Positions 1 to 64,000 of a stretch of 64,000 bases of DNA are shown here, one piece after another (within the stretch, counting starts at the first letter, position 1; every line of letters begins with the position of its first letter). This DNA comes from Pseudomonadota bacterium. Its GTDB lineage: Bacteria; Pseudomonadota; Gammaproteobacteria; Pseudomonadales; Balneatricaceae. The notes beneath the pieces are model-generated. The model saw nothing but the letters and a program-made list of their open reading frames with translations. It had not been told where the DNA came from and made no database searches. Location: assembly GCA_034189745.1 (NCBI GenBank), contig JAXHUI010000003.1:15048-79047 (forward strand), in the 5' to 3' direction. Both the position numbers and the translations under genes were made by a program.

Positions 1-696
1 CACCTTGGAGATCCGCAGGCCGGTGGAGTAATCCTCCATGTAACGCTGCAACCGCGCCTGCATCTGCAGCGCGAGCGTTTCCCGCCCCTCGGTCAGGATA
101 CCGTGCATCTCGGAGGTGCCGACCACATGACGCAGTGCCGACTCCGAGGACTGCGCCAGGCTGTCGATGGGATCGCGAACCTTGAGAACGAACATGGCCG
201 GATCCGCGACCGCGTACTGCACCGTCATATCAATATCGACGATGTTTTCATCCGCGGTCAGCATCAATGAGCGGTGGTCATAGGAGCGGATACGGGTGGT
301 GTTCACCTTGGTGACCTCATCGATCAGCGGTGGATTCCACTGTAGCCCCGGTTGCACCGTGTCGTGATATTTGCCCAGCCGAAGCACGATGCCGCGCTCC
401 TGTTGATCGACGGTATAGAACCCCATCCCGGCCCAAAACAGGGCGGCCAGCACGATGATGACCACGAAGAAACCGCCCCCCCCAGCCCAGCCCGGGGTGT
501 TACCCGAGCCGCCACCGGAGCCGCCCTTGCGTTTGCCGCCCCCGAAAAGGCCGCCCAGGCGATCCTGCAGTTTGCGCAGCGCTTCATCCAGATCGGGTGG
601 CCCCTGATCGTTGCCACCTCGCTTGCCGCGGTTACCGCCGCCGCCACTCCAGGGGTCATGGTTGTTGCCATTTCCGCCGGGCTCATTCCAGGCCAT
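1..696 (-). CDS. hflK: FtsH protease modulator HflK, 5' part (runs off the left edge)
   Basis: Translated manually (not in the ORF track): MAWNEPGGNGNNHDPW..., Gly-rich linker, TM segment, then SPFH-domain text (LMLTADENIVDIDMTVQY, SESALRHVVG). Lies directly downstream of hflX. Confidence 0.93.
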   Translation of the reverse strand, partial: MAWNEPGGNGNNHDPWSGGGGNRGKRGGNDQGPPDLDEALRKLQDRLGGLFGGGKRKGGSGGGSGNTPGWAGGGGFFVVIIVLAALFWAGMGFYTVDQQERGIVLRLGKYHDTVQPGLQWNPPLIDEVTKVNTTRIRSYDHRSLMLTADENIVDIDMTVQYAVADPAMFVLKVRDPIDSLAQSSESALRHVVGTSEMHGILTEGRETLALQMQARLQRYMEDYSTGLRISKV

Positions 697-762
697 AGTG
701 TTCTCCGTAATTAACCGCTTGATTGACTGTCACCGATGCCATTGTCGCCGTAACCGACCCGC

Positions 763-2061
763 TTAGTCGACCCCTTGGGGCAGGTATTGTCTCTGGTCGA
801 TCCCCAATCGGCTGAGAATCCGTCTGAACTCTTTCATCTGCAATCTGACCTCCAGCTGCATCTGGCCGGTCTCATCCACCTCTTCGGTGAGCACCGCCCC
901 CTGCGCATAGAGCTGTGATCGCAGGCTGCCCTGTCCGGGCGTCAGGCTCAGCTTGCGCTGAAACATCTCCTCCCCCAGACGCTCGCTGATCGCCGCCAGC
1001 AGCAGATCGATCCCCTCTCCGCTGGCCGCCGACAGCCACACCCGCCAGGGGACGCCGTTCTCATCCCGGTCGATGCGGGGCTCGGCGTGGGGCAACCGGT
1101 CGATCTTGTTGTACACCTGCAGCACCGGCACCTCGGCCGCGCCGATCTCCGCCAGCACCGCTTCAACCTGTTCGATATGCCCGCGCCGCTCGTCGTCATG
1201 GCTGTCGATCAGATGCAGCAGCAGGGCCGCTTCGGTGGTTTCCTGCAAGGTGGCGCGGAAGGCCTCCACCAGCTTGTGGGGCAGATGGCGAATGAAACCA
1301 ACCGTATCGGCCAGAATGGCCGGCCCCACATCGGCCAACTCGATCTTGCGCAGGGTGGGGTCCAGGGTCGCAAACAGCTGATCGGCGGCATAGACGTTGG
1401 CCGAGGTCAACCGATTGAACAGGGTGGACTTGCCCGCGTTGGTGTAGCCCACCAGAGAGATGGTGGGCATGGCGGAGCGTGTTCGCGCCCGCCGCCCCTG
1501 CTCGCGCTGCTTGCGTACCTTTTCCAGCCGCTTGAGGATCGACTTGATACGGGCACGCAGCAAGCGGCGGTCGGTTTCCAGCTGCGTCTCACCGGGGCCG
1601 CGCAGGCCGATCCCCCCTTTCTGCCGCTCCAGGTGGGTCCAGCCCCGCACCAGCCGGGTCGACATGTGCTCGAGCTGGGCCAGCTCCACCTGCAGCTTGC
1701 CCTCATGGGTACGGGCCCGCTGGGCAAAAATATCCAGGATCAGACCGGTACGGTCCAGCACCCGGCACTGCAACTCCCGCTCCAGATTGCGCTCCTGCGC
1801 CGGGCTCAAGGCGTGGTTGAAGATCACCAGCTCCGCTTCATGCGCTCGCACCAGTTCGCCAAGCTCCTCCACCTTGCCTTTGCCAAGAAAGAATTTGGGG
1901 CTGGGATCGGCGCGCGATCCGGTCAGAAACTCAACCGGATCGGCGCCGGCGGAGAGGGCCAGCTCTTCCAGTTCACGGGGGTTTTCGCGATCGGCCTCAT
2001 GGGCCAGTTCGATATGGACGAGGATCGCGCGCTCGCCAGATTCAGGACGTTCGAAGAACAA
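763..2061 (-). CDS. hflX: Ribosome rescue GTPase HflX
   Basis: GPGETQLETDRR, GYTNAGKS, DQLFATLDPT, DTVGF, NKID motifs; hfq-hflX-hflK order. Confidence 0.97.
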   Translation of the reverse strand: MFFERPESGERAILVHIELAHEADRENPRELEELALSAGADPVEFLTGSRADPSPKFFLGKGKVEELGELVRAHEAELVIFNHALSPAQERNLERELQCRVLDRTGLILDIFAQRARTHEGKLQVELAQLEHMSTRLVRGWTHLERQKGGIGLRGPGETQLETDRRLLRARIKSILKRLEKVRKQREQGRRARTRSAMPTISLVGYTNAGKSTLFNRLTSANVYAADQLFATLDPTLRKIELADVGPAILADTVGFIRHLPHKLVEAFRATLQETTEAALLLHLIDSHDDERRGHIEQVEAVLAEIGAAEVPVLQVYNKIDRLPHAEPRIDRDENGVPWRVWLSAASGEGIDLLLAAISERLGEEMFQRKLSLTPGQGSLRSQLYAQGAVLTEEVDETGQMQLEVRLQMKEFRRILSRLGIDQRQYLPQGVD

Positions 2062-2069
2062 TTACGACC

Positions 2070-2309
2070 TCATTCAGCGGGTTTTTCCTCCGCCACGGGC
2101 AGTTTGACCGGACGGGAAGGCACCACTGTGGAAATAGCGTGTTTATAGACCATCTGGCTCACGGTGTTTTTCAGCAGCACCACGAACTGATCAAATGACT
2201 CGATCTGCCCCTGCAGCTTGATACCGTTCACCAGAAAGATGGATACCGGAACGCGTTCCTTACGCAGAAGATTAAGATAAGGGTCTTGTAGCGATTGCCC
2301 TTTTGACAT
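2070..2309 (-). CDS. hfq: RNA chaperone Hfq
   Basis: [30 protein letters not shown]...[10 protein letters not shown]. Confidence 0.99.
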
Positions 2310-2409
2310 TGCAAACTCCCTCCAGAATGGGTAACTGTGTCATGTAGTTGTAATCGATTCACTCGTTGCCGACGAGGCATCATACACCGGTATACTGAGT
2401 TTGCGCGCG

Positions 2410-2439
2410 ATTATAGCGTGAGTGGCACAGCATTGGCAG
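2410..2439 (-). promoter_or_regulatory. Candidate sigma70 promoter for hfq inside the miaA 3' end
   Basis: Minus-strand TATAAT (2410-2415) with CTGCCA (2434-2439) at 18-nt spacing; hfq promoters within miaA are known in E. coli. Confidence 0.4.
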
Positions 2440-3373
2440 GGTCGGCGAGTGTCAAGGCCCGCGAAACCAGATCGGCCGCCTCGCCATCGAGCCGCCGCAC
2501 CCCCGGCCAGCGGCGCAACCAGGTCAACTGCCGTTTGGCCAGCTGGCGGGTGGCCACTATCCCTTTGTGGCGCATCTCATCGCGGTCGTATTCGCCGCTG
2601 AACCAGGACCAGATCTGGCGATAGCCAACACAGCGGATCGACGGCAGCCGCGGGTGCAGATCCCCCCGCTCCCACAGCCGCCGCACCTCCTCCTCGAACC
2701 CCGAGGCCAACATCCGATCAAAACGCTGCTCGATCCGCCGGTGCAGCCGGGTACGCTCCGCCGGCAGCAGCGCCAGCGGCAAAATGGCGAAGGGGAGCTC
2801 CGCCTGCGCCTGTTCGCGCCAGTGCACCCCCAGCGGCTTGCCCGTCAATTCGAACACCTCCAATGCCCGCTGTAGCCGCTGGGCGTCGGTTGGCTTGAGT
2901 CGCCGCGCGCTCTCGGGGTCGATCCGGGCCAGACGCTCGTGCAGAGCCGGCCAGCCCCGTTCGGCCGCCTCGGCCTCGAGGCGGCGACGCAGCGCGGGGT
3001 CCGCCTCCGGCAGATCGGCCAGCCCCTGCTGCAGGGCGTTGAAATAGAGCATCGTGCCGCCCACCAGCAGCGGTATCCGCCCCCGCGCCTGAATGGCGGC
3101 GATTTCAGCCAACGCATCGGCTCGAAAGCGGGCCGCCGAGTAGCTCTCTGCCGGATCGAGCCTGTCCACCAGCCGGTGGGGATAGGCGCGCAACAGCTCC
3201 GGTGAGGGTTTGGCGGTGCCGATATCCATGCCGCGGTAGATCATGGCCGAGTCGACGCTGATCAGATCGCAGGGCAGGTGATCACACAACCGCATGGCCA
3301 GCTCGGTTTTACCCGACGCGGTCGGTCCCATCAGAAAAATCACCCGGGGTCGATTGCCGTTCGATGGCTGCAC
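2411..3373 (-). CDS. miaA: tRNA dimethylallyltransferase
   Basis: [42 protein letters not shown]. Confidence 0.97.
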
Positions 3374-5172
3374 TATTCGCCTCGCATGAAGAGTTTATCC
3401 AGTTGCGCCAGACTCAGCTGGCTCCAGGTGGGTCGGCCGTGATTGCACTGGCCCGCGCGCTCGGTCTGCTCCATCTCGCGCAGCAGTGCGTTCATTTCGG
3501 CCAGCGTCAGCTGCCGATTGGCCCGCACCGCGGCATGGCAGGCCATGGTGGCCAACAGCTCATTCAAGTGCGCCTCGATCCGATCGCTCACCCCCACCCG
3601 GAGCAGATCCGCCAGCAGCTCATGCAGCAACCGGGCCACATCCGCCTTCGCCAACGCCACCGGCACCTCGCGGATCACCAGCGTCTCTTCGCCCATCCGC
3701 TGCACACGGAAACCCAGGCGTTCGAACGACTCCGGTTGCGCCTCCGCCAGATCCGCCTGCGCGCCGCTGACCGCCACGCTGACCGGAACCAACAACGGCT
3801 GACGGCGAATCTGCTCCTGTTCGAAGGCGCGTTTCAGCCGCTCATAAACGATCCGTTCGTGGGCCGCGTGCATATCCACCAACACCAGCCCCTGCGTGTT
3901 CTGCGACAAAATATAGATGCCGTGCAGCTGCGCCAGGGCGTAGCCCAGCGGCGGCGTCTCGACCCCCTGCCCGGCGGGCGCGGGCGCCTCCCCCGCCGGG
4001 TGCAGGGCCCCGTAGGCCCGCAGCTGCTCCTGCACCCCTGCAGCGGCGGGCGGGTGCCCACCCCGGTGGGAGGGAACCGGGGTGGCACTCATGCCGGGCT
4101 GAACCCAGCTCGCCGGGGCTGGAACCGCTGCCGCACCGGTGGAAGGGACACCCTCGTGTTGAGGGCGCAGTTGGGCGATGGTGCGGTAGAGGGTGCGAAA
4201 GATGAAATCATGCACCAGCCGGCTTTCACGAAAGCGCACCTCATGTTTGGTCGGGTGTACATTGACATCCACCAGCGCCGGGTCGAGCTCCAGGTAAAGC
4301 ACATAGGCCGGGTGGCGGCCCTGAAAGAGCACATCCTGATACGCCTGGCGCACCGCATGGGTCACAACCTTGTCACGAATGACCCGGCCATTGACGAAAA
4401 AATACTGCTGATCCGGTTGTGCCCGGGAACAGGTCGGCAGCCCCATCCAGCCCCACAGACGTAGCCCGGACGCCTCGGCCTGCAGATCCAGCGCCACCGA
4501 CTCGGCCACAAACGTCTTGCCCAGCAACTGGGCGAGGCGCTGCTCACGGGCCGCCTCACGGGTGGCGGCGCGCAGCTGATGCACCATTTTGCCGTTGTGG
4601 CGCAGGCTGAACCCGACCTGGTAACGGCTCAGGGCGAGCCGCTTCACCACCTCCTCCAGGTGACGAAATTCGGTCTTTTCGGTTTTCAGGAACTTGCGCC
4701 GGGCCGGGGTGTTGAAGAACAGATCACGCACCTCCACCGTGGTGCCGGTGGGGTGTGCCGCGGGCATGATCTCGGCCACCATCTCCCGCCCCTGCGCGGA
4801 CACGGCCCAGCCGCTCTCCTGCTGCGGCGGCCGGGAGATCAGGGTCAAGCGGGACACGGAGCTGATGCTGGCCAGCGCCTCGCCCCGAAAGCCGAGACTG
4901 GCGACAGCCTCCAGATCCTCGAGCAGGGTGATTTTGGAGGTGGCGTGTCGGTTCAGGGCCAGGGGCAGGTCCGCCTTGTCGATACCGCTGCCATTGTCAC
5001 GCAGGCGGATCAGCTTGACGCCCCCCTGCTCGATGTCGAGCTCGACCCGGTCGGCGCCCGAGTCCAGACTGTTTTCCAGCAACTCCTTGACCACCGAGGC
5101 GGGCCGCTCGACGACCTCGCCGGCGGCGATCTGGTTGGCCAGCTGGGGGGAAAGAAGATGGATGCGTGTCAT
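3373..5172 (-). CDS. mutL: DNA mismatch repair protein MutL
   Basis: [61 protein letters not shown]. Confidence 0.98.
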
Positions 5173-5188
5173 CGAAAACCTGTCGGGA

Positions 5189-6526
5189 TCAGCCGGTCGG
5201 AATGCGCAGCACTTGGCCGACGCGGATCTGGTCGCTGCTGAGTTGATTCACCTGCCGCAGCCGCTGCAGTGAAACCCCGTTGCGCTGGGCGATGACAGAG
5301 AGGGTATCACCGGAGACCACTTTATAGAGCCGTTCGCCGCTGGCCAGTTGACCACCGGAGTGTTTTACCCAGGCGATGTAGCTGCCGGTGGGGGGTTTTT
5401 CCCAGAAGTGGCCGGTTATGCCGCGAAAGATCGACTGCGCCATCTGACGCTGGTAGCGGGCGGTTTTCAGTTTGCGCGCCTCCTGCGGATTGGAGATGAA
5501 ACCGGTTTCAACCAGAATCGACGGGATGTCGGGGGATTTCAGCACCACGAAGCCGGCCTGCTCCACCCGTTTTTTGTGCATGTGGGCAAAGTTGGCCATA
5601 TCGGTATGAATTCGGGAGGCGACCTGATAACTGTCCTTACGGCTGGCATTCATCGACATATCGAGCAATACGCTGGCCAACATATCATCCTTGTCATCCA
5701 GACTGAGGCTGCCGACGCCACCGATCAGGTCGGCGCTGTTTTCGCGCTGGGCCAACCAGCGGCCCATCTCACTGGTGGCTCCCCGCCCCGACAGCACCCA
5801 GACCGAAGCCCCACGGGCGCGAGCATCCCGGAAAGCATCCGCGTGGATGGAGACGAACAGATCGGCGTTGCTCTGGCGCGCCTTCTGGGTACGGCCACGC
5901 AAGCTGATGTAGTAGTCTCCCGTGCGGGTCAGCACGGCCCGGTAGCCGCGCTCGGCATCGATCAACCGCTCGAGTTCCTTGGCGATCCTGAGCACCACCG
6001 CCTTCTCCTTGATGCCACCGGGGCCGATGGCGCCGGGATCCTCCCCGCCGTGCCCGGCATCGATCACGATCACCAGATCCCGTTTGCTCTCCCCGCCCGG
6101 CACCGGCACCACGGATCGGGTCACGACCGCTTCCTCGCCCATCCCCAGATCGACCACCAGACGATGGCCATACTGCTCATTCGGTTTCAAGTCGAAACTC
6201 TTGGGGCGCACCTCGCCGTTGAGATCCAGCACGATTCGCACGCCATCTCCACGCGGGCCGTGGCGGATCTGGCTGACCGGGCTGCCCTCCAGCCCCAACC
6301 CTTCCAGGGAGGCGTTCAGCTTCACATGCTCGATATCGATGACCACCCGCTCGGGGTCCGACAGGGTGAACAGCTTGTGCTCGACCGGCCCGCTGAGGTC
6401 GAACACCAAGCGGGTGTTGTCCGGCGCCAGCCAGGCACGGACATTTTGAATCTCCTGCGCCGCCTGAGCGAGCGGCACCAGCATCAGCAGCAGGAGTGAG
6501 CTCAGCAGTATGCGCACGTTATTCAT
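5189..6526 (-). CDS. amiB: N-acetylmuramoyl-L-alanine amidase (AMIN + Amidase_3 + C-terminal LysM)
   Basis: Signal peptide from MNNVRILL (start overlaps the tsaE stop); IDAGHGG, SIHADA, ILVETGF; Lys[11 protein letters not shown]. Confidence 0.92.
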
Positions 6527-7026
6527 CAGCCCGTATCCGAATTGCGGATCTTCCACAGCGTATCGGCCATGGTGGCCCCCTTTTGAGTGTGACTTCGCAG
6601 GCGTAATCTGCGCCCGCTCCCCTCGAGGGTGAGCCCGATCTCGAGATCGGCTAGCGGTAACAGCGGCTCGCCCCGCTGGGGCCATTCGATCAAACAGAGC
6701 GCGTCACTGTCAAAGTAGTCACGGATGCCGAGATATTCCAGCTCCTCGGGATCACCGAGTCGGTACAGGTCGAAATGGTATACGACACCGGCGGGCGTCT
6801 CATAGGGCTCGACCAGGGTGTAGGTCGGGCTCTTCACCGCCCCTCGGTGGCCACAGCCGAGCAGCACCCCACGCGTGAAGGTGGTTTTGCCCACTCCCAG
6901 CTCACCCAGCAGAAAGATGATGGCTCCACCGCTCACCGCCCGGGCCAGCTGCGCGCCGCAACGGACCGTTTCGGCTTCATCGGCCAGGAAAAGTTCCCTC
7001 TGCGGCCCAGCTTCAATCGAGCCCAT
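6526..7026 (-). CDS. tsaE: t6A biosynthesis ATPase TsaE
   Basis: GELGVGKT, VKSPTYTLVEPY, HFDLYRL, IEWP. Confidence 0.96.
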   Translation of the reverse strand: MGSIEAGPQRELFLADEAETVRCGAQLARAVSGGAIIFLLGELGVGKTTFTRGVLLGCGHRGAVKSPTYTLVEPYETPAGVVYHFDLYRLGDPEELEYLGIRDYFDSDALCLIEWPQRGEPLLPLADLEIGLTLEGSGRRLRLRSHTQKGATMADTLWKIRNSDTG

Positions 7027-8518
7027 TGAGCACTCGCCTCACCCGCTCGGCCAGATCGGTTGCCAGCAACCCCCGCTCCCCCTGCTCCTGGGCACACAGG
7101 TCGGCGGCTCGGGCATGGGCATAGACACCGACGCGGGCCGCATCGATCGGGCTCAGTCGCTGTGCCCGCAGGGCGGCGATGACGCCGGAGAGCAGATCCC
7201 CCATGCCACCACAGGCCATCCCCGGATTGCCGGCACTGCACAGATGCAAGCCGTCGCCATCGAAACTCAGGCTGCCGGCTCCCTTGAGCACCACGGTACC
7301 GCCCAGTTGCCGTTGCAGCTCACGCACCGCCCGAAAACGGTCCCGCTCTATCTGCGCGACCTGCTGGCCCAGCAGGCGGGCCGCTTCTCCCGGGTGCGGG
7401 GTGAGAATCCAGTCATGCCGCCCGGCCTGCAGATGTCGCCGCTGTGACAACAGGTTGAGCGCATCCGCATCCAGCAGCAGCGGTTTGCCACTGGCGAGCG
7501 CCAGCTGCAGCAGCTGCTCGCCCCACGCCCCTTGCCCCAGGCCCGGGCCGACCAGTAACAGATCGGGCCGCGCCAGCAAAGGCTGTAACGCCTGACCGGA
7601 ATCGATCCCGGTGGCCATCACTTCGGGGGTTCGGCTCAGTGCCGCTGGCAGATGTTCAGGCCGGGTCGCCAGCGATACCAGCCCCGCTCCGCTGCGAGCG
7701 GCCGCCTGCGCGGCTATCAGCGCCGCCCCCCCCATACCGTGATCACCACCGATCACCAGCAGATGACCGAACGCTCCCTTGTGCGCGGAGCGCCGGCGCG
7801 GCGGCAGCAGCTTGACCAGGTCGTCCCGGTCGGTGCGGAAGGCGCTGGGGGATATCTCCTCGTACACCTCATCCGGCAGCAGCAGAGCGTCAAACGTCAA
7901 TTCCCCGCAATGATCCACCCCCGCGTGGGTCAGCAACCCCTGTTTGAGGGCGATGAAGGTCACCGTCACGTCCGCCTCGATCGCCACCCCCAACACGGCA
8001 CCGGTATCGCTGCAGAGGCCGGAGGGAATGTCCACGGCCAGTACCGGCCGATGGCTGCGATTGAACTGCCCGATCAGCTCGGCGGTTTCACCCCCGACCT
8101 CACCCTCGATGCCGGTGCCCAGCAGGGCATCCACCAGCACATCGCCGCACAACTCCGTGCCGGGGCGCCAGCGCTGGGGCTGCACCCCCACCGCCTGGGC
8201 CCAGCGCCAGGCGGCCAGCGCCTCGCCCCGCAGCCGCTCGGCGTAGTCGTCCGCCAGCACCAGTAACTGCACCCGCATCCCCCGCTGCCGGGCCAGTCCG
8301 GCCACGACCAGGCCATCGCCACCGTTGTTGCCGCCACCGCAAGCGATGGTCAGGCAGCGCGCCCGCGGCCAGCGCCGGAGCAACTCGGCAAAGGCGGCAT
8401 GACCCGCTCGCTGCATCAGGCGAAACCCGGGGATATCGAACCGCTCGATGGCGATCCGATCCAGGGCGCGGCTCTGGGCTGCTGTGTATAATGCGCTGGG
8501 CAGGCTCGATCTGCTCAT
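7013..8518 (-). CDS. nnr: Bifunctional NAD(P)HX epimerase/dehydratase (YjeF)
   Basis: GGGNNGGDG, DALLGTG, AVDIPSG, HKGAFG, LTPHPGEAARLL, GGMGDLLSG. Confidence 0.95.
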   Translation of the reverse strand: MSRSSLPSALYTAAQSRALDRIAIERFDIPGFRLMQRAGHAAFAELLRRWPRARCLTIACGGGNNGGDGLVVAGLARQRGMRVQLLVLADDYAERLRGEALAAWRWAQAVGVQPQRWRPGTELCGDVLVDALLGTGIEGEVGGETAELIGQFNRSHRPVLAVDIPSGLCSDTGAVLGVAIEADVTVTFIALKQGLLTHAGVDHCGELTFDALLLPDEVYEEISPSAFRTDRDDLVKLLPPRRRSAHKGAFGHLLVIGGDHGMGGAALIAAQAAARSGAGLVSLATRPEHLPAALSRTPEVMATGIDSGQALQPLLARPDLLLVGPGLGQGAWGEQLLQLALASGKPLLLDADALNLLSQRRHLQAGRHDWILTPHPGEAARLLGQQVAQIERDRFRAVRELQRQLGGTVVLKGAGSLSFDGDGLHLCSAGNPGMACGGMGDLLSGVIAALRAQRLSPIDAARVGVYAHARAADLCAQEQGERGLLATDLAERVRRVLNGLD

Positions 8519-8547
8519 GATTGACAAACTCCTATTCCTGTCGGTCC

Positions 8548-8553
8548 ATTATA
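8548..8553 (-). promoter_or_regulatory. Candidate -10 hexamer for the nnr-tsaE-amiB-mutL operon
   Basis: Perfect TATAAT on the minus strand about 30 nt upstream of the nnr ATG, followed by an AGGAG RBS; -35 match is poor. Confidence 0.35.
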
Positions 8554-8592
8554 AAGAGTGGATGGACCGAGTGCGATGGCAACCGTTTCCCC

Positions 8593-9720
8593 ATGTCTGA
8601 CTACCCACCCGAACAGCTGCAGCAGATCGCTCAAGCGCTGCAGCGCAAGGCCCGCCAACTGGGCTTTCACGATTGCGCCATCACCCGGCCCGACGCCAGC
8701 GCCGAACGGGAACCCTACCTACGCTGGCTGGCGGCGGGGTATCACGCCGAGATGGGATACCTGACCCGGAATCTGGAGAAACGGTTCGATCCCACGCGGC
8801 TACTGCCGGGCACCCGCCGCATCATTGTGCTGCGGATGAATTATCTGCCGCCAGCGCCGCTCACCGCGGTGCTGCGCGATCCGGATCGGGCCTACATCGC
8901 CCGTTACGCGCTGGGACGCGACTACCACAAACTGATGCGCCAGCGGCTGAAACAGCTCGGCCGCTGGCTCAACGATCAGGTGGAGGGGGTGGAGGTGCAG
9001 TTTCGCCCCTTCGTGGACAGCGCGCCGATTCTGGAGCGGGCGCTGGCACGCAACGCCGGGCTGGGCTGGATCGGCAAACATACCCTGCTGCTCGATCGCC
9101 GGGCCGGTTCATGGTTTTTGCTAGGTGAGCTGTTCATCGACCTCCCCCTCCCGGTGGAGGGTGCGGCGGCGCAGCCGCACTGCGGCCGCTGCCGTGCCTG
9201 TCTGGATGTGTGCCCGACCAACGCCTTTCCCGAGCCCTATCGGCTCGACGCCCGCCGCTGCATCTCCTATCTGACCATCGAGCACAGGGGCAGCATCCCG
9301 CACGAGCTGCGCCCCCTGATGGGCAATCGCATTTTCGGCTGTGACGACTGTCAGCTGATCTGCCCCTGGAACCGCTTCGCCCGACGCTCCAGCGAGGCCG
9401 ATTTCCAGCCCCGCCATGGACTTGATACGGCCGCGCTGCTGGAGCTGTTTCTCTGGGACGAGGCCACTTTTCTGGCGCGCACGGAGGGGTCGGCGATCCG
9501 CCGGGCCGGCTATGAAAGCTGGCAGCGCAATCTGGCGGTGGCGCTGGGCAACGGTAGCGGCGGCGCGGCGGTGGAGGCGGCGCTGCACCAGCGCCGCGCC
9601 ACCGCCGCAGAGCTGCTGCGCGAGCATATCGACTGGGCCCTGCAGCAACTGCGTGAGCGCACCAAGGCGCGCCCCCTGCCGCTGCTCGATCACCCCGGCG
9701 CGGGCCGCCTGCCGGAGTAG
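8593..9720 (+). CDS. queG: Epoxyqueuosine reductase QueG
   Basis: ARYALGRDYHKLMR, FVDSAPILER, GWIGKH, CGRCRACLDVCP, CISYLTIE, GCDDCQLICPWN; divergent from nnr. Confidence 0.96.
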   Translation: MSDYPPEQLQQIAQALQRKARQLGFHDCAITRPDASAEREPYLRWLAAGYHAEMGYLTRNLEKRFDPTRLLPGTRRIIVLRMNYLPPAPLTAVLRDPDRAYIARYALGRDYHKLMRQRLKQLGRWLNDQVEGVEVQFRPFVDSAPILERALARNAGLGWIGKHTLLLDRRAGSWFLLGELFIDLPLPVEGAAAQPHCGRCRACLDVCPTNAFPEPYRLDARRCISYLTIEHRGSIPHELRPLMGNRIFGCDDCQLICPWNRFARRSSEADFQPRHGLDTAALLELFLWDEATFLARTEGSAIRRAGYESWQRNLAVALGNGSGGAAVEAALHQRRATAAELLREHIDWALQQLRERTKARPLPLLDHPGAGRLPE

Positions 9721-9739
9721 GCCGCGTGTGGGCGCCGCC

Positions 9740-10282
9740 TCACAGGCGGAAAAAATGGCGCCGGTAGTAGCGCAGCTCTTCGATCGACTCGCGGATATCA
9801 TCCAGCGCCAGATGGGTGTTGTTCTTCTTGAAGCCATCCATGATGCCGGGCTTCCAGCGCCGCGCCAGCTCCTTGATGGTGCTCACATCGAGGTTGCGAT
9901 AATGAAAAAACGCCTCCAGTTCCGGCATATAGCGGCAGAGAAATCGGCGATCCTGGCCGATGCTGTTACCGCACATGGGGGAGGCTCCCGGTTCGCTGTG
10001 CTGGCGCAGAAACGCCAGCATCCGCTGCTGCGCCTCCGCTTCGGAGATGGTGCTGGCGCGGACCCGGTCGGTCAGCCCGGACTGGCCGTGCTGGCGGGTG
10101 CACCACGCATCCATGTGTGACAACACCGCATCCGGCTGATGTACGGCGAGCACCGGCCCCTCCGCCACCAGGTTCAGATCGCTATCGGTCACGATGGCCG
10201 CCATCTCGATGATGCGGTCGGTGTCAGGATTCAGGCCGGTCATCTCCAGATCGACCCAAACCAGATTGTCCTTCAGTGCCAT
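9740..10282 (-). CDS. orn: Oligoribonuclease
   Basis: [43 protein letters not shown]. Confidence 0.97.
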
Positions 10283-10378
10283 GCACCCTTTCTCCCCTGG
10301 CCAGACTGTCAATTTTTCCCGCTTTGGAATACCTTAGCACGTCAACCAACAAAGCTGTGAGCGAGTGATAACCGCCGG

Positions 10379-11404
10379 ATGGGAAAACGCAAGGTCAGTC
10401 GTCGTCAGGCGTGGCGCATCGACAGGATTCAGTCCGAACGCGCAGCCCGTGCCACGCGCCAGGATGCCCTGGTCGAGGCGCAACTGGAGGGGGGCGAGTT
10501 GGGCCCCGAACAGGAGGGGCTGATCGTCGCCCATTTCGGCCGCCAGGTCGAGCTGGAGCCCCTCGAAAGTGGCCGCGGCGGGGCGTGTGTGCGCTGCCAC
10601 CTGCGCACCCACCTGGGTCAACTGGTCACCGGCGATCGCGTCATCTGGCGGCGCACGCCGGATGGTGGTGTTGTGGTGGCCGCCCTCGACCGCCGCAGTG
10701 AGCTGCTGCGGCCCAATAACTACGGTGAGCTGAAACCGGTGGCCGCCAATATCGACCTCATCATCCTCGTGATCGCGGTCGAGCCCCACCCCCACGCCAA
10801 CCTGATCGACCGTTATCTGGTCGCCGCCGCGGCCAGCGCGATCGAGCCGGTACTGCTGCTGAACAAGGCCGACCTGCTCGACGCTGACAACCGCCGACGA
10901 CTCGACCCGCTGCTGGAGCTGTACCACTCCCTGGGCTATCGCACCCTGCAGGCATCCACCGCCAGTCAGCACGGTCTGGACCAGCTGCGGGCGCTCCTGG
11001 CCGGCCATACCAGTGCCTTTGTGGGCCAGTCCGGGGTGGGAAAATCCTCCCTGATCAACAGCCTGCTGCCGGCTGCCGCTCTGCGCGTGGGCGTCCTCTC
11101 CGAGCAGTCGCGCACGGGTCGCCACACCACGACGACGGCGCGCTTGTTCCACCTTCCGGGGGGCGGTGATCTGATCGACTCCCCCGGCATCCGCGAGTTT
11201 GGCCTCTGGCACATGAGCCAAGAGCAGGTGCTGAGCGGCTTTCGTGAGTTGGCGCAACTGCAGGGGCAGTGCCGCTTCCGCGACTGCCGCCATGAACAGG
11301 AGCCGGGCTGTGCATTTCGTGCGGCGGTGGTCGACGGCCGCGTCAGTGAGCAGCGCTTCAACAGCTACCGGCAAATTCTCGATTCGATGCAGAACAAACG
11401 CTAA
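10379..11404 (+). CDS. rsgA: 30S biogenesis GTPase RsgA
   Basis: NKAD, GQSGVGKSS, GRHTTT, DSPGIREF, CRFRDCRHEQEPGC zinc site. Confidence 0.96.
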   Translation: MGKRKVSRRQAWRIDRIQSERAARATRQDALVEAQLEGGELGPEQEGLIVAHFGRQVELEPLESGRGGACVRCHLRTHLGQLVTGDRVIWRRTPDGGVVVAALDRRSELLRPNNYGELKPVAANIDLIILVIAVEPHPHANLIDRYLVAAAASAIEPVLLLNKADLLDADNRRRLDPLLELYHSLGYRTLQASTASQHGLDQLRALLAGHTSAFVGQSGVGKSSLINSLLPAAALRVGVLSEQSRTGRHTTTTARLFHLPGGGDLIDSPGIREFGLWHMSQEQVLSGFRELAQLQGQCRFRDCRHEQEPGCAFRAAVVDGRVSEQRFNSYRQILDSMQNKR

Positions 11405-11427
11405 CCGAAGGAGGACGCGGCACAGCC

Positions 11428-13053
11428 ATGAGCAGCACCCCATGCCTTTACGGCTCCGAAGCCTGGGCCGATTACCTGGCCGAGCGCACCCTGCCGATCC
11501 GAGTGAGTGTACTGACCCGGTTCAAACGGCTGCTGCAAAACGACAACACAACCCTGCGACAGCTCTCCCAACTGATCCGCTCCGACCCGGTACTCACCCT
11601 GCAGGTCACCCGCATCGCGCAGCGACGCCACGCGGCCAAGGGCTCGAGCGTTACCAGCATCGATCATGCCGTCAATTCCGTTGGTCTGGATCAACTCTCC
11701 GAGCTGGCGCAGGGGCTGCAGGGCCTCAGGGTCAGCCCGCGCAGCATGCAGCAAAAGATGTACTTTCGGGCCATCGCCGACAGCCAGCACGCCGCCAATC
11801 AGGCGGCCGAGCTGTGCCGGCAGCGCGGACTGCCGTTTGTTGAAGAGGTTCGCCTGGCGGCGCTGCTGTACGGCTTCGGCCACTGGCTGCTGTGGCTGCA
11901 CGCCCCCCTGCACAAGCATGAGTACCAGAAAAAAGTGCTGCTGGAAAAAGTGGATGTCGCCCTGGCCGAACAGGATATTTTTGGCTGCACGGTCCAGGCA
12001 CTCAGTGCCGAGCTGGCACAGCGCTGGGATCTACCGGCACTGACGCTGGCGGCACTGGACCACGACACCTCACCCACGCGCACCGAGCTGCGCTTGCTGC
12101 ATCGCCGGGCCTTGAATGATCCCAGACTGGGACAGGGGGAGCTGCGCAGGATAAACCAGCTGACACAGGAGCGGTTCTTCCCGGTCAAACTGGGCAACTG
12201 GCTGGCCCTGACCACCACCCATGGCTGGCGCAGCAAAAAAACCCTTCGCCTTTACGACATCGCCGCCGATTTTTTGAGCCGCCCCCGCGACCGGGTGGTT
12301 GCACAACTGCATCAGACCTGTGCCGACGCCTCGCGTCAGTATCATGTGCCCGGCACTCTGAGCCCTGCCGCCCAGCTGCTTTTCCTGCCCTCCGATGAGA
12401 TCCTGTCGGGGCTGATCGAAAGCCGGGAGCTGCAGCGGCTGCAACAGCGCTATCCGCTGCCGGAAAAACCCCTGCCCGAAACCCCCGAGCCCGCTCGCCC
12501 CTCCACCCCGGACCCGGCGCCGGTCCAATCGCCTCCGGTCAACGCCCATGCCCGGAAGGAGCTCTACACACAGATTCTGCAGCGGCTGCAACACGGCTAC
12601 CCGCTCCACACCAAACCGGCCCACATACTGCAGGCGTTGCTGCAGGGGCTCCACCAAGGGCTGGGACTCGCTCGCGTCGCCCTGCTGCTGCTCGACCCGA
12701 AAAAACATCGCTTGCACTGCGCTCGCACCCTGGGAATCAGCGCCACGGCGGCGATCAACCAGCTCACCATCGACAGCGAGATTCCCAGCCTGTTCAAGCG
12801 GTTGACCGAAAAGCCGGCTGGCATCTGGCTCGATGACGACAAACGCAACACGCTGCGGGCGATGCTACCGGAGGCCTTCATGGAAGCGGCACACAGCGGC
12901 GACTACCTGCTGATGTCCGTTTTCAACAAGGGAGAACCGCTGGCGATCATCTACGCCGATGACGGCGACGAGGTCCAGCGGCTATCGCCGTTCCAATATG
13001 AGCAGTTCCGTCAACTCTGCGCCGCGGCGACGCTGGCATTGAAACGGCTCTAA
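11428..13053 (+). CDS. HDOD-domain signalling protein with a GAF-like C-terminal region
   Basis: N-terminal HDOD text (LSQLIRSDPVLTLQV, SIDHAVNSVG, LAQRWDLP), Pro-rich linker, C-terminal domain (LALIYADD-type strand). Confidence 0.75.
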   Translation: MSSTPCLYGSEAWADYLAERTLPIRVSVLTRFKRLLQNDNTTLRQLSQLIRSDPVLTLQVTRIAQRRHAAKGSSVTSIDHAVNSVGLDQLSELAQGLQGLRVSPRSMQQKMYFRAIADSQHAANQAAELCRQRGLPFVEEVRLAALLYGFGHWLLWLHAPLHKHEYQKKVLLEKVDVALAEQDIFGCTVQALSAELAQRWDLPALTLAALDHDTSPTRTELRLLHRRALNDPRLGQGELRRINQLTQERFFPVKLGNWLALTTTHGWRSKKTLRLYDIAADFLSRPRDRVVAQLHQTCADASRQYHVPGTLSPAAQLLFLPSDEILSGLIESRELQRLQQRYPLPEKPLPETPEPARPSTPDPAPVQSPPVNAHARKELYTQILQRLQHGYPLHTKPAHILQALLQGLHQGLGLARVALLLLDPKKHRLHCARTLGISATAAINQLTIDSEIPSLFKRLTEKPAGIWLDDDKRNTLRAMLPEAFMEAAHSGDYLLMSVFNKGEPLAIIYADDGDEVQRLSPFQYEQFRQLCAAATLALKRL

Positions 13054-13186
13054 CCCGCCATCGGGCAGGGGGTCGCGTTCAAAAGAGGGTACGCCACCGA
13101 AACGGCCCCCGCCGGTGTTGTGAACCGCAACGGTTTGGCGCCTGAGCGCCCGCCAAAGCTCCGGGCGGCCGTGGAGCATTTCAAAG

Positions 13187-13813
13187 TCAAAGCGCCCCCG
13201 GCGCCGCTGGCTTGAGCCCACGCCAGCGCTCGACCACCGGCAGGTGTACCCCGAACTGATCCAGAACGCGCCCCACGATCTGGGTCACAACCGCGTCCAG
13301 ATCCTGCAAGCCAAGGTAGAAGGCGGGCGCCGGAGGAAAGATGATCCCCCCGGCCTCGGTCACGGCCACCATGTTGCGCAACTGGATGAGATTCAGCGGC
13401 GCCTCCCGCGTCACCAGCACCAGCCGCCTGCGCTCCTTGAGCGTGACATCCGCGGCCCGCGTCACCAGATTGTCGCTGCTGCCATGGGCGATCCCCGAGA
13501 GGGTTTTCATGGAGCAGGGGATCACCACCATCCCCTCGGTGCGAAACGACCCACTGGCGATGGCCGCGCCGATATCCTTGTGCCCATACACGCAGGTGGC
13601 CAGTTGCTGGAACCGATCACGCCCCACCTCCAGCTCCTGTTGCGCCGTGACCACCGCCGCCGGGGAGAGCACCAGATGGGTCTCCCACTCCGGCACCCCC
13701 TGCATCAGCTGCAGCAAACGCAACCCCAGCAGCGCGCCGGAGGCCCCGGTGACCGCCACCACCAGCCGCCGGCGAGGGGGCTGCTCAGATCCGGCGGCGA
13801 TCTCACTGCTCAC
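13187..13813 (-). CDS. ubiX: Flavin prenyltransferase UbiX (makes prFMN for UbiD)
   Basis: VAVTGASG, IASGSF, PCSMKTL, RAADVTLKERR, REAPL, PPAPAFY; GTG start overlaps the upstream stop. Confidence 0.94.
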   Translation of the reverse strand: MSSEIAAGSEQPPRRRLVVAVTGASGALLGLRLLQLMQGVPEWETHLVLSPAAVVTAQQELEVGRDRFQQLATCVYGHKDIGAAIASGSFRTEGMVVIPCSMKTLSGIAHGSSDNLVTRAADVTLKERRRLVLVTREAPLNLIQLRNMVAVTEAGGIIFPPAPAFYLGLQDLDAVVTQIVGRVLDQFGVHLPVVERWRGLKPAAPGAL

Positions 13814-15159
13814 GCCAGCGCCTCTTCGAGTCGCGAGCGCAACGCGACAAAGCCCGCGTCACTGTACTGCTGCAGCGCCACCGGTTGCAGGGCGGGACTG
13901 GCGCGGACCACACCGATCCCCTGCTGCGCCCAGTGGGTGATGAGGCGCCGGCCAAGCTCCAGCGCGGAATCGACCGCTCCCGGCTCGAACAGGATGAACG
14001 CCTCGGCCAGCAGAGAGCGCCACGCGGTGCCCTGCTCGATCACAATCTGGCAGCCGCTTCCCTGCGCGATCTGGTGGGTGCCGCGCACGAACGCCCGTGC
14101 GCTGTCGCCTTCGATCGGCATGGCGAAACAGAGCCGCAACATCCGCCCCCTGGCGCCATCGAGAAAGGCTCGATACCGCGGCGCCGGCCGCCCCGACATC
14201 AGGGCGGTGCGCTCCGCCTCGGGCGCGAGCGGCTGCATGGTGATGCCGCCGAGCTGGCCGGCAAGCCCCTCGAGCATGGTCCACACCGCGTCGACATTTT
14301 TCTCCAGTCCATAAAGCGCGCCGTATATATTCCAGCCACCGGGGTCGCCCTCCCCGGTAAGCCGCCGCTCACTGCGCTCATCCACAGCCACGAGGGTATT
14401 GGGCACCACCATGTTGATCCGCAGGGAGCGCACCGCCTCCATCGCCGCCACGAATCGATCGTCGTCATCGACGCGCCAGACGAACGGTCGGTAAGCGGGC
14501 GGTTGCGGTGATACCCAAAAGCCCATTTTGGTGGTCACCGCATAGGCGCTCTGGGTGAAGATGCCATCGGCGTAGGGGCCAAAGCCGTATTTGAACAGCT
14601 GCCAGCTGTTCTCACCGGGCATCGCCCCCATGCCGGTGCGCACCAGGCTGCCGTCGGTCTGCATCACCTCCATTCCGCACTGCATCATCATGCGATCGCC
14701 ATAGGCGGTGTAGCCGAAGCTGCGCTCCCAGATGCTGCCGGTGATGGAGGCGTCGGCGTCGGCACCGGCATCGAGCCACAACGCCAAGCCGTTTTCCTTC
14801 AGGTGGGCCGCCAGTTGCGCGTAGCTGACGCCGGGCTCCACCAGCGCGTAGCCGGAGGCGGCGTCCACCTCGACGATCCGGTTCAGACGCGACAGCTCCA
14901 GCAATACCGGAGCGGCGCCGCCGGCCGGAGGCACCACGAGGGCGTTACCCGCCTGGTTCCAGGCGATCCAAAGTGAAACGCCGGACGCTTTGGCCGCCGG
15001 CAAAACCAACGCCAGCTCCTCCACGGAGGCCGGCCGCACCCGCTGCTCGGGATGGCGCCCCTCGACGCCGACGCCCTGGTGCAGGATGGAGCGATCCGTT
15101 ATCGCTTCCAGCGCCAGCCCCGCCGCTTCCAGCCGCTTGGCAAAGTTTTCTACTGCCAT
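13810..15159 (-). CDS. Degenerate VAO/PCMH-family flavoprotein paralogue (probable pseudoenzyme subunit)
   Basis: Keeps VEPGVSY, GYTAYGD, RTGMGAMPG..WQLFKYGFGPYADGIFTQS; lacks STGKN-YGG, the covalent-FAD residue, GEYR Tyr and the C-terminal DPxGILxPGK motif. Confidence 0.8.
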   Translation of the reverse strand: MAVENFAKRLEAAGLALEAITDRSILHQGVGVEGRHPEQRVRPASVEELALVLPAAKASGVSLWIAWNQAGNALVVPPAGGAAPVLLELSRLNRIVEVDAASGYALVEPGVSYAQLAAHLKENGLALWLDAGADADASITGSIWERSFGYTAYGDRMMMQCGMEVMQTDGSLVRTGMGAMPGENSWQLFKYGFGPYADGIFTQSAYAVTTKMGFWVSPQPPAYRPFVWRVDDDDRFVAAMEAVRSLRINMVVPNTLVAVDERSERRLTGEGDPGGWNIYGALYGLEKNVDAVWTMLEGLAGQLGGITMQPLAPEAERTALMSGRPAPRYRAFLDGARGRMLRLCFAMPIEGDSARAFVRGTHQIAQGSGCQIVIEQGTAWRSLLAEAFILFEPGAVDSALELGRRLITHWAQQGIGVVRASPALQPVALQQYSDAGFVALRSRLEEALA

Positions 15160-15401
15160 TATTTTCTCCCCCGAGATTGTTGTGGTTCGAACAGTTGACG
15201 CAACCGATCCAGATCAACGCCGGTTAGCTGCGCCCAGCGGGGCCGCTGGCTCGGATCGATGACCGCGGGGGGCTCACTGTCACGCCAGGTAAACGCACAA
15301 TGACCACAGTGCCAAACCTCCCACACCTTTTTACCCTGCTCATGACCCGAATGGACCCGGGTGGCGCTGCGCGTTTCACAGCGCGGACAGATCTCACTCA
15401 T
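15159..15401 (-). CDS. Non-oxidative hydroxyarylate decarboxylase subunit D (VdcD/BsdD-like)
   Basis: CPRC...VWEVWHCGHCAFTWRDSEP pattern; directly downstream of the UbiD gene. Confidence 0.85.
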   Translation of the reverse strand: MSEICPRCETRSATRVHSGHEQGKKVWEVWHCGHCAFTWRDSEPPAVIDPSQRPRWAQLTGVDLDRLRQLFEPQQSRGRK

Positions 15402-16884
15402 CTTCTCCTCCTTGCACCTGCATCGATTTCAGCCGCTGCAGCAGGGCGTCGATCTCTGCGCCCGCCGGTCGGCTCACCAGGTGTGGATCGGCACCGAGAT
15501 TATCCGGGGCCATGAAACTGGTTGCATCGATGATCAGCCGATGCCCTTTTCCGGGCACCTCCGCGGCCGGATCGATCGGCACCATCGCCATATTGGGCAA
15601 CACCATGATGTCATTCGCCCGGGTGCGGGTGGACAACGCCCAGATCACCTCCTCCAGGTTGAAGGGGTCGACAAACTCATCCACCAGAATGATGTTTTTC
15701 AGATACATGACGCCGTGGGGGGTACCCAACGCCCGCATCGCCACCGACTTGGCAAAACCCGCCACCCGGTTGCGCACCGAGATGATGGCGGTCAAACCAT
15801 GCTGGTACATGGCGTTGACCGCCTGTACCTCGGGAAAATCCTTTTTCAGGGCCGAGTAGATCGGCACCGAGGTGGGAAGCCCGATCAGGGTGTCGTGCTC
15901 CGTCCATCCTCGACCGATGTAGATATTTTCAAAGATCGGATCGTGGCGGTGGCTCACCGAGGTGACCTTGAACAGGGGTACCTTGCGCACCCCACTGTAA
16001 CTGCCGGGGAACTCGCCAAAGGGCCCTTCGGTCTCGCGCTCGTTGAGCACCATCTCGGTCTCGATCACCATCTCGCTGTCGGCCAAAATCTCTGTCCCAT
16101 TGAGCGCCTGGGTCAGGCGCAGACGCGAACCAAACACCTGTGAGGCATAGGCGAATTCCGATTCGTCGTAGCCCACCGGGGTGCCGCCAAACAGGGTCAT
16201 CGCCGGATGGTTGCCGATCATGATCGAGGCCCGCAACGGCTTGCCGTGGGCTTCGGCGGCCATCATCTGGCGACCGGCGTCATGGGAGGGGATGGAGAGA
16301 ATGGTCAGCGTGTCCGGCCCCATCACTTGGATGCGGTAGATGCCGACATTTTGTTTGTCGAAATTATCCGGCTCCAACGGGTCGCGGGTCACGACGCACG
16401 CCTTGGCGATGTAGAACCCCCCATCCATCTCGTTGATGCGATACAGGGGCAGGAGCTCGTACAGATTGATCTCCCGATCGATATGGTTCGCGCAGATGGG
16501 CGCCTGCTCACGCGGTATCCGCTCGAGCAGGGGTTTATCCGACCCCCATCGGCTCACCATCTCAAAAAACATCTCCCGCACGCTGGCGCTTTTGGGCAGA
16601 CCCAGCAACAGTGCCAGGTTGGCGAAGCTGCCCAGCACATTGGTGGCGATGCGGTGGCCGGGGTAACCCTGCACGTTGTCGAGCAACACAGCCGGCCCGC
16701 TGGCGACATCGTTCCCGGCCGCAACCGAAACGTTACGGATGTCGGGCTCGGGTCTCACCGGGTCATGCCACACCACCATCTGGTTACGCCGCGCCAGCAG
16801 GTCGAGAAAATCCCGCAGGCACCCGAGACCCGCGGCGGTAGCCTTTGCCGAGGCTGAGAGCCCCGTGTTCTTTTCACTGTCCAT
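15394..16884 (-). CDS. UbiD-family prFMN-dependent decarboxylase (VdcC/BsdC-like subunit C)
   Basis: DGGFY, KQNVGIYRIQ, EGPFGEF, FPEVQAVNAMYQHG, VDPFNLEEVIWAL, IIDAT. Confidence 0.9.
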   Translation of the reverse strand: MDSEKNTGLSASAKATAAGLGCLRDFLDLLARRNQMVVWHDPVRPEPDIRNVSVAAGNDVASGPAVLLDNVQGYPGHRIATNVLGSFANLALLLGLPKSASVREMFFEMVSRWGSDKPLLERIPREQAPICANHIDREINLYELLPLYRINEMDGGFYIAKACVVTRDPLEPDNFDKQNVGIYRIQVMGPDTLTILSIPSHDAGRQMMAAEAHGKPLRASIMIGNHPAMTLFGGTPVGYDESEFAYASQVFGSRLRLTQALNGTEILADSEMVIETEMVLNERETEGPFGEFPGSYSGVRKVPLFKVTSVSHRHDPIFENIYIGRGWTEHDTLIGLPTSVPIYSALKKDFPEVQAVNAMYQHGLTAIISVRNRVAGFAKSVAMRALGTPHGVMYLKNIILVDEFVDPFNLEEVIWALSTRTRANDIMVLPNMAMVPIDPAAEVPGKGHRLIIDATSFMAPDNLGADPHLVSRPAGAEIDALLQRLKSMQVQGGEDE

Positions 16885-18313
16885 GGGCACCCCCCTGGAT
16901 CGTGATCCACTTCCATTCGGTGCAGTGGTCGATGTCGGTCACCGTGCCCTCGCGGCCCATGCCGGAATCACCGACGCCACCAAAGGGCACGTGGGGCTCG
17001 TCGTACAGCGTGGGGGCGTTTACATGCACCATCCCCGCCCGGAGCCGACGCGAAGCCTGCATCGCCCAGTCGAGGTTGCGGGTATACACCGCCGCCGAAA
17101 GACCATAAGAGGTATCGTTGGCCAACTGCAGGGCCTGTTCGAGATCATCTACCGGATACACCGCCGTCACCGGGCCGAAGGTCTCCTCCCGGTAGCAGGT
17201 CATGCTCTCGCTCACCCCCGTGAGGATGGTGGGGTGGCAGCGGTTGCCGCTCCAATCCCCCCCGGTCAGAACCTGTGCGCCTTTGGCCCGGGCGTCGGCG
17301 ATATGCTCCCGTATCCGCTGCCGTTGACGTTCGGAGATAATCGGACCGATCACGGTGGCGGGGTCACTCAGCGGGCCCAGATTCAAAGACTCGGCCGCGG
17401 CGGTAAAGCGCTCGAGGAAAGCAGCATACAGGGGACGCGCTACCAGAATGCGACTGGCGGCCATGCAGGCCTGCCCCTGATAGAGAAACATGCTTTTCAC
17501 GGCATCCGCCACCGCCAGCTCCAGATCCGCATCCTCCAGGATCAACAGGGGGTTTTTCCCGCCGAGTTCCAACAACGAACGCTTGAAGTGGCGACCGCAC
17601 AGCTCGGAGAGGTGGCGCCCCACCCGGGTGGAGCCGGTGAAGTTCACGGCCCGAACCGCCGGCGCCTCGACCAGACGGTCACCGATCTCATGGCCGATTC
17701 CCGTCAGCAGATTGAAGGCACCGGCCGGAAAGCCGGCGTGGTGAAACAGCTCCGCCACCCTGACGGCCAGCACCGGCGCCTCCTCCGAGGCCAGCATGAC
17801 CACCGTATTGCCGGTCGCCAGCGGACCGGTACACTGCTTCATCGCCTTGATCAGAGGGACATTGAAGGGGGTGATACAGGCAACGACCCCCAACGGCTCA
17901 CGGATGCTGAGCCCCACCCGCCCCGGCGCGTCCGAGGGGAGGGTCTGGCCACAAACGCGCCGGGGGATACCCGCGGCGGCGCGCAGGTGGCCGATGGCGT
18001 ACTGGATCTCGAACCGAGCCTTCATCACCGGGGAACCGATCTCCTCGATCAGCACCTCTTCAAAGGCCTCGGCCCGCTCTTCCAGTAGCTGCGCGGCCCG
18101 CATCAGCCACGCCTCCCGTTCCCGGGCGAGGGTCTGGCGATAGGTTTGGAAGGCGGCATCGGCCGCCGCCACCGCCGCATCGACATCGGCAGGGCCGGCC
18201 TTGGCCACCACCGCAAACGCCTGATCATCTTCCGGTCGAAGGTCGACGAACGTGCTTTTATTGGCAGCGCTCACCCATTGACCGTCGATCCACAATTGGG
18301 TCTGTAGCATCAT
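16874..18313 (-). CDS. Aromatic aldehyde dehydrogenase (PchA/Vdh-like)
   Basis: ITPFNVP, FTGSTRVG, LELGGKNP, QGQACMAASR (catalytic Cys), EETFGP. Confidence 0.9.
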   Translation of the reverse strand: MMLQTQLWIDGQWVSAANKSTFVDLRPEDDQAFAVVAKAGPADVDAAVAAADAAFQTYRQTLAREREAWLMRAAQLLEERAEAFEEVLIEEIGSPVMKARFEIQYAIGHLRAAAGIPRRVCGQTLPSDAPGRVGLSIREPLGVVACITPFNVPLIKAMKQCTGPLATGNTVVMLASEEAPVLAVRVAELFHHAGFPAGAFNLLTGIGHEIGDRLVEAPAVRAVNFTGSTRVGRHLSELCGRHFKRSLLELGGKNPLLILEDADLELAVADAVKSMFLYQGQACMAASRILVARPLYAAFLERFTAAAESLNLGPLSDPATVIGPIISERQRQRIREHIADARAKGAQVLTGGDWSGNRCHPTILTGVSESMTCYREETFGPVTAVYPVDDLEQALQLANDTSYGLSAAVYTRNLDWAMQASRRLRAGMVHVNAPTLYDEPHVPFGGVGDSGMGREGTVTDIDHCTEWKWITIQGGAHGQ

Positions 18314-18663
18314 TTTTCTTTGTCCTCTATCTTGTTTTTTTGCGCGGCGGAAGTGGAGAGGTAGCGCGCCAGCGCATCCAACTCGCGGGCACTGATCTCA
18401 GAGGGTCTAAAGGGGGGCATCATATTGAGCCCGTGGCGGACAATCCGGCGCACATAATCCGGCTCCAGCGGCTCTCGATCCAGCAACGATGGCTGTTGCG
18501 GCCAGCGATCAGCGAGTCGCGCCGTACCCGGATACTCCATGCCGCGATCATGGCAGACGGTACAATATTGTTCGAACAGCGCCCGGCCATCGGGCTCGGC
18601 GAGCAGTGTGGATGAAAGAGTGCCCAAACCAAGCCCCACGGCCAGCGATAGCAATGTTTTCAT
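18310..18663 (-). CDS. Monoheme cytochrome c subunit (PchC-like)
   Basis: Sec-type signal, CTVCH, PGT, VRHGLNMMPPF (axial Met). Confidence 0.88.
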   Translation of the reverse strand: MKTLLSLAVGLGLGTLSSTLLAEPDGRALFEQYCTVCHDRGMEYPGTARLADRWPQQPSLLDREPLEPDYVRRIVRHGLNMMPPFRPSEISARELDALARYLSTSAAQKNKIEDKEK

Positions 18664-20234
18664 CAGACTCCCTCCTTCCGCAGCCGTTGGGGCCAGATCC
18701 CCATCTTGCCAGGCCCCAGTATGCCGCTTGGATCGAGGGCATCCTTCAACCGCTCCCGCTGTCGCTGTTGGGCGGCGTCATTCCAGTTATAGGTGCCCGC
18801 TATTTTGTCCATGAAATCGAGGTGGGTGCGATATTCACCATACCCTTCGGCCGCGGCGGCATCGATCAGCTCGCCAAACAGCTGGTTCGCCCGACGCTTT
18901 TCCGCCTCATCCTGCAGATCATAAACAAGGGCAAAAATGTGGTGCATGTCACGCCAACCAACCAGCATCTCGCCGATGTAATCGAACCCGGCCCGGTTGA
19001 CACGATCCCGGATCAGACTGTACTGGCGCATCGCATCCTCGCCGGTGACGGGGGAGATGGGAGAGAAGTCCATGTGTCCGCCGTTGGGGATCCAGTTCAT
19101 CTGGTTGTACTCGGTCATATTGGGGATGCCGCGCATGAGCTGCCTGCGGTACTCCCAGCCGATATCCCCCTTGCGATCGTCGTCGAAGTAGATTTTCGCC
19201 CCCGGGATCGACGTGAGCGAGTCACGGATGATCTCGAGGTTGTTTTCCATGATCGGCGCCGGGCCATAGACAGCCCCATAAAAATTCCACACCCCGATCT
19301 GCAGATCGGCACGCAGTTTCTTTCTCGCCGACTCCGGCAAGGGCCCCTTGCCGGTGTGGTAGTGACGGCGCTGCTTTTGCACGGCCGCCTCCCAGAGCAT
19401 CTCCACGGTGGTGGCGGCGTTGGGAATGATGTTGTTGAGCTTGAGCGGACGAACCCGCTCGGTGACCTCGTACAGATCCTCCTCGCGCTCGTAAGTGATC
19501 ATGAAGGGGGTGTAGCCCGGCGGCTCCGGCATCAGCCAGATGCCGATCCGGGTCACCACGCCAAAATTGGACTGGGTAAAAAGCCCGTCGGCCCATGGCC
19601 CCAACCCGTATTTGTAGAGGTGTGTGGTGCGGCTGCCGGGCAGGGCACCCATGGCGGTGTGGGCGATCGTGCCGTCAGCGAGCACCACCTCCATGCCGCA
19701 CTGCATCAGCAGGTGATCACCATACGGGGTGTAACCGGCTCCATGGTCCACCAGATTGCCCAACATGCCGCCCCAGCCCGGCGCGGCGGGGTCGATCCAC
19801 AGTTTGGAGCCGATGCTTTGCAGATGCCGATACATATCCATGTAGCTCACGCCGGGCTCCACCACGGCGTAGGCGTGTTTTTCATTTACCTCGAGGATCC
19901 GATTCATCCGTTTGAGGTCCAGCACCACCGCACCGGCCAGCCGGGGGGCAGGGCCGCCATAGGCGAAATTTTTACCCGTGGAGATCGGCCACAGCGGGAT
20001 GCCGTATCGTCCTGCGGCGCGAACAACGGCCTGCACCTGGGCCACGTTCGCCGGGGCGACGGCGGCGGAGGGCTGATGCAGCGCCTTGGGCAGGGTGGCA
20101 TATTCGTCATTGTAGGCGGGCAATTCCCATTCGAGATCGAGGTAGACGTAATCCCGACCCACCGCTTTTTGCGCCTCGGCCACAAACCCACGGAAAGCCT
20201 CACCGTTCACCTGCGGCGGAAGTATTCTCTCCAT
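18663..20234 (-). CDS. 4-alkylphenol/vanillyl alcohol dehydrogenase flavoprotein (VAO/PCMH family)
   Basis: STGKNFAYGG, VEPGVSY, GYTPYGDH, NWIPNGGHMDFSP, GEYRTH, DPSGILGPGKMGIWP. Confidence 0.9.
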   Translation of the reverse strand: MERILPPQVNGEAFRGFVAEAQKAVGRDYVYLDLEWELPAYNDEYATLPKALHQPSAAVAPANVAQVQAVVRAAGRYGIPLWPISTGKNFAYGGPAPRLAGAVVLDLKRMNRILEVNEKHAYAVVEPGVSYMDMYRHLQSIGSKLWIDPAAPGWGGMLGNLVDHGAGYTPYGDHLLMQCGMEVVLADGTIAHTAMGALPGSRTTHLYKYGLGPWADGLFTQSNFGVVTRIGIWLMPEPPGYTPFMITYEREEDLYEVTERVRPLKLNNIIPNAATTVEMLWEAAVQKQRRHYHTGKGPLPESARKKLRADLQIGVWNFYGAVYGPAPIMENNLEIIRDSLTSIPGAKIYFDDDRKGDIGWEYRRQLMRGIPNMTEYNQMNWIPNGGHMDFSPISPVTGEDAMRQYSLIRDRVNRAGFDYIGEMLVGWRDMHHIFALVYDLQDEAEKRRANQLFGELIDAAAAEGYGEYRTHLDFMDKIAGTYNWNDAAQQRQRERLKDALDPSGILGPGKMGIWPQRLRKEGV

Positions 20235-20815
20235 CAGACAGCCCTCCCCGGCAAGGCGAGCAGAGAGGCCCTGGCCGTGTCAGCCCAGCACTGCGCCTGG
20301 TGCAGCCGCGAAATCCGCTTTTGCTTGAAAAGCTCGCGGGGGTCCAGATCGAGAGCCAGCAGGTTGCCGGCAAAGTCGTACTCATCGCGCGCGGCGCCCA
20401 CGGCCCCGGCCAAAGAGCCCGCCAGGGAGGCGGGGGCGTGGATCTCATGCAGCCGCGCAGCTTTCGCGCCGTGCATGCCGCGCATGACGACTCGCCAGCG
20501 GCTGCCCAGTTGGGTGCGAAGAGCGAAAATGGCGGCGGGCGTCCCCAGAGCGACCAGGGCAGAGTAGTTGTCGACCGACAACGGCCCCTCCGCCTGGTGG
20601 GAAATCGCCGCGGCACGCTCCAGACTCAGGGGGTGGTGCTCGAGCGATACCCCCCTTGGGGAAAAGGGGAGGCGGGGATCGGGATGCTCCGAGAGCAACA
20701 ACACAGGGCGCAGATCGGTGCGCGGATCACCAACCAGCCCCGCCCAGGCCGGCAGAACCGTTGCCCCACACAGCAGGCCGGTCGTACCGGTCAAAAAGTT
20801 TCGTCGCGTCATCAT
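20234..20815 (-). CDS. Tat-signal protein of unknown function, first gene of the aromatic operon
   Basis: TRRNFLT twin-arginine motif, hydrophobic stretch, AWA cleavage site; GAGGA RBS; stop overlaps the flavoprotein start. Confidence 0.7.
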   Translation of the reverse strand: MMTRRNFLTGTTGLLCGATVLPAWAGLVGDPRTDLRPVLLLSEHPDPRLPFSPRGVSLEHHPLSLERAAAISHQAEGPLSVDNYSALVALGTPAAIFALRTQLGSRWRVVMRGMHGAKAARLHEIHAPASLAGSLAGAVGAARDEYDFAGNLLALDLDPRELFKQKRISRLHQAQCWADTARASLLALPGRAV

Positions 20816-20952
20816 TATTTTTATTCCTCTTGGACGTTAGCGCATCGAAATTAGCACCCCCTCTCAGAGTGCGCAACAAGCTGACCCTTTGAGAGTTGCC
20901 GCCCGCTCCGTTATGATCAGCCGTACCATATCTGAATGGTCGTACCCATAAT

Positions 20953-21783
20953 ATGCTGACACTACCGCTGCTGGTCGAACCCCAGAGTCTACAGGCGCAG
21001 CTGAACCACCCGGATCTGCTGATCATCGATCTTTCCAGCCGGGAGCATTACGCTCAAGGGCATCTGCCCGGTGCCGTTTTGCTCGATCCCGCCCGGCTGC
21101 TGCGCGGCGCTGGCCCCGTTCCCAATCGGATACCCACCGAGGCGCAACTTTCGCGCCTGCTTTCCGAGCTGGGCATCCGCCCTGAAACCCAGGTGGTGGC
21201 CTATGATGATCAGATGGGCCCCTGGGCCGGGCGGCTGGTGTGGACGCTCAACTGCATCGGCCACCCGCGCGCCTCGGTGTTGAACGGCCAGTTGCCCGGC
21301 TGGCAGGCCGCCGGATTCGAGCTGGAAAGGTCGGCCCATGCGCCCACTCCCACCGAACGCCAGGTCGGTTTTAGCCATCCTGAGCTGATCATGAGCGCAG
21401 AGCAGATCGTGGCGGCGCTGGAGCGGAAGCAGCTCACCGTCTGGGATGCCCGCTCGGCGGCCGAATTTTCCGGGGAGAAAGTAGTCAACGCCCTCAGAGG
21501 GGGGCATATCCCCGGGGCGCGCCATCTGGAGTGGAGCGATCTGCTGCAGCCCGGCCCGGTACCGAGACTGAAGCCGGAAGCCGAACTGAAACGGCTGCTG
21601 CAACAGGCGGGCATCGGCCTCGATCAGCCGGTGGTCACCCATTGCCAGACCCACCGGCGTTCGGGCCTCACCTGGCTGGCGGGTAGATGGCTGGGTATGC
21701 GGCAGCTATCCTGCTACGACGGTTCCTGGTTTGAGTGGGGCAATCGCCCCGAGCTGCCAATCGAGCAATCCACCAAGGAGTGA
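20953..21783 (+). CDS. rhdA: Tandem-domain rhodanese (thiosulfate sulfurtransferase, RhdA type)
   Basis: GHLPGA, GHIPGA, active-site loop HCQTHRRSG, YDGSWFEWG. Confidence 0.88.
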   Translation: MLTLPLLVEPQSLQAQLNHPDLLIIDLSSREHYAQGHLPGAVLLDPARLLRGAGPVPNRIPTEAQLSRLLSELGIRPETQVVAYDDQMGPWAGRLVWTLNCIGHPRASVLNGQLPGWQAAGFELERSAHAPTPTERQVGFSHPELIMSAEQIVAALERKQLTVWDARSAAEFSGEKVVNALRGGHIPGARHLEWSDLLQPGPVPRLKPEAELKRLLQQAGIGLDQPVVTHCQTHRRSGLTWLAGRWLGMRQLSCYDGSWFEWGNRPELPIEQSTKE

Positions 21784-22652
21784 ACCCCACCTTGAAAAAG
21801 ACCCTGTTCGTTCTGCTGCAGCATCTTCTGCCCCAACATCTGCTGTCACGCCTGGTGGGGCGCCTCGCCGAGTGCCGCACCCCCTGGATCAAGAACCGGC
21901 TCATCGACGGCTTCCGTCGCTACTACGACGTAGACATGAGCGAGGCGCTGCAGCCGGACCCGGCGGCCTACCCGCACTTCAACGCCTTTTTCACCCGCGC
22001 CTTGAAGGCGGACGCTCGCCCCCTGGACACCACCCCGGGGGCGGTGCTGTCACCGGTCGATGGCACCATCAGTCAGCGGGGAACCCTCCAGTATGGCCGC
22101 ATCTTTCAGGCCAAGGGGCGCGGCTACGCACTGACCACCCTGCTCGGTGGCGACAGCCAACGGGCCGACCCCTTCATCGACGGTGAATTCGCCACGCTCT
22201 ACCTGTCGCCGCGGGATTACCATCGGGTACACATGCCGCTGACCGGAACCCTGCGCGAAACGGTTTACATTCCGGGCGATCTCTATTCGGTCAACGCCAC
22301 CACGACCGCGGGCGTGGAAAACCTGTTTGCCCGCAACGAGCGCCTGGTGGCGATCTTCGATACGGCGTTGGGCCCCATGGCGATGGTGCTGGTGGGAGCG
22401 ATGATCGTGGCCGGCATCGAGACCGTCTGGCGCGGCCAGGTGGCACCACTACCGCGCCAGCCTCTGCTCCTGGACCGCTTTGACGCCACCCCGCCCCGGC
22501 TGGAGCAGGGTGCCGAGATGGGCCGATTCAAACTGGGATCGACTGTCATACTGCTCTTCCCCAAGGGCAGCCTGCAGTGGCTGGAGGGCCTATCGGCGGG
22601 CAGCCCGGTACGGATGGGTGAGCGGCTGGGACTGGCGCGGCGGGTCTGTTAG
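21780..22652 (+). CDS. psd: Phosphatidylserine decarboxylase proenzyme
   Basis: FNAFFTRALK, SPVDG, YLSPRDYHRVHMP, NLFARNER, GRFKLGST self-cleavage motif. Start uncertain (GTG 21780 or TTG 21792). Confidence 0.95.
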   Translation: MNPTLKKTLFVLLQHLLPQHLLSRLVGRLAECRTPWIKNRLIDGFRRYYDVDMSEALQPDPAAYPHFNAFFTRALKADARPLDTTPGAVLSPVDGTISQRGTLQYGRIFQAKGRGYALTTLLGGDSQRADPFIDGEFATLYLSPRDYHRVHMPLTGTLRETVYIPGDLYSVNATTTAGVENLFARNERLVAIFDTALGPMAMVLVGAMIVAGIETVWRGQVAPLPRQPLLLDRFDATPPRLEQGAEMGRFKLGSTVILLFPKGSLQWLEGLSAGSPVRMGERLGLARRVC

Positions 22653-22728
22653 CGCCACCGGCACTCTGGCAAAAAGGGGTGGCCGACACACCGGGCCACC
22701 CATCGATCAGCTCGCGACGGAGAACACC

Positions 22729-23730
22729 ATGCACACAGATTGGGTCGACCGGCTCAGGCAGCCGGGGTTTGAACTGGAAAATGACAGGCTGACCAAAGCG
22801 CCCGCCCCGCGGCACACCACCCGCTATGTCCCCCTGACCGACTACAGCATCATCTCGGTGCGGGGCCCCGCGGCGCATGACTTTCTGCAGGGACAGCTGA
22901 CCTGCGACCTGGATGAAGTCGACCGTCTGGGAGCACTGCCCGGGGCCCATTGCACCATCAAGGGGCGGGTACACAGCCTCTATCAGGTGATGCGCGCTGG
23001 CGACGCCGGCTATTGGCTGCGGGTTCGCAGCGACATGGCGGCAGACGCCCTCGCCTTGCTGAACAAATACATCATTTTTTCCAAGGCCGAAGCCAAACGG
23101 GAGGAGGCGCTGGTCGGCATCGGCCTGTTTGGCCCCGACGCCGCGAAGCTCGGTGACCAGCTCAGTGCCGACCTTGGCATTACCCATCTGCTGGTGACCG
23201 AACGCCCGGGCGCGCGGCGGGAGTGCTGGTTCGAAGCCCGGCTGATGCCAGCGGTGCTGGAGCTGGTCGAGCAGGGCGCCAGCCCGGCGGAGCGCAACGC
23301 CTGGGAGCTGCTCGAGATCGATGCCGCCGTGCCGGAGCTGGCGCCGGCCACCGCCGAGGCTTTTATTCCGCAGATGCTCAACCTGCAGGCGCTTGGCGGC
23401 GTCAGCTTCACCAAGGGGTGCTATACCGGGCAGGAGATCGTGACCCGGCTGCAGCACCGCGGCCAGCTCAAAAGGCCGATGTATCTGGCGGAGGTTTTCT
23501 GCAAGGCCGCCCCCCAACCGGGCGACCCGGTGGCCGTTGCGGAGCGGGACGAAGTCGGCCAGGTGGTGCGAGCGGCCCCCATCCCCGGCGGTTACAGGCT
23601 GCTGGCCGTCATCGCCAAGGAGCAGGCCGACCAACTACCGCTGCACCTCGGCGGCCGTGAAGGCCCCTTGCTCAAACTGCTGCCGCTGCCCTACGAACTC
23701 GACCCCGCGCTGTTCCAGAGCAAGCGGTGA
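22729..23730 (+). CDS. ygfZ: Folate-binding Fe-S/tRNA modification protein YgfZ
   Basis: FLQGQLTCD, FIPQMLNL, signature KGCYTGQE. Confidence 0.92.
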   Translation: MHTDWVDRLRQPGFELENDRLTKAPAPRHTTRYVPLTDYSIISVRGPAAHDFLQGQLTCDLDEVDRLGALPGAHCTIKGRVHSLYQVMRAGDAGYWLRVRSDMAADALALLNKYIIFSKAEAKREEALVGIGLFGPDAAKLGDQLSADLGITHLLVTERPGARRECWFEARLMPAVLELVEQGASPAERNAWELLEIDAAVPELAPATAEAFIPQMLNLQALGGVSFTKGCYTGQEIVTRLQHRGQLKRPMYLAEVFCKAAPQPGDPVAVAERDEVGQVVRAAPIPGGYRLLAVIAKEQADQLPLHLGGREGPLLKLLPLPYELDPALFQSKR

Positions 23731-24017
23731 TCGGCCCGACGCCAAACCCGGGCGTGCCCGTCATCGAGGTCAAAATGCGCGAAAGCCTGTTTATCAAAGA
23801 GGGTACCGGAGAACTGATGCTCTCGCGCAAGCTCAATAGGCTGGTCAAGGCCCACGACGCCCAGGCCGTACTGCTTGGCACCTATGCCATAGGCGGCCAA
23901 TATGTCTATGTCAACGTGCGCCTGGTGCGTACCAGTGACAACATCATCCTGGGCTCCCACGATTTCAGCTTGCCGCTCAATAGCGATATAAAGGCGATGC
24001 TGCCCCGGCGCCGTTGA
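23727..24017 (+). pseudogene. C-terminal half of a FlgO-family domain (truncated remnant or short variant)
   Basis: GELMLSR...AQAVLLGTY...VNVRLV...ILGSHDF matches the recalled FlgO C-terminal pattern; no signal peptide or N-terminal half. Confidence 0.5.
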
Positions 24018-24031
24018 GCGATGACCACGCC

Positions 24032-24072
24032 CCAATGGAGCGGCACCGGTGAGCCGCTCCATTGGAGTTTTA
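24032..24072 (+). terminator. Intrinsic terminator after ygfZ/flgO-like
   Basis: Perfect 13-bp stem CCAATGGAGCGGC / GCCGCTCCATTGG, 8-nt loop, followed by AGTTTTA. Confidence 0.75.
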
Positions 24073-24331
24073 TCCCTCGAGGCTGGCATCACGCGCAACT
24101 CCGGTCTGAACGGCGGCAAACCTTTCACCCCAGTTCCTCAGCCTCGACGACACCGCCTGTTCCACCCTCGCCACACTTTTGGCCGCTGCGAACCGATTGG
24201 CCCGAATCAATATTGCAGGCGCAGAAGGTCACGCCGATTCTCCGATGGGCACAGTAATCTCCTCCTATCACTGCTAGGCTGGGGGTGATTGGTTTTGTCT
24301 GCTTCATTGCAGACTAATGAGGAGAGTCTAT

Positions 24332-25555
24332 ATGCAAGTCAATCCCGACAAGGGGTATATCGCCCTGCTGGGCTGGAGTCTCAACGCCGTTGAAGCGGCG
24401 GCGGCCTTCGATCGACGTTATGTCGTGGTCGCACCGGACTGGGCCGAGGAGTACTGTCAGCAGCATGACATTCCTTACCTGGCCTGGAACTTTGAACGAC
24501 TCAATGACCGATCCATGGAGATAGCCGAAACCCTCGAGGCGATGGGGGTTGATGTCGCCGTGCCGCTGTTTGAGGAAACCGTCGAATGGGCCGGCGCCAT
24601 CAATGCGGTATTGCTGGACAACCCCCGCCTGCTGGGGCAATCCATGTTGATGCGTGACAAGTCCCTGATGAAGCGGCGCGCCCAGCTGGGCGGTATTCGG
24701 GTTGGCATTTTCGAAGAAGCCCACGACAGGGAGGATGTGGTCCGCTTCCTGCGCCGGGTCAACCAGACACTGCTCAAACTGGACGGTGACCCCAACGACC
24801 CGATCCACTTCAAGGCGTTCGACAAGGCGGGCAGCCTGGGTCACCGAGTGATACGCACCCCCGATGAGGTCGATGCGATCCCGGATGATGAGTTTCCTGC
24901 ACTGATGGAATCGCACCTGGATGGGTGGGAGTTCGCCGTGGAGGCATGGGTTCACCATGGCAAGGTTGTGTTTCTCAACATCTCCGAATATGTCACCCTG
25001 GGCTACTCGGTCTTTGTTCCCGCCTCCCCCGAGCTTGAAGCCTACCGCCCACAGATCAAGGCGCAGATTGAAAAGCTGGTCAAAACCTTCGATATTGAAT
25101 TTGGTCTTATCCACCCGGAATATTTTGTCACCAGTGATGGTGAGATGTACTTTGGCGAAGTCGCTTACCGTCCTCCCGGTTTTAAGGTGTTCGAGCTGCT
25201 GGAAAAGGTTTACGGTTTTAATGCCTATCAGGCCACCATGCTGGTGTTCGATCCCAAAACCACGGCGGCAGAGGTGAGGGCCTTTTTCCCGCGTGAAATC
25301 GAAGATGCCAACGGATATGCCGGCTGTTTCGGGGTTTATCCGCGTCGGCGCGTGGTTAGCCGGCTTGAAATTCCGGCAGAGACCGAAGATCACCCCTACT
25401 TCGATTTCCACGAGCTGACCCCTCCGCTGCAGGAAACGGTCACCAAACGGACCGCCTTTGGTACCCACTGGGGGCTGATCTATTTTACCGGGCCCGACGC
25501 CCATGAGATGCGTCGACTACTCAAGCGACAGGAAGAGCTGGATTTTTATATATAA
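24332..25555 (+). CDS. ATP-grasp carboxylate-amine ligase, L-amino-acid-ligase-like
   Basis: RDKSLMK, KAFDKAGSLG, MESHLDGWEFAVE, IHPEYF, GEVAYRPPG; GAGGAG RBS before ATG 24332. Confidence 0.8.
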   Translation: MQVNPDKGYIALLGWSLNAVEAAAAFDRRYVVVAPDWAEEYCQQHDIPYLAWNFERLNDRSMEIAETLEAMGVDVAVPLFEETVEWAGAINAVLLDNPRLLGQSMLMRDKSLMKRRAQLGGIRVGIFEEAHDREDVVRFLRRVNQTLLKLDGDPNDPIHFKAFDKAGSLGHRVIRTPDEVDAIPDDEFPALMESHLDGWEFAVEAWVHHGKVVFLNISEYVTLGYSVFVPASPELEAYRPQIKAQIEKLVKTFDIEFGLIHPEYFVTSDGEMYFGEVAYRPPGFKVFELLEKVYGFNAYQATMLVFDPKTTAAEVRAFFPREIEDANGYAGCFGVYPRRRVVSRLEIPAETEDHPYFDFHELTPPLQETVTKRTAFGTHWGLIYFTGPDAHEMRRLLKRQEELDFYI

Positions 25556-25592
25556 TGTCGGGCAATCTTCGGGAACTTAGACAGGGGCCTGT

Positions 25593-27605
25593 GTGAACAG
25601 CGACCAGAACAGTGCGAACGACAAGCTGACCACGCTGCTGCGGCGCCTGGATCAGGCGATCGAGCAATATCAGAGTGCGGTAGAGTTTGCCAAACCGGGC
25701 AAGCTGCCTCGATTGGTCGACCTGTTGCGGCGGGTTCTGTTGGAAGAGGGGGGGTGTGCGGCTGTTGAGGCTCGTGCCCAGCGCCTGGAAGAGGCCGGTT
25801 TTTTTGCCGGCACAGACTGGGCAACGCCACAAATCCTGGTGCCCTCACTGACCCCACATGCGTTGGGCAGTGCCGATGCCACCCTTGTGGTGCTGGAGGC
25901 CGTCAGCGAGCTCAGACTGCTGACGGTCGCGCTCCATGGCTACCCGCATCCGCTGATTTCAGCCGAGCAGGCGCATAACTACCTGACTCAGGTGATGGCG
26001 ATCAACCTGGCCTTGCTGTTTATGCCACCCTCCGAGGCTGAGCGGGAGACACAGGGGCGACTGGCTCAGCTTCCGCGCAATCTGTTTCAGCATCTGGCGC
26101 AACGCATCGGCTATGAGCGGATCATTGACCGACTGATTGACGAGATCTGGCGGATCCTGCGCCAGCGCCCCATTCAGGTAGAACCGGTCAAGCAGATGGT
26201 GACCCAGATCGCCATCTGCCAGCAGGACCCGAATATCGACCTGGGCGGCAGTGGCCAGGGGGCCGACCGACTGGTCAGCAGCCTGTTTGGCGTGACCCAG
26301 GCCTGTCGGGAAGACCCCGGCGTAGAGGTGTATGCCGAGCGGCTGGCCAGCATGGACCGGCAGGCGCTGCAGTCCGAGGCCATCGGATTTGCCCGCGCCA
26401 TGCATGATACCGGGCTGGTCTCGCCCTACCATGCGGTGCTGTTACGCCACCTTCTGGTTCAGGATGAGCATTTGACCAGCGAAGCGTTGGGATTATCGTC
26501 CACGGGGCGTGATTGCTTCCTCTGCTACCGGGAGCTGGTACTGGCCTTGATCGGTCAGGGGATCTATCCGGAAACGGCTCAGGGGATCTACGGACTGGCG
26601 CTAATGCTGGAACGCGGCATTCTTTACCAGCCACCGGTGGCGCCTGCGCTCTGGCGCCAGCTGGGGCTGCGGCTCTCCAACTGGTCCCGGCAGCGGCTTG
26701 AGCTGGCGTTTGGCAGCGGGGTGACGGCCGAATCCCGCCTGGTTGAAGGGGTGCTGTGCATTCTGGGCTTGCCGCTGGGCGTCGGGCAGGGCAACAACCC
26801 GACCTGTCAGTCAGCACGCGCCCTGTCGATGTGGGCCTATAACGACCCGGATTACCTGCTGCAAATGCTGGTCTGGGCGGCTCGAGATGATGAGATCATC
26901 ATGCACTTTGAAGGGCAGCCGATCTCATCCCGAGAAAGCCTGGGCGGTGTCGCACGGGAACTTCCCATGGATCTTGATCCTGTTTCACTGCTGGTGGTCC
27001 CCCACCTGGATCTCATCTATGCCGAAATGGGACGGCGCTGCATCGGGCGTGAAGGAGACCCACACCGCTGGGTCAACCCGGAGTTTCACGGCTGGTGGTC
27101 CGGGCGCGGCTTCCGCATCAACGTGGACGTTGCGACCGGCAGCTTGATCGATCTGGATGACTTCCTGCGCACGTTCTACACCTGCTACCACCCCTACTAC
27201 AATGGCAACCAACCGTTGATCCACCCGCAGCCGGCCGGTATCGCCGTTACCGACAGCGCCGCGCGCTTTCTCGGCTGGCACGCGATTACGCTTCTGCGTG
27301 TTGCCCTCGATCCCGATGAGGTCATGCGCGTCTATTTCTACAACCCCAACAACGACAGTGGTCAGAATTGGGGCGATGGCGTGGTGGTCAGCACATCCGA
27401 CCGGGGCGAACGCTTTGGCGAGTCTTCGCTCCCCTTCGTGCAGTTCGCCTCACGGCTGTACATTTTTCACCATGACCCACTGGAGGGCGGTGACAAAACA
27501 CAGGTAACAGAGCAGGAGCTGACTGAAGTGAAAAACTACATCGCGCGCAGCTGGGGCGCCGACCGACAGCCCAGCGCCGCGCCCATGCAGACCACGAGCC
27601 GCTAG
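25593..27605 (+). CDS. 670-aa hypothetical protein with a putative papain/calpain-like catalytic domain
   Basis: Long ORF 37 nt after the ATP-grasp gene; QGNNPTC (Q399/C405), GWHAITL (H563), FYNPNNDSGQNWG (N584); no signal peptide. Confidence 0.65.
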   Translation: MNSDQNSANDKLTTLLRRLDQAIEQYQSAVEFAKPGKLPRLVDLLRRVLLEEGGCAAVEARAQRLEEAGFFAGTDWATPQILVPSLTPHALGSADATLVVLEAVSELRLLTVALHGYPHPLISAEQAHNYLTQVMAINLALLFMPPSEAERETQGRLAQLPRNLFQHLAQRIGYERIIDRLIDEIWRILRQRPIQVEPVKQMVTQIAICQQDPNIDLGGSGQGADRLVSSLFGVTQACREDPGVEVYAERLASMDRQALQSEAIGFARAMHDTGLVSPYHAVLLRHLLVQDEHLTSEALGLSSTGRDCFLCYRELVLALIGQGIYPETAQGIYGLALMLERGILYQPPVAPALWRQLGLRLSNWSRQRLELAFGSGVTAESRLVEGVLCILGLPLGVGQGNNPTCQSARALSMWAYNDPDYLLQMLVWAARDDEIIMHFEGQPISSRESLGGVARELPMDLDPVSLLVVPHLDLIYAEMGRRCIGREGDPHRWVNPEFHGWWSGRGFRINVDVATGSLIDLDDFLRTFYTCYHPYYNGNQPLIHPQPAGIAVTDSAARFLGWHAITLLRVALDPDEVMRVYFYNPNNDSGQNWGDGVVVSTSDRGERFGESSLPFVQFASRLYIFHHDPLEGGDKTQVTEQELTEVKNYIARSWGADRQPSAAPMQTTSR

Positions 27606-27611
27606 CGCCGC

Positions 27612-28301
27612 TCAGGCAGCGGGCGTCTCGGGCAGCTGCCAATCGATCGGCGCGCACCCCTGCTCGATCAGCCACCGATTGGCCTGGCTGAAGTGCCGAC
27701 AGCCCAGAAACCCACGCCGGGCCGAGAGGGGGGAGGGGTGCGCCGCCTCGAGGACCCGGTGGCGGTTGCGGTCGATCTTCGCCCCCTTTTTCTGTGCCTG
27801 ACCTCCCCAGAGCATGAACACGACCGCGTCGCAGCGATCGTTGACCAGCTGAATCACCCGGTCGGTGAACCGCTCCCACCCCCTGCCCCGGTGGGCATTG
27901 GCGTTGCCCTGTTCCACCGTCAGCACCGCGTTGAGCAGCAACACCCCCTGCTGCGCCCAGTGTTCCAGACAGCCATGGCCGGCCGGGGGAATGCCCAGAT
28001 CCGCCTGCAGCTCCTTGTAGATATTTTGCAATGAGGGGGGAATGCGCACCCCCGGTTTGACCGAAAAGCACAATCCATGGGCCTGACCCGGCTGGTGGTA
28101 GGGGTCCTGACCGATGATCACCACCTTCACCCGCTCCAGCGGGGTGGCTTCCAGGGCGTGGAACCAGTCGCTGGAGCGCGGATAGATCACCTTGCCGGCC
28201 GCTTTCTCCGCCTGCAGAAACCGTTTCAGCGCCTGCATGTAGGGCTGCTCGAACTCGGATTGCAGCCAGCGCTGCCAATCGGGTGCCTTCTCCAGTGCCA
28301 T
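27612..28301 (-). CDS. ung: Uracil-DNA glycosylase (family 1)
   Basis: [23 protein letters not shown]; GGAGGA RBS before ATG 28301. Confidence 0.97.
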
Positions 28302-28421
28302 TGATCCTCCCGAAAACAGGCCCCAGAGGGGAGAGCCCCCTGGGGCCTGGCAAGTTGCACCTGTAACGGGGGCCACCAAAGCGCGGCCCTGGGGTGACTC
28401 GCCTCCGACAAAAAGGGGCGG

Positions 28422-29936
28422 TCAGCTCCGGGGGCGCATCGCCGGGAACAGCAGCACATCCCGAATGGAGGCGGAATCGGTCAACAGCATCACCAGACGG
28501 TCGATACCGATCCCCTCCCCCGCCGTCGGGGGCAGGCCATACTCCAGCGCGTTGATGTAGTCGGCATCGTAGTGCATCGCTTCCTCATCGCCGGCCTCTT
28601 TCTCTTCCACCTGTTTGCGAAAGCGTTCGGCCTGATCTTCGGCGTCGTTGAGCTCCGAGAAGCCGTTGGCCAGCTCCCGCCCGCCGATGAAAAACTCGAA
28701 CCGGTCGGTCACCTGCGGATTGTTGTCGTTGCGCCGCGCCAGCGGGCTCACTTCGGTCGGATATGCGGTGATGAAGGTCGGTTGCTGCAGGCGATGCTCG
28801 ACGGTTTTCTCGAAGATCTCGATCTGGATTTTGCCCAGCCCCCAGCCGTCCTTCACGTCGATATCCATCCGCTCGGCGATCTGGCGGGCGGCCGCGGCAT
28901 CGGCCAACGCCTCGGCGGTGATCTCCGGGTTGAAGTGCAAAATGGAATCGAACACGCTCATGCGGGTAAACGGCTTGCCCAGGTCGTATTCGAAGGTTTC
29001 CAGCACCTCCCCGGCCTCGTTGCGCACGGTGTTGACCACGCAGGTGGTGCCCAGCACCTCCTGCGCCACGCAGCGCAGCATCTCTTCGGTCAGATCCATC
29101 AGATCGTTGTAATCGGCATAGCCCTGATAGAATTCGATCATGGTGAACTCAGGGTTGTGGCGGGTGGAGAGCCCCTCGTTGCGGAAGTTGCGGTTGATCT
29201 CAAACACCCGCTCGAAGCCCCCCACCACCAGCCGCTTGAGGTAGAGCTCCGGGGCGATGCGCAGGTACATCTGCAGGTCCAGCGCGTTATGATGGGTGAC
29301 GAACGGGCGCGCCGTGGCGCCACCGGGGATCGGGTGCAGCATCGGCGTTTCCACTTCGATGAAGCGCCGCTCGATCAGGTAGTTGCGGATACCCGCGATG
29401 ATTCTGGCGCGCATCTCGAACACCTTGCGCGAGCGCTCGTTCATGATCAGATCCACGTAGCGCTGGCGATAGCGCAGCTCCATGTCCTGCAGCCCCTTGA
29501 ACTTGTCGGGCAGCGGGCGCAGGTTTTTGGTCAGCAGCTGGTACTGCGCCATATCCACATAAAGGTCGCCCTTGCCGGACTTGTGCAACAGGCCGCTGAC
29601 GCCGATGATGTCACCCAGATCCACCCGCTTGGCAAAGGGGCGCGCCTCCTTGTTGACGTACAGCTGGATGCGCCCGCTCATATCCTGCAGCACCATGAAC
29701 GCGCCGCGATTGCGCACCACCCGGCCCGCCACGGCGACCCGGATGCCGGCCTGTTCCAGCTCCTCCTTGCTCTTGCCGCCATGCGCCCGCTGCAGGTCGT
29801 CGGCGTAGCTGTCACGGCGAAAGTCGTTGGGGAAGGGGTTGCCCTGCTGGCGCAGGGCGGCAAGTTTTTCCCGCCGTTCGGCGATCAGGCGGTTTTCATC
29901 TTGCGGTTGGTTTTGCTGCACGCTGTGGTCTGCCAT
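28422..29936 (-). CDS. lysS: Lysyl-tRNA synthetase (class II)
   Basis: [40 protein letters not shown]. Confidence 0.98.
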
Positions 29937-29959
29937 CGGGGATACCTTGAAACGGATAC

Positions 29960-31054
29960 TTACAGGCCGGCCTTGAGGCTGGCTTCGATAAACTGATCCA
30001 GATCGCCATCGAGCACACGATCACAGTTGGAGGTCTGTACGCCGGTGCGCAGATCCTTGATCCGCTGGTCATCCAGCACGTAGGAGCGGATCTGGCTGCC
30101 CCAGCCGATGTCCGCCTTGGAGTCCTCGACCTCCTGCGCCGCCGCGCGCCGTTTCATCATCTCCAGCTCGTAGAGCTTGGCGCGCAACTGCTTCATGCAG
30201 GTGTCGCGGTTTTGATGCTGGGAGCGGGCCGACTGGCTCTGCACCACGATGCCGGTGGGCTCGTGGGTGATGCGCACGGCGGACTCGGTGCGGTTGACGT
30301 GCTGACCACCGGCGCCGGAGGCCCGGTAGACATCCACGCGCAGGTCGGCGGGGTTGATCTCGATCTCCACGTTGTCGTCGATCTCCGGCGAAACAAACAC
30401 CGAGGAGAAGGAGGTGTGCCGACGGCCACCGGAATCGAAGGGTGATTTGCGCACCAGACGGTGTACGCCGGTTTCGGTTCGCAGCCAGCCATAGGCGTAT
30501 TCGCCTTCGAAACGGACGGTGGCGGACTTGATACCGGCCACCTCACCGCCGGATACCTCCAGCAGCTCGGTCTTGAACCCTTTCCTCTCGCCCCAGCGCA
30601 GGTACATGCGCAGCAACATATTGGCCCAGTCCTGGGCTTCGGTCCCGCCCGAGCCGGCCTGAATCTCCAGGAAGGCGTTGTTGGCGTCGGCCTCACCGGA
30701 GAACATACGGCGAAACTCCAGCTGCTCCAGCTGCTTACGCAACCGTTCCACATCCGCCTGCACCTCGGCGACGGTAGCTTCGTCACCCTCTTCAGCCGCC
30801 ATCTGCAGCAGGTCACGCGCGTCGCTGATACCGGCGGTCAGCTCATCGATGGTTTTCACCACCGTCTCGAGGCCGGAGCGCTCACGGCCCAGCTGCTGCG
30901 CCTTTTCCGGGTCGTTCCACACCCCAGGATTTTCCAGCTCGCGCTCAACCTCTTCCAGCCGGTCACGCTTGCCATCATAATCGAGGTAGCCGCGCAGCGA
31001 GCGGGTGCGCTCGCCAAACTCCTTCAGACTATTGAGAATCGGATTGATTTCCAT
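29960..31054 (-). CDS. prfB: Peptide chain release factor 2, single uninterrupted ORF
   Basis: SPF and GGQ motifs, [10 protein letters not shown]; MEINP start; 364 aa in one frame; upstream of lysS. Confidence 0.97.
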
Positions 31055-31212
31055 GCCGGGACTACAAACTCGCTGGTTGAGAAAAGTGAGCCATTCTACC
31101 TGATCCGCCGCTCCGTTTGAACGCTTGCAAAGCGCCCCCGATTCTTTACGGGGGAGGCTCGACTTGAGGGGGAATGTCGGCAAGAATGAGCCAATCAACT
31201 TCGGAGGCTCGC

Positions 31213-32667
31213 ATGATAAGGAAACGTATTCTGCCTGTAGCGGCTGCCCTGCTGCTGTCATTGCCCGCCCAAGCGTCCACGGAGGGGACGCCACACCTGA
31301 TCGATCTGACCACCAGCGTCTATGGTTACCTGGCGCTGCTGCTCTTTGCGCTGGCTTATGTTTTCGTCGCGCTGGAGGAGCGGCTGGCGCTGCGCAAATC
31401 AAAACCGGTCATCGTGGCGGCAGGGCTGATCTGGATACTGGTTGGCGTGGCCTATCGCCAGCAGGGGGACCAGGTCACCGCCGGCATCCAGCTACGGCAG
31501 TACATCCTGGATTACGCCGAGCTGTTTCTGTTCCTCCTCTCCGCCATGACCTATGTCAATATGCTCGAGGAGCGGCGGGTGTTCGAGGCGCTGCGCACCT
31601 GGCTGGTTTCCCGCGGGTTTTCCCTGCGCAGCGTGTACTGGATCACAGGCGCGCTTACCTTCTGCATCTCGCCCGTCGCCGACAACCTTTCCACCGCGCT
31701 GCTGATGGGCGCGGTGGTGATGGCGGTCGGCAAACACAACAACCGTTTCATCGCCGTCGGTTGCGTCAACGTGGTGGTGGCCGCCAACGCCGGCGGCGCG
31801 TTCAGCCCGTTTGGCGACATCACCACGTTGATGGTTTGGCAGCAGGGGCATGTTTCTTTCACCCAATTTTTCCAGCTGTTGTTGCCGGCGCTTATCAACT
31901 GGTTGATACCGGCGTTTTTGATGAACCTCGTGATCGAAGATGCGCGCCCCGACAACACCGGCAGACAGCGGCATCAACGCATGAAAAAGGGGGGCGTCAC
32001 CATCATGCTGATGTTCCTGGGGACCATCATCCTGTCGGTGCTGATTCACAGTGTGCTGAATCTGGCGCCGGCCCTGGGGATGATGACCGGGCTCGGGGTG
32101 TTGAAGCTATACGGTTACTATCTGAGTCTGCATGATCCAGTATTTCTCGATCCGGGGCATATCATCCACCACCAGTCCGAGAACAGCAGCAACCACAGCA
32201 TGCTGCGCGGTGACTATTCCGGTGTGGTGCGTCGTTTCGATATTTTCAAGGTCGTCGAGCGTGCCTCCTGGGATACGCTGATGTTCTTCTACGGTATCAT
32301 TCTGTGTGTGGGGGGGCTGGCCACACTGGGCTATCTGGCCCACCTCTCCACCCTGTTGTATGGCACCCTGGGCATACCGCTGGCCAACAGTGTGATCGGG
32401 GTACTATCGGCGCTGGTGGATAACATTCCGGTGATGTTTGCCGTGCTGTCGATGGACCCGGGGATGACCTACAGCCAGTGGCTGCTGGTCACCCTGACGG
32501 TGGGTACCGGCGGATCGCTGCTTTCGGTCGGCTCGGCGGCGGGGGTCGCACTGATGGGGCAGGCACAGGGAACATACACGTTCATGACGCACCTGAAATG
32601 GAGCTGGGCCATTCTGTTGGGCTATGTGGCCAGCATTTTCTGTCACCTTTGGCTTTCTGGACTCTGA
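31213..32667 (+). CDS. nhaD: NhaD-family Na+/H+ antiporter
   Basis: [49 protein letters not shown]; many TM helices. Confidence 0.88.
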
Positions 32668-32668
32668 C

Positions 32669-33346
32669 ATGACTGAACCTACCGCCAACCTGGAAAAAAA
32701 ACCCGTCTGGGATATTTATGTACGCCTGTTCCACTGGACTCTGGCCGTCAGCATTCTGTTCGCCTGGTGGAGCGGTGAACAGGGCGGCAACTGGATGACC
32801 TGGCACATGTACGCCGGCTATACCGTGCTGGGGCTGGTGCTGTTCCGCCTGCTGTGGGGGGTTGCCGGCAGCCATTACGCCCGCTTCAGCGAGTTCGTCT
32901 ACTCCCCGACCAGCACCCTCCGCTACACACGGCAGCTGCTTCAGCACCGCGAGCCCCACTATCTGGGCCACAATCCGCTCGGTGGCTGGATGGTGGTGGC
33001 GCTGTTGCTGCTGGCGGCGGCCCAGGCGGGTACCGGCCTGTTTGCCAATGACGAGATCTTCACCGAAGGGCCGCTGGCCCAGCTGATCAGCTACGACCTG
33101 AGTGTCGAGATCACCCGCTGGCACAAAGGGTTGTTCAATATCCTGCTACTGGCCATCGTCCTGCACATTCTCGGTGTCATCTACCATCAGGTGTTCAAAC
33201 GGGAGAGCCTGGTTCAGGCCATGCTACATGGCTACAAACTGGCGGCCAATGATACCCCCAGCCACCCATTCGCTCCCTTTCTGCGCGGGCTAGTGCTGGC
33301 CCTGGTGGCGGCCGTGATCGTCTGGGGCGTGGTCAATTTGGCCTGA
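32669..33346 (+). CDS. Diheme cytochrome b (cytochrome b/b6-like membrane protein)
   Basis: WDIYVRLFHW, HMYAG, GHNPLGG, WHKG, LHILG; four TM segments with His ligands. Confidence 0.85.
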   Translation: MTEPTANLEKKPVWDIYVRLFHWTLAVSILFAWWSGEQGGNWMTWHMYAGYTVLGLVLFRLLWGVAGSHYARFSEFVYSPTSTLRYTRQLLQHREPHYLGHNPLGGWMVVALLLLAAAQAGTGLFANDEIFTEGPLAQLISYDLSVEITRWHKGLFNILLLAIVLHILGVIYHQVFKRESLVQAMLHGYKLAANDTPSHPFAPFLRGLVLALVAAVIVWGVVNLA

Positions 33347-33351
33347 ACGCA

Positions 33352-33379
33352 AACAGGGCGCCGAACTGGGCGCCCTGTT
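33352..33379. terminator. Hairpin between the convergent cytochrome b and cytochrome c' genes
   Basis: 11-bp inverted repeat AACAGGGCGCC / GGCGCCCTGTT. Confidence 0.65.
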
Positions 33380-33402
33380 GCAACCGGATTGGCGTCGGGT
33401 GG

Positions 33403-33846
33403 TCACTCCTTGAAGTTGTCGTGGCAGCCCTTGCAGGTTTTGCCCACTTCACCGAAGGCGGGACGAATCTTCTCCATGTCACCGCTTTGCGCCACGGCCG
33501 CCAGGGCGTCGGTTTTTTCGACCAGAGTGTTCATCCCCTGCTCAAACTTATCCCAGTTCTGCTCGATCTCCGGCAGCGCCTCGGTGTCACCCTCGTAGGA
33601 GCCGGGGATGAAACCTTCCAGCGGGAGCCGGCTCAGCTGCGCCACGATCTCCGCCCGGCGGGCAAAATCCTCGGCGTCGTAATCCTGTTTGCCCTTGACC
33701 ATATCCGCCATGGTGGCGAAGTGCCACTTGACAGCACTGAACACGCCCCGCCGGTATTCGATCGCCTCTTCCACATCCGTGGCCAGCGCGGCCGTACTGC
33801 CCAGCACCAGAACCCCTGCCAATCCAACCATTGCGATTTTTTTCAT
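33403..33846 (-). CDS. Cytochrome c' / c-556 (class II cytochrome c)
   Basis: Signal peptide, IEYRR, C-terminal CKGCH. Confidence 0.9.
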   Translation of the reverse strand: MKKIAMVGLAGVLVLGSTAALATDVEEAIEYRRGVFSAVKWHFATMADMVKGKQDYDAEDFARRAEIVAQLSRLPLEGFIPGSYEGDTEALPEIEQNWDKFEQGMNTLVEKTDALAAVAQSGDMEKIRPAFGEVGKTCKGCHDNFKE

Positions 33847-33959
33847 GTCGTTTTTCCTTTTCTTTTCCATTGATGATCCCGGCCCGATTCTATACGAGCG
33901 CCCCCCGATCCAACAAGCGCACACTTGAAGGGGCTCACCGGTGAGCGGCGCGGTGCCGA

Positions 33960-34475
33960 TCAGTCCTCGAAGGCCCGCAGCAGCTGGGGTATCCAGGCGT
34001 TGATCCGCGCCTCGCTCAGGTGGTGTTCGCTATCTTCATCCAGCGCCAGGCCCACAAAGTGCCGCTTGTCCCCGGTCAGCGCTTTCGACGCCTCGAAGCG
34101 GTAACCCGCGATCGGCCAGGGCAGGACCAGCTCCCCCCCCGCCGCCTGCAACAGCTCATGGAGCGCGCCCATCGCATCCAGAAACCACTCACCATAGCCC
34201 AGCTGATCCCCCAACCCGAACAGGGCGATCTTTTTGCCGCTGAAATCGAGCGTCTGCAGAGCGGGCCACTGCTCCTCCCAGTCCTCCTGCAACTGGCCAA
34301 ACTCCCAGGTCGAGATCCCCATGATCAGCAGTTGATAGTGGGCCATCTCGCCGATCCCCTCGAGGGCGATATCATGTAGCTGGATCCGTTCGGGCAACGC
34401 TGCCGCAATCTGTTCTGCGACCCTTTCGGTGTTGCCCGTGGTACTGGCGTAAAACAGGCCGATGGGGGTACTCAT
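33960..34475 (-). CDS. fldB: Long-chain flavodoxin (FldB-like)
   Basis: STTGNTE, ISTWEFGQLQEDW, FGLGDQ.GY, FVGLALDE. Confidence 0.85.
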   Translation of the reverse strand: MSTPIGLFYASTTGNTERVAEQIAAALPERIQLHDIALEGIGEMAHYQLLIMGISTWEFGQLQEDWEEQWPALQTLDFSGKKIALFGLGDQLGYGEWFLDAMGALHELLQAAGGELVLPWPIAGYRFEASKALTGDKRHFVGLALDEDSEHHLSEARINAWIPQLLRAFED

Positions 34476-34548
34476 GGCTACTCTCGATCACAGGCCACCG
34501 AGGCGGCCCGGCATGGGGCGGGCAACGGCCGCACCCTCGAACTGAATG

Positions 34549-34571
34549 AAAAAGCAGCCGCGCGGGCTGCT
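34549..34571 (-). terminator. Intrinsic terminator of the phasin-like gene
   Basis: AGCAGCC / GGCTGCT stem followed by a T-run on the minus strand. Confidence 0.55.
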
Positions 34572-34595
34572 CCAGTGGTCGCCAGCCGGCTGGCG

Positions 34596-34928
34596 TTATT
34601 TTTTCTTGCCGGTCATGGCATCCCATGAGCCCTGGGCCAACTGCTGCATCGCCTGCTGGGCGGTGCTCAGCGCCTTCAGGTTCTGCTCATTGGCCGCGCG
34701 CAATGTCTCCTCCAGCGCCTTGGCATAGGCTTGTTGCAGCTCGATCAGGTCGTTCGGCGTTTTGCATTTTTGCAGCTCGCTGGTTTGCTGCATGGTCGCC
34801 TCGATGCAGGCCTTGGTGCACTCCATCTGCTGGCGGGTCAGCTCCTCCAGCATCTGAGTCTGGATGTTCACCAGCTCGCGGAAGGGGCCCATCGATTCGG
34901 TCATCTGTTTGGTCATGTCTTGGAACAT
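34596..34928 (-). CDS. Phasin-family (PHA granule-associated) protein
   Basis: Small all-helical Gln/Ala-rich protein, KCKTPNDLIELQQAY resembles the phasin pattern. Confidence 0.6.
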   Translation of the reverse strand: MFQDMTKQMTESMGPFRELVNIQTQMLEELTRQQMECTKACIEATMQQTSELQKCKTPNDLIELQQAYAKALEETLRAANEQNLKALSTAQQAMQQLAQGSWDAMTGKKK

Positions 34929-35056
34929 GGTCTGCCTCCTAGGTTGGCATCTATCGTTAAAATCCACAATTAACCATTGTAGACTGAAAGCCACAAGTTG
35001 GATGCGCTAGAATCGCGATTCAGATCAAATTCCACACTCAACCACGAGGTGTACCG

Positions 35057-35455
35057 ATGCGCATGTTGCACACCATGTACCGGGTCAGCGACCTGGAAAA
35101 ATCACTCGCTTTTTACACCGAGGTGCTCGGAATGCGCCTGTTACGCCGCAGGGATTACCCAGAAGGCCGGTTCACGCTGGCGTTTGTCGGCTACGGCGAC
35201 GAGGCCGAGAACACCGTACTGGAGCTCACCCATAATTGGGACACCGATCACTACGATCTGGGCACCGGCTATGGCCATATCGCCATCGAGGTGGATGATG
35301 TTTATACGGCCTGTGACCAGATCAAGGCCAAAGGAGGTGAGGTGGTGCGCGAGGCGGGCCCGATGAAGAACTCCAGCTCGGGCACCATTCTCGCCTTTGT
35401 CCGCGACCCGGACGGCTACATGATCGAGCTGCTCAGCCCGCAACGGGGGGACTGA
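35057..35455 (+). CDS. gloA: Lactoylglutathione lyase (glyoxalase I)
   Basis: LHTMYRV, LELTHNWD, YGHIAIEVDD, FVRDPDGYMIEL. Confidence 0.95.
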   Translation: MRMLHTMYRVSDLEKSLAFYTEVLGMRLLRRRDYPEGRFTLAFVGYGDEAENTVLELTHNWDTDHYDLGTGYGHIAIEVDDVYTACDQIKAKGGEVVREAGPMKNSSSGTILAFVRDPDGYMIELLSPQRGD

Positions 35456-35481
35456 GCGGCGGAGGGACTGAGCCCGAAACG

Positions 35482-37110
35482 TCAGGTGCGGAATTTGGCC
35501 GTCATATCCTGCAGCTGTGCCGCCAGCCGCGACAACTCGTGGCTGGCCGTTTCGGTCTGACTTGCGCCGGTGGCGGACTCCTGGGCGTTGTCGTTGATCG
35601 TCACCAGTGAACGGTTGATCTCTTCGGCCACACTGCTCTGCTCCTCGGCTGCACTTGCGACCTGGGCGTTGAGGTCGGTGATACGCTTGGCCGCCGCGGA
35701 GATGCGCTGCAGCGCTTCACCGGCTTTCTTCGCTTGCTCGCCGGTCAGTTCGGCACGCTCCTGACTCACCTTCATCGCCGCAACGGCGTCGTGGGTGCCC
35801 GCCTGCAAGCGAGCGATCACCCGCTGAATCTCTTCGGTCGATTCCTGGGTGCGCCGCGCCAGGGAACGAACCCCATCCGCGACCACGGCAAAGCCGCGAC
35901 CATGCTCGCCGGCGCGGGCCGCCTCGATGGCCGCGTTGAGCGCCAGCAGGTTGGTCTGTTCAGCAACGTCGTGGATCACGTCGACCACGCTGCCGATATT
36001 TTCACTGTCCTGCTCCACCACCGCTATCTGCGCCGCGACCTTGCGCACCTGCTCGATCAGATCCGCGGTCGCATGGGAGACCTCGACGACAACGCGGTTA
36101 CCGTTGTTGGCCTCCTCGTAGGTGGTGCGCGCCTCCGCATCCGCCCGCTCGGCACTGCCGGCCACCTCCTGCACACTGGAAACCATCTCATTCATGGCGG
36201 CCGCCACCTGCTCCACCTCGGCGCGCTGGCTGTTGATGGTCTTGCTGGAGTGGCTACTGATGCTACTCAGCTCCTCCGCCGCCGTGGCCAACTGGGTAGC
36301 CGCACCGGAGATGTGCCCAACCAGGCTTTGCATCTGCGCCAGCATCTGGTTGAGGCCAACCGCGATGCGGGCCAGCTCGGTATCCCCCACGACCTTGGCT
36401 CGCAGGCTTAGATCGGAGTTGCTCGCCACCCCCTTCATGACATTTTCCAGATCATCCAGGGGTTCACGCATGGCGCGGTAAATCATTACCCCCATGACCG
36501 CGACCAGCAGGATAAAACCACCACACAAGCCAACCTGAAATATTCGCTGCTGTTGGTAGACTTGATTGAGGCTTTGCCGCATCCGATCGGCCTCACTCAA
36601 TTGCAGTTCAATCAGCTCATTCACCTTGTCGCCAATGGGTTCGATGACGCCGTAAAGCTCATCGCTGAAGAGACTCACATCGCCGTAAGGTAGCCTTTCG
36701 CGGACTTTAAGCTGGTCGACCAGCTGATCAAGCAGCTTGTCCGCTCGCTCGAACAACACGCTGGTTTCCTCCACCAGCTGCTGCTCCTTTGGCGTCAGAT
36801 CGGTGGCGGTGTAGCGTTGCCAGTCGCGCTGGATCTTTTCCCGCACCCGGATCACGGCAGCCAGGCCATCTTCGGCCTTCATCAACCCCCGGTCCACCTT
36901 GTTGACCGTGTCGATGACCTCGCTCTCATAACTGCCCGCCACGTTCCTCAACAGCACGAGAGGTTCGATCCGATCCACATAGAGCCGATCCATCCCCTGA
37001 TTGGCATTACCCAGAGCGATGAGTGCGGCACTCACACTGGCAATCAGAACGATCACCGGCAGCACCAGCCCCAGCACCAGCATTTTTTTAATACTCATTC
37101 GGTTCAGCAT
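35482..37110 (-). CDS. Methyl-accepting chemotaxis protein (4HB sensor, HAMP, signalling domain)
   Basis: Two TM helices flanking a periplasmic domain; [27 protein letters not shown]. Confidence 0.95.
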
Positions 37111-37369
37111 TTCGATCTCCTGTCAGACGTACAGCGGAAGAGTCGGGGCAGGTGCCGTTGAGTGATCTTTTCCTGTACAATGGCTCGCCGGAAGTAACTA
37201 ACTGTGGATGAAAGCTCGGGTGCTAACGCCCATCGTTTCACGGAGCAGCGTAGCAGCATTATCTTGTACTCTCACTCCGGTCACAACCGTTGTATCCGTC
37301 TGCACCCCCATTCGGTGGAAGCCGTTGCAACACGACTTCCTGAAATGCATCAATGACGATGATGAAGGC

Positions 37370-38185
37370 ATGGCTTCGATGAACAGATCTATCCTCCTTG
37401 CAGCAGCGGGCCTGCTGTTTTCCCTGCACACCCCGATCACACTGGCTGCCAGCGTCGACGAGGCGCAGCGCGCCATCGCCGCCGGCAACTACGCCAAGGC
37501 GCTGTCCGAGCTGGAGCAACCGGTCAAGAACCAAGACCCCGCGGCGCTCTACCTGCTGGGTCAGATGTATGAAAACGGCTGGGGCGTTGCACAGAGCACC
37601 GAAGAGGCCCGCCGCTACTATGAACGCGGCGCCCAACAGGGGCACCTGGAGAGCCTGAACAGCCTGCGCGCTTTGAAAAACCAGGAATACAAGGCTGAAT
37701 TCGACCGCCTTCTCCCCCTTGCCCGCAGCGGCGATGGCGAGGCACAGAACCGCATCGGCGAGATGTATGAGTTTGGCCAGGGCGTGCCCCGCGACTATAC
37801 CAAGGCGCTCCACTGGTATCACGAGGCGGCGGAACAAAATATCGTCGCCGCTTGGTACAATCTGGGCCGCTGCTACAACTTCGGCAGCGGTGTGGAGCAG
37901 GACTACGCCCAGGCCGAGCAGTGGTATCGCAAGGCGGCCGAGCGCGGCCATAGGGATGCCATGTTCTTCCTCGGTACCCTCTACTCCAACAACCATGGAC
38001 AGGACGACACGGCCGACAGCGACATCCTCGCCTACGCCTGGATGCACAACGCGGCGGCACTGGGCAACAGCACCGCCCGCGCCATCGAGGTGCGCCTGCT
38101 GATGAAACTGGACGAGACCCAGCTGCAACAGGCCAAGGCGCTGGCGGAGCAGTACAAGGCCCGGTATGTGACGCCATTCGAGTAA
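37370..38185 (+). CDS. Exported Sel1-like repeat protein
   Basis: Signal peptide; repeated A..LG.MY..G.GV...A..WY..AA..G units. Confidence 0.88.
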   Translation: MASMNRSILLAAAGLLFSLHTPITLAASVDEAQRAIAAGNYAKALSELEQPVKNQDPAALYLLGQMYENGWGVAQSTEEARRYYERGAQQGHLESLNSLRALKNQEYKAEFDRLLPLARSGDGEAQNRIGEMYEFGQGVPRDYTKALHWYHEAAEQNIVAAWYNLGRCYNFGSGVEQDYAQAEQWYRKAAERGHRDAMFFLGTLYSNNHGQDDTADSDILAYAWMHNAAALGNSTARAIEVRLLMKLDETQLQQAKALAEQYKARYVTPFE

Positions 38186-38260
38186 CACCCTGCCCCGGCG
38201 GGGTTGCCCCCGCCGCCCCGATCCCCTCAGCCAACTTCCGCGCAACCGGTGGATTTGAAC

Positions 38261-38755
38261 ATGCCGAGACAACGCCCCTTTGCCCAAGAGGCAACCGATC
38301 TGCGCCCAGCGTCTCTGCTGCGGCGACTACTGGCCATGCTGTATGACACCCTGCTGGTGGTCGCACTCTGGATGGTGGTCGGTGGGATCGCCGTCCTACT
38401 CAACGGTGGCGAGGCGATCAGCGCCGAAAACAACCCACCGATGGTGGTAGCCCTGTTCAGGTCGGCCCTGTTCTGCATCACCTTTCTCTTTTTTGGCTAC
38501 TTCTGGACCCGCAATGGGCAAACACTGGGTATGCAGGCGTGGCGGCTGAGGGTTCAGACACTGGACGGGGAGCGGCTGAGCTGGAGCAGAGCGCTGGTGC
38601 GCTTTCTCTGTGCCATCCCCTCACTGGGGTTGGGTGGGATCGGCCTGTTCGCGATGCTGTTCACCGATGAGCGCCTGAGCTGGCATGACCGCTGGTCCGG
38701 CAGCTGCATCGTCCGGCTGGCCGGGCCGAGCGGAACAAAACCGCCGCCGCCCTGA
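38261..38755 (+). CDS. RDD-family membrane protein
   Basis: LRRLLAMLYD, GQTLGMQAWRLRV, WHDRWSG; usual neighbour of lptG. Confidence 0.88.
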   Translation: MPRQRPFAQEATDLRPASLLRRLLAMLYDTLLVVALWMVVGGIAVLLNGGEAISAENNPPMVVALFRSALFCITFLFFGYFWTRNGQTLGMQAWRLRVQTLDGERLSWSRALVRFLCAIPSLGLGGIGLFAMLFTDERLSWHDRWSGSCIVRLAGPSGTKPPPP

Positions 38756-38760
38756 GCGCC

Positions 38761-39819
38761 TCAACCCGCTCGGCGCAGCAGCCAGCCACCGGCCAACATA
38801 CAGAGCAGCACCGGCAGCAACACCGCAATAAAGGGGGGGAAACCAAACACGGTACTGGCCGGGCCGAGCAGATCTTGCGCAAACTTGAACAGCATCCCGA
38901 ACACGACCCCGGCCACCACCCGCTGGCCGGCGGTCACACTGCGCAGGGGGCCAAAGATGAAGGAAACACCGATCAGCACCAGCGCCAAAATCGCCAACGG
39001 CTGGAGCAGCTTGGTCCAGAACGCCAGCAGGTAGGGGTCCGCGCTGACCCCCTGAGCCTGCAGATAGCGCGCATAGGACCAGAGGCCGCTGATCGGCAGA
39101 TCCACCGGCTCGACCACGATCACCGACAGCAGCTCCGGCGTCAGCCCGCTCTGCCAAGACTCCTGGGGGTGGCGGGACGCCCGGGTTCCCGCCGGGGTGA
39201 AATCGGTCCGGCTGATATCCTGCAACTGCCAGCGCCCGGCGTGGTAGCGCCCGATGCGAGCATGGCTCGCCGCGACCAGCTGGCGCGACTCATCAAACCG
39301 ATAGCGGGTGACACCGTGGATCACCCCGCCCGGCTCCACCGCGTTGATATGGATGAAGAGGCGGCCTTCACGGTGCCAGATGCCGTAACGGGAGCTCAGC
39401 GCCCCGCCACCGGCCTGCGCCAGCGCCTTCAGGCTCTGGGCCCGCTGCTCGGTATAGGGGGCGATGAACTGCCCCAAAAACAGCGCCAACAGCGCCAATA
39501 CCAGCACCGGCTTGAGCACCGCCACGAGGATGCGCCGCGTGGAAAACCCCGCCGCCCGCATGGCGGTGAGCTCACTGTGGTTGGCCAGCATCCCCAGCCC
39601 GATCAGACAGCCCACCAGACTGCTCAAGGGAATGAACTCATAGATCCGCCGCGGGGTGGTCAGCAGCAGATAATGGAGCAGATCGGCAAAGGTGTAGTGC
39701 TCATCGACATCATCCAGCTGATCGACCAGCGTCGATACCAGATCCAGCCCTACCACCACCAGTAGCACCGCCAGAATGGCAGCCAAGACCTGGCGGGCGA
39801 TATACCTCTCGAGCTTCAT
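38761..39819 (-). CDS. lptG: LPS export permease LptG
   Basis: MKLERYI, ELTAMRAAG, FGPLRS; follows lptF. Confidence 0.93.
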   Translation of the reverse strand: MKLERYIARQVLAAILAVLLVVVGLDLVSTLVDQLDDVDEHYTFADLLHYLLLTTPRRIYEFIPLSSLVGCLIGLGMLANHSELTAMRAAGFSTRRILVAVLKPVLVLALLALFLGQFIAPYTEQRAQSLKALAQAGGGALSSRYGIWHREGRLFIHINAVEPGGVIHGVTRYRFDESRQLVAASHARIGRYHAGRWQLQDISRTDFTPAGTRASRHPQESWQSGLTPELLSVIVVEPVDLPISGLWSYARYLQAQGVSADPYLLAFWTKLLQPLAILALVLIGVSFIFGPLRSVTAGQRVVAGVVFGMLFKFAQDLLGPASTVFGFPPFIAVLLPVLLCMLAGGWLLRRAG

Positions 39820-40937
39820 CACGCCCGCCTCCTCCAACCGAAATGGGGCAGATGCTTGCGGATCCGATTGATCTGCTCACCCCAGAACTGCTCCGCCAGA
39901 ATCAGATTGGCCGCCAGCAGCAGGAACGCCCCATGCACCAGCCACAGCAGCCACACGCCGATCTCTCCTTCCTCCGCGGCTGAACGCGCCGTGGTCAGTA
40001 ATGAGATGTAGAGTAGATAGAGCACGATGGAGGGGATCAGTTTGGCGAAGCGCCCCTGACGCGGGTTGGTCCGGCTCATCGGCACCGCAAGCAGGGTGAC
40101 GATGAAGGCCAGCACCGGCAGGCAGAGACGCCAGTGCAGCCGGGCCCGCTCGCGCGGCTGCCGGCTCTCCAGCAGCGCCCGGGTGGGGCGGGCATCCAGC
40201 TCCGTCACCTCCCGCACCAGTTTTGTCTCGGGCAGGCTGATGCCGTACTGCTGATAGGCGGTGCGGGTGTACTCGGCCGCACCGGGCACGCCATCAAAAC
40301 GGTACCCCTGTTTCAGCACCAGAAAGCGGCCACCATAATCCGGCAAGATGACGCGCTCCGCCTGCTCCGCCAACAGCACCACCGGCTCGCCTTTCTCATT
40401 GCGCTGGGCGATGAACACCTCGCGCAACTGCCCGCTTGCGTCATCGAACGACTCCGCGTAGGTGACCTGGCGACCGCCCGTCTGGGATTGAAACCGCCCC
40501 GGAGTCAGCAGCTCCAGCTCGCTTTTGGACTCCTGCATACTGAAGATCTCCTCCGCCTTGGTGGCACCCAGAGGGGCAAGCCAAAGGGTCGTGATCGCCA
40601 CCAGCAGCGCCACCAGCGCGGCCGGCCCCATGGCATAGAGCACCAGCCTTCTTTGACTGATCCCACAGGCTTTCAGCACCACCATTTCGCTATCGATATA
40701 GAGCCGCCCAAACGCGAGCAGAACACCGAGAAACAGCCCCAACGGCAGCAGCAGCTCGAGAAAACCGGGGATACGCCACAGCAAAACCCAAAACACGAAG
40801 GCCCCATCGAGCCTGCCGGCCGCCGCCTCGGTGAGGTACTTGATCAGGCGCGCGCTGGTGGTAATCAGCAGCAGCAAAGAGGTTACCGCCAGAGTCGAAA
40901 GCAACGCCTCGCGGGCGAGGTAACGGAAGATGATCAA
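39819..40937 (-). CDS. lptF: LPS export permease LptF
   Basis: IIFRYL, RLYIDSEMVVLKACG, NPRQGRFAKL; divergent from pepA. Confidence 0.93.
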   Translation of the reverse strand: MIIFRYLAREALLSTLAVTSLLLLITTSARLIKYLTEAAAGRLDGAFVFWVLLWRIPGFLELLLPLGLFLGVLLAFGRLYIDSEMVVLKACGISQRRLVLYAMGPAALVALLVAITTLWLAPLGATKAEEIFSMQESKSELELLTPGRFQSQTGGRQVTYAESFDDASGQLREVFIAQRNEKGEPVVLLAEQAERVILPDYGGRFLVLKQGYRFDGVPGAAEYTRTAYQQYGISLPETKLVREVTELDARPTRALLESRQPRERARLHWRLCLPVLAFIVTLLAVPMSRTNPRQGRFAKLIPSIVLYLLYISLLTTARSAAEEGEIGVWLLWLVHGAFLLLAANLILAEQFWGEQINRIRKHLPHFGWRRRA

Positions 40938-41127
40938 AATGGATTCCCTTTCACCGTCATGGTTTCCAATCGGAGAAATGGTTTATAGTGCTCGCAGGAA
41001 CCGGCTATCCAAACGCCGCGCACCGCTTCGTTCGCCACCGTAGCGGTGCCAACACCGGGGCTGCCTGATAGCATACGGGCCCCGCATTATCACCCAATCA
41101 GTCTGCAATGTCTTGTATGGAGTCAGC

Positions 41128-42648
41128 ATGGATTTTGAGATTATCAGTGGCAGTGTCGAAACACTGGCAGCCGAATGTATCGTCGTCGCGCTGGAAGCCG
41201 AGGGCAAACTCTGCCCCTCCGCCCGGGCGATCGACCTGGCCTGCGATGGCTATCTGAGCGCGCTGGTCGACAGCGGCGACATCCGTGGCAAGACCGGGGA
41301 GCAGCTGTTGCTGTTCAAGCTGCCCGGCATCGAGGCGCGGCGGGTTTTGCTGGTGGGGTTGGGTAAGCCGGACGAGCGCAAGGACCGCCACTACCGCAAG
41401 TTGATCAAGGGGATCGCCACCACGCTGAAAAAATCGGCGATCCGCTCGGTGCTGTTCGCCCTCGATGGCTGCGCCAGCGAGCAGGAGGACCCCTACCGCG
41501 AAACCCGGCAGCTGGTGGAGTGGATCTCGGCCGAGTTCTATCAATACGATGTGACCAAGAGCAAGAAGGCCGATCCGATCTCACTGGAACAGGTGATGAT
41601 CCGGCTCGATGAGGATGAGGTGGAGTTGGGCGAGGGGGCCCTGCTCGATGGGGTGGCGATCGCCAACGGCGTCGACACGGCGCGGGAGGTGGGCAACCTG
41701 CCGGGGAACATCTGCACGCCGCTCTATCTGGTCGAGCGGGCGCAGGCGCTGACCGAGGCGTTCGATCAGCTGCGGGTCAATGTGCTGGAGGAGGCGCAGA
41801 TGGCCGAGTTGGGCATGAACGCGCTGCTGGCCGTGGGCAAGGGCAGTGCCCAGCCGGCGCGGCTGATCGTGCTCGAATACCGCGGCGGCGCGGCCAATGA
41901 GAAGCCCCACGTGCTGGTTGGTAAGGGGATCACCTTCGATAGCGGCGGCATCAGCCTGAAGCCCGGCGCCCAGATGGATGAGATGAAGTTCGATATGTGC
42001 GGTGCCGCCAGCGTGCTGGGTACGCTGGAGGCGGTTGCCGAACTGCAATTGCCGCTCAATGTGGTCGGGATCATTGCCGCCGCCGAAAACATGCCGGGCA
42101 GCCAGGCGATCAAGCCGGGGGATATCGTCACGACGATGTCGGGGCAGACCGTCGAGATTCTCAACACCGATGCCGAGGGCCGTCTGGTACTGTGTGACGC
42201 CCTGACCTACGCCGCACGTTTCGAGCCCCAGTCCGTGGTCGACATCGCCACTCTGACCGGGGCCTGCATCATCGCCCTGGGGCATCAGGCCAGCGGCGTG
42301 CTGGCCAACAACCAGGAGCTGGCCAGCGCGCTGCTGGAGGCGGGGGAGTATGCCGCTGACCGTGGCTGGCCGCTGCCGCTGTGGGATGAGTTTCAGGAGC
42401 AGCTGGACTCCAACTTCGCCGACATGGCCAACGTCGGTGGCCGCCCGGCTGGCACCATCACCGCCGCCTGCTTCCTCTCCCGCTTTACCAAAGAGTACAG
42501 GTGGGCCCATCTGGATATCGCCGGGGTTGCCTGGAACAGCCACGGCAAGGAGAAGGGCGCCACCGGTCGCTGCGTGCCGATGCTGTGTCAGTATCTGCTC
42601 GATCTGGCGGAACAGGTCGAGCCGGACGGCCACGACCACGGGGAGTGA
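41128..42648 (+). CDS. pepA: Leucyl aminopeptidase (M17)
   Basis: GKGITFDSGG, MKFDMCG, NTDAEGRL, DIATLTGA, HLDIAG. Confidence 0.96.
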   Translation: MDFEIISGSVETLAAECIVVALEAEGKLCPSARAIDLACDGYLSALVDSGDIRGKTGEQLLLFKLPGIEARRVLLVGLGKPDERKDRHYRKLIKGIATTLKKSAIRSVLFALDGCASEQEDPYRETRQLVEWISAEFYQYDVTKSKKADPISLEQVMIRLDEDEVELGEGALLDGVAIANGVDTAREVGNLPGNICTPLYLVERAQALTEAFDQLRVNVLEEAQMAELGMNALLAVGKGSAQPARLIVLEYRGGAANEKPHVLVGKGITFDSGGISLKPGAQMDEMKFDMCGAASVLGTLEAVAELQLPLNVVGIIAAAENMPGSQAIKPGDIVTTMSGQTVEILNTDAEGRLVLCDALTYAARFEPQSVVDIATLTGACIIALGHQASGVLANNQELASALLEAGEYAADRGWPLPLWDEFQEQLDSNFADMANVGGRPAGTITAACFLSRFTKEYRWAHLDIAGVAWNSHGKEKGATGRCVPMLCQYLLDLAEQVEPDGHDHGE

Positions 42649-42650
42649 GC

Positions 42651-43082
42651 GTGGCCCGCGCGGACTATTATATTCTGCCCGACAGCGAGCCCGGGAGCCG
42701 GGCGGCCTTTCTCTGCCGCCTGTGCGAAAAGATCCTCGGGCTTGGCATGGCGGTGTTCATCAGCACCGCCGATGAGATGGCGGCACGACAGCTGGATCAG
42801 CAGCTGTGGAGCGCACGCGCGCAGAGTTTTCTCCCCCATGGGCTACTGGGCGGGGAGCCCGCCGCGCCGATCGAGATCGGCTGGGGTGAGCAGCTGCCGG
42901 ACCACCGCGAGGTGTTCGTCAACCTCTCCGCCCGGCTGCCCGAGGCCGCCTTCCAATTCGAGCGCATCGTCGAGGTGGTGATCCAAACCCCGCAGGTGCT
43001 GGCGGCGACGCGGGAGAACTACGCCCGCTGTCGTGAGCGGGGGGTGGAGCTGCACCGCACCGACCTGCGCCGCCGGGGCTGA
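42651..43082 (+). CDS. holC: DNA polymerase III subunit chi
   Basis: ADYYIL, LDQQLWS..SFLPH; pepA-holC order. Confidence 0.88.
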   Translation: MARADYYILPDSEPGSRAAFLCRLCEKILGLGMAVFISTADEMAARQLDQQLWSARAQSFLPHGLLGGEPAAPIEIGWGEQLPDHREVFVNLSARLPEAAFQFERIVEVVIQTPQVLAATRENYARCRERGVELHRTDLRRRG

Positions 43083-43087
43083 ACGGA

Positions 43088-43954
43088 TCAAAACCGCTTC
43101 TGGTAGCGGTGGCAGTAGGGGGTCTTGCCCGTGCGCGCGTAGTAGTCCTGATGGTACGCCTCCGCTCGCCAGAACGGCGCCAGCGGCAGCACCCGGGTGA
43201 CCACGTCGTAACCCCGTTTTCGCAGCGCCGCGATCAGCCGCTCGCTGATCGCCCGCTCCTCCTCATCCTGGACGAAGATCGCCGAGCGGTACTGGGGGCC
43301 GATGTCGGGCCCCTGACCATCGGCCTGGGTGGGATCGTGAATTTCGAAAAACAGTTTTGCCAGTGCCTCAAAGCTCACCCGGGCCGGATCGTAGAGCACC
43401 TCGACGGTTTCCAGATGGCCGCTGCGCTGGCTGCACACCTGCTCATAGCTGGGGTTCTCCAGCTGACCGCCCATATAGCCGGAGACCACCGCGACCACGC
43501 CGGGCTGCTGCTGCAGCAGATGCTCCACACCCCAGAAACAGCCACCGGCAAAGTAGGCTTTTTTGAGTGAGCGCCCCTGCCGCTGCGCCCACTCCTGCGC
43601 GCTGATGAACTGCATCGAGAGGGAGTTCACGCAGTGGCGCACATTCCTGGGGGTCAACCCCTCCCCCTCGAACAGATGGCCAAGATGACCGCCACAGTTG
43701 GCGCAGGTGATCTCGGTGCGCTGCCCGTCGGCATCGGGCTGGCGGCGGATCGCCCCCTCGATCTGGTCATCGAAGCTGGGCCAGCCGCAATGGGAGGGAA
43801 ACTTGTGCTCGGAGCGGTACAGCGGCGCGCCACACTGGCGACACACATAAACACCGCTCTCGAACAACTCATTGTACTCACCGCTGAAGGGGGGCTCGGT
43901 CCCCTTGTGCAAAATGACGTATTCCTCTTCCGCTGTCAGTTTCTTGTAGGACAT
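43088..43954 (-). CDS. msrAB: Bifunctional methionine sulfoxide reductase, MsrB-MsrA fusion
   Basis: GTEPPFSG, CGWPSF, RHCVNS (MsrB); FAGGCFWG, EAYHQDY, YCH (MsrA). Confidence 0.93.
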   Translation of the reverse strand: MSYKKLTAEEEYVILHKGTEPPFSGEYNELFESGVYVCRQCGAPLYRSEHKFPSHCGWPSFDDQIEGAIRRQPDADGQRTEITCANCGGHLGHLFEGEGLTPRNVRHCVNSLSMQFISAQEWAQRQGRSLKKAYFAGGCFWGVEHLLQQQPGVVAVVSGYMGGQLENPSYEQVCSQRSGHLETVEVLYDPARVSFEALAKLFFEIHDPTQADGQGPDIGPQYRSAIFVQDEEERAISERLIAALRKRGYDVVTRVLPLAPFWRAEAYHQDYYARTGKTPYCHRYQKRF

Positions 43955-43979
43955 GCTTCACCTCTGGGCTGGATTCGTT

Positions 43980-44606
43980 TTATGCGGACGGCTCACCGGT
44001 GGCGGTGTTTCCCGCCGCGGTTTCCAGTAGCCACGCACGGATCTGGTCGACCATGTCGGCACTCAGACGGGAGAAAGCCGCCACCACGTCGGGTAGCTCG
44101 CCGCTGTCCGCCTGCCGGCGCAGATCGACCGATCGCTCGGCCAGAACGCGGCGGCTTTCGGCATCCACCAGCTGCAGATAGCCACGGATCACCACCTGGG
44201 GCTCTCTCTGCTGATATTCAACCTGAAAGGCATCCAGCCGGCTCACCAGCAGTTTGTCGGCCGCCAGGCGCACCTCATCACCGCTGATCCGACTGAAGCG
44301 GCTGTCCCGCTGCAGGGCCGAGAGTAGATGATCCCGCCACAGACGGGGGATGGCACTGCTCCAGCGCGCCCCGGCGTAGACCCCGGGGGGCTGCCCCTCC
44401 GGCACCACCAGGATGAAGCGGCCGGCGAGCAGATCCGGCACCTGCGGCGTAAGCACCCGCACGCCATCAACCCGAACCGGTTGGCCCGTCACGGCGGGAA
44501 CCGGTTCCAGTGTCCAGCTCTGCGTCGGCTCGCTCGAGGGCAGCCAACCGCAACCGCCCAGCACCGACAGCAACACAATCATCGTACCCAGCCTACGCTT
44601 CATCAT
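43980..44606 (-). CDS. ABC transport auxiliary lipoprotein (PqiC-like)
   Basis: Lipobox LGGC; last gene of the MCE operon. Confidence 0.75.
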   Translation of the reverse strand: MMKRRLGTMIVLLSVLGGCGWLPSSEPTQSWTLEPVPAVTGQPVRVDGVRVLTPQVPDLLAGRFILVVPEGQPPGVYAGARWSSAIPRLWRDHLLSALQRDSRFSRISGDEVRLAADKLLVSRLDAFQVEYQQREPQVVIRGYLQLVDAESRRVLAERSVDLRRQADSGELPDVVAAFSRLSADMVDQIRAWLLETAAGNTATGEPSA

Positions 44607-44616
44607 GGCGCCTCGT

Positions 44617-45555
44617 TCAGGGGGTGAATTCAGGGGCGGGTGGCCGCCCGGTCAGGTAGGCCGCCGGATCTTCCTCCAACCGCGACAGAATTCGGTTCAG
44701 GGTTCCCACAGTGCGCTGTAGATCCCGCATCACCGGCCCGATTTCAGCCACTCCCGCCAGGCCGCTATCCAGCGCCGCGGCGTTGTCTCCCAGCAGACGT
44801 TCGAGCTGCGCGCTGCTTTGCGCCAGGGAGCGCATCGCCCGTCGACCATCGGCGAGCATGGGGGCGCCCTCCTCCTGCAGCAACCGGTCGGCGCGTTGGG
44901 TCAATGCGGTCGCCGCCTGCAATGCCGCCTGGGCCTCTTGGGCGGTGGCGATCAGAGACTCCAGCGTCTGCCCCACCCCGGTGCGCGACCTGGCCAGCTC
45001 CGCCGAGAGCTGCTCCAGGTTGTGGATGCTCCGACTCACACGTTCGATGTTCTGCGGTGAGAGCAACCGCACCCCCTGATCGACCAGCTCATTGACCCCC
45101 GCCAACAGGGCTTCGCCATTCCCCAGCAGGGCACCGATCGGCGACGGTTCGGCCTGGATGATCGGTGGCCCCTGGTCCGGCTGGCTCAGCGGCGGCGCCC
45201 CCGGATCATCGGTACTGAGCATGATATTGGTGGAGCCGGTGATGTTGGCGATCGCCATGCGGGCGCGGGTGGCCTGATTGATCGGGGTGGAGGCGCTGAT
45301 CTCCATATCGGCCAGCACCCGGCGCGGGTCATTCGGGTCCAGCAGCAGCTGTTTGACCTCCCCCACCCGCAAGCCGTTGTAGAGTACCACGCTGCCCTGC
45401 GCCAACCCGGTCACCGCTTCATTGAATACCACCCGGTAGCGCCGGGTTTCCTGCTGGTGTCCGGACTTTACCAGCCAGATGCCAAACGCGAGCGCCGCCA
45501 GCAGCATCCCCAGGGTAAAAAATCCGATCAGCACATGGTGTGCGCGTGTTTCCAT
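44617..45555 (-). CDS. MCE/MlaD-family protein with helical extension
   Basis: METRAHHVLIG, VTGLAQGSVVLYNGLRVGEV. Confidence 0.88.
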   Translation of the reverse strand: METRAHHVLIGFFTLGMLLAALAFGIWLVKSGHQQETRRYRVVFNEAVTGLAQGSVVLYNGLRVGEVKQLLLDPNDPRRVLADMEISASTPINQATRARMAIANITGSTNIMLSTDDPGAPPLSQPDQGPPIIQAEPSPIGALLGNGEALLAGVNELVDQGVRLLSPQNIERVSRSIHNLEQLSAELARSRTGVGQTLESLIATAQEAQAALQAATALTQRADRLLQEEGAPMLADGRRAMRSLAQSSAQLERLLGDNAAALDSGLAGVAEIGPVMRDLQRTVGTLNRILSRLEEDPAAYLTGRPPAPEFTP

Positions 45556-45557
45556 CT

Positions 45558-46352
45558 TCAGGTCTCCCTTGCCGCCGTATGGGCGGCACGGCCCCGCGGG
45601 CCATTGAAATAGGCCTGTACCCACTCATCCTCATGCTGTGCCACCCGCTCCGGGGTGTCGGCCACCAGCACCCGTTTTTGCGACAGCACCGCGATGCGAT
45701 CACACACCGTCCAGAGTGAGTCCAGATCGTGGGTTACCATGAACACCGCAACCCTCAGCGCGTTGCGCAGCGTCAACAGCAACTGATCAAAGTCGGCGGC
45801 ACCGATGGGATCGAGCCCCGCGGTGGGCTCGTCCAGAAACAGGACATCCGGGTCCAGCGCCAGCGCCCGCGCCAGGGCGGCGCGTTTGACCATCCCCCCC
45901 GAGAGCGAAGCCGGATAGAGATCGCCGGCATGGGCCGCCAGCCCGGTCAGTGCCAGTTTCATCTCCGCCAGGGCCTCGGCGTCGGCGCGCCCCAGGCCGG
46001 CGTGCTCCATCAGCGGCAGGGCGACATTCTCTCGCACGGTCAGGGAGCTGAACAGTGCCCCGCCCTGAAACAGCACCCCCAGCCGCTGCTCCAGCTGCGA
46101 GCGTTTGCGCCCGGAGAGCGCCAGCAGATTCTCGCCAAACAACCGCACCTCACCGCCGCTGGGCCGGTTGAGCCCAACGATGGAGCGCAGCAGCACCGAC
46201 TTGCCGCTACCGGAGCCGCCGACCACCCCCAGGATCTCACCGGGATAGAGCGCCAGATCCAGATTCTCATGCACGCTATTGCTGCCAAACCGGTTGCACA
46301 GGCCGCGCACCTCGATCAGTGCGGTTTGCTTCCCATCCGCCGCCATCACCAC
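45558..46352 (-). CDS. ABC ATPase (MlaF-like)
   Basis: GGSGSGKS, LSGGMVKR, LDEPTAGLDP, VTHDL. Confidence 0.92.
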   Translation of the reverse strand: MVMAADGKQTALIEVRGLCNRFGSNSVHENLDLALYPGEILGVVGGSGSGKSVLLRSIVGLNRPSGGEVRLFGENLLALSGRKRSQLEQRLGVLFQGGALFSSLTVRENVALPLMEHAGLGRADAEALAEMKLALTGLAAHAGDLYPASLSGGMVKRAALARALALDPDVLFLDEPTAGLDPIGAADFDQLLLTLRNALRVAVFMVTHDLDSLWTVCDRIAVLSQKRVLVADTPERVAQHEDEWVQAYFNGPRGRAAHTAARET

Positions 46353-47479
46353 CCCACCTGCATAAAGAACAGAGCGGCCACCGCATCCAGCAGTATCACC
46401 ATGAAGATCGACTGCACCACCGCCGAGGTGGTGTGCTGGCCCACCGACTCGGCGCTGCCGCTGACGTTGAACCCCTCCATGCAGCCGATCACCGCCACCA
46501 CGAAGGCAAACAGCGGCGCCTTGCCCAGCCCGACCAGGTAGTGTCGCAACGGCACATCGGCCAGAATGCGAAAAAACTGCCCCAGCGGAATATCCAGTGA
46601 CAGCAGCGCCACCAGCGCCCCGCCAGCAAGCCCCGCCATGATGGCGACGAAGGTGAGCAACGGCAAGGTGAGCACCAGCGCCAGCACCCGTGGAATCACC
46701 AGCAGCTCCATCGGATTCAGCCCCAGGGTGCGCAGCGCGTCCAGCTCCTCGTTGGCCTTCATCGAGCCGATCTGGGCGGTGAACGCACTGGCGGTGCGCC
46801 CCGCCAGCAAAATCGCGGCCAGCACCACGCCAAACTCGCGCAGAAAGGCGTAGGCCACCAGATTGACCGTGTAGATCTCGGCACCGAATTCCCCCAGCAC
46901 CGTGGCACCGAGAAAGGCCACCACGGCCCCCACCAGAAAGGTCAAAAGTGCCACGATGGGAACCGCGTTGAAACCGGTCTCCTGGATCTGGTTCACCAGC
47001 GCCGTCATCCGCCAGCGCCAGGGGCGCAGCAGCAGAGAGAACAGGGTCTGCAGCACCAGACCGATGAAGCCGCTCAACTGCAAAAAGTGGCGGTAGAGCG
47101 ACTCCACCTGCGCCCCCAGGTAGGCCAGCGCCACCAGCGCCAGCGGGGCCGCCCGCGGGGGCGGGGCAGGCTCCCGGCTGACAGCCTTTATCACCGTCTC
47201 CAGCAGCGCCCGGCGCTCGGGCGCCAGGGTTCGATCGGCAACGAGCCAGTGTTGCAGCCGCTGGGCTCCCAGCCAGTTGGCCAACAAGGTGGCGCCGGCG
47301 GTATCCAGTGCCCGAACACCATCCAGCTGCAACGTCAGCTCACCCGCCGGCACCGGCTGGTGCTCCAGGAGCCGTTTCAGTGCGCGGTAGTGGGCCAATG
47401 TCCAACTGCCACCGAGGCAGAGGCGATCCCCCTCCCGCTCCACCGTCACGGCGGTGGCGTTTTCGTTCGATCTTTGCAT
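46346..47479 (-). CDS. MlaE-family permease with an N-terminal STAS domain
   Basis: LDTAGA STAS motif; REFG, GRTASAFTAQIGSMK, ELDALRTLG. Confidence 0.88.
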   Translation of the reverse strand: MQRSNENATAVTVEREGDRLCLGGSWTLAHYRALKRLLEHQPVPAGELTLQLDGVRALDTAGATLLANWLGAQRLQHWLVADRTLAPERRALLETVIKAVSREPAPPPRAAPLALVALAYLGAQVESLYRHFLQLSGFIGLVLQTLFSLLLRPWRWRMTALVNQIQETGFNAVPIVALLTFLVGAVVAFLGATVLGEFGAEIYTVNLVAYAFLREFGVVLAAILLAGRTASAFTAQIGSMKANEELDALRTLGLNPMELLVIPRVLALVLTLPLLTFVAIMAGLAGGALVALLSLDIPLGQFFRILADVPLRHYLVGLGKAPLFAFVVAVIGCMEGFNVSGSAESVGQHTTSAVVQSIFMVILLDAVAALFFMQVGW

Positions 47480-47605
47480 CCCTGATAGCGCCCGCCCCAG
47501 ATGAGAGGGTTCATTTTCCCCTTGTACCCCCGCTGCTGCAAGAGCGAAAGGCAGGTTGCCGCTCGGCTCCCCGCCGCGCCCGTCTCCGGGGCCGCCGGAG
47601 GAGCC

Positions 47606-47635
47606 CTGTCACCGGGGAAAGGGGCGCTGTATAAT
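47606..47635 (+). promoter_or_regulatory. Candidate sigma70 promoter of valS
   Basis: CTGTCA-N18-TATAAT about 105 nt upstream of the valS ATG. Confidence 0.4.
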
Positions 47636-47739
47636 GGCCGGTTTCGATAGCGCCGAGCGATCCGCCACCACTGCCCACCCTCGAGCAGACCGGCCCGTCG
47701 GCGTCCCCGAGCGGCCAACGATTCAGAGACACGCACCCA

Positions 47740-50622
47740 ATGGACAAGACCTACCAGCCCCATGAGATCGAGCAATCCTGGTACCAGACCTGGGAAAAGA
47801 AGGGTTACTTCGCCCCCTCCGGTAAAGGCGATCCCTACTGCATCATGATTCCGCCGCCCAATGTCACCGGCAGCCTGCACATGGGCCACGCCTTTCAGCA
47901 CACCCTCATGGACACGTTGATCCGCTACCGCCGCATGCAGGGGCGCAACACCCTGTGGCAGGTGGGCACCGACCACGCCGGCATCGCCACCCAGATGGTG
48001 GTCGAGCGCAAGCTGGCCGCAGAGCAGGGGCTGACCCGTCACGACCTGGGCCGCGACGGCTTCATCGAGAAGATCTGGGAGTGGAAGGAGGCGTCCGGTG
48101 GCACCATCACCCGCCAGATGCGCCGCCTGGGCGATTCCGTGGACTGGCGCCGCGAGCGCTTCACCATGGACTCCGGCTTCTACCGCGCGGTGCAGGAGGT
48201 GTTCATCCGCCTGTATGACGACCAACTGATCTATCGCGGCAAGCGCCTGGTCAACTGGGATCCAAAACTGCACACCGCCATCTCCGATCTGGAGGTGGAG
48301 AACCGCGCCGTCAAGGGCAAGATGTGGTACCTGCGCTACCCGCTGGCCGATGGGGTCAAGACGGCAACGGGAGAGGATCACATCGTGGTCGGCACCACCC
48401 GCCCGGAAACCCTGCTCGGCGACACCGGGGTGGCGGTGAACCCGGAAGATGAACGCTACCGAAGTTTGATCGGCCGATTTGTCGAGCTGCCGCTGGTGGG
48501 CCGTCGCCTGCCGATCGTGGCCGATCAACATGCCGATATGGAAAAGGGCACCGGCTGCGTCAAGATCACCCCGGCGCACGACTTCAACGACTACGCCGTC
48601 GGCAAACGGTGCAACCTGCCGATGATCAACGTGCTGACCCTGGATGGCCATATCCGCCAGCAGGCCCAGGTGTTCAACAGCGACGGCAGCGACAACGCCG
48701 CGATCGACCCCAGCCTGCCGCCGGCCTACCAGGGGCTGGAGCGCTTTCGCGCCCGCGGGCAGATCGTGGCCGATCTGGAACAGGCCGGCCTGCTGGTGAA
48801 GGTGGAAGAGAACGAGATGACCGTGCCCTACGGCGACCGGAGCGGGGTGGTGATCGAGCCGATGCTGACCGACCAGTGGTTCTGCGACGCCAAGACCCTG
48901 GCCAAGCCGGCCATCGAAGCGGTGGAGAACGGCACCATCCGGTTCGTGCCCAAACAGTACGAGAATATGTACTTCGCCTGGATGCGCGACATTCAGGACT
49001 GGTGCATCTCGCGCCAGCTCTGGTGGGGCCACCGCATCCCGGCGTTCTATGACAACGCCGGCAACGTTTACGTCGCCCACGACAAGGAGGCCGCCCGGCA
49101 GAAATACAATCTGGACCCGGAGCTGGAGCTACGCCAGGATGACGACGTGCTCGACACCTGGTTCAGCTCCGCGCTCTGGACCTTCGCCACCCTGGGCTGG
49201 CCGGACGAGAGCGAGCGCCTGAAAACCTTCCACCCCACCGACACCCTGGTGACCGGCTTCGATATCATCTTCTTCTGGGTGGCGCGGATGATCATGATGA
49301 CCCTGCACTTCATGCAGGACGACGAGGGCACACCGCAGGTGCCGTTCAAAACCGTCTATGTCACCGGCCTGATCCGCGACGAGAATGGCGACAAGATGTC
49401 CAAGTCCAAGGGCAATGTGCTCGATCCGCTGGACATGATCGACGGCATCAGTCTGGAGGCGCTGCTGGAAAAACGCACCGGCAACCTGATGCAGCCGCAG
49501 TTGGCCGAGAAGATTCGCAAGCGCACCGAGAAACAGTTCCCCGAGGGGATCGCCGCCCACGGCACCGACGCCCTGCGCTTCACCCTGGCGGCGCTGGCCT
49601 CCACCGGGCGCGACATCAACTGGGACATGAAGCGGCTGGAGGGGTACCGCAACTTCTGCAACAAGATCTGGAACGCCGCCCGTTACGTGCTGAGCCACAC
49701 CGCCGGGCAGGACTGCGCCCAGGAGAACCAGGAGGTGCTGCTCACCCTGGCCGATCGCTGGATCATCAGCAGCCTGCAGCGCACCGAGGAGGCGATCATC
49801 CACCATCTGGAGGAGTACCGCTTCGACCTGGTCGCCCACACCCTGTATGACTTTGTCTGGAACCAGTACTGCGACTGGTATCTGGAGCTCTCCAAACCGG
49901 TGCTGTGGGACCCGTCCGAGGGGGAAACCGCCGCGGAGCGGGAGCGGATCAGCGCCCTGCGCCGCGGCACCCGTGGCACCCTGGTGCGGGTGCTGGAAGC
50001 GATTCTGCGCCTGGCCCACCCGCTGATGCCGTTCATCACCGAAGAGATCTGGCAGCAGATCAAGGGGCTGGCCGGCAAGCAGGGCGAGAGCATCATGTTG
50101 CAGCCCTACCCCAAACCGGTGGCCGAGCTGATCGATGCCGCGGCCGAGGCGGAGATCGAGTGGCTGAAAGAGGTGATCGTCGCGCTGCGCAACATCCGGG
50201 GCGAGATGAACATCGGCCCGGGCAAGGCGCTGCCGCTGCTGCTGCGCAACGGCAGCGATGCGGAGTTCCGTCGGGTGCAGGAAAACTACGTCACCCTGAG
50301 CAAACTGGCCAAACTGAGCGAGATCGAGTGGCTGGAGGCGGGGCAGGAAGCGCCCATGGCGGTCACCAAACTGGTGGGCAAGCTGGAGCTGCTGGTCCCC
50401 ATGGCCGGCCTGATCGACAAGGAGGCCGAGCTGACCCGCCTGCAGAAGGAGCTGGAGCGCCTCAGGGGCGAGATCGAGCGCGTCACAGGCAAACTTGGCA
50501 ACGAAAAGTTCGTCGCCAACGCGCCGGAGGCGGTGGTCGGCAAGGAAAAGCAAAAGCTCGCCGACGCCCGGGAGGCGTTCGACAAATTGCAGGAGCAGTA
50601 CAGCAGGATCGAGTCACTCTGA
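47740..50622 (+). CDS. valS: Valyl-tRNA synthetase
   Basis: [31 protein letters not shown]-terminal coiled coil. Confidence 0.98.
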
Positions 50623-50625
50623 CCC

Positions 50626-50651
50626 GCCGGGCCGGGGCGCCCCGGCCCGGC
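50626..50651. terminator. GC-rich palindrome between convergent valS and the globin gene
   Basis: Perfect 26-bp palindrome GCCGGGCCGGGGCGCCCCGGCCCGGC; no U-tract. Confidence 0.45.
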
Positions 50652-50729
50652 CTGCTGCCGGCGGCAACCTCGGCGAGGGCGCTGGAGCGATCCGCCACTT
50701 GGCGTCATGGGCCACCCTCGTGGCGCGCC

Positions 50730-51113
50730 TCACTCCCGATTACGCACCGTATCGGCGATGGCGAACATCGGCCCCTTCAGCATCTGCTTCAGCTCCTCAT
50801 CCGCCCCGATCTGCTCCAGCGCCTTGTCCATGCAAAGCAGCCACTGATCCCGCTCCGCCGGGCCGATAGCGTAGGGTTTGTGCGGTCGGGTCAAACAGAC
50901 CGAGCCATATTTTTCCGCATAGCGCTGGGGCCCGCCCATCCAGCCGGTGAGAAAATCCGCCAGCCGCTCCTTGATCGGGTTCAGATCCTCGCCGTGCATG
51001 GCACGGATACCGGCAACCTCTGGCGCACTGTCCATATACTCATAAAACGCGTTGGCGAGCTGGCGGATCCCCTCCTCTCCCAGCGCCTCATACGGTGTGT
51101 TGTAACCACTCAT
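50730..51113 (-). CDS. Group II truncated hemoglobin
   Basis: YEALG, AFY, FLTGWMGGP..Y, PH (proximal His), ERDQWL.CM. Confidence 0.88.
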   Translation of the reverse strand: MSGYNTPYEALGEEGIRQLANAFYEYMDSAPEVAGIRAMHGEDLNPIKERLADFLTGWMGGPQRYAEKYGSVCLTRPHKPYAIGPAERDQWLLCMDKALEQIGADEELKQMLKGPMFAIADTVRNRE

Positions 51114-51318
51114 GAACCCTCTCCTCTTATTTTGTTACCGGTTATCGCCCCGCCTGAAGCGGCGGTGACCGGGATAAAACCCACGCGGCGAGCAGTATAC
51201 TATCCACTCACCGGGTGGGGCACATTGACCGAAGTTACCGTTTTGAGTTCAAACCAGGCCACGCCAGCCCCGGCGCCGGGTAACCCACCGCCTTGGGCCC
51301 TCAGCTCAGCTGGTCAGC

Positions 51319-51786
51319 CTAGCCGGCGATGGCCACAAACGTACCCGCCGTCAACCGCGCCAGATCCTGCGGCGAAAGGCCGATCTCCAGCCCGCGCCGC
51401 CCGGCGCTGACGTAAACGGTGGCAAACGCCCGGGCGCTTTGATCGATAAAGGTGCCGAGCGGCTTTTTCTGCCCCAGTGGGCTCACTCCCCCCAGCACAT
51501 AGCCGGTCACGCGCTCCACTTCCGCCGGGTCGGCCATGGCGGCTTTTTTGGCGCCCGCCGCCCGGGCGATCCGTTTCAGATCGAGCCGGCTGGCCACCGG
51601 CACCACCCCCACCGCCAGCGTCTTGCCATCGAGCGTGACCACCAGCGTCTTGAACACCTGCTGCGGGGGGATACCGAGCTTTTCCGCCGCTTCGCTGCCG
51701 TAGGACTGGCTCGAAGGGTCATGCGGATAGGTTTCTATACGGAACTCGATGCCCGCCTTGCGGGCCTGAACGACGGCTGGCGTCAT
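51319..51786 (-). CDS. ybaK: Cys-tRNA(Pro) deacylase YbaK
   Basis: MTPA, VFKTLV, TGYVLGGVSPLGQKK, SAGRRG. Confidence 0.93.
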   Translation of the reverse strand: MTPAVVQARKAGIEFRIETYPHDPSSQSYGSEAAEKLGIPPQQVFKTLVVTLDGKTLAVGVVPVASRLDLKRIARAAGAKKAAMADPAEVERVTGYVLGGVSPLGQKKPLGTFIDQSARAFATVYVSAGRRGLEIGLSPQDLARLTAGTFVAIAG

Positions 51787-51813
51787 CGCTTGATCTCCAA
51801 CGGGTTGCGCTAC

Positions 51814-53130
51814 TCAACGACCGAACAGCGAGGGGCGCTTGCCCGGGCCGCGGGGTGGCATCGGTTCGACCCGCGCAGGTTGCGCCCTGCTCTCTTTTTT
51901 GCCGCTGCTCTCTTTTTTGCCGCTGGTCCGGTTGCCGGCGTGGCCGCCTTGGGGGCGCTTTTTCTCCGTCAGCACCCCTCCCTCGATCAGCCTGCCGTTC
52001 TCCAGCACGGGCACCGAGCGCAGCGGCAGCGGCGTGCCGATCAGGGCTGTAATCGCCGCCAGCAAGCGCTTCTCCTCCGCTGCCACCAGTGACACCGCCC
52101 GCCCTTTCAGGCCGGCGCGGCCCGTGCGCCCGATCCGGTGCAGATAAGCTTCGGGCTGCTGGGGGAGATCGTAATTGACCACCCGGGGCAGCGCTTCGAT
52201 ATCCAGCCCCCGGGCGGCCAGATCGGTCGCCACCAGCACCATCACCTCCCCTTCGCGGAACGCGGCCAGCGCCGCCATGCGCTCGCGCTGACTGCGATCA
52301 CCGTGGATCGCAACCGCACCGATCCCCACCGCCTGCAGCTGGGCACAAAGCTGGTCGGCACGCTTTTTGGTGCGGGTGAACACCAGAGTCTGTCGCCAGT
52401 GGCCGGCGCGAATCAGAAAGGCGAGCAGATCGGCCTTGTCAGCGTTGGCCACCGCGTAAGCGCTCTGTTTCACCCGGGTGCTGGCCGAGTTGCGCGCGGC
52501 GATCGCCACCCGTTTTGGCGTCTGCAGCAGCTGTTCCGCCAGCCGATCCACGGACTCATTCAAGGTGGCGGAAAAGAGCAGGCTCTGGCGCCGGGCCGGC
52601 AGGTGGCTCAGCAGCGCCCGAATCTCGCCGATGAAACCCAGATCCAGCAGGCGGTCGGCCTCATCCAGCACCAGGATCTCCAGCTGTGCCAGCGACAGCT
52701 TCTTCTGTTCGAGCAGATCCAGCAACCGCCCCGGGGTCGCCACCAAAATATCGGCGCCCCGTTTCATTTTGCGGATCTGGTTGTCGATGCGCACACCGCC
52801 AAACACCGAGACCACCCGCATCCCCAGCCGCTCACCATAGGCAAGGCCATGCTCCCCCACCTGCTGGGCCAGCTCCCGTGTGGGGGTGAGGATCAGCCCC
52901 CGGATCGGGTGGTAAGCCTCAGTAGCGGGGCGCCCGCTAAAACGCTGGATCATCGGCAGGAGAAAGCTGGCGGTTTTACCGGTGCCGGTCTGCGCCTCGG
53001 CGATCAGGTCATCCCCCGCCAGCACCAGCGGAATCGCCCGGGCCTGAATGGGGGTCGGCTCCACGTGCTCCAGCGCGCTCAAGGTGGCGACCAGCTCAGG
53101 GCAGAGGCCCAACGCGGCAAAGGGGGACAT
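51814..53130 (-). CDS. DEAD-box RNA helicase (RhlE-like)
   Basis: PTPIQ, AQTGTGKT, PTRELA, TPGR, DEAD, SAT, ARGLD, HRIGRTGR; AGGAG RBS before ATG 53130. Confidence 0.94.
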   Translation of the reverse strand: MSPFAALGLCPELVATLSALEHVEPTPIQARAIPLVLAGDDLIAEAQTGTGKTASFLLPMIQRFSGRPATEAYHPIRGLILTPTRELAQQVGEHGLAYGERLGMRVVSVFGGVRIDNQIRKMKRGADILVATPGRLLDLLEQKKLSLAQLEILVLDEADRLLDLGFIGEIRALLSHLPARRQSLLFSATLNESVDRLAEQLLQTPKRVAIAARNSASTRVKQSAYAVANADKADLLAFLIRAGHWRQTLVFTRTKKRADQLCAQLQAVGIGAVAIHGDRSQRERMAALAAFREGEVMVLVATDLAARGLDIEALPRVVNYDLPQQPEAYLHRIGRTGRAGLKGRAVSLVAAEEKRLLAAITALIGTPLPLRSVPVLENGRLIEGGVLTEKKRPQGGHAGNRTSGKKESSGKKESRAQPARVEPMPPRGPGKRPSLFGR

Positions 53131-53467
53131 GGCAACTCCTGTGGGCTCTTCTGGCTCGGTGGTGAAGGGGCGCCTTGGGCCGGGCGTCGATACGGTGGCC
53201 GGCGGGAAGCTACCGGCAAGGCCGGCCATTATCCCACAAAAGCGCGGCGATGTTGACGGCGCCGTTCGCGGCAACACCACCACAACGCCTGATCGGGATA
53301 GCCGGCCAGCGCCCGCACGGTTCTCGCCTGCGCCGAAATCCGCGCCACTCGTGCCCTGATGGCCAGCCAAGCGGGTGGCAACGGTTTTCCTTGCGCCTGC
53401 GCCATTCTGTGCCATGCTTGGTGGCCTAACGTTCACTATCGCATGAACAGAAATCGAGGAGAGATCC

Positions 53468-54127
53468 ATGAGCAGATTCAAAACATCCCGTTTGTTGCTG
53501 GCCGCCGCCCTGGGGCTTGGTTTGAGTGCAACGGTTGCCGCCCAGGAGTACCCGGAGATGGACGCAGGCCGCCACATGGCCGGGCACGGGCCCGCCATGA
53601 TGGGGGGAGGCTACGGCCCGATGATGGGGGGAGGCTATGGCCCGATGATGGGGGGAGGCTTCGGCCCCATGATGGGGGGAGGCTACGGCCCCATGATGGG
53701 GGGAGGCTTCGGCCCGATGATGGGTGGCTATGGCCCGATGATGGGCTACGGTATGGGAATGATGGGTGGCATGGGGATGATGCCCTGTCCCATGCTGGGA
53801 GGCGTTCAGGGAGGGGCCGGGTATGGTATCGAGCTGAATGAAGAGCAACGGGAGCAGATGAACAAGATCCGCGAGCAGCTCTGGCGGCAACAGCAGACCA
53901 TCATGGGGGAGATGCAGGCCGATCGACAGGAGATGATGCGGCTGTATCAGGAGGGTCAGCCAAAGGGCAAACAACTGCTGCAGGCATATGAGCAGATGCA
54001 GCAGCGGCAGCGCAAGCTGTTCGAGGCACGCCTCGAGGCCCATGAGGCGATGAACAAGCTGCTCACTGAGGAGCAGCGTCAGCAGCTGCAGCAGATGCAC
54101 CAGCAGATGTTGCGCGGCTGGCAGTAA
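53468..54127 (+). CDS. Periplasmic Spy/CpxP-like (LTXXQ) protein with a Met/Gly-rich N-terminal region
   Basis: Signal peptide ending AAQ; LNEEQ and LTEEQ motifs; helical C-terminal half. Confidence 0.75.
   Translation: MSRFKTSRLLLAAALGLGLSATVAAQEYPEMDAGRHMAGHGPAMMGGGYGPMMGGGYGPMMGGGFGPMMGGGYGPMMGGGFGPMMGGYGPMMGYGMGMMGGMGMMPCPMLGGVQGGAGYGIELNEEQREQMNKIREQLWRQQQTIMGEMQADRQEMMRLYQEGQPKGKQLLQAYEQMQQRQRKLFEARLEAHEAMNKLLTEEQRQQLQQMHQQMLRGWQ
53597..53737 (+). repeat. In-frame 24-bp tandem repeat, 5 full copies plus one 21-bp copy, encoding MMGGG(Y/F)GP
   Basis: Units start at 53597, 53621, 53645, 53669, 53693 and 53717; consensus ATGATGGGGGGAGGCTACGGCCCG. Confidence 0.95.
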
Positions 54128-54154
54128 ACCCCTTTTCGCCGCGGGATCAAGGGC

Positions 54155-54568
54155 TCAGGGTTCCACCCGGCCCCGCATCGACTTGATACTGCCGCGCCGC
54201 TTTTTCTTTTCGATCCGCTTACGCTGGGAACTGCGCGTCGGCCGTGTTGGGCGGCGTGCTTTCTCCACCCGCACCGCGCGGCGCACCAGCTCGGCCAGCC
54301 GCGCGAGCGCCTCTGCACGATTCTGTTCCTGCGTTCGACACTGCTGGGCCTTGATCACGACGACGCCCTCCTGGGTGATGCGGCTGTCACTGGAGGCCAG
54401 CAACCGTTCCTTGTAGAACGCCGGCAGGGAGGAAGCGCGGATATCAAAGCGGAGATGGATCGCGCTGGCGACCTTATTGACATTCTGACCACCGGCTCCC
54501 TGGGATCGAATCGCCTTGAGTTCAATTTCACCGTCGGCGATGCTGACGGCGTTGGATATCCGTAACAC
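54155..54568 (-). CDS. arfB: Alternative ribosome rescue factor B (YaeJ)
   Basis: GAGGQNVNK, RTQEQNR, basic C-terminal tail. Confidence 0.94.
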   Translation of the reverse strand: MLRISNAVSIADGEIELKAIRSQGAGGQNVNKVASAIHLRFDIRASSLPAFYKERLLASSDSRITQEGVVVIKAQQCRTQEQNRAEALARLAELVRRAVRVEKARRPTRPTRSSQRKRIEKKKRRGSIKSMRGRVEP

Positions 54569-55138
54569 TCAACGCTCCAACGGTTCAGCGGGAATGAGCG
54601 CCAGCGAGACCATGGCCTGGATCGCGGCGTCGGGGTTTTGGGCCGTGGTCAATGTCAGCTGCAGCTGCTGCGGTGCCGCTGGCGCCGCCCAGCGCCAGGC
54701 TCGGGTGCGCACCTCCCCATTGAGTGGACTCTGGCGGGTCTCATCCAGTACCTGCCGCGCTTTTAGCGGCGCCGGTGCCGTTTCCGCCAGGGTGACAAAC
54801 CAGCGCTCGGTGCTCTCCGGGTCGGCTCGGCGCGCCATCACCGCACAGAGGTTGTCACCCGCCGGGAGCGTCAGCACGAACTGGCCGAACTGGCCCGCAT
54901 AGGGCACCGGCCAGGCATCACCTTCTTGCCCCTGCAAAAAGGGTGCTGCCTGCTCCGCGGCCAGCCTGGGCAGGCCCCGCTCGATCATTTCGCCCCTCAG
55001 GGCGGCGTAATCATCGAAGCGCTTGAGGCAGAACGACAGATACACTTTTTGTAGAAACAGGGCCCGCTCCTCGGCGTGAGCGAACGTGGGCAGCAGCAGT
55101 AGCGTGGCAAGCACAACGGAGGGCAGTTTCACTCTCAC
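54569..55138 (-). CDS. Exported hypothetical protein (resembles the NMCC_0638 family)
   Basis: Signal peptide ending AHA; two Cys and FLQGQEGDAW pattern; family call from memory only. Confidence 0.5.
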   Translation of the reverse strand: MRVKLPSVVLATLLLLPTFAHAEERALFLQKVYLSFCLKRFDDYAALRGEMIERGLPRLAAEQAAPFLQGQEGDAWPVPYAGQFGQFVLTLPAGDNLCAVMARRADPESTERWFVTLAETAPAPLKARQVLDETRQSPLNGEVRTRAWRWAAPAAPQQLQLTLTTAQNPDAAIQAMVSLALIPAEPLER

Positions 55139-55270
55139 GACGGTAATCCTTGTTCATCGAGTCGGCATCAGTTTGAACGCTGGCAACAGGTCACGCAAGT
55201 AACCCGCAGCGGCTATCCCCTCCGACTCGAGCGCCCCCACGGCGAACCTGTTGGCATCGACCAACCCGGG

Positions 55271-58200
55271 TCACTTCACCAGGCGACGGCCGAGTCGACG
55301 CAGGTCCTCCAGCAGCATGAAATTGACCGGCACCAGGATCAGGGTGACCAAGGTGGCAAAGATGATGCCAAAACCCAGCGAGACCGCCATCGGGATCAGG
55401 AACTGAGCCTGTACCGCTTTCTCGAACAACAGTGGCATCAGGCCGATGAAGGTGGTGAGCGAGGTCAGCATCACCGGCCTGAAGCGGGCGACGCCGGCCA
55501 TCAGCACCGCCTGTCGCGTCGCTTCAAAGTGTGAATGCTCCCCCTCCTCCTGCAGCTCACTGCGCCGCTGGTTGGTGAAATCCACCAGTACCAGGCTGTC
55601 ATTTACCACCACGCCAATCAGCGCCATCAACCCCAGCAGGCTCATGATGGTCAGGTCCATCCCCATGATCCAGTGGCCGAAGATCGCGCCGATGGCACCG
55701 AACGGGATCACCGACATGACGATCAGCGGCTGCAGGTAGGAGCGGAACGGGATCGCCAGCAGGCTGTAGATCACGAACAGCACGAACACCAGCCCCAGTG
55801 CCAGCGAGGAAAAGGACTCCCGCTGCTCCTCGGCTTCACCTTCAAGGCTGAACGTCGCACCGGGATACTGCCGCACCAGCTCGGTGAGGAATACGCTGAG
55901 ATCGCGGTTCAGCACGGTGGCATTGGTGTTGCTCTTGTCCATATCGGCTACCACAGTGGCGGTGCGGCGCTGGTCGACACGGTGGATAGTCGAGGGGCTT
56001 TTGCCCGGCACCAGCCGGGCCACTTCATCCAACGGTACCTGACCACCTCCCGGTGTGGTAATGAGGATATCCTTGAGACCGGCGATCGCCTGCCGCTCCT
56101 GCAACGGCAGACGCACCATCACCCGCACATCATCACGCCCACGCTGGACCCGCTGGACCTCGATGCCGAAGAAGTTGTGGCGTACCTGACGGATCACGTC
56201 ACTGCGGGTCAGCCCCAGCAGGTGGGCCTGGGTGGTCAGCTCCAGCTGCAACTCCTCCTTACCGTCGGACAGATTGTCGGCGATATCGAACAGGGTGGGG
56301 TAAGTCTCCAGACGCGCCTTGACCCGTTCGGCCAGCGCGTGCAGGTCTTCCACCTTCCCTGAGCGCAACTCGATACTGACCGGATCGCTGGCTCGCCCCA
56401 TCTCGGCCCTGAAGGTCAGCGACTCGGCCCCGGGAATCGGCCCGATCCGTTCGCGCCATTCGTTGATAAGGGCCATGGCGCTCACCTCCAACTCGCGTTC
56501 CTCAGCCGGCTGCAGCTCAAAGCGGATCTGGCCGATTTCCGCACTGCCGTCCGCTCCGGTGGTGGAATAGATATTTTTGATCACACTGTCACCGCTGACC
56601 GGGTCGCGGTAGGTCTCCTGCAGCGCCCGGGCGATCTCGACCATGCGCACAATATGGCGGTCGGTCACCTCGAAAGGGGTGCCGCTGGGCATCGTCAGCG
56701 CGGCCCGCACCCGATCCATTTCAACCCGCGGAAAGAACACAAACCGGGTCCAGCCCGACAGAATGAAAGCCAGAATCAGAATGAACACCCCACTGAACAG
56801 TGCCAGCGTCGTCAGCCGATGGCGCAGGCTGAAAATCAGCAGCGGTCGGTAATAGCGGAGGATCAGGCGCTCGAATCCATCGGCAAAACCACGCTGCAGA
56901 CGCGAGAGCCGCCCCTGCTGCTCGACCTCGTCTTGACGCAGCTTTAGATGTTTCAAATGGGCCGGCAGCACGAATTTGGACTCTATCAGCGAGAACAACA
57001 GCACCGGGATGACCACCACTGGGATCTGCGCAAACAGCGCCCCCCGGGCACCTTCGATAAAACCGATCGGCAGAAAGGCCGCCACCGTGGTGAGCACACC
57101 GAAGGTGACCGGCAGCGCCACCTCCTGGGTGCCGCGGATCGACGCCTGCAGGCCGGACTCGGCCTTGCGCAGATGGCTGTAGATGTTTTCACCGGTGACG
57201 ATGGCGTCATCCACCACGATCCCCAGCACCAGAATAAAGCCGAACAGCGACAGCACATTCAGGGTGACGCCAAACAGCGGCATAACCAGAAAAGCTCCCA
57301 TGAAGCTCACCGGTATGCCGATGAACACCCAGAACGCGATGGCGGGGCGCAAAAACAGCGTCAGCAGCAGCAACACCAGAATGCCCCCCTGCAAGGCGTT
57401 GGTGGTCAGCGTCTTGATGCGGCTTTTCACCACCAGCGAATCATCGCCCCAGTAACTCAGCTCCAACCCCCGCGGCAGCGTTGCCTGTTGCGCCTGAACG
57501 TAGCCCTTGACCTTGTCGGCCACCTCGATGGCGCTTTGCTCCCCCACCCGATACACATCCAGCATGGCGGCCGGTTTGCCGTTGAAGCGGGTGCGCAGGG
57601 CCGACTCCTCAAAACCATCATCCACCCGGGCAATCTCCTTCAGTCGCAGCAGCGTGCCATCGGGGTTGGTTTTGATCACCAGCGGTTCAAACTGGTCCCG
57701 GTAGTAGGCCTGCCCCTTGGATCGGATCAGGATATCGCCGCCATCGGTACGGATGTTGCCGGCGGAGAGATCGAGCGAGCTGCTGCCGACCCGTTCGGCC
57801 ACCTCTGCCAGCGTCAGATCGTAGCGGCGTAACTGATCCTGAGAGAGCTCGATGGCGATCTCGTAGTTGCGCACTCCGTCCAGCTCCACCTGGGTGACCC
57901 CCGGCAGTTGCAGCAGATCATCCCGCACCCGCTCGGCGTAGCCGCGCAACTCCTGCTCACTCAGCTCCCCGGCCACCGCCACCGTAATCACATCGTGCTT
58001 GTGGGTGGCCAGCGAAATCACCGGTCGCTCGGCCTCGCTGGGGAAGGTGTTGATCTCATCCACCCGCGATTTCACATCCGCCAGCAGCTCCCGGGGATCG
58101 TAGCCGCTATCCACCTCGATGGTGATGGTCGCGCCCCCCTCCACCGAGAGGCTGCTGATCTGTTTGACCCCCTCCAGATCGCTGACCGCCTCCTCGACCC

Positions 58201-58393
58201 GCGTCGCCAGACTCAGCTCGGCATCCTCCGGCGTCGCCCCCCGCAGGGTGACGCTCACGCTGATCATATCGGCTTCGAAACTGGGAAAGACCTCCAGCGG
58301 GATCTTGTATTTGAGCGAGAGCAGGCCGGTGAAGAGGATGGTCACCATCAGCAGATTGGCGGCCACATGGTTGCGCGCGAACCAGGCGATCAT
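55271..58393 (-). CDS. RND efflux permease (AcrB/AcrD/AcrF family)
   Basis: 1040 aa; GIVVDDAIV, VVVNDSLVL, RFRPVMLTSLTT. Confidence 0.94.
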   Translation of the reverse strand: MIAWFARNHVAANLLMVTILFTGLLSLKYKIPLEVFPSFEADMISVSVTLRGATPEDAELSLATRVEEAVSDLEGVKQISSLSVEGGATITIEVDSGYDPRELLADVKSRVDEINTFPSEAERPVISLATHKHDVITVAVAGELSEQELRGYAERVRDDLLQLPGVTQVELDGVRNYEIAIELSQDQLRRYDLTLAEVAERVGSSSLDLSAGNIRTDGGDILIRSKGQAYYRDQFEPLVIKTNPDGTLLRLKEIARVDDGFEESALRTRFNGKPAAMLDVYRVGEQSAIEVADKVKGYVQAQQATLPRGLELSYWGDDSLVVKSRIKTLTTNALQGGILVLLLLTLFLRPAIAFWVFIGIPVSFMGAFLVMPLFGVTLNVLSLFGFILVLGIVVDDAIVTGENIYSHLRKAESGLQASIRGTQEVALPVTFGVLTTVAAFLPIGFIEGARGALFAQIPVVVIPVLLFSLIESKFVLPAHLKHLKLRQDEVEQQGRLSRLQRGFADGFERLILRYYRPLLIFSLRHRLTTLALFSGVFILILAFILSGWTRFVFFPRVEMDRVRAALTMPSGTPFEVTDRHIVRMVEIARALQETYRDPVSGDSVIKNIYSTTGADGSAEIGQIRFELQPAEERELEVSAMALINEWRERIGPIPGAESLTFRAEMGRASDPVSIELRSGKVEDLHALAERVKARLETYPTLFDIADNLSDGKEELQLELTTQAHLLGLTRSDVIRQVRHNFFGIEVQRVQRGRDDVRVMVRLPLQERQAIAGLKDILITTPGGGQVPLDEVARLVPGKSPSTIHRVDQRRTATVVADMDKSNTNATVLNRDLSVFLTELVRQYPGATFSLEGEAEEQRESFSSLALGLVFVLFVIYSLLAIPFRSYLQPLIVMSVIPFGAIGAIFGHWIMGMDLTIMSLLGLMALIGVVVNDSLVLVDFTNQRRSELQEEGEHSHFEATRQAVLMAGVARFRPVMLTSLTTFIGLMPLLFEKAVQAQFLIPMAVSLGFGIIFATLVTLILVPVNFMLLEDLRRLGRRLVK

Positions 58394-59598
58394 CGCTGTC
58401 CACCCGCCGGTTGCGCCGGCTGCTCTTCCGGCACCGGGGGGGCATCGGTGGGGCTGCGCACCTCGACCGGGGTACCTGAGACCACCTGACCGAGGGAGGT
58501 CAGCACCAGCTCATCCCCGGGCTTCAGCCCTTCACCGATCAGCGCTTCGCTCTCACTCTGCCAGTCGATGCGGATCGGCTGGCGCTGCAGCACCCCCTGC
58601 TCGACCCGGTAGACATAGCTGGCCTGATAGATGGCGCGGTTGGGGATCACGATCGCATCCGCTATCTCCCGCCCCTCGATGCGGGCGGTGACATACTGGC
58701 CCACCTTCAGCGGCACCCGGTCCACCGCCTTGGCGCCATAGGGGTCGTCCAGCTGTGCCAGCACATGCAGTTGCCGGCTGCTGCTGTCGATCGCGCCTTC
58801 GGTCTGCACGATGCGCCCCTCCCAGACTTCACGCCGAATCAGATCAGAGATCAGCTCAACCCGCGGCTGCGTACCTCCGCTCTGGTCGAAACGGTACTCC
58901 TCGGGCAGGTTGACGAAGCCAAGGTCACGACGTTGCAACGGCAGGCGCACTTCGAGGTAGTCCACGGCGTAGAGCTCGGCAAGGACGGTGTTACTGGAGA
59001 CCACCTGCCCCAGATCGACATGCTTTTCCAGAATACGACCGGCGTAGGGCGCCCGGATATGGGTTCGCTCCAGATCGAGCCGGGCCTGCGCCAGCGCCGC
59101 CTCGGCCGAGGCCAGGGTGGCCCGGGCGCTGGCCAGCTGCGGCTGGCGCAACACCAGTGGCGGCGCCTGCCCGGCGTGGCCCAGCCGCTGCCAGTCCGCC
59201 GCCGCCTGATCGGCCCGCGCCTGCTCTTCGGCCAGTTGCTGACGGGCACTCATCACACTGGCTTCAGCTCGGGCCACTTCGGCAGCGTAGTCACGGCTAT
59301 CGAGTCGAATCAGCTCCTCCCCTTTCTCGAAAAAACCGCCGGCACGAAAATCAGCCGCCAGCCAGACAATCTCCCCACTGACCTGCGGCAGCAGGGTGCT
59401 CTGGGTGCGCGGCCGGATACGACCGTAGCTTTCGATCATCACCCGGTAGGGGGCGGCGACGATGGTTTGGGTGTCCACACTGATACCGGCCGGTTGCGGC
59501 GGCCGGCCCCGTTGCGCCTGAGGCGGGTTGCTGTAGATCCACCAGCCCAACGCGGCCATGGCAAGGATCACGATCAGGGGAAGAAAACGTTTGCTCAT
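58390..59598 (-). CDS. RND membrane fusion protein
   Basis: N-terminal anchor, lipoyl halves (QVSGEI, IRAPYAG) around a helical hairpin. Confidence 0.92.
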   Translation of the reverse strand: MSKRFLPLIVILAMAALGWWIYSNPPQAQRGRPPQPAGISVDTQTIVAAPYRVMIESYGRIRPRTQSTLLPQVSGEIVWLAADFRAGGFFEKGEELIRLDSRDYAAEVARAEASVMSARQQLAEEQARADQAAADWQRLGHAGQAPPLVLRQPQLASARATLASAEAALAQARLDLERTHIRAPYAGRILEKHVDLGQVVSSNTVLAELYAVDYLEVRLPLQRRDLGFVNLPEEYRFDQSGGTQPRVELISDLIRREVWEGRIVQTEGAIDSSSRQLHVLAQLDDPYGAKAVDRVPLKVGQYVTARIEGREIADAIVIPNRAIYQASYVYRVEQGVLQRQPIRIDWQSESEALIGEGLKPGDELVLTSLGQVVSGTPVEVRSPTDAPPVPEEQPAQPAGGQR

Positions 59599-60992
59599 GG
59601 TGCGGCAGGCTCCTGCTCAGCGGCCGTGATCAGCGGGTCGGTTTGAAACGTGCCGCCCAGCGCCCGGTAGAGTTCAACCCGGTTCTGCAGCAGCTGCCGG
59701 CGCAGCCCCAAAACGCTGGTCTGGGCATCGAAGGATCGGCGCTGAGCCTCCAGAACGGTGGTATAGGGGGTCAACCCCTTTTGGTACTGCTCAAACGCAA
59801 GGGTTTCGGCGTGGATCGCGTTGCGCTGGGCTTGCAGGTACTGGGCATGGCGCTCGCGCAGACGCTGCCGCGCCGAGAGCGCGTTTTCCACCTCTTCCAG
59901 GGCGCCGTACACCGCCTCCAGCCAGCGCTGTTCTAGCTCCTGTCTTTGCGCCAGCGCCTGATTTTGCAGCGCCTCCCGGCGGCCGGCGTCAAACAGTGTT
60001 TGTGACAGCCGAGCGCCGATACTCCAGCTCAGATTCCCCAGAGAGAGCAGATCGCTCAGAGCATCGCTGCTGCCACCCAGGCCGGTACTGGTCAGGCTGA
60101 GGCGGGGAAAGCGATCGCGGTATGCCGCCGCCAGGGCGGCATCGGCGGAGAGCAGCTCCAGCCAGCGCTGCTGCAGATCGGGCCGCCGGGTCAGCAGGTC
60201 GGAGGGCAACCCCGCCGGCACCTCGGCATCCAGCCAGGGCAGGGCGGCCTCGGCGGTCAGCTGCGCGGCGGGGTAGCGTTTGAGCAGCACCTCAAGGCGG
60301 CGGCGAATTTCCGCCAGTTGCTGGGCTTGCTGTTCGACCCGAGCGCTTTCGGCATGCAGGTTGTTGCGCGCCAGATAGAGGTCGAGCGCCTCGTTCAGCC
60401 CCTGGCGATAGCCGGATTCGATCACATCCAGATTCTGCGCCAGATTGTCGCGGCGCAGACGATAGAGATCGAGCAGCAGCTGCGCCTCCTGCAGGGCAAA
60501 CCACTGGTTGCACAGCTCAACCACCAGCGACTGCTCCTGCTGTCTCAGCCCCGCTTCAGCCGCGGCCAGGGTCAGCTGGGCCTGCCGCTGGCGCGCACTG
60601 AGCCGGCCCCACAGGTCCAGCTCCCAGCTGGTGTTGAAATCGAGCGAATCCACTCGGTCACTGTCCTCTCGGCGGACGCTGGCCAGATCCAGAGTCAGAG
60701 CGGGGAAACGGTCCGCGCGGCTGATCTTCACCGCCTCGCGGCTACGGCTGACATTATAACGGGCCGCTTGCAGTCCGGGATTGGCCGCCAACGCCTCGCT
60801 TGCCAGCGCCTGCAGGCGCGGGTCTTTCAGTTGTACCAACCAGTCATCTATCTCACTGGCAGCCGGGCCGGCGGCCTCGCCCTCGGCGCTGGCCCAGTGG
60901 GCAGGCAGTTCGGGCTGCGGTGGCGTCAATCGTGGCGGACTGGCACAACCAGTGAGCACCAGCAGCAGGGGCAAAATGAGTCGGATTCGCAC
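59595..60992 (-). CDS. Outer membrane efflux lipoprotein (NodT/OprM family)
   Basis: Lipobox LTGC; SWELDLWG, PSDLLTRRPD, LYRALGG. Confidence 0.93.
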   Translation of the reverse strand: MRIRLILPLLLVLTGCASPPRLTPPQPELPAHWASAEGEAAGPAASEIDDWLVQLKDPRLQALASEALAANPGLQAARYNVSRSREAVKISRADRFPALTLDLASVRREDSDRVDSLDFNTSWELDLWGRLSARQRQAQLTLAAAEAGLRQQEQSLVVELCNQWFALQEAQLLLDLYRLRRDNLAQNLDVIESGYRQGLNEALDLYLARNNLHAESARVEQQAQQLAEIRRRLEVLLKRYPAAQLTAEAALPWLDAEVPAGLPSDLLTRRPDLQQRWLELLSADAALAAAYRDRFPRLSLTSTGLGGSSDALSDLLSLGNLSWSIGARLSQTLFDAGRREALQNQALAQRQELEQRWLEAVYGALEEVENALSARQRLRERHAQYLQAQRNAIHAETLAFEQYQKGLTPYTTVLEAQRRSFDAQTSVLGLRRQLLQNRVELYRALGGTFQTDPLITAAEQEPAAP

Positions 60993-61122
60993 GTCGGTTC
61001 CCTGTATCGTACCGGTACACGTCGGCAGCGAGCCAGATGCGCTACGCCTGCCCGCCCCTTGGGAGGCTCATCTTAGAGGATTGTTCCCGCAACGACAGTG
61101 GCTTTTACAGATCTTTACACGC

Positions 61123-61716
61123 TCAACCGCCACAGCGGAGCAGTTCGTAGGCGCGGCGCACCTCGATGAACGCCTCACTGTCTCCCCCCTTGTCGGGGTG
61201 GAGCTGCGCGGCCAGCTGCCGGTAGCGACGGCGGATCGTCTCTTGGCTGGCGCCCGCTTCCAGTTCCAGCGTCCGCAGCGCCTCCTGCCGGGCGCCGGGA
61301 TGCTCATACTGCGCCACGAAACCGGCCAGCAGACGCTGCACATCGTGGGCGGTGGTGTGTTGCAGTTGCGTCCAGTCGAGATAATACTCCCGCAGCGGGT
61401 CGCCGGCGCCGGGAAGCGCTGTCTGCTGCTGGCGGGCGCCGGCCGCGGTTTCGGCGTGACAGCGCACACAAAGGGGGGAGATTTCGAGCCGCAGTCGCTC
61501 CTCCTGCCAGAGGCGGATCTGCAGGGTATACAGGCCGTGCATGATCATAAAATGCTTCTGAAACAGCCGCAGTTGATACTCCTGCGCCAGTTCGGCAAAG
61601 GCGGGGTGGGACCCCAGCGCCTGCATCAGGTTGAATTCACTGATCCCCTCCGGATGGGCCCGCACCAGGGCCAGCAGCTCAGGGATCAGGGGGTTGGGGG
61701 CGATCTCCGGGTTCAT
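61123..61716 (-). CDS. DnaJ-related protein with a C-terminal J domain
   Basis: LFQKHFMIMHGLY N-terminal domain; IRRRYRQLAAQLHPDKGG. Confidence 0.85.
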   Translation of the reverse strand: MNPEIAPNPLIPELLALVRAHPEGISEFNLMQALGSHPAFAELAQEYQLRLFQKHFMIMHGLYTLQIRLWQEERLRLEISPLCVRCHAETAAGARQQQTALPGAGDPLREYYLDWTQLQHTTAHDVQRLLAGFVAQYEHPGARQEALRTLELEAGASQETIRRRYRQLAAQLHPDKGGDSEAFIEVRRAYELLRCGG

Positions 61717-61777
61717 CTCGACTCCGTCCGTGCTGTATCTGTTCGGGGGTGATCTGGCACAATGCGGTTGCGGTTCG

Positions 61778-61845
61778 GTTCAACTCTCGTTCAACTCTCC
61801 CGCTCGACACCAACACCAGCTCGACACAAAAAGCCGGCTCGACAC
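61778..61845. repeat. Short direct repeats upstream of dacB
   Basis: GTTCAACTCTC x2 (61778-61799); GCTCGACAC x3 (61802, 61819, 61837). Confidence 0.8.
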
Positions 61846-61861
61846 GAAGGGCAGATCCACC

Positions 61862-63274
61862 ATGCTGTTACGACTCTTTATCCTGCTGTTACTGGCACCG
61901 GTTGTCCAGGCTCAGGAATGGAAAAAACTCCTCGATCTGGCACCGGAAGGGAGCCAGCTGGCCCTTGTGGTGGCGCCGCTGAGCGCCTCCGGTGCCCTGC
62001 AGATCGATTACCGCAGCGATATCCTGCTGCCCCCGGCCAGTACACTGAAACTGTTTACCGCCACCGCCGCCGAGCTCGCCCTGGGGCCGGAGTACCGCTT
62101 CCACACCCGCCTCTGGCAACGGGGCCGGCAGCGGGGCGGACGCTGGCAGGGTGATCTGCTGTTTGAGTTCACCGGCGCCCCCGACCTCGGCGTGGCCCAG
62201 CTGGGCGAGCTGCTGACAGCGCTGCGCCAGCGCGGCGTGCGTGAGATAGAGGGGAACATTCTGCTCGATACCAGCCGCTTCAGCGGCTACGACCGCGCCC
62301 ACGGCTGGCCCTGGAACAACCTCAGTGTTTGCTACAGCGCCCCGGTGGCGGCATTGACCCTGGAGGGCAACTGCATTCAGGCCAGCCTGAACAGCCGCGG
62401 CCCGGGCCAACCCGCCCGCTTTTACGTCCCCCCCCACCAGCCGATCGAGGTAACGGCCAACGTGGTGGTGCTGCCCGAGCCGCAGATCGAGCAACGTCTG
62501 TGCGAGCTGGAGGCGCGTCTCGGTCCCGGCAACCGTTATCAGCTCAGCGGCTGCATCAGTGATCAACGTGATCCGCTGCCGCTCAACTTTGCCATCAACG
62601 ATCCCATCGCCCATGGCAAGGCACGCATCCGGCAGGAGCTGAGCCGACAAGGGATCGTCCTGAAGGGCACCATCGTTCCCGGGGTGGTCGGAGATGACTG
62701 GCAACCGCTGGCGCAGGTCACCTCGGCACCGCTGGCGGAACTGCTGCAGCAGACCCTGCAGCGCTCCGACAACCTGATCGCCGATCTGCTGCTCAAAACC
62801 CTGGCGGTTCACAGCGGCGAGCCCGGCAGCTTTGCCGGCGGGGTGCGCGCCATGAAAAGGATCATTGGAGAACATACCGGTGTCGACCTGCACCTGGCCG
62901 CACTCAGTGATGGCTCGGGGCTATCGCGGGACGATCTGGTTCAGGCCCGTCAGCTGGCCCAGTTGCTGCGCTGGCTGGCGGCGCACCCGCAGCTACACAG
63001 CTACCAGGCGCTGCCGATCTCCGGCCGCAGCGGCACCCTCACATACCGGGCCAGTACACGGAACCCCCCGTTGCAAGGGGCGATCAAAGCCAAAACCGGC
63101 AGCGTCAACGGCAGCCGCAACCTGGCCGGCTATATCGACGCCGCCTCGGGGGAGCGCTACCTGTTCGTGCTGCTGCTGAGCGGCATCCACCTGCCGGACG
63201 AGCCCCGCCCTGGCCCGAGCCCAGTCACACGATTTGAACGGGAGTTGCTGGAATGGATCTACCACAACGGCTGA
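61862..63274 (+). CDS. dacB: D-Ala-D-Ala carboxypeptidase/endopeptidase PBP4
   Basis: Signal peptide; SxxK (ASTLK), SxN (SDN), KTG (AKTGS), DGSGLSR. Confidence 0.93.
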   Translation: MLLRLFILLLLAPVVQAQEWKKLLDLAPEGSQLALVVAPLSASGALQIDYRSDILLPPASTLKLFTATAAELALGPEYRFHTRLWQRGRQRGGRWQGDLLFEFTGAPDLGVAQLGELLTALRQRGVREIEGNILLDTSRFSGYDRAHGWPWNNLSVCYSAPVAALTLEGNCIQASLNSRGPGQPARFYVPPHQPIEVTANVVVLPEPQIEQRLCELEARLGPGNRYQLSGCISDQRDPLPLNFAINDPIAHGKARIRQELSRQGIVLKGTIVPGVVGDDWQPLAQVTSAPLAELLQQTLQRSDNLIADLLLKTLAVHSGEPGSFAGGVRAMKRIIGEHTGVDLHLAALSDGSGLSRDDLVQARQLAQLLRWLAAHPQLHSYQALPISGRSGTLTYRASTRNPPLQGAIKAKTGSVNGSRNLAGYIDAASGERYLFVLLLSGIHLPDEPRPGPSPVTRFERELLEWIYHNG

Positions 63275-63287
63275 TACGGCACAAAAA

Positions 63288-63317
63288 AACAGACCGGCCA
63301 ATGCAGGCCGGTCTGTT
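63288..63317. terminator. Terminator hairpin after dacB, probably bidirectional
   Basis: 12-bp stem AACAGACCGGCC / GGCCGGTCTGTT preceded by an A-run. Confidence 0.75.
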
Positions 63318-63344
63318 CGTATCCTTTGCCGACGACCAGAAAGA

Positions 63345-63482
63345 CTATTTCTTTTTCTTGCCATCCTCGTTCATCAGTTTGCGAACCTTGAGGAAGGCCC
63401 ACACCATGACGGCGGCCATGGCGGCGATGCCCAGCACGCTCGGCACCAACACTTCAAAGCTGTATGGATCGATCCCTAGCAT
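63345..63482 (-). CDS. 45-aa single-pass membrane protein (not in the ORF track)
   Basis: MLGIDPYSFEVLVPSVLGIAAMAAVMVWAFLKVRKLMNEDGKKKK; GAGGTGA RBS 5 nt upstream; terminator downstream. Confidence 0.65.
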   Translation of the reverse strand: MLGIDPYSFEVLVPSVLGIAAMAAVMVWAFLKVRKLMNEDGKKKK

Positions 63483-63660
63483 CACAATCACCTCTATGCT
63501 CGTTATCCTGAATGAAGCCAGACTACTCTTTAAGCCAGGAGCAGATATTGACGCAGCTCAACGAGAGCCCCGCTCTCGACGTTCCGAGTATAGTCCCGCT
63601 GGCTCGACTTGATAAATACTCACAACCGATACAAACCCAACCAAGCAGGAGATCACCACC

Positions 63661-63855
63661 ATGTACCGACGCAAGGACTGGACACCGGAGCAGATCAGCA
63701 AGATGAATGAAGAAAGCTTCCTGGTCGAGATGCTCGACATGCTCCGTTACTCGCCCTCCAACGAGGACAACCGCGCCGTGGAGCAGATGCGCAAACAGCT
63801 CGAGGTTATCGAGCAGGCCCTGCAGGCGAGGCTGGAAGCGAAACGTCCCGACTGA
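63661..63855 (+). CDS. 64-aa hypothetical protein
   Basis: AGGAG RBS; helical charged sequence; GGCAGCC/GGCTGCC hairpin follows (63865-63883). Confidence 0.6.
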   Translation: MYRRKDWTPEQISKMNEESFLVEMLDMLRYSPSNEDNRAVEQMRKQLEVIEQALQARLEAKRPD

Positions 63856-64000
63856 ACCCCACCCGGCAGCCGTTCAGGCTGCCTCTCTGCCCCGCCCCTT
63901 CCAGCCCCGCCTTCGTTGCAAGCCACTCAGACAGCATCGCGGCCACCGCTCCCTCCTGGGCGGCCACCGGCCATGTTCTGGCCTTACAGATCAATTTACC

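Follow-up and report, generated by a model that had tools for sequence, protein, structure and literature searches.

The vanillyl-alcohol dehydrogenase (VAD) of Marinicaulis flavus is a His-FAD enzyme that carries 8-alpha-histidyl-FAD via His387 (ACS Catal 2025, PMC7617285). Its substrates are 4-hydroxybenzyl alcohol and, as the preferred ones, vanillyl alcohol and eugenol; p-cresol is not oxidised. A Pro at the flavin N5 suppresses its reaction with O2 (PMC7617285). The study names no cytochrome as partner of VAD, reports neither its export route nor its operon context, and describes PCMH as linking its FAD through Tyr384, a position that is non-homologous to the flavin-linking His (PMC7617285). 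In UbiD/UbiX systems the cofactor prFMN requires oxidative maturation, and extra non-decarboxylase genes are kept in such operons, PhdC being a prFMN maturase and LpdD a prFMNH2 chaperone. The PCMH of Geobacter metallireducens is said to have been given the subunit composition alpha/alpha-prime/beta2 by Johannes et al. 2008. The second flavoprotein isoform of this enzyme, alpha-prime, is named in a preprint.

The operon described here joins a flavocytochrome to a prFMN-dependent decarboxylase and lies in a 64-kb stretch of DNA from a Pseudomonadota bacterium, referred to below as the window. It is somewhat more probable than the contrary that its eight genes constitute a single, horizontally mobile module of catabolism, which would strip 4-hydroxybenzyl alcohols and/or 4-methylphenols of their para one-carbon substituent. 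A literature search for the eight-gene combination gave no published description, in line with the earlier note, which knew of none as a single operon.

Gene order, overlaps and recurrence

The eight ORFs run on the minus strand from 20815 to 13187, in the order Tat-signal protein, Flv1, cytochrome c, aromatic-type ALDH, VdcC, VdcD, Flv2 and UbiX. Their junctions overlap by 1, 1, 4, 11, 8, 1 and 4 nt, the 11-nt overlap being reckoned with the ATG of VdcC at 16884, and a purine-rich Shine–Dalgarno-like stretch precedes every start. All eight genes are tightly translationally coupled through these small overlaps, which argues for a single module. The earlier note had described eight minus-strand genes of these families overlapping by 1–11 nt, and the coordinates, strand and family assignments all agree with it.

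The upstream intergenic region (20816..20952, minus strand), read from the sequence, is the presumed promoter site. It holds an AGAGGA ribosome-binding site and one GG-N10-GC sigma-54-like element, GGGTCAGCTTGTTGCG, from 20887 to 20872. This motif was not found conserved ahead of the operons of relatives, and is thus a weak candidate. The remaining genes of the window are housekeeping genes. As the earlier note held, PobA, VanAB and CoA-ligase genes are absent from the window; regulator, transporter and phenol-consuming genes are also absent from it, which counts against the proposed catabolic function.

The identical eight-gene order recurs at 49–88% protein identity in unrelated genomic contexts, namely a TARA marine Panacagrimonas MAG, Burkholderiaceae (with flanking IS elements) and Rugosibacter-like contigs, so the arrangement is not due to chance. 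A scan of species-representative genomes yields 80 loci, frequently next to genes for aromatic catabolism, in Panacagrimonas, Rugosibacter, Cycloclasticus and Porticoccaceae. Their hosts, dozens of uncultured bacteria among them, degrade hydrocarbons of tar, oil-sand and marine settings. A Flv2-type gene is present in 58 of these loci, VdcC-VdcD-Flv2 in 47 and Flv1-CytC...VdcC-VdcD-Flv2 in 42. The genome search suggested by the earlier note has in this way shown the flavocytochrome genes to be linked with those for an aromatic ALDH and VdcBCD in many genomes. The positions of ALDH and UbiX shift between related loci. An ALDH within 10 kb is lacking in about half of the loci with Flv2, so the aldehyde-to-acid link is not universal, a point against the proposed function.

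Neighbouring genes in the relatives encode XylR/DmpR-type regulators, TodX/FadL channels, a meta-cleavage hydrolase, Rieske oxygenases and BphC, and include an HpaB-type monooxygenase gene with a 157-aa gene immediately ahead of it. The Rugosibacter-like loci carry an HpaB-type hydroxylase and meta-cleavage genes directly after ubiX. These neighbours fit a phenolic product that is subsequently hydroxylated and cleaved.

Flv1, the co-encoded cytochrome and a probable export route

Flv1 (18663..20234, minus strand) is a VAO/PCMH flavoprotein of 523 aa with the Pfam domains FAD_binding_4 and FAD-oxidase_C. Its best PDB matches are 8S7N-8S7W (E 2e-197), which are structures of VAD, and its identity to VAD is 63–65% over the full length; PCMH (1dii) follows at E 1e-130. 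Residue mapping gives the signature Y92, A151-P152, H387 and Y468-R469. This comprises the flavin-linking His387, as in VAD, VAO and EUGO (the Tyr384 position of PCMH being taken from the published description only), P152, equivalent to VAD Pro151, and the phenolate cluster Y92/Y468/R469. The flavin-interacting Asp150 of VAD is replaced by Ala at 151, so that A151-P152 presents the small residue and Pro found at the flavin N5 of PCMH (A154/P155). On its sequence, Flv1 belongs to the VAD clade of His-FAD enzymes as a catalytic, 4-phenol-oxidising dehydrogenase, and is not the PchF-type enzyme that had been proposed. As its only characterised relative lacks p-cresol activity, the pathway may start from an alcohol, eugenol or another compound.

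This relative also lends itself to a narrower reading, in which the module would serve only lignin-derived C6-C1 compounds, as a route of detoxification or flavour type (vanillyl alcohol/vanillin to vanillate to guaiacol), and would not be an alkylphenol funnel. Such a route is unlikely, though it deserves some weight. The substrate preference of VAD and its inactivity on p-cresol point towards it, as does the Pfam name EcdD_BsdD_detox found on the D subunit. VdcBCD/BsdBCD systems, which classically decarboxylate vanillate and 4-hydroxybenzoate for detoxification, suit the same route. The hosts, however, are degraders of tar, oil-sand and marine hydrocarbons, the neighbouring genes serve hydrocarbon and phenol catabolism and not lignin, and the very residue at N5 that sets module-linked Flv1 apart from VAD is shared with PCMH (Ala-Pro). 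Every VdcCD-linked Flv1 in the related loci has Ala at 151, once Ser, whereas the nine D-P-type (VAD-like) homologues all lie in loci without VdcCD. Some A-P-type homologues are likewise without VdcCD in the fetched DNA.

The class I c-type cytochrome (117 aa, 18310..18663, minus strand; Pfam Cytochrome_CBB3/Cytochrom_C, Cytochrome_CBB3 E 2e-16) is co-encoded with Flv1, overlapping its stop codon by 1 nt. It has a CTVCH motif and a hydrophobic Sec-type leader, follows Flv1 in nearly all related loci covering that position, and is the presumed electron acceptor of Flv1.

Flv1 of this operon has no signal peptide. The gene that precedes it (20234..20815, minus strand) encodes a 193-aa protein with a TRRNFL twin-arginine leader, MMTRRNFLTGTTGLLCGATVLPAWA, comprising an S/T-R-R-x-F-L motif, a hydrophobic stretch and an AxA cleavage site. 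The twin-arginine motif is kept in the orthologues, and one homologue carries Pfam TAT_signal. The protein itself has no sequence match in Pfam, NCBIfam or the PDB. Its mature part is modelled as an alpha/beta domain with a fold without known match (AF2 pLDDT 72.5, pTM 0.71), and Foldseek with this model gave no match. Its sequence relatives number only 13–16, and hhalign places it in one family with the proteins encoded ahead of Flv1 in distant loci (98%, E 2e-13). A separate twin-arginine protein gene precedes Flv1 in most related loci, and in one subgroup without this gene Flv1 itself bears the twin-arginine signal. For this reason, the 193-aa protein is probably an export carrier for Flv1 (hitch-hiking), or else an extra subunit.

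The decarboxylase genes and Flv2

The aldehyde dehydrogenase (ALDH; 479 aa, 16874..18313, minus strand; Pfam Aldedh E 4e-156) has as its nearest solved structures salicylaldehyde, vanillin, benzaldehyde and 4-hydroxybenzaldehyde dehydrogenases, and is accordingly classed as an NAD(P)+-dependent enzyme of the aromatic-aldehyde type. VdcC (496 aa from the ATG, 15394..16884, with an alternative GTG start at 16890, minus strand) scores 670.4 bits against the NCBIfam VdcC model (cut-off 650). It aligns over its full length, the GPFGEFPGSYSG stretch included, with B. subtilis VdcC (7ae4, E 3e-128), and is assigned as a prFMN-dependent hydroxyarylic acid decarboxylase of the UbiD family. The match to protocatechuate decarboxylases reaches only 5e-34, so catechol, one of the products the earlier note had named, is unlikely. 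VdcD (80 aa, 15159..15401, minus strand) is the small subunit, scoring 75.4 bits against the NCBIfam VdcD cut-off of 30, and carries four Cys as CxxC...CxxC. The flavin prenyltransferase UbiX/VdcB (208 aa, 13187..13813, minus strand), which makes prFMNH2, scores 259.8 bits with the general NCBIfam UbiX family model, above the cut-off of 188, and 255.9 bits with the VdcB-specific model, below the cut-off of 290.

Flv2 (449 aa, 13810..15159, minus strand) is a paralogue of Flv1 at 30% identity, in which only the Pfam FAD_binding_4 domain is recognised. Y92, P152, H387 and Y468 of Flv1 become L, D, M and V, with A151 and R469 kept, so that Flv2 reads L, A-D, M and V-R at the catalytic positions and lacks the signature of a catalytic 4-phenol oxidoreductase. 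Each of these positions varies across the 58 Flv2 orthologues, the STGKN FAD pyrophosphate loop is degenerate or deleted in the family, and Flv2 has diverged at about double the rate of Flv1. It is probably a degenerate copy of Flv1 and a non-catalytic subunit. With the phenolate-binding residues and the flavin-linking His lost, it is not to be reckoned a second oxidase. Its most likely role is that of a non-catalytic flavocytochrome partner, comparable to alpha-prime of the Geobacter PCMH.

The position of the gene would equally fit a decarboxylase role, as it lies directly 3′ of vdcD in 50 of the 58 Flv2-containing loci. As an accessory protein of VAO fold, Flv2 might hold prFMN for VdcCD or mature it oxidatively, or it might stabilise the VdcCD complex; this is improbable. 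The VdcC-VdcD-Flv2 trio is constant while ALDH and UbiX move, flv2 sits here between vdcD and ubiX with overlaps of 1 and 4 nt, and other UbiD operons have dedicated prFMN helpers. Yet a Flv2-type gene directly follows CytC in five loci. Two of these have no VdcCD in the fetched DNA (L065 and L081, the fetch for L081 being only 4.2 kb), and in two more VdcCD lies on the other strand (L084 and L093). Immundisolibacter-like modules carry VdcCD without Flv2, and the FAD pyrophosphate loop and all active-site positions vary or are deleted, unlike those of a conserved redox catalyst. A more specific proposal, that a VAO/PCMH-fold protein has taken on a new role as a partner dedicated to VdcCD, for example by taking prFMNH2 from UbiX and oxidising or delivering it, is quite improbable. 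It would account for the place of the gene next to vdcD and, if true, would add a structurally new class to the prFMN maturases or chaperones.

The proposed pathway and its relation to known systems

With Flv2 taken as the flavocytochrome partner, the module would work as follows. Flv1 would fold in the cytoplasm, where FAD becomes linked to His387, and the twin-arginine signal of the 193-aa protein translated alongside it would take it out through the Tat system. In the periplasm it would take a hydride from the benzylic carbon to give a quinone methide, to which water adds, yielding a 4-hydroxybenzaldehyde or a vanillin-type aldehyde. Cytochrome c, exported by Sec, would take up the electrons from Flv1 and hand them to the respiratory chain, with Flv2, the decayed Flv1 copy, as a non-catalytic partner. 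The aldehyde would go into the cell and be converted by the aromatic ALDH to 4-hydroxybenzoate or a vanillate-type acid. VdcCD, with prFMN from UbiX, would then decarboxylate the acid to phenol, a cresol or guaiacol and CO2, the final steps falling to hydroxylases and ring-cleavage enzymes encoded elsewhere.

The earlier note had read the operon as side-chain stripping with no step needing O2. This reading is supported in part: the gene content and the linkage of the genes agree with it, but Flv1 is not PchF-type, catechol is an unlikely product and the independence from O2 needs qualifying. The substrate chemistry indeed needs no O2, but the cytochrome c needs a terminal acceptor, prFMN its oxidative maturation, and the neighbouring genes in relatives are oxygenases. 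The label “O2-independent” holds only formally.

VdcCD enzymes are reversible, as are UbiD-family reactions, which counts against the direction proposed. It is nonetheless highly improbable that VdcCD acts as a carboxylase, so that phenol (via VdcCD) and 4-methylphenols (via Flv1 and ALDH) meet at 4-hydroxybenzoate for degradation by genes elsewhere: the lack of phenol-consuming genes in the window would suit this, but direct phenol carboxylation is unfavourable at cellular CO2 levels and anaerobes spend ATP via phenylphosphate, phenylphosphate carboxylase models give scores well under their cut-offs, and the genes after ubiX in Rugosibacter-like loci are for hydroxylation and meta-cleavage.

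The operon shares parts with several known systems. VAD shares with Flv1 His387, the Tyr/Tyr/Arg phenolate cluster and the Pro at the flavin N5, and differs in Asp150, where Flv1 has Ala151, the PCMH state; the Asp-Pro homologues belong to loci without VdcCD, and module-linked Flv1 is Ala-Pro or, once, Ser-Pro. PchCF and PchA of Pseudomonas putida likewise place a flavoprotein and a c-type cytochrome side by side next to an aromatic ALDH, and have the Ala-Pro pair at N5, whereas PCMH has a Tyr384-linked FAD and lower similarity to Flv1 (E 1e-130 vs 2e-197 for VAD). Known PCMH pathways send the acid to protocatechuate or a CoA thioester and not to a decarboxylase. With VdcBCD/BsdBCD (Streptomyces, Bacillus subtilis; PDB 7AE4) the operon shares C, D and B, with C and D above the NCBIfam cut-offs, but the order there is B-C-D and here C-D-Flv2-B. 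Unlike in those systems, the decarboxylase genes here lie inside the operon that makes their presumed substrate, in hydrocarbon-degrading Proteobacteria. Flv2 has no sequence relation to PhdC or LpdD, being a VAO/PCMH-fold paralogue; under the minority hypothesis of a role in prFMN handling, any likeness to them would be in role and not in fold.

Organization and genomic setting of the operon

The module consists of eight minus-strand genes. The first encodes a 193-aa protein (the Tat protein, 20234-20815) with a twin-arginine (RR) leader, MMTRRNFLTGTTGLLCGATVLPAWA, and no Pfam or NCBIfam match. Pfam/NCBIfam models assign the next three as the 523-aa VAO/PCMH flavoprotein Flv1 (18663-20234), a 117-aa class I cytochrome c, CytC, with a Sec-type leader and the motif CTVCH (18310-18663), and a 479-aa aldehyde dehydrogenase, ALDH (16874-18313). 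VdcC (15394-16884), at 670 bits, exceeds its curated cut-off of 650, and VdcD (15159-15401), which carries four cysteines, reaches 75 bits against a cut-off of 30. A second, 449-aa flavoprotein, Flv2 (13810-15159), is recognized through FAD_binding_4 as its sole domain, and the last gene is a UbiX-family prenyltransferase (13187-13813; Pfam/NCBIfam). Consecutive genes overlap by 1, 1, 4, 11, 8, 1 and 4 nt, and a purine-rich ribosome-binding stretch precedes every one of the eight start codons. The eight-gene operon described in the earlier note is exact, its coordinates, families and overlaps all being borne out by Pfam/NCBIfam and ORF reading.

The surroundings are of a housekeeping nature, with miaA, mutL, amiB, nnr, queG, orn, rsgA and an HDOD protein on one flank, and rhodanese, psd, lysS, lptFG, pepA, msrAB, mla, valS and an RND pump on the other. 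No aromatic-specific regulator, transporter, hydroxylase or ring-cleavage gene lies within the 64-kb window. At its borders (13054-13186 and 20816-20952) the operon appears as a clean insertion in a Pseudomonas-like run (orn, rsgA, HDOD / rhodanese, psd). Neither mobile-element genes nor direct or inverted repeats that would mark an insertion occur on its flanks; the sole long repeat reflects the Flv1/Flv2 paralogy. Promoter and terminator scans returned counts at shuffle expectation. A GG-N10-GC sigma-54-like element lies upstream of the first gene; it is absent or unalignable in relatives, and a sigma-54 promoter is not claimed. This contig region is also present in several oil-related metagenomes. 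Elsewhere in the window, two large ORFs at 24314-27605 (396 aa, minus; 670 aa, plus) have no Pfam or PADLOC match and fall within its lowest-G+C stretch (0.58), and 31174-34475 holds a small redox cluster of a CitMHS-family transporter, cytochrome b561, cytochrome c-prime and flavodoxin.

Conservation of the module and decay of Flv2

Exact-protein look-ups revealed the identical eight-gene order in three other settings. The first is a TARA marine Panacagrimonas MAG, where the neighbors are a XylR-type activator, GST, SDR, a NahE-like aldolase, an MFS transporter, TodX and a XylMA-like pair. The second is Burkholderiaceae, with IS elements on both sides (IS110 and rve transposases in loci L009 and L010). 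The third comprises Rugosibacter-like contigs, in which the module is followed by a 157-aa gene, an HpaB-type monooxygenase, a hydrolase, Rieske components, DsbA/NahD and BphC. The module seems to move horizontally. Megablast of the operon against plasmids found nothing.

The earlier note had suggested a genome search for co-occurrence of the module genes. One genome per species was scanned, returning 80 loci whose genes were scored by tblastn. The full Flv1-CytC...VdcC-VdcD-Flv2 arrangement occurs in 42 loci, with upstream DNA too short to judge in 6. A Flv2-type gene is present in 58 of the 80, with VdcD directly upstream in 50 and VdcC-VdcD-Flv2 in 47. UbiX lies within the locus in 39 and a same-strand ALDH in 26, the positions of both shifting from locus to locus. 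In Cycloclasticus, Porticoccaceae and other Gammaproteobacteria, Flv2 homologues of lower identity (35-40%) also follow VdcC-VdcD and adjoin Flv1-CytC. The closest species-representative match to the Flv2 of the window has only 73% identity.

Flv2 shares 30% identity with Flv1. The core of its FAD domain is well kept, but Flv2 lacks a stretch of 17 residues as well as the C-terminal tail. The phenolate tyrosines are replaced by Leu and Val, the His by Met and the pair at flavin N5 by Ala-Asp. Across 58 orthologues these catalytic-signature positions vary freely, and STGKN, the pyrophosphate loop, has been changed or lost. Flv2 diverges about twice as fast as Flv1, with identities in the same loci of 73/66/52/39/35% versus 88/79/68/63/62%. 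This is the pattern expected of a non-catalytic paralogue. The second flavoprotein of the earlier note is present as a gene, but its catalytic signature is lost, and a reading of it as another independent oxidase was rejected from its residues.

Flv2 is most likely a partner of the flavocytochrome, resembling alpha-prime, the second flavoprotein isoform of Geobacter p-cresol methylhydroxylase (PCMH). The main alternative is that it works with VdcCD instead, the genes that it follows in most loci. In five loci Flv2 comes directly after CytC; for two of these (L065 and L081) the DNA fetched, just 4.2 kb for L081, contains no VdcCD, and in two others (L084, L093) VdcCD lies on the opposite strand. 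Immundisolibacter-like loci carry the module without Flv2. Loci of this kind hold either two intact tandem Flv1 copies or a second Flv1-CytC pair (L080 1900-5071, L077 9851-11422), and no Flv2. In that second pair the phenolate Tyr-Arg is changed to Leu-Lys, and it adjoins two Rieske oxygenase alpha subunits and an AlkB-like desaturase.

Flv1 and its predicted export

The solved structures nearest to Flv1 are PDB 8S7N-8S7W (E 2e-197), with eugenol and vanillyl-alcohol oxidases lower and PCMH at E 1e-130. These entries are the vanillyl-alcohol dehydrogenase (VAD) of Marinicaulis flavus, from a clade whose function was termed “generally unknown” in 2025 (PMC7617285). VAD does not oxidize p-cresol, use O2 or reduce bovine cytochrome c, and its operon context is unmentioned in that paper (PMC7617285). 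Flv1 retains the His387 that links the flavin, together with Pro152 at N5 and the phenolate cluster Y92/Y468/R469. The earlier note pointed to PchCF-type enzymes; Flv1 lies nearest to VAD. An argument from homology of PCMH Tyr384 with VAO His422 was dropped, the two residues not being homologous (PMC7617285).

Among all loci fetched, the VdcCD-linked Flv1 homologues have the signature Y-A-P-H-Y-R, with one Y-S-P-H-Y-R, and the nine VAD-like Y-D-P-H-Y-R homologues are every one in a locus without VdcCD. A few Ala-Pro homologues likewise lack VdcCD in the fetched DNA. Together, signature and linkage indicate that Flv1 forms a separate subtype within the VAD clade and is not a PchF. The nine Asp-Pro genes (L079, L082, L083, L085, L087, L089, L090, L092, L094) lack both a Tat protein upstream and a signal at the N-terminus, and all of these loci except L089 have an above-threshold cytochrome c match.

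The Tat protein has just 13-16 detectable sequence relatives and no sequence match in the PDB. Its AlphaFold model (pLDDT 72.5, pTM 0.71) has no structural match there by Foldseek (best TM-score 0.31), and tblastn against plasmids found nothing. Most related loci encode an RR-signal protein of 180-215 aa upstream of Flv1, and profile-profile comparison places these in one family (98%, E 2e-13). In one subgroup there is no separate Tat gene, and Flv1 is about 40 residues longer with its own N-terminal RR signal. Taken together, these arrangements make Flv1 a predicted Tat passenger, and the favored reading of the separate protein is a hitch-hiking carrier with a mature domain that some lineages would do without. 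In alignments of the near and far groups of the family, H115 is nearly invariant and H123 invariant (window numbering); they could be a ligand pair.

Loci of the subgroup with the signal on Flv1 (L012, L029, L030, L039, L047, L063) encode a SnoaL_4 + zf-CDGSH protein of about 247-253 aa roughly 2 kb upstream of Flv1 and have no ALDH within 10 kb. In L012 that gene has one for a Rieske oxygenase alpha subunit immediately upstream. These features suggest a variant pathway that begins with an oxygenase step.

Proposed pathway and relation to known enzymes

The supported core of the pathway would be a periplasmic 4-phenol dehydrogenase (Flv1) that hands electrons to its own cytochrome c, followed by a cytoplasmic aromatic ALDH and lastly the VdcBCD decarboxylase. 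The nearest structures to the ALDH are salicylaldehyde, vanillin, benzaldehyde and 4-hydroxybenzaldehyde dehydrogenases. VdcC aligns at full length to B. subtilis VdcC; an AroY-type protocatechuate decarboxylase identity was rejected on scores. The most economical reading is that a benzylic alcohol or methyl group would be converted to the aldehyde, the 4-hydroxy acid and then phenol and CO2, the phenol being consumed by hydroxylases encoded elsewhere. In some relatives hydroxylase genes lie directly downstream of the module. The likeness to VAD argues for alcohols as the entry substrate, and methylphenols are possible from the PCMH-like Ala-Pro pair. The route is formally O2-independent, as the earlier note had it, but only formally, since the hosts and neighboring genes are aerobic and oxygenase-rich and prFMN requires oxidative maturation.

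By this route the para carbon of alkylphenols or lignin-type phenols is predicted to be lost as CO2, feeding phenol and catechol pathways rather than the one through protocatechuate. Uncultured hydrocarbon degraders of tar, oil-sand and marine settings carry the module widely, which bears on what becomes of cresols and xylenols at contaminated sites. The module also offers a ready-made cassette from benzylic precursors to phenol or guaiacol, and two uncharacterized conserved proteins with testable roles: a Tat carrier without a known fold and a decayed flavoprotein paralogue.

In agreement with the earlier note, no description of this combination as one operon was found in the non-subscription literature searched. 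The components come from known families, and the novelty lies in their conserved linkage, in the Ala-Pro/His form of Flv1, in the family of Tat carriers and in the decayed paralogue. For the VAD clade of 4-phenol dehydrogenases, the module would supply a cognate cytochrome and a route of export, along with a physiological setting. Within that clade Flv1 differs from VAD at the flavin N5, where VAD has Asp150 and Flv1 has Ala151, the state found in PCMH (A154/P155).

Follow-up and report, generated by a model that had tools for sequence, protein, structure and literature searches.

A maintained, apparently non-catalytic flavoprotein paralogue as a candidate partner subunit of VAD-type flavocytochromes in bacteria

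We describe a 449-residue protein that appears to be a maintained, non-catalytic paralogue of the His-linked, VAD-type 4-phenol dehydrogenase encoded in the same operon (18663-20234), and propose that its retained VAO-type monomer-monomer interface would allow it to take the place of a second catalytic protomer in a dimer with the catalytic flavoprotein. The residues needed for catalysis and cofactor attachment have been lost and the dimer-contact surface has been kept, so a non-catalytic partner of the active enzyme is the most likely reading; that the protein may serve as an alpha-prime protomer dimerizing with the catalytic subunit has, in our estimate, about an even chance of being right. 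The gene, whose family we label FAM, lies within the 64,000-nucleotide stretch of DNA analysed here (the window; Table 1).

Table 1. Positions of the FAM gene, its neighbours and the sites discussed in the text (residue numbers are those of the FAM protein).
Feature	Position	Strand	Remarks
UbiX/VdcB flavin prenyltransferase, 208 aa	13187..13813	-	NCBIfam UbiX subfamily, 260 bits
VAO/PCMH-fold paralogue (FAM), 449 aa	13810..15159	-	Without catalytic and covalent-flavin signatures
Val418-Arg419	13903..13908	-	Phenolate-binding Tyr-Arg site (paralogue Tyr468-Arg469; VAO Tyr503-Arg504)
Met340	14140..14142	-	Site of the covalent flavin-linking His (paralogue His387; VAO His422)
Residues 174-204 (RTGMGAMPGENSWQLFKYGFGPYADGIFTQS)	14548..14640	-	Invariant R174, W186, Q187 and interface-path sites
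Conserved block, residues 146-165, R-S-F-G-Y-T-A-Y-G-D-R-M-M-M-Q-C-G-M-E-V	14665..14724	-	VAO subunit-interface path
Remodelled loop, residues 67-76, WNQAGNALVV	14932..14961	-	In place of the FAD pyrophosphate loop S-T-G-K-N-F-A-Y-G-G
VdcD small subunit, 80 aa	15159..15401	-	NCBIfam VdcD, 75 bits (cut-off 30)
VdcC-type UbiD-family hydroxyarylic acid decarboxylase, 498 aa	15394..16890	-	NCBIfam VdcC, 670 bits (cut-off 650); Pfam UbiD_N, UbiD and UbiD_C all matched
Aldehyde dehydrogenase, 479 aa	16874..18313	-	Pfam Aldedh, E 4e-156
Cytochrome c subunit, 117 aa	18310..18663	-	Pfam Cytochrome_CBB3 and Cytochrom_C; signal-like hydrophobic stretch at N-terminus
Catalytic flavoprotein, 523 aa	18663..20234	-	His-linked, VAD-like; Pfam FAD_binding_4 and FAD-oxidase_C
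Twin-arginine signal protein, 193 aa	20234..20815	-	Signal MMTRRNFLTG...AWA

The operon probably takes a 4-hydroxybenzyl-type phenol to the aldehyde, the acid and the decarboxylated phenol through the flavocytochrome, the aldehyde dehydrogenase and VdcBCD in turn. As an earlier note on this DNA had claimed, the FAM frame is open over all 449 codons and is coupled on both sides: its ATG shares bases with the stop codon of vdcD (TAATG) and is preceded, 7 nt upstream, by the Shine-Dalgarno sequence GGGGGAGAA, and its TGA is overlapped by the ubiX start codon, a GTG (GTGA). The GC3 of the gene (0.83) is similar to that of its neighbours, and the catalytic flavoprotein, encoded four genes upstream, is its presumed partner.

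The FAM protein and the catalytic paralogue are 31% identical over 454 columns (BLASTP, E 1e-63). The Pfam FAD_binding_4 model (PF01565) is matched along its full length of 139 positions (E 3e-20; 72.7 bits, cut-off 26.4) and there are weak residual matches to GlcD and D-lactate dehydrogenase, but the Pfam search gave no match to FAD-oxidase_C (PF02913), which the paralogue does have. Every motif change listed in the earlier note is present in the alignment of the two proteins. Replacement of STGKNFAYGG by AWNQAGNALV deletes the equivalent of VAO Tyr108, the change from GGH to GRM puts Met340 in the place of the paralogue's His387, GEYRTH has become GVVRAS with Tyr468 turned into Val418 and the Arg retained, and the DPSGILGPGK tail is missing, the protein stopping at ...EEALA before the D-P-x-G-I-L-x-P-G-K motif. 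The central block is strongly conserved, as had been noted (residues 146-226). The exception is GGMLGN to ASITGS, which is no sign of erosion: the solved vanillyl-alcohol dehydrogenase has Ser155 and Gly158 where the FAM protein has Ser138 and Gly141, and 16 of 63 canonical partners likewise have Ser at the first position.

The same sites are altered across the family. The canonical pyrophosphate loop, S-T-G-K-N-x-x-Y-G-G (at least 90% conserved), corresponds to a FAM consensus of P-N-x-x-G-N-G, and the flavin-linking position, occupied by His in 62/63 canonical partners, holds Y, S, R, H, M or Q in FAM without a majority (Tyr 0.28). The window's protein has no residue for a covalent 8-alpha flavin link, whether of the His422 type or of the Tyr384 type of PCMH. 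FAM proteins have S, V, T or C at the site of Tyr503 and H, R, L or Q at that of Arg504, and the phenolate-binding triad Tyr108/Tyr503/Arg504 (VAO numbering) is broken in the FAM protein. The sequence evidence says that such a protein would be incapable of catalytic PCMH chemistry; FAD binding may have been lost as well.

Two sets of sites behave in opposite ways. We used the residues named in the main text of PMC5646868, including those of the VAO subunit-interface path, and VAO numbering was carried over through motifs and offsets rather than by structure superposition, with His61, Leu411 and Lys475 uncertain. FAM conservation averages 0.83 at the 15 subunit-interface sites, compared with a family background of 0.55 (P<5e-5; catalytic partners 0.80), whereas at 15 sites of the flavin, phenolate and re-path (cytochrome-side) group it falls to 0.38 against the same background (P=0.002; catalytic partners 0.92). 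The erosion of catalytic function that had been suggested for the single protein thus finds support across the family. Judged by these sequence sites, both the monomer-monomer interface and the interface path are conserved in FAM: residues 146-165 correspond to VAO Arg183, Val185, Tyr187, Asp192, His193, Trp194, Met195 and His197, with R146, D155 and Q160 invariant (alignment A1), and Y191, Y196 and T202 correspond to the interface-path residues Tyr244, Tyr249 and Ser255.

R174, W186 and Q187 are invariant in FAM and relaxed in the catalytic partners. The Trp has been lost from 73 of 78 catalytic partners with a degenerate neighbour, a count of limited statistical weight because the loss of the Trp-Gln pair perhaps goes back to one or a few ancestral events. 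The pair is retained in the solved VAD, in canonical genes without a partner in the available downstream sequence, and in basal lineages. The heterodimer partner proposed in the earlier note gains indirect support from this Trp-Gln/Arg patch, kept in FAM and lost in catalytic partners, together with the conserved interface. The solved VAD, PCMH, EUGO and VAO all work as homodimers, and a partner is therefore not intrinsically required.

No solved structure of a FAM protein was found among PDB entries. The AlphaFold2 model of the monomer (pLDDT 87, pTM 0.88) has the two-domain fold, FAD-binding plus cap, with query-normalized Foldseek TM scores of 0.84-0.86 to VAD and PCMH (0.82-0.86 when EUGO and VAO are included). 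Residues 186-201 form the sole segment with pLDDT below 50, yet they are the most conserved one, as would be expected of an element ordered by a partner.

The FAM protein has given up the flavin-linking His, the phenolate-binding Tyr/Tyr/Arg, the pyrophosphate loop and the C-terminal PGK tail, and with them the surface made by the N-terminus, the N5 loop and the His loop, which is the cytochrome c docking site in PCMH. With both the active site and the docking site gone from one protomer, the dimer that we propose would have a single active site and, probably, a single cytochrome. VAO-type enzymes have their substrate funnel along the dimer interface, and half of it would accordingly be formed by a FAM partner.

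The protein may instead still be a flavoenzyme, holding non-covalent FAD or another flavin in a remodelled site and either carrying out redox chemistry of its own on a non-phenolic substrate or relaying electrons through the same cytochrome c. The full-length FAD_binding_4 match and the weak GlcD and D-lactate dehydrogenase matches speak for this, as do motifs conserved within the family: the P-N-x-x-G-N-G loop, [R/K]-N-x-x-x-S in the N5 loop and the retained S-I-x-G-S, loops that could still bind a ligand or a flavin. nsVAO offers a natural example of a family member whose flavin is not covalently bound (PMC7617285). But the flavin and substrate-cavity positions are the least conserved of the FAM protein, no conserved polar residues mark a new active site in its cap domain, the cytochrome-docking side is degenerate and the N-terminus truncated, and the PGK tail (VAO Lys545) and the pyrophosphate loop, both on the VAO 'FAD path' (PMC5646868), are missing. 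We consider a surviving flavoenzyme unlikely, whether as an oxidoreductase or as a relay.

Loss of catalytic motifs might also be read as decay, a pseudogene in the making whose frame merely happens to be still open in this genome. FAM branches are indeed roughly twofold longer than those of the catalytic-partner tree, and dN/dS is about 2-4 times that of the catalytic paralogue (0.03-0.20 overall against 0.01-0.09; the window's genes were represented by the identical contig L089 and by close relatives). However, these values are far below 1, and more than 100 intact orthologues form one monophyletic clade that spans Gamma-, Beta- and Alphaproteobacteria and Binatia, its tree mirroring that of the catalytic partners; the complete orthologues contained no stops or frameshifts. 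Alignment of 23 sequences (33-73% identity) has 59 invariant columns. The gene is also expressed, being spanned by a 7.9-kb metatranscriptome contig, and in Novosphingobium sp. HR1a phenanthrene induces orf1990, which occupies the corresponding place in the operon, along with its neighbours (4.4 versus 4.4-5.9; PMC8360164). The dN/dS check that the earlier note had called for therefore revealed neither neutral evolution nor broken frames, and its view of a maintained rather than a decaying copy is upheld. Together with the neighbour-like GC3, these data give the pseudogene reading virtually no chance, and we rejected it on dN/dS and intact frames. In Binatia, second paralogues with less erosion also occur.

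Gene neighbourhoods were counted for 63 FAM genes whose upstream flank is 6 kb or longer. Cytochrome c is encoded nearby at all 63 and an intact canonical flavoprotein at 62, the remaining locus having a split gene, so that two flavoprotein paralogues are encoded with cytochrome c. VdcC and VdcD accompany them at 57/63 loci, with the FAM gene directly after vdcD. At the other six, and on about ten shorter contigs, the sequence fetched contains no UbiD or VdcD; L055 and L135 are bare four-gene operons of Tat protein, flavoprotein, cytochrome c and FAM gene amid unrelated genes. FAM belongs with the flavocytochrome rather than with the decarboxylase. The earlier note placed it inside a decarboxylase module, which is correct for its position between vdcD and ubiX, but that association is secondary and the constant partners are the flavoprotein and the cytochrome c.

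The position after vdcD and the coupling to vdcD and ubiX nonetheless raise the idea of an accessory of VdcCD/UbiX, for instance one that binds or oxidatively matures prenylated FMN, which has no ADP moiety, in the manner of LpdD or PhdC but with a different fold. The VAO 'FAD path' elements lost in FAM presumably correspond to the ADP-pyrophosphate end of FAD. These elements line that path beside FAD (PMC5646868), and helpers of various kinds have been described for UbiD maturation (PMC10865409, PMC13040415). Against such a role, purifying selection persists where UbiD is missing: dN/dS is 0.03-0.17 at loci with the decarboxylase and 0.09-0.20 at those without, the latter range including four-gene operons with no decarboxylase within 10 kb. 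We found no locus with FAM and VdcCD but without the flavocytochrome, and basal lineages have the flavoprotein, cytochrome c and FAM genes in that order, with vdcCD elsewhere. Conservation is lacking at sites near the isoalloxazine ring too, and searches of Pfam, NCBIfam and the PDB gave matches to the VAO/PCMH family only, with no homology to a known UbiD accessory family. Purifying selection at operons devoid of UbiD/VdcD and the want of a UbiD locus lacking the flavocytochrome led us to downgrade this idea, and we regard it as highly improbable. A related version would make FAM a VAO-fold scaffold without the ADP-pyrophosphate site, binding an FMN-level flavin or the prenylated FMN made by UbiX and so linking cofactor supply or oxidative maturation of VdcCD to flavocytochrome c. 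It would explain the position after vdcD at 57 of 63 loci, the translational coupling in the window and the conserved Gly/Asn-rich loop at the former pyrophosphate-loop site, but we rate its probability as very low, slightly below that of the accessory role itself.

Neither of the two flavoprotein-fold proteins has a signal peptide, and the partner complex that we favour would presumably reach the periplasm by means of the Tat signal of the 193-residue protein, a probable Tat escort of the signal-less flavoprotein. One homologue of the latter is named 'twin-arginine translocation signal domain-containing protein'. A word-based search returned 13 homologues, Pfam and NCBIfam searches gave no match, and a PDB fold search with its AlphaFold2 model (pLDDT 72.5) was likewise without a match (best E 0.047, TM at most 0.31). 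The catalytic flavoprotein is accompanied by the escort protein in 67 of 93 cases and carries a Tat signal of its own in 14, and none of the 106 FAM proteins has a signal peptide.

This arrangement also suits a transient role, in which FAM would act in the cytoplasm, binding the new catalytic flavoprotein by the dimer interface until FAD is inserted and covalently fixed or the Tat escort is bound, and would be absent from the mature periplasmic enzyme. The absence of signal peptides fits such an assembly factor, as do the conserved interface with lost active-site residues and the need of the flavoprotein to fold and be flavinylated in the cytoplasm before Tat export. The same data, however, suit a transient and a stable partner alike, and no Tat proofreading chaperone or flavinylation factor is known to be a paralogue of its client. 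VAD-type enzymes react hardly at all with O2, so flavin handling before the cytochrome is met could need help, but the Marinicaulis VAD needed no such factor to gain its covalent FAD in E. coli (PMC7617285). We consider a purely transient function unlikely.

The best solved relative of both FAM and its catalytic paralogue is the VAD of Marinicaulis flavus (PDB 8S7P; PMC7617285). It matches the FAM protein over residues 36-255 (E 1e-64), sharing the two-domain fold and the central G-A-M-P-x-x-x-W-Q-L-F-K-Y-G-x-G-P-Y block, and is a dimer with its substrate funnel at the interface; unlike FAM, it is a catalytically active homodimer whose FAD is His-linked, and it has an Asp150-Pro151 N5 loop and a Tyr/Arg phenolate site. 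In phmmer searches of the PDB the window's catalytic subunit was nearer to this VAD (E 2e-197) than to the PCMH flavoprotein PchF (1DII, E 1e-130). The active enzyme is thus VAD-like rather than a classical PCMH, its covalent His grouping it with the His-linked VAO, EUGO and VAD and not with the Tyr-linked PCMH of Pseudomonas and Geobacter (PMC7617285). Pseudomonas putida PchF/PchC resembles the present system as a periplasmic flavocytochrome c with a VAO-fold dimer and a flavoprotein without signal peptide, but it is an alpha2beta2 enzyme of two identical catalytic protomers with Tyr384-linked FAD, for which no dead paralogue is known.

Johannes and co-workers reportedly described, in 2008, the PCMH of Geobacter metallireducens as heteromeric, alpha-alpha-prime-beta2, with covalent FAD on one isoform. 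PcmI and PcmJ, like FAM and its partner, are two flavoprotein paralogues encoded with one cytochrome c (PcmG), and in this respect the comparison drawn in the earlier note stands. However, both Pcm paralogues are full-length members of the PCMH-type, Tyr-linked clade, 39-41% identical to BpfA, with Tyr394 cited for PcmI, so the pair is only a loose analogue. Set against the Pcm proteins, FAM is shortened at both termini and has no pyrophosphate loop, linking residue or phenolate triad, and its partner is a His-linked VAD-type enzyme rather than a Tyr-linked one. LpdD, a prFMNH2 chaperone, and PhdC/YclD, a prFMN maturase, are likewise extra genes in UbiD/UbiX operons, recalling FAM between vdcD and ubiX, but their folds (Pba3/4-like for LpdD, HpaC-like for PhdC) are unrelated to that of FAM, which also occurs in operons without UbiD. 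The non-covalent 4-phenol oxidoreductase nsVAO of Novosphingobium sp. (PDB 9FFK) shares with FAM the lack of a flavin-linking residue, but it is a full-length protein that binds FAD and is active on vanillyl alcohol. A sphingomonad FAM member matches nsVAO no better than VAD (E 1e-74 versus 1e-95), so they are not the same protein, and an identity of FAM with nsVAO was rejected.

Our literature search found no paper combining PCMH with UbiD and UbiX and no description of the third gene, FAM; the main text of the pLA1 proteome paper mentions no FAM-like protein. FAM genes are now annotated as '4-cresol dehydrogenase flavoprotein subunit' or 'FAD-binding oxidoreductase', and pathway reconstructions of PAH and oil degraders count them as a second catalytic PCMH, one example being HR1a orf1990 (PMC8360164); the reconstructions affected include those for Cycloclasticus, Rugosibacter, Porticoccaceae, Panacagrimonas and sphingomonad plasmids such as pNL1. 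Among the carriers of FAM are cultured, genetically tractable bacteria, including Novosphingobium aromaticivorans DSM 12444 and Paraburkholderia aromaticivorans. Because VAO-type enzymes have their substrate funnel where the two protomers meet, a dedicated non-catalytic partner could tune substrate access, which would bear on the engineering of 4-phenol oxidoreductases. If the heterodimer is real, the VAD-type flavocytochromes of hydrocarbon degraders would consist of a Tat escort, a catalytic alpha subunit, a dead alpha-prime subunit and cytochrome c, with one active site per dimer, and would provide a clear bacterial case in which a homodimer became an obligate heterodimer by complementary loss between paralogues.

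The minus strand from 20815 to 13187 carries eight tightly packed genes flanked by housekeeping functions (to one side nnr, queG, orn, rsgA and an HDOD-domain protein; to the other a rhodanese, psd and a GCV_T-like gene), and the flanking genes inspected included neither a regulator nor a further aromatic-catabolic gene next to the operon. Together with the HDOD-domain and rhodanese genes, the operon sits between orn-rsgA and psd (9740-13053 and 20953-22652), which are neighbours in E. coli. Because the operon splits orn-rsgA from psd, and because plasmid-borne copies occur (pNL1, Paraburkholderia plasmids), the data suggest a horizontally acquired island set into a conserved housekeeping neighbourhood. 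The many long opposite-strand ORFs lying over real genes between 8000 and 26000, such as 18340-18615 (+), 13244-14314 (+) and 18489-20567 (+, 692 aa), are by-products of 64% G+C and should not be annotated.

Genes of the eight-gene operon, in order of transcription
Product	Position	Strand	Family match
193-aa protein with twin-arginine signal	20815-20234	-	
523-aa VAO/PCMH-type flavoprotein	20234-18663	-	
Cytochrome c, 117 aa	18663-18310	-	
Aldehyde dehydrogenase (ALDH)	18313-16874	-	
VdcC-type UbiD decarboxylase	16890-15394	-	NCBIfam VdcC, 670 bits (cut-off 650)
VdcD	15401-15159	-	
449-aa FAM protein	15159-13810	-	
UbiX/VdcB	13813-13187	-	

As the earlier note had claimed, the 449-codon frame is open and coupled on both sides: the vdcD stop overlaps its ATG (TAATG), which is preceded by the ribosome-binding site GGGGGAGAA, and its TGA overlaps the GTG of ubiX. 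The product is 31% identical to the 523-aa catalytic paralogue (E 1e-63) and matches Pfam FAD_binding_4 over the full domain length (E 3e-20), while FAD-oxidase_C was not found by the same search. Every substitution that the note had named is present in alignments with the paralogue, yet the change from GGMLGN to ASITGS cannot be counted as erosion, since the solved vanillyl-alcohol dehydrogenase (VAD) has matching residues, Ser155 and Gly158, where this protein has Ser138 and Gly141.

A protein search returned approximately 115 clusters of 440-500 aa bearing PF01565 only, in two tiers of 47-73% and 33-42% identity, and genome and metagenome scans added 159 further loci of this family of orthologues (FAM). 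Carriers include Panacagrimonas, Rugosibacter, Cycloclasticus, Porticoccaceae, Piscirickettsiaceae, uncultured Gammaproteobacteria, Binatia, sphingomonads and Paraburkholderia, and among the plasmid-borne genes is one on pNL1 of Novosphingobium aromaticivorans DSM 12444 (SARO_RS17200, annotated as 'FAD-binding oxidoreductase'). No complete orthologue contained a stop or frameshift, and pairwise dN/dS (NG86) was 0.03-0.20 (0.05-0.17, up to 0.20, for most pairs with unsaturated dS), similar to cytochrome c and VdcD, with 0.01-0.09 for the catalytic paralogue; the gene is thus maintained and not decaying, as had been proposed. In a neighbour-joining tree FAM forms one clade, with an inner topology that mirrors that of the catalytic partners (the counterparts of the 523-aa paralogue at FAM loci) and branches about twice as long.

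The note had placed the protein in the decarboxylase module, and a decarboxylase role, for instance in handling prenylated FMN, would agree with the diversity of known UbiD helpers (LpdD, PhdC) and with the location between vdcD and ubiX. However, among 63 distinct FAM genes for which 6 kb or more of upstream sequence was available, a cytochrome c gene was nearby in all 63 and an intact canonical flavoprotein gene in 62 (the remaining one is a split copy), whereas VdcC and VdcD accompanied only 57 and the other six had no decarboxylase. Roughly ten shorter contigs have flavoprotein, cytochrome c and FAM genes directly side by side, and two loci (L055 and L135) consist of a bare four-gene operon (Tat-signal protein, flavoprotein, cytochrome c, FAM gene) surrounded by unrelated genes. 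Purifying selection on the FAM gene persists in such decarboxylase-less operons (omega 0.09-0.20), and we found no locus with a FAM gene and VdcCD but without a flavocytochrome. These patterns argue against the decarboxylase role, and we consider it likely that the 449-aa protein belongs with the flavocytochrome as a maintained paralogue that does not oxidise 4-phenols. Basal lineages have the flavoprotein, cytochrome c and FAM genes in that order and vdcCD elsewhere, so the position after vdcD looks like the outcome of an insertion of vdcCD, with or without ALDH, upstream of the FAM gene. Some operons are mosaic (loci L013, L015 and L016 against L022; L058 against L059): vdcD and FAM, sometimes with vdcC and ALDH, diverge at dS 0.9-2.4 versus 0.01-0.45 for flavoprotein, cytochrome c and ubiX, a split within the same pair which indicates recombination exchanging the operon's distal portion as one block.

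In an alignment of 71 FAM members and 63 catalytic partners, 68 sites reached 90% conservation or more among the partners and stayed below 50% in FAM, clustering in five places (pyrophosphate loop, N5 loop, linking-His loop, Tyr-Arg-Thr-His phenolate motif and C-terminal tail), while 40 sites, mostly within residues 106-226, were conserved in both. A simulation study of VAO assigned Arg183, Val185, Tyr187, Asp192, His193, Trp194, Met195, His197, Tyr244, Tyr249, Ser255, Arg300, Met303, Asn307 and Thr310 to a subunit-interface path, and Tyr51 to His61, Gly103, Arg104, Ser106, Leu171, Gly174, Leu411, Gly420 and Lys475 to a re-side path, the site of cytochrome c in PCMH (PMC5646868). Taking conservation as the frequency of the most common residue averaged over sites, and carrying VAO residues over by sequence offsets from shared motifs (YGD-H-x-M, P-Y-G-F-G-P-Y, L-F-S/T-Q-S, P-N-T) and not by superposition, which leaves His61, Leu411 and Lys475 uncertain, the 15 interface sites scored 0.83 in FAM (P<5e-5) against a FAM background of 0.55, and 0.80 in the catalytic partners, whereas 15 flavin, phenolate and re-path sites scored only 0.38 in FAM (P=0.002) and 0.92 in the partners. 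Since P-N-x-x-G-N-G, in place of the pyrophosphate loop, and an N5-loop [R/K]-N motif are conserved within FAM, the protein may nonetheless retain some flavin or ligand binding.

Second paralogues on Binatia and deltaproteobacterial contigs are intermediate (L056 3037-4569, L074 1995-3518, L082 9923-11365, L087 3758-5236, L088 11933-13282); some keep T-G-K-x-x-A-H-G-G and the PGK tail although the linking His and Tyr-Arg are already gone, others have eroded further, and the series could serve to order the losses. A different arrangement from FAM is seen in loci L136 and L073 (both Immundisolibacter-type), L155 and L165, which have two complete flavoprotein-cytochrome c pairs; in their second flavoprotein the PGK tail is present and the Tyr-Arg motif absent, and a cytochrome c of its own follows it.

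R174, W186 and Q187 are invariant in FAM. Among 78 distinct catalytic flavoproteins that have a degenerate paralogue next to them, 73 have lost the Trp and show variable pairs (TH, SS, GG, NN and others) instead; W-Q is retained in the solved VAD, in basal lineages and in the canonical genes of loci L156 and L167, which have no partner within the approximately 3 kb available downstream. Loss of the Trp in the catalytic partners may reflect one or a few events, but even so, because the contrast is sustained across the same evolutionary span, sequence comparison points to a division of labour in which the segment would be relaxed in the catalytic subunit and invariant in the dead one. The AlphaFold2 model of the 449-aa protein resembles VAD and PCMH in overall fold (TM 0.84-0.86), and its sole part with pLDDT <50, residues 186-201, is yet the best-conserved sequence of the protein; such a combination would be expected if the segment became ordered only through a partner or ligand.

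We infer, at about even chances, that the 449-aa protein is a stable subunit and dimer partner of the catalytic one; a transient association with the catalytic subunit, confined to the assembly phase, is a less probable alternative. As a stable partner, it would be a non-catalytic protomer (alpha-prime) pairing with the catalytic flavoprotein (alpha) through a VAO-type interface and giving half of the substrate funnel, which follows the subunit interface in EUGO, VAO and VAD; alpha-prime would itself lack an active site and probably also a surface for docking a cytochrome. The original reading as a maintained pseudoenzyme is supported in part: maintenance is shown, a pseudoenzyme that acts as a partner is inferred, and the module and enzyme class are revised.

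The catalytic paralogue is no classical, Tyr-linked PCMH: its best solved relative is the His-linked VAD of Marinicaulis flavus (E 2e-197; PchF 1e-130). Published work on VAD describes very little reactivity with O2, a probable need for a dedicated cytochrome c, and no oxidation of p-cresol (PMC7617285). In the catalytic paralogue (residues 148-156 and 385-387) and its 62 relatives, the covalent His known from oxidases and VAD occurs together with an Ala-Pro pair in the N5 loop; the corresponding pair is Asp-Pro in VAD and Asp-Leu in VAO. Because this signature is unlike those of the described clades (PMC7617285), these enzymes may have another range of substrates and another catalytic base than VAD.

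Neither flavoprotein-fold protein of the window has a signal peptide, and none of 106 FAM members has a twin-arginine motif. In 67 of 93 distinct loci, a gene for a Tat-signal protein of the 193-aa type lies immediately next to that of the flavoprotein, and it is absent from the 14 in which the flavoprotein bears its own Tat signal; this mutual exclusivity suggests hitchhiker export with the 193-aa protein as putative escort. These proteins are of about 190 aa with no known domain (also at L055 7128-7748 and L135 7255-7827), and the AlphaFold2 model (pLDDT 72.5) had no PDB match.

Metagenomes from wastewater, crude oil and shale gas contain the organism, and in a metatranscriptome run a 7.9-kb contig, for which DNA carry-over is possible, spans 12800-18727 including the 449-aa gene. 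In Novosphingobium sp. HR1a, orf1990, in the same operon position between decarboxylase subunit D and cytochrome c553, was induced by phenanthrene as much as its neighbours (4.4; neighbours 4.4-5.9), and the authors treat its product as a regular subunit of PCMH within a 'p-cresol to catechol' route (PMC8360164). We found neither a solved structure of a FAM member nor, in the searchable literature, any account of the shortened, motif-less family. The nearest precedent is the PCMH of Geobacter metallireducens, reportedly alpha-alpha-prime-beta2 according to a 2008 study, whose two paralogues are both full-length and PCMH-type, whereas FAM is shortened. FAM proteins are mis-annotated as a second catalytic subunit, and we rate the systems that carry them, which are widespread among hydrocarbon degraders, as flavocytochromes c that each have a probable dead paralogue dedicated to them.

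What the first reader, a model, noticed from the sequence alone, without database searches (positions are those of the whole stretch)
20234..20815. Tat-signal protein leading the operon: possible piggy-back exporter for the signal-less flavoprotein
Seen: TRRNFLT...AWA signal, no cofactor motif, stop overlapping the flavoprotein start; the flavoprotein has no signal peptide while its cytochrome has a Sec signal. Known: PCMH is periplasmic, pch operons carry an uncharacterised pchX gene, and Tat hitch-hiking is established for hydrogenases and DMSO reductase. Inference: this protein carries the folded FAD-loaded subunit through Tat, which would suggest a role for PchX-like genes.
Basis: inference. 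Interest (0 to 1): 0.6.

Follow-up and report, generated by a model that had tools for sequence, protein, structure and literature searches.

The report
Tat-signal escort for signal-less flavoprotein
A small, unannotated protein with a twin-arginine export signal sits directly in front of a signal-less phenol-oxidising flavoprotein, and most likely carries the folded, FAD-loaded enzyme into the periplasm, which would also explain the long-unassigned pchX gene of p-cresol operons.

Summary
The ORF at 20234-20815 (minus strand) encodes 193 aa beginning MMTRRNFLTG...LPAWA|G. Its stop overlaps the start of a signal-less VAO/PCMH-type flavoprotein (TGATG), and a cytochrome c with a Sec-type signal follows.

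The hitch-hiking interpretation is supported, by comparison and modelling only.
- 68 of 80 related genome loci have a homologous RR-signal gene beside the flavoprotein gene.
- 8 loci lack it, and there the flavoprotein carries its own N-terminal Tat signal.
- A profile built from the mature domain alone recovers only these neighbours.
- A predicted complex scores ipSAE 0.89 against 0.00 for the best control.
- The predicted contact covers the loop before the FAD-linking His387 and the flavin-edge loop. A cytochrome would be expected to dock there (inference).

PchX-position proteins next to true PchF orthologues are remote members of the family. They share the RR motif and two invariant histidines. 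The P. putida PchX sequence itself could not be compared.

The flavoprotein is closest to Marinicaulis vanillyl-alcohol dehydrogenase, not PCMH. The mechanism is of a known kind (compare the gamma subunit of Burkholderia FAD-glucose dehydrogenase), but the family is unnamed. This scan reached the same reading on at least six other genomes. No experiment exists.

The parts
20234..20815 (-). Gene for the 193-aa Tat-signal escort protein, a member of an unnamed family and remotely PchX-like
   Evidence: ORF. No Pfam or NCBIfam family. Homologues abut the flavoprotein gene in 68 of 80 loci. Monomer model has pLDDT 84.4 and an alpha/beta fold.
20741..20815 (-). Twin-arginine signal peptide, residues 1-25 (MMTRRNFLTG...LPAWA); R4 and R5 are encoded at 20801-20806
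   Evidence: Read directly from the sequence. RR is invariant in the family. TAT_signal is the only recurrent Pfam match, in 23 of 52 relatives.
20237..20740 (-). Mature alpha/beta domain (residues 26-193) with invariant H115 and H123 and a conserved C-terminal strand; predicted to bind the flavoprotein
   Evidence: A profile seeded with the mature part alone recovers 72 neighbour ORFs out of 3132. Predicted interface residues are listed.
20825..20831 (-). Shine-Dalgarno sequence AAGAGGA, 9 nt before the ATG
   Evidence: Read.
20232..20236 (-). TGATG stop/start overlap coupling the escort gene to the flavoprotein gene
   Evidence: Read. The same abutting or overlapping arrangement (0-16 nt) is seen in most related loci.
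18663..20234 (-). Signal-less VAO/PCMH-family flavoprotein (523 aa, vanillyl-alcohol dehydrogenase clade, His387 FAD-linking site): the presumed cargo
   Evidence: Pfam FAD_binding_4 and FAD-oxidase_C. Best solved relatives are 8S7P/8S7N at 660 bits; 1DII scores 440 bits. Motif NWIPNGGH387MDFSP.
18310..18663 (-). Monohaem cytochrome c (117 aa) with a Sec-type leader, the presumed electron acceptor, exported separately
   Evidence: Pfam Cytochrome_CBB3. Leader MKTLLSLAVGLGLGTLSSTLLA read.
13187..18313 (-). Rest of the operon (context only): aldehyde dehydrogenase, VdcC, VdcD, a second VAO-like flavoprotein without a signal, and UbiX/VdcB
   Evidence: The same gene order occurs on Paraburkholderia and sphingomonad plasmids.

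Best explanation
The 193-aa protein is a Tat-targeted escort. Translation is coupled, so escort and flavoprotein are made together.

Proposed sequence of events:
1. The flavoprotein folds and takes up FAD in the cytoplasm.
2. The mature alpha/beta domain of the escort binds it over the loop preceding the FAD-linking His387 and the loop covering the flavin edge.
3. The escort's twin-arginine signal takes the complex through TatABC.
4. The cytochrome c arrives separately by Sec and receives its haem in the periplasm.

I favour, with less confidence, that the escort is then released or displaced by the cytochrome rather than kept as a subunit.

Shown here: the signal, the gene coupling, the one-to-one genomic pairing, and the cis/trans alternation of the Tat signal. 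Predicted: the complex and its interface. Inferred: the export itself, the overlap with the cytochrome site, and the release.
For: 1. The Tat motif, A-x-A site and TGATG overlap are in the sequence, and TatC is in the genome.

2. Among 80 genome loci whose flavoprotein is at least 52% identical, 68 have an RR-signal ORF of this family abutting the flavoprotein gene: 62 upstream, 3 downstream after cytochrome c, 2 of a short subtype, and 1 frameshifted.

3. Eight loci have no such gene, and there the flavoprotein itself starts with a Tat signal. Examples are MVTRRDFLKSS... in L015, L017, L018, L020, L021, L022 and L025, and VLTRRRFVQG... in the Sphingobium locus L081, at least two independent events.
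   - Two of the five cis-signal genomes searched have no family member anywhere.
   - The other three have one each, always beside another signal-less flavoprotein plus cytochrome c.

4. A profile seeded with the mature domain only hits 72 of 3132 ORFs, all of them flavoprotein neighbours. The gene is single-copy in its own genome. The only other hit among 401 genomes sampled from the phylum overlaps a VAO/PCMH flavoprotein gene.

5. The predicted complex scores ipSAE 0.89 against 0.00 for the best of 3 controls. That mark was reached by 58 of 80 solved complexes and 2 of 110 mismatched pairs. The runs agree, partner pLDDT is 80-82, and there are 68-73 contacts. No like complex is solved.

6. 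The closest solved enzyme, Marinicaulis VAD, folds and flavinylates in E. coli without any partner (PMC7617285). The small protein is therefore not needed for folding.

7. An exact functional precedent exists: the gamma subunit of Burkholderia FAD-glucose dehydrogenase (PMC6719666).
Against: - There is no experimental localisation for this enzyme or for any member of the VAD clade.
- The window protein's own TAT_signal score is below Pfam's cut-off: 12.4 against 22.7 bits.
- Two loci, L035 and L072, show neither a cis nor a trans signal in the DNA available.
- Predicted interface residues of the escort are no more conserved than the rest of the protein (p = 0.34), although that comparison includes the buried core.
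- The complex is a model made with my own alignments.
- The downstream pathway enzymes (ALDH, VdcBCD) are cytoplasmic, so a periplasmic first step is not required by the pathway's logic.
- The release or displacement step rests on my recollection that purified PCMH is alpha2beta2 without a third chain.
Confidence: 0.75

Rival explanations
1. The small protein exports the flavoprotein and then stays as a permanent third (gamma-like) subunit of the periplasmic enzyme, stabilising it or tuning electron transfer. This differs from the best explanation only in what happens after export.
For: The predicted interface is large, at about 70 contacts. The mature domain of about 165 residues is conserved, with two invariant histidines. 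The BcGDH gamma subunit stays bound in the crystal (PMC6719666).
Against: The predicted site covers the loop before His387, including M379 (the position of PchF Tyr384), and the P152 flavin-edge loop. That is where an electron acceptor should dock (PMC7617285; inference). By my recollection, native PCMH preparations and crystals (1DII) contain only flavoprotein and cytochrome.
Confidence: 0.2
2. The small protein is an independent periplasmic protein, for example a ligand-binding or accessory redox protein. It works with the enzyme but plays no part in exporting it. The flavoprotein stays cytoplasmic or uses another route.
For: The fold resembles, weakly, one lobe of type I periplasmic binding proteins (best Z 6.1). 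The rest of the pathway is cytoplasmic.
Against: This does not explain why the flavoprotein acquires its own Tat signal exactly where the small gene is missing. It also does not explain the strict one-to-one adjacency or the confident predicted complex. A Z of 6 is within the range of generic alpha/beta matches.
Confidence: 0.04
3. The small protein is a cytoplasmic assembly or proofreading chaperone for FAD insertion, analogous to REMP chaperones such as TorD and DmsD, and its N-terminus is not a functional export signal.
For: The gene is translationally coupled to the flavoprotein gene. By my recollection, covalent flavinylation of PchF needs a partner protein.
Against: The RR motif is invariant in every homologue, which a non-exported chaperone would not need. 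REMPs bind signal peptides and carry none themselves. The related VAD is made with covalent FAD in E. coli without any partner (PMC7617285).
Confidence: 0.01

Closest known systems
[quoted passage not shown]
   Same: Both are three-gene logic: a small protein carrying the only Tat signal, a signal-less FAD catalytic subunit, and a c-type cytochrome exported on its own. In both, the small protein binds the folded flavoprotein.
   Different: There is no sequence relation: no Pfam hit, including Gluconate_2-dh3, in any of 52 members at E <= 1. The fold differs: alpha/beta here against five helices for gamma (PMC6719666). The cargo is a VAO/PCMH-fold enzyme, not a GMC-fold one. Gamma is reported as needed for proper folding, whereas the VAD relative folds alone (PMC7617285).
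pchX, the unassigned middle gene of pchA-pchC-pchX-pchF in Pseudomonas putida pRA4000/pRA500, and the hypothetical C4ZM79 of Thauera (bioRxiv 10.64898/2026.01.30.702948)
   Same: It is a small gene of unknown function tied to a PCMH-family flavoprotein and its cytochrome.
- Proteins in the pchX position next to true PchF orthologues carry RR signals and the two invariant histidines. These orthologues are L005 (691 bits to 1DII) and L087 (758 bits to 1DII).
- They match the family profile: E 5e-22 for L005 X, and hhalign 87% with E 4e-6.
- The secondary-structure order is the same.
   Different: Here the gene leads the operon instead of lying between the cytochrome and flavoprotein genes. Identity to PchX-position proteins is only about 15-20%. 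The gammaproteobacterial PchX-position proteins match weakly: L088 X at E 8e-7 and L087 X (P0067) at E 6e-3. The P. putida sequence itself was not available.
Classical Tat hitch-hiking pairs: [NiFe] hydrogenase small/large subunits, DmsA/DmsB, PaoABC (PMC4273604)
   Same: One partner carries the signal, and a cofactor-loaded, folded partner is co-translocated.
   Different: In those pairs the signal-bearing partner is itself a redox subunit with cofactors. Here it has no recognisable cofactor motif and may exist only for export.
Marinicaulis flavus vanillyl-alcohol dehydrogenase, PDB 8S7N/8S7P (PMC7617285)
   Same: It is the closest solved relative of the cargo flavoprotein (660 bits). It shares the His387 covalent FAD site, the proline of the flavin-edge loop, and an expected endogenous cytochrome c acceptor. 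A Marinicaulis locus (L085) has a short RR escort gene directly upstream.
   Different: The paper does not mention localisation, signals or a partner gene ('periplasm' and 'signal' each occur 0 times).

Membership tests
Twin-arginine (Tat) signal peptides | S/T-R-R-x-F-L-K consensus near the N-terminus | tested here: met
   The window protein reads T-R-R-N-F-L-T at residues 3-9. RR is invariant in all family alignments.
Twin-arginine (Tat) signal peptides | Moderately hydrophobic h-region followed by an A-x-A signal-peptidase site | tested here: met
   GTTGLLCGATVLP, then A-W-A|G, by inspection. No predictor was available.
Twin-arginine (Tat) signal peptides | Score above the curated cut-off of Pfam TAT_signal (PF10518) | tested here: inconclusive
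   The window protein scores 12.4 bits against a cut-off of 22.7. Of 52 relatives, 23 match at E <= 1, the best at 1.8e-5. The model is very short.
Twin-arginine (Tat) signal peptides | A Tat translocase in the same genome | tested here: met
   TatC (PF00902) scores 231 bits in G000 contig 64.
Tat hitch-hiker escort / signal-bearing partner | The cargo lacks any signal while the partner carries one | tested here: met
   The flavoprotein N-terminus and its in-frame upstream sequence hold no signal. The escort has the RR signal.
Tat hitch-hiker escort / signal-bearing partner | The signal in trans can be replaced by a signal in cis (the two are mutually exclusive) | tested here: met
   8 loci have a cis signal and no escort gene; 68 loci have an escort and no cis signal.
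Tat hitch-hiker escort / signal-bearing partner | Physical complex between escort and folded cargo | tested here: met
   Prediction only: ipSAE 0.89 against 0.00 for the best control. The mark was reached by 58 of 80 solved complexes and 2 of 110 mismatched pairs.
Tat hitch-hiker escort / signal-bearing partner | Export of the cargo depends on the escort, on its RR motif and on TatC | not testable with these tools
   Needs cell fractionation of mutants.
PchX (middle gene of pchC-pchX-pchF) | Encoded beside a PCMH-family flavoprotein gene and its cytochrome c gene | tested here: met
   Adjacent and overlapping. The order here is X-F-C, not C-X-F.
PchX (middle gene of pchC-pchX-pchF) | Sequence homology to proteins in the pchX position next to true PchF orthologues | tested here: met
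   The Sulfuricurvum X (P0022) scores E 5e-22 with the mature-only profile. hhalign of A6 against A7 gives 87%, E 4.3e-6. RR and two histidines are invariant in the joint alignment. The gammaproteobacterial X proteins are weak: L088 X at E 8e-7 and L087 X (P0067) at E 6e-3.
PchX (middle gene of pchC-pchX-pchF) | Direct similarity to P. putida NCIMB 9866/9869 PchX | not tested
BcGDH gamma / Gluconate_2-dh3 small subunits | Sequence membership (Pfam) and all-helical fold | tested here: not met
   No such Pfam hit in any of 52 members at E <= 1. The model is alpha/beta, whereas gamma has five helices (PMC6719666).
REMP chaperones (TorD/DmsD type) | Cytoplasmic protein without a signal peptide that binds the signal of its client | tested here: not met
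   The protein carries an invariant RR signal itself, and its client has no signal.

The most novel reading that the evidence does not exclude
The escort is a disposable placeholder. In the cytoplasm it occupies the cytochrome-docking face of the flavoprotein, over the FAD-linking loop and the flavin edge. It shields that face during Tat transport. It is then displaced in the periplasm by the Sec-exported, haem-loaded cytochrome c. Export and ordered assembly of a two-pathway (Tat plus Sec) flavocytochrome would then be coupled by competition for one surface. The two invariant histidines may take part in this hand-off.
Probability: 0.3. Interest if true: 0.7.

Novelty: new member of a known kind. 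Interest (0 to 1): 0.55.

Why it matters
Three open points would be settled if this is true.
- **Export of PCMH-type enzymes.** PCMH has been known to be periplasmic since 1985 while its flavoprotein has no signal. A 2025 preprint on the BpfAB bisphenol F hydroxylase still attributes periplasmic targeting to the cytochrome's signal (10.1101/2025.09.08.674859). It overlooks the RR-signal gene that directly follows bpfB (L006:5988-6557).
- **A function for pchX-type genes.** They have been listed as unknown in every pch, pcm and Thauera operon description I could read.
- **Heterologous expression.** Periplasmic expression of PCMH, VAD, eugenol-hydroxylase and BpfA-type enzymes for lignin-aromatic and bisphenol conversion would need the small gene, or a cis Tat signal as nature uses in some lineages.

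The family has no Pfam or NCBIfam model and could be defined from the alignments made here.

Tried and rejected
- **Direct comparison with P. putida PchX was not possible.** The plasmid collection holds no Pseudomonas pch record. The word-indexed protein searches returned only close relatives of each query: 13, 17 and 34 hits, none with an informative name. A full-library phmmer gave 7 hits.
- **Older papers could not be opened.** Kim 1994 and Peters 2007 were not retrievable by DOI, PubMed id or a guessed PMC id. I cannot exclude that the idea was voiced there. Full-text searches linking PCMH or pchX with Tat or hitch-hiking found nothing relevant.
- **Single-sequence hhalign was too weak.** A1 against the sphingomonad, Sulfuricurvum and Bpf-cluster proteins failed (probability below 3%). 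Only iterated profiles linked them.
- **L078 is not a natural fusion.** The apparent 666-aa ORF joining escort and flavoprotein is rejected, because tblastn shows the escort's C-terminal part continues in another frame.
- **The interface-conservation test was uninformative**.
- **Fold searches gave no meaningful relative.** Foldseek against the PDB found nothing at E <= 0.001. VIA-align's best match was Z 6.1 to one lobe of periplasmic binding proteins, which is generic.
- **The language-model atlas search gave only unnamed clusters** with scores below 0.9.
Full report
**The observation**

On the minus strand, 20234-20815 is a 193-aa ORF with a good Shine-Dalgarno sequence (AAGAGGA, 9 nt upstream). 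It begins MMTRRNFLTGTTGLLCGATVLPAWA|GL: a T-R-R-x-F-L twin-arginine motif, a mildly hydrophobic stretch and an A-x-A site.

Its TGA shares one base with the ATG of the next gene (TGATG). That next gene (18663-20234) is a 523-aa FAD_binding_4/FAD-oxidase_C protein whose N-terminus, MERILPPQVNGEAF, has no leader. The following gene (18310-18663) is a 117-aa monohaem cytochrome c with a Sec-type leader.

The small protein matches no Pfam or NCBIfam family. The genome encodes TatC.

**What the neighbours are**

- The flavoprotein is closest to the vanillyl-alcohol dehydrogenase of Marinicaulis flavus (8S7P/8S7N, 660 bits) and more distant from P. putida PCMH (1DII, 440 bits).
- It has the His387 FAD-linking site and the proline of the flavin-edge loop described for that enzyme (PMC7617285).
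- Downstream lie an aldehyde dehydrogenase, VdcC, VdcD, a second signal-less VAO-like protein and UbiX.
- The same order occurs on Paraburkholderia and sphingomonad plasmids, each led by a 'hypothetical protein' with an RR N-terminus.

**The family**

Single-sequence searches find few relatives, because the protein evolves fast. I collected 80 genome loci whose flavoprotein is at least 52% identical to this one and built an ORF set of 3132 entries from them.

A profile seeded only with the mature part of the protein (no signal peptide) and iterated converged on 72 ORFs. Each lies directly beside the flavoprotein gene, and most are matched over the whole mature domain. All start with an RR motif. 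Gaps to the flavoprotein gene are mostly 0-16 nt.

The family alignments show invariant RR, two invariant histidines (H115 and H123 here) and a conserved C-terminal strand.

From the small-protein side the pairing is equally strict. The gene is single-copy in its own genome. In a sample of 401 genomes of the phylum, the only other hit overlaps a VAO/PCMH flavoprotein gene.

**The natural experiment**

The 80 loci sort as follows.

| Category | Loci |
|---|---|
| Small RR gene in trans (62 upstream, 3 downstream of the cytochrome gene, 2 short-subtype, 1 frameshifted) | 68 |
| No small gene, but flavoprotein ORF begins with its own Tat signal | 8 |
| Neither signal in the DNA available (L035, L072) | 2 |
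| Uninformative | 2 |

The eight cis-signal loci fall into two groups. Seven are closely related gammaproteobacterial genomes (MVTRRDFLKSS...). One is a Sphingobium (VLTRRRFVQG...), which is a separate event.

I searched five of the cis-signal genomes in full. Two have no family member at all. The other three have exactly one each, and it sits beside a different, signal-less flavoprotein followed by a cytochrome c.

A Tat signal is thus supplied either on the enzyme or on the small neighbour, but not both. This is the strongest evidence that the enzyme is a Tat substrate and that the small protein is its signal carrier.

**Structure and complex**

The small protein folds with confidence (pLDDT 84.4, pTM 0.77) into an alpha/beta domain behind a disordered signal. 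It has no clear solved relative. The nearest predicted structures are unnamed or 'Tat signal domain' clusters of similar size.

A complex of the flavoprotein with the mature small protein scored ipSAE 0.89 in three concordant runs. The best of three controls scored 0.00. That mark was reached by 58 of 80 solved complexes and 2 of 110 mismatched pairs, though the counts hold only roughly here because my own alignments were used. Partner pLDDT was 80-82. To my knowledge no similar complex is solved, so recall is unlikely to explain the pass.

The flavoprotein residues in contact are 1, 31-44, 88, 132, 152-154, 288, 291, 372-385 and 441.
- Residues 372-385 immediately precede His387. They include M379, the position of the FAD-linking Tyr384 of PchF (motif comparison; Thauera preprint).

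This is where an electron-accepting cytochrome should dock. That is my inference from recalled PCMH geometry and was not tested here.

The interface residues of the small protein are not more conserved than the rest of it, which neither helps nor hurts.

**The link to PchX**

Two loci carry a true PchF orthologue in the order cytochrome-X-flavoprotein.
- Sulfuricurvum pSULKU01: 691 bits to 1DII, with the YNWRGGGGSMWFAPV motif. X is annotated only as a Tat-signal protein.
- A gammaproteobacterial genome: 758 bits to 1DII. X begins MSLGRRDFLKG.

The evidence for homology is as follows.
- The Sulfuricurvum X matches the mature-only profile at E 5e-22.
- Its own family aligns to mine by hhalign at 87% probability, E 4.3e-6, across the segment holding both histidines.
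- In a joint alignment, RR and both histidines are the only invariant columns.
- Its model has the same order of strands and helices, although only its N-terminal half is confident.
- The gammaproteobacterial X proteins match only weakly: the L088 X at E 8e-7 and the L087 X at E 6e-3.

PchX-position proteins are therefore remote members of one family. I could not obtain P. putida PchX itself.

**How it most likely works**

The two genes are translated together. The flavoprotein folds and binds FAD. Its close relative does so in E. coli with no helper (PMC7617285), so the small protein is not a folding factor. The small protein clamps onto the flavin-edge face, and its signal takes the complex through Tat. 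The cytochrome follows by Sec.

Because, by my recollection, native PCMH contains only flavoprotein and cytochrome, and because the predicted footprint covers the expected cytochrome site, I favour release or displacement in the periplasm. A permanent third subunit remains possible.

I did not test that.

**Comparison with what is known**

The logic matches the gamma/alpha/beta FAD-glucose dehydrogenase of Burkholderia: a small Tat-signal 'hitchhiker' protein, a signal-less FAD subunit and a c-type cytochrome (PMC6719666). It also matches classical hitch-hiking pairs (PMC4273604). The fold and sequence are unrelated, and the cargo belongs to a different flavoenzyme superfamily.

In the papers I could search, pchX and its counterparts are still called unknown. 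The BpfAB preprint assigns periplasmic targeting to the cytochrome's signal, although an RR-signal family member follows bpfB. The VAD paper does not discuss localisation. Older subscription papers could not be read.

**Verdict**

This is a real gene of an unnamed family, and very probably a Tat escort for a signal-less flavoprotein. It is a new family doing a known kind of job, and it explains an old unassigned gene.

The same reading was reached by this scan on at least six other genomes. That is repetition, not independent proof. Cell fractionation of the deletion, RR-to-KK and tatC mutants would settle it.

Noticed in passing
window 20447-20473 (codons of H115 and H123 of the small protein): Two histidines on neighbouring strands are invariant in every family alignment, including the PchX-position proteins. 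Their role is unexplained; metal binding, a contact with the flavin-edge loop, or a part in hand-off are all possible.
   Followed up: partly
L015, L017, L018, L020, L021, L022, L025 (about 4880-5000) and L081:4806-6551: These flavoproteins of the same clade carry their own N-terminal twin-arginine signal and have no escort gene. The signal was acquired at least twice independently.
   Followed up: yes
L074, L083, L084, L085, L086 (about 4585-5030); L103:1399-1782: A short escort subtype of 127-141 aa, with a GVTTESFHFCL motif, matches only the N-terminal half of the long form. It accompanies the Marinicaulis-type vanillyl-alcohol dehydrogenase clade whose structure was solved without it.
   Followed up: partly
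L006:5988-6557 (Sphingobium yanoikuyae pF1, bpf cluster): The gene after bpfB (cytochrome c) in the bisphenol F hydroxylase cluster is an RR-signal member of this family. The BpfAB preprint does not mention it.
   Followed up: partly
L002, L003 and about 30 sphingomonad loci among L038-L081: Sphingomonad versions of the operon keep the escort gene but have no cytochrome c gene next to the flavoprotein. Their electron acceptor is encoded elsewhere or differs.
   Followed up: no
L051:4418-4992 and L078:4575-5000: The escort gene is interrupted by a frameshift in two metagenome-assembled genomes. In L078 this mimics a fusion with the flavoprotein. Either could be an assembly error or real decay.
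   Followed up: partly
L035:5001-6883 and L072:3158-5100: Two loci have a signal-less flavoprotein plus cytochrome c but no escort gene in the available flanks. The genome holding L035 has an escort at a second locus (L013).
   Followed up: partly
window 13810-15159: The second VAO-like flavoprotein of the operon also lacks any signal. If it pairs with the active flavoprotein, it would have to be co-exported by the same escort.
   Followed up: no
window 18489-20567 (+): A 692-aa open frame runs antisense to the flavoprotein and escort genes. It is an artefact of high G+C content, not a gene.
   Followed up: no

Follow-up and report, generated by a model that had tools for sequence, protein, structure and literature searches.

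We analyzed a window of 64,000 nucleotides, numbered from its first letter, in which a 670-aa ORF annotated as "hypothetical protein" lies directly downstream of a gene for a predicted ATP-grasp ligase. The features of this locus are the following:

24032..24065, forward strand: terminator-like hairpin with a 13-bp stem and then a T run, after a FlgO-like ORF
24332..25555, forward strand: predicted ATP-grasp carboxylate-amine ligase gene, 407 aa, ATG start (from homologue length and profile matches)
25593..27605, forward strand: 670-aa ORF "hypothetical protein", GTG start, with AGGGG about 7-11 nt upstream
25593..26768, forward strand: N-terminal all-helical domain, residues 1-392, solenoid-like in the AlphaFold2 model
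26769..27572, forward strand: C-terminal papain/calpain-like domain, approximately residues 393-660 (domain model with pLDDT 94.6)
26787..26807, forward strand: Q399-G-N-N-P-T-C405, proposed oxyanion-hole Gln and nucleophilic Cys (from conservation and helix position)
27273..27284, forward strand: G561-W-H563-A564, proposed general-base His (from conservation and strand position)
27342..27374, forward strand: N584-P-N-N-D-S-G-Q591-N-W593-G594, proposed third triad residue and NP…WG motif (from conservation and strand position)
27408..27428, forward strand: E606-x-x-G609-E610-x-S612 motif, immediately ahead of the next core strand (from full conservation in 45/45 and 92/92 sequences)

The Gln, Cys, His, Asn and NWG motifs that a preliminary description had read from the single sequence were all located in the ORF. 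QGNNPTC starts at residue 399 (nt 26787), the C405 codon being nt 26805-26807, GWHAITL runs from residue 561 (nt 27273), with the H563 codon at nt 27279-27281, and FYNPNN starts at residue 582 (nt 27336), with the N584 codon at nt 27342-27344 and NWG from residue 592 (nt 27366). Neither a signal peptide nor a clear transmembrane segment was found in the 670-aa protein.

The two genes form a unit bounded by the terminator-like hairpin on the upstream side and by a convergent gene downstream. One metatranscriptome contig of 3768 nt covers positions 24115-27882 and hence both genes, in an RNA library that could include contaminating DNA. The start of this contig lies just downstream of the hairpin, and the two genes are probably co-transcribed. 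No Rfam motif was found between 22000 and 30000. For the upstream gene, the mechanically called ORF begins at 24317 (412 aa), and the ATG at 24332 fits the length of the homologues. Its product matched Pfam ATP-grasp_4 (PF13535) at 24.7 bits, under the 27-bit cut-off, and PF13535 is precomputed for most of its homologues. The family profile matched the L-amino acid ligases 4wd3 (E 8.6e-8) and 3vot (E 9.3e-5), and also 4dim (E 7.9e-7). By sequence, the upstream gene product is thus assigned to the ATP-grasp superfamily, as a putative L-amino acid ligase-like enzyme.

The 670-aa protein returned nothing useful from Pfam, NCBIfam or PADLOC. When all 45 diverse members of the family were scanned against Pfam at E ≤ 1, no clan CA family was detected, and the scattered single matches were noise. 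When the PDB was searched by sequence, both the protein and the family profile retrieved nothing but PPR artefacts, caused by repeats in the helical region. Using hhalign, we observed no meaningful alignment of the C-terminal profile with the validated calpain-1 core, and only an irrelevant 10-residue stretch was aligned with papain; Pfam gave no match to the family profiles of calpains (C2, PF00648) or papains (C1, PF00112/PF03051). Global alignment with shuffling against calpain-1 and papain gave z < 0, that is, no similarity. Since no match was obtained in Pfam, NCBIfam, the PDB sequence search or hhalign, we regard the protein as representing a new family and not as a calpain. It most likely founds an unannotated family with a papain/calpain-type cysteine enzyme domain. 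The homologues of the protein fall into 2754 clusters at 90% identity, all named "hypothetical", and one genome collection contains them in no fewer than 587 species. One UniRef name pointed to the Zorya protein ZorC (EH-signature domain), which was discarded after PADLOC and Pfam gave no such match for the 670-aa protein or for the relative P0077.

We then turned to the conservation of the proposed catalytic residues, in 45 full-length diverse relatives (23-51% identity, mean column identity 39%) and in a second set of 92 copies of the family taken from the loci. Only 20 of the 670 columns were invariant among the 45 relatives, and these included Q399, G400, C405, G561, P585, Q591 and W593. 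Four of these residues, Q399, G400, C405 and W593, were also invariant in the second set (45/45 and 92/92 sequences), C405 being the only invariant Cys among nine. H563 and N584 were each present in 44/45 and 91/92 sequences, and the sole deviant, a degenerate paralogue (P0188, locus L086), had lost both residues together. A564 was found in 43-44 of the 45 relatives and position 562 was variable. The constellation of residues proposed in the preliminary description is therefore conserved in the homologues, as is the spacing of Q399-x5-C405, which had been likened to papain Q19/C25. Short motifs in a single sequence are without significance, and it is their conservation across the family that makes them significant. 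In the C-terminal domain, 53 of the 285 columns were at least 90% conserved in the 45 relatives, and the five residues that had been picked blind (Q399, C405, H563, N584 and W593) all fell within these columns, for which the chance is approximately 0.186^5 = 2e-4. Other conserved His residues exist in the 45 relatives (H491, H533 and H626), so the choice of H563 as the base rests on its motif and strand position. The invariant E606-x-x-G609-E610-x-S612 motif is a candidate substrate-binding element, of presumably acidic character. In the N-terminal domain, invariant or nearly invariant residues of the 45 relatives included W76, E102, Q191-R192 and T273-G274.

In the full-length AlphaFold2 model (pLDDT 92.2), residues 8-392 formed helices only, in agreement with the approximately 390 helical residues announced before the domain. 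This region gave only weak ARM/HEAT-type matches in Foldseek, for example CAND1, AP2 and beta-catenin (E ≥ 0.07), and we presume from the model that it is a scaffold or binding region. One relative, P0220, had the C-terminal domain alone in common (residues 379-634). A search for bridging relatives with this C-terminal domain, the most divergent one, returned only two fragmentary ordinary members of the family. As the fold search with the full-length model was dominated by the helices, the C-terminal domain was modelled and searched alone. The first 37 PDB matches given by Foldseek were then clan CA peptidases without exception, headed by calpain cores, and comprised calpains, C1 papains, staphopains, Pd_dinase and PepW. 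Papain-family proteases were also among the best matches of the domain in a viral fold library. The best PDB match, the calpain-3 core, was weak (E 0.011, probability 0.90, TM 0.35, rmsd of about 8 Å, 289 aligned columns); no PDB match reached E ≤ 1e-3, and TM-scores were approximately 0.35.

In the papain-like core, the Cys is found at the N-terminus of a helix, and the antiparallel sheet after this helix bears the His on β2 and a polar Asn or Asp on β3 (PMC10318531). In both AlphaFold2 models, C405 was the first residue of helix 405-417. H563 was located inside strand 559-572 and N584 directly after strand 578-583; strand 546-553 precedes these two and strands 611-614 and 622-627 come after, the β2/β3 numbering of the His and Asn strands being assigned from the order of the elements in the model. 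The C405 helix start, the His and Asn on consecutive strands and the Q399-x5-C405 spacing, which are among the features of the papain-like fold (SCOP d.3, Pfam CL0125), were thus observed in the models and the sequence. The likeness of the motifs could nevertheless be coincidental or vestigial, the domain being a non-catalytic module or another enzyme that would use H491, H533, H626, E606 or E610. The weak statistics of the fold search, the lack of a sequence-level link to any peptidase family and the several other invariant polar residues are consistent with this explanation, which we consider highly improbable: C405 is the sole invariant Cys, H563 and N584 were lost jointly in the single deviant, the four residues are all placed on canonical structural elements of the model, and the 37 leading PDB matches belong exclusively to clan CA. 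Taken together, conservation, secondary structure, fold matches and spacing support the earlier proposal, in which a cysteine peptidase, amidase or acyltransferase of clan CA is joined to a large regulatory or scaffold region.

Among the known families, the calpain core (C2, PF00648; calpain-1 and calpain-3) came closest in structure, with probabilities of 0.72-0.90 over approximately 285 columns. Both proteins are cytoplasmic, and they have in common the motif pattern QG-x4-C, G-H-A and N-P…W-G, with C-to-H and H-to-N spacings of 158 and 21 residues here and of 157 and 24 in calpain-1. In the preliminary description, the motif around H563 had been likened to calpain GHAYS and that around N584 to calpain RNPWG; relative to the calpain NPWG, a 7-residue insert separates NP and WG here. 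In addition to the low TM-score and the lack of sequence similarity, the protein differs from calpains in having no domain III or EF-hand, their place being taken by the 390-residue helical N-terminal domain, and in having an ATP-grasp gene partner, which calpains do not have. Papain (C1), staphopain (C47) and bleomycin hydrolase/PepW (C1B) were found at ranks 6-37 of the fold search. These three families are the 'cluster I' papain-like enzymes (PMC10318531), with which the domain has in common the Gln six residues before the Cys, the Cys at a helix N-terminus, the His and Asn on consecutive strands and a Trp after the Asn. In contrast to that group, the 670-aa protein has no Pfam match, signal peptide or pro-region, a much larger helical subdomain separates its Cys from its His, and the Cys is followed by Gln and not by Trp.

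The most informative feature for the function of the 670-aa protein is the tightly linked ATP-grasp gene, which immediately preceded the family gene in 79 out of 89 loci. The gaps between the two genes were of 14-196 nt, and the genes overlapped or abutted in three loci (L082, L087 and L092). This adjacency was kept from 92% down to 33% identity, including the relatives at 33-38%, and in contigs of 37-64% GC from several phyla, one of them probably archaeal; overall, the pair is spread over Gammaproteobacteria, Actinomycetota, low-GC bacteria and probably Archaea, and its hosts are mostly halophilic or marine Gammaproteobacteria. When Gammaproteobacteria were compared with Nocardia or Mycolicibacter, the identity of the ligase was still 80-85%. 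No third conserved gene or peptide gene was detected by all-against-all ORF clustering of the 89 loci, which gave only these two genes. A mobile-element origin was also considered and rejected, with no phage match and a single match in the plasmid collection, to a 1.8-Mb Halomonas replicon. In locus L087 the cassette comes after argC-argB-argD-GNAT-argJ-GNAT, and in L090 it stands before an alanine racemase and an M42 peptidase. Approximately 10 of the 89 loci had no adjacent ATP-grasp gene, which indicates that the thiol protein can persist alone. This persistence would suit a stand-alone, calpain-like regulatory endopeptidase whose helical domain selects the targets, the ATP-grasp enzyme being merely co-regulated and acting on another substrate; the calpain protease cores as best fold matches and the frequent role of solenoid domains in protein binding also point in this direction. 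Such an endopeptidase is nonetheless very improbable in our view, because the adjacency persists over the whole range of identity and across phyla, often with overlapping genes, while all other neighbours change, and an adjacency conserved in this way normally denotes a shared pathway or complex.

Since the ATP-grasp gene is almost always directly upstream, both enzymes probably act on the same bond. The reading that we favour, and hold to be reasonably probable, is that of a scaffold joined to a clan CA thiol domain, with C405, H563, N584 and Q399 as catalytic residues, which together with its ligase partner would make and break one amide bond. The ATP-grasp ligase would form an amide or peptide bond at the expense of ATP, and the thiol domain would attack this bond through a thioester intermediate on Cys405, followed by hydrolysis. 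C405 would be the nucleophile and H563 the base, with N584 orienting the His and Q399 contributing the oxyanion hole, and the helical domain may hold the substrate or the ligase. We infer in this manner that the domain is catalytically competent, that it hydrolyses and does not transfer, and that it shares with the ligase a substrate, which may be a small peptide or conjugate or else a protein. Glutathionylspermidine synthetase/amidase combines an ATP-grasp synthetase with a CHAP Cys-His amidase that cleaves the bond made by the ligase. We use it as a working analogy for the mechanism of a ligase with a thiol amidase; the activities are fused in that enzyme and its amidase is of the CHAP type, whereas two genes and a papain/calpain-type domain with a solenoid are found here, so the likeness would be functional and does not imply homology. 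The tubulin tyrosine ligase and vasohibin are a second example of such a make-and-break pair. In the literature searched, we found no description of such a pairing of an ATP-grasp with a thiol enzyme. The idea that the ligase acts on the C-terminus of its own partner, the 670-aa protein, was dropped, since this tail is variable and was modelled with low confidence.

With the same fold and residues, the domain could instead be a transpeptidase or acyltransferase: the product of the ligase would be loaded onto Cys405 and from there handed over to an amine. The two enzymes together would in that case constitute a biosynthetic route, leading to an oligopeptide or amino-acyl conjugate such as a solute, the hosts being mostly salt-adapted. 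Papain-fold transferases that act through a Cys thioester are known from the butirosin pathway (BtrH, with BtrJ as the ATP-grasp enzyme) and from phytochelatin synthase. By analogy, a ligase chemistry of the ATP-grasp_4 type with a papain-fold acyl- or peptidyl-transferase may be at work here, but the known systems require a carrier protein (BtrI) or glutathione and lie in larger clusters, whereas only two genes are conserved in our loci, and no sequence similarity was found between the 670-aa protein and these systems. We consider a transferase rather unlikely. The ATP-grasp protein is closest to L-amino acid ligases that join free amino acids, the hosts are mostly halophilic or marine Gammaproteobacteria, and the invariant acidic residues D462, E606 and E610 could bind an amine. 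The arg genes beside the cassette in L087 and the alanine racemase and M42 peptidase in L090 would also agree with a biosynthetic role, but they are single observations, and the pair has no conserved carrier protein, transporter or additional biosynthetic gene beside it. A 390-residue scaffold would moreover be unusual for a small-molecule enzyme. Papain-fold transferases are in general well known (see also PMC10318531). A conserved oxyanion Gln with an Asn as third residue is typical of the hydrolytic papain and calpain enzymes and not of transglutaminases (PMC10318531), which argues against a transferase.

Another reading of the two genes would be a horizontally spread, minimal writer/eraser cassette for a post-translational modification, in which the ATP-grasp enzyme adds an amino acid or small amine to a conserved cellular protein, and the solenoid-bearing calpain-like enzyme recognises the protein so modified and takes the group off again. 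We regard this reading as quite improbable. Modification of a conserved protein would explain the unusually high conservation of the ligase. Tubulin tyrosine ligase is an ATP-grasp 'writer' that adds an amino acid to a protein, as do the RimK-type C-terminal ligases. The corresponding 'eraser', vasohibin, is a Cys peptidase of the papain superfamily (PMC10318531). By analogy with this writer and eraser, the scaffold domain could bind a protein target. However, the vasohibin cycle is eukaryotic, vasohibin is transglutaminase-like with a Cys-His-Ser triad whereas the proposed triad here is Cys-His-Asn, and the ATP-grasp protein of our locus resembles ligases of free amino acids more than it does RimK or tubulin tyrosine ligase. 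If true, the tubulin tyrosination cycle would have in this cassette a counterpart among prokaryotes.

Overall, about 2750 clusters that carry no annotation beyond "hypothetical protein" would receive from these results a catalytic assignment that can be tested, and the papain/calpain superfamily would gain a family that current profile libraries have missed. The analysis also defines a strictly two-gene module of an ATP-grasp ligase and a putative thiol enzyme. Since this module is conserved over such a range of bacteria and probably Archaea, a specific amide-bond chemistry is implied, and the module should be tractable, as many of its hosts are hydrocarbon degraders or halophiles of biotechnological use (Halomonas).

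The 670-aa protein encoded in the window carries four short motifs, which the preliminary description had read as a Gln399/Cys405/His563/Asn584 catalytic set. In the translated ORF, all of them lie exactly where they had been placed, confirming the motif observation:

25593-27605, + strand: ORF of the 670-aa protein, GTG start
26787 onwards, + strand: QGNNPTC, from residue 399
27273 onwards, + strand: GWHAITL, from residue 561
27336 onwards, + strand: FYNPNN, from residue 582
27366 onwards, + strand: NWG, from residue 592

Pfam, NCBIfam, PADLOC and PDB sequence searches returned no match for this protein, and neither a signal peptide nor a convincing transmembrane segment was found. A homologue from Halomonas marinisediminis (P0077) bears the UniRef name 'Zorya protein ZorC EH domain-containing protein', which we discarded as Pfam and PADLOC gave no ZorC or EH-signature match. 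Another ORF of the window (692 aa, 18489-20567, + strand), which has no family match, is a shadow ORF, the real gene being one for a GlcD-like FAD-linked oxidase (18663-20234, − strand).

Motifs this short are expected by chance in a protein of 670 residues, and it is the relatives that supply the weight. A collection clustered at 90% identity contained 2754 homologous clusters, which with hardly an exception bear the name 'hypothetical protein' and come mostly from Halomonadaceae and their marine or halophilic relatives among the Gammaproteobacteria; a 50%-identity library held 269 representatives, nearly always about 650-690 aa long. We aligned 45 full-length members that share 23-51% identity with the window protein; the mean column identity was 39%, and just 20 columns were invariant, including Q399, G400, C405, G561, P585, Q591 and W593, while H563, A564 and N584 were each kept in 44/45 or 43/45 members. 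C405 is the sole invariant one of the nine cysteines. The Q399/C405/H563/N584 pattern was also kept in the copies translated from the fetched loci (n = 92), except for the short-form member P0188 (locus L086, 6001-7836), in which Leu and Ser replace H563 and N584 and Q399 and C405 are retained. The joint loss of H563 and N584 suggests that these two residues work together. The locus of P0188 contains no ATP-grasp gene; this member may be a paralogue that has lost its activity or been repurposed.

A full-length AlphaFold2 model built with the 45-sequence alignment (mean pLDDT 92.2, pTM 0.90) showed only helices at residues 8-392, in agreement with the 390 or so helical residues described ahead of the domain. 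According to PMC10318531, a papain-like core is defined by a core helix with the Cys at its N-terminus, followed by an antiparallel sheet whose strands β2 and β3 carry the His and a polar residue. In the model, helix 405-417 starts at C405, strand 559-572 contains H563, and the next strand, 578-583, has N584 immediately behind it; strands 611-614 and 622-627 come later in the chain. As modelled, the C405/H563/N584 arrangement matches this defining layout, and the conserved Gln/Cys/His/Asn set sits on canonical structural elements.

In a fold search with the full-length model, weak matches of the helical part to solenoids dominated, and a few papain-family matches appeared as well. Residues 360-670 were therefore refolded alone (pLDDT 94.6) and compared with the PDB, where matches 1-37 were all clan CA cysteine peptidases. 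The protease cores of calpain-3, calpain-2 and calpain-1 ranked at the top (E 0.011-0.06, probability 0.72-0.90, about 285 aligned columns, TM about 0.35), followed by C1 papain-family enzymes, staphopains, Pd_dinase/BDI_2249 and PepW, with ZUP1 at rank 44. Since no PDB match reached E ≤ 1e-3, the evidence lies in the consistency of the matches and not in their scores. Marseillevirus and Lausannevirus papain-family proteases and a cathepsin L were among the best matches in a viral structure library.

Using a calpain-1 core sequence checked beforehand against PDB entries, we observed close spacings from Cys to His (158 residues versus 157 in calpain-1) and from His to Asn (21 versus 24). At the sequence level, no similarity to calpain-1 or papain emerged, either from hhalign with the domain profile or from global alignment tested by shuffling (z < 0), which places the family outside C1 and C2. 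It is a separate family, with a predicted clan-CA-like core behind a helical N-terminal domain. The earlier clan CA proposal thus gains support from the conserved residues, their structural placement and the fold matches, though the fold-search statistics are modest and the triad is a putative one. The same three lines of evidence make a coincidental or vestigial motif very improbable.

Directly upstream of the 670-aa gene lies an ATP-grasp ligase gene, the two together being called here the cassette:

24032-24065: strong terminator-like hairpin ahead of the two genes
24317/24332-25555, + strand: ATP-grasp ligase gene

The window ligase falls slightly under the threshold of Pfam ATP-grasp_4, which is precomputed for most of its homologues, and public records name it 'carboxylate-amine ligase'. 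Its family profile hit 4dim as well as two L-amino acid ligases, 4wd3 (E 8.6e-8) and 3vot. A 37-nt gap separates the two genes; ung, the gene that follows them, lies in convergent orientation. One 3768-nt contig of a crude-oil metatranscriptome, in which DNA contamination is possible, corresponds to 24115-27882; it begins just past the hairpin and spans exactly both genes. The organism itself was detected in DNA runs from wastewater, shale-gas and oil-production metagenomes.

We compared L001 and 80 loci from a collection of species-representative genomes. In 75 of these 81, the ligase gene was directly upstream of the family gene, with gaps of 14-196 nt and 78-88% identity to the window ligase in the linked loci. 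All-against-all ORF clustering of 89 loci recovered the family in 89 and the ligase in 79; no other gene was conserved, the flanking genes all varying. Linkage held even among the sampled full-length members that diverged furthest (family protein 33-38% identical, ligase 45-54%): the two genes overlap by 17 nt in L082 and by 4 nt in L087, and linkage is also present in L090 and L091. L092 (3-3710) pairs a family member (33% identity) with an ATP-grasp partner. Genes for a small archaeal zinc-finger protein and for aEF-1β (PF00736) lie alongside, which suggests an archaeal host; the range of the cassette probably includes Archaea. In L083 (3344-8827) and L084, the ATP-grasp gene precedes two family paralogues, which in L083 are a canonical 658-aa copy and a 608-aa short form lacking the last ~50 residues with Q/C/H/N kept. 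In L087 (1-8019, GCA_030432035.1), the cassette directly follows argC, argB, argD, a GNAT gene, argJ and a second GNAT gene, a single occurrence from which a substrate related to ornithine or arginine might be suspected.

The ligase is missing in a minority of loci. In two Vreelandella loci, L040 (5848-5967) and L060 (5902-5955), it is deleted down to an 18-40-codon 3' remnant with the 680-aa family gene intact downstream, and no ligase gene was present within 6 kb in L051, L056 and L066. The most divergent relative, P0220 (573 aa; L085, 7001-8722), has only the C-terminal catalytic domain in common (window residues 379-634); its N-terminal region differs, and its gene follows a radical-SAM gene instead of an ATP-grasp gene. 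Apart from this minority of loci, the family is genomically coupled to an amide-forming ATP-grasp ligase. The depth of this linkage argues against a stand-alone calpain-like protease having no substrate in common with the ligase, which we regard as improbable.

Nocardia copies of the 670-aa protein were about 70% identical to the window protein, and the ligase copies of Nocardia and Mycolicibacter/Mycobacterium 80-85% identical to the window ligase (L067, L069, L071-L073, L076, L079-L081; P0332, P0362, P0364). These copies are as close as those of other gammaproteobacterial orders, which indicates inter-phylum transfer. Third-position GC in the window was 0.67 and 0.75 for the cassette versus 0.80-0.85 for its neighbours; together with the cross-phylum identity, this points to horizontal spread and strong purifying selection. 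Searches of phage and plasmid collections showed that phages do not carry the cassette and that plasmids are not its usual carriers.

Overall, we infer a ligase/amidase cycle, in which the ligase would make an amide-linked substrate with which the thiol domain would form a Cys405 thioester that is then hydrolysed. A transferase, namely a biosynthetic transpeptidase or acyltransferase passing the acyl group to an acceptor, is rather unlikely, although it draws some support from the ligase, which resembles free-amino-acid ligases, and from neighbouring arg, GNAT and alanine-racemase genes found in isolated cases. Glutathionylspermidine synthetase/amidase, tubulin tyrosine ligase/vasohibin, BtrJ/BtrH and phytochelatin synthase serve as analogies, with no claim of membership. 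The family represents a well-known kind of enzyme in a variant that is new at the family level, with a conserved partner that is new as well; should the pair turn out to be a writer/eraser system for protein modification or to form a new small-molecule pathway, its interest would be high.
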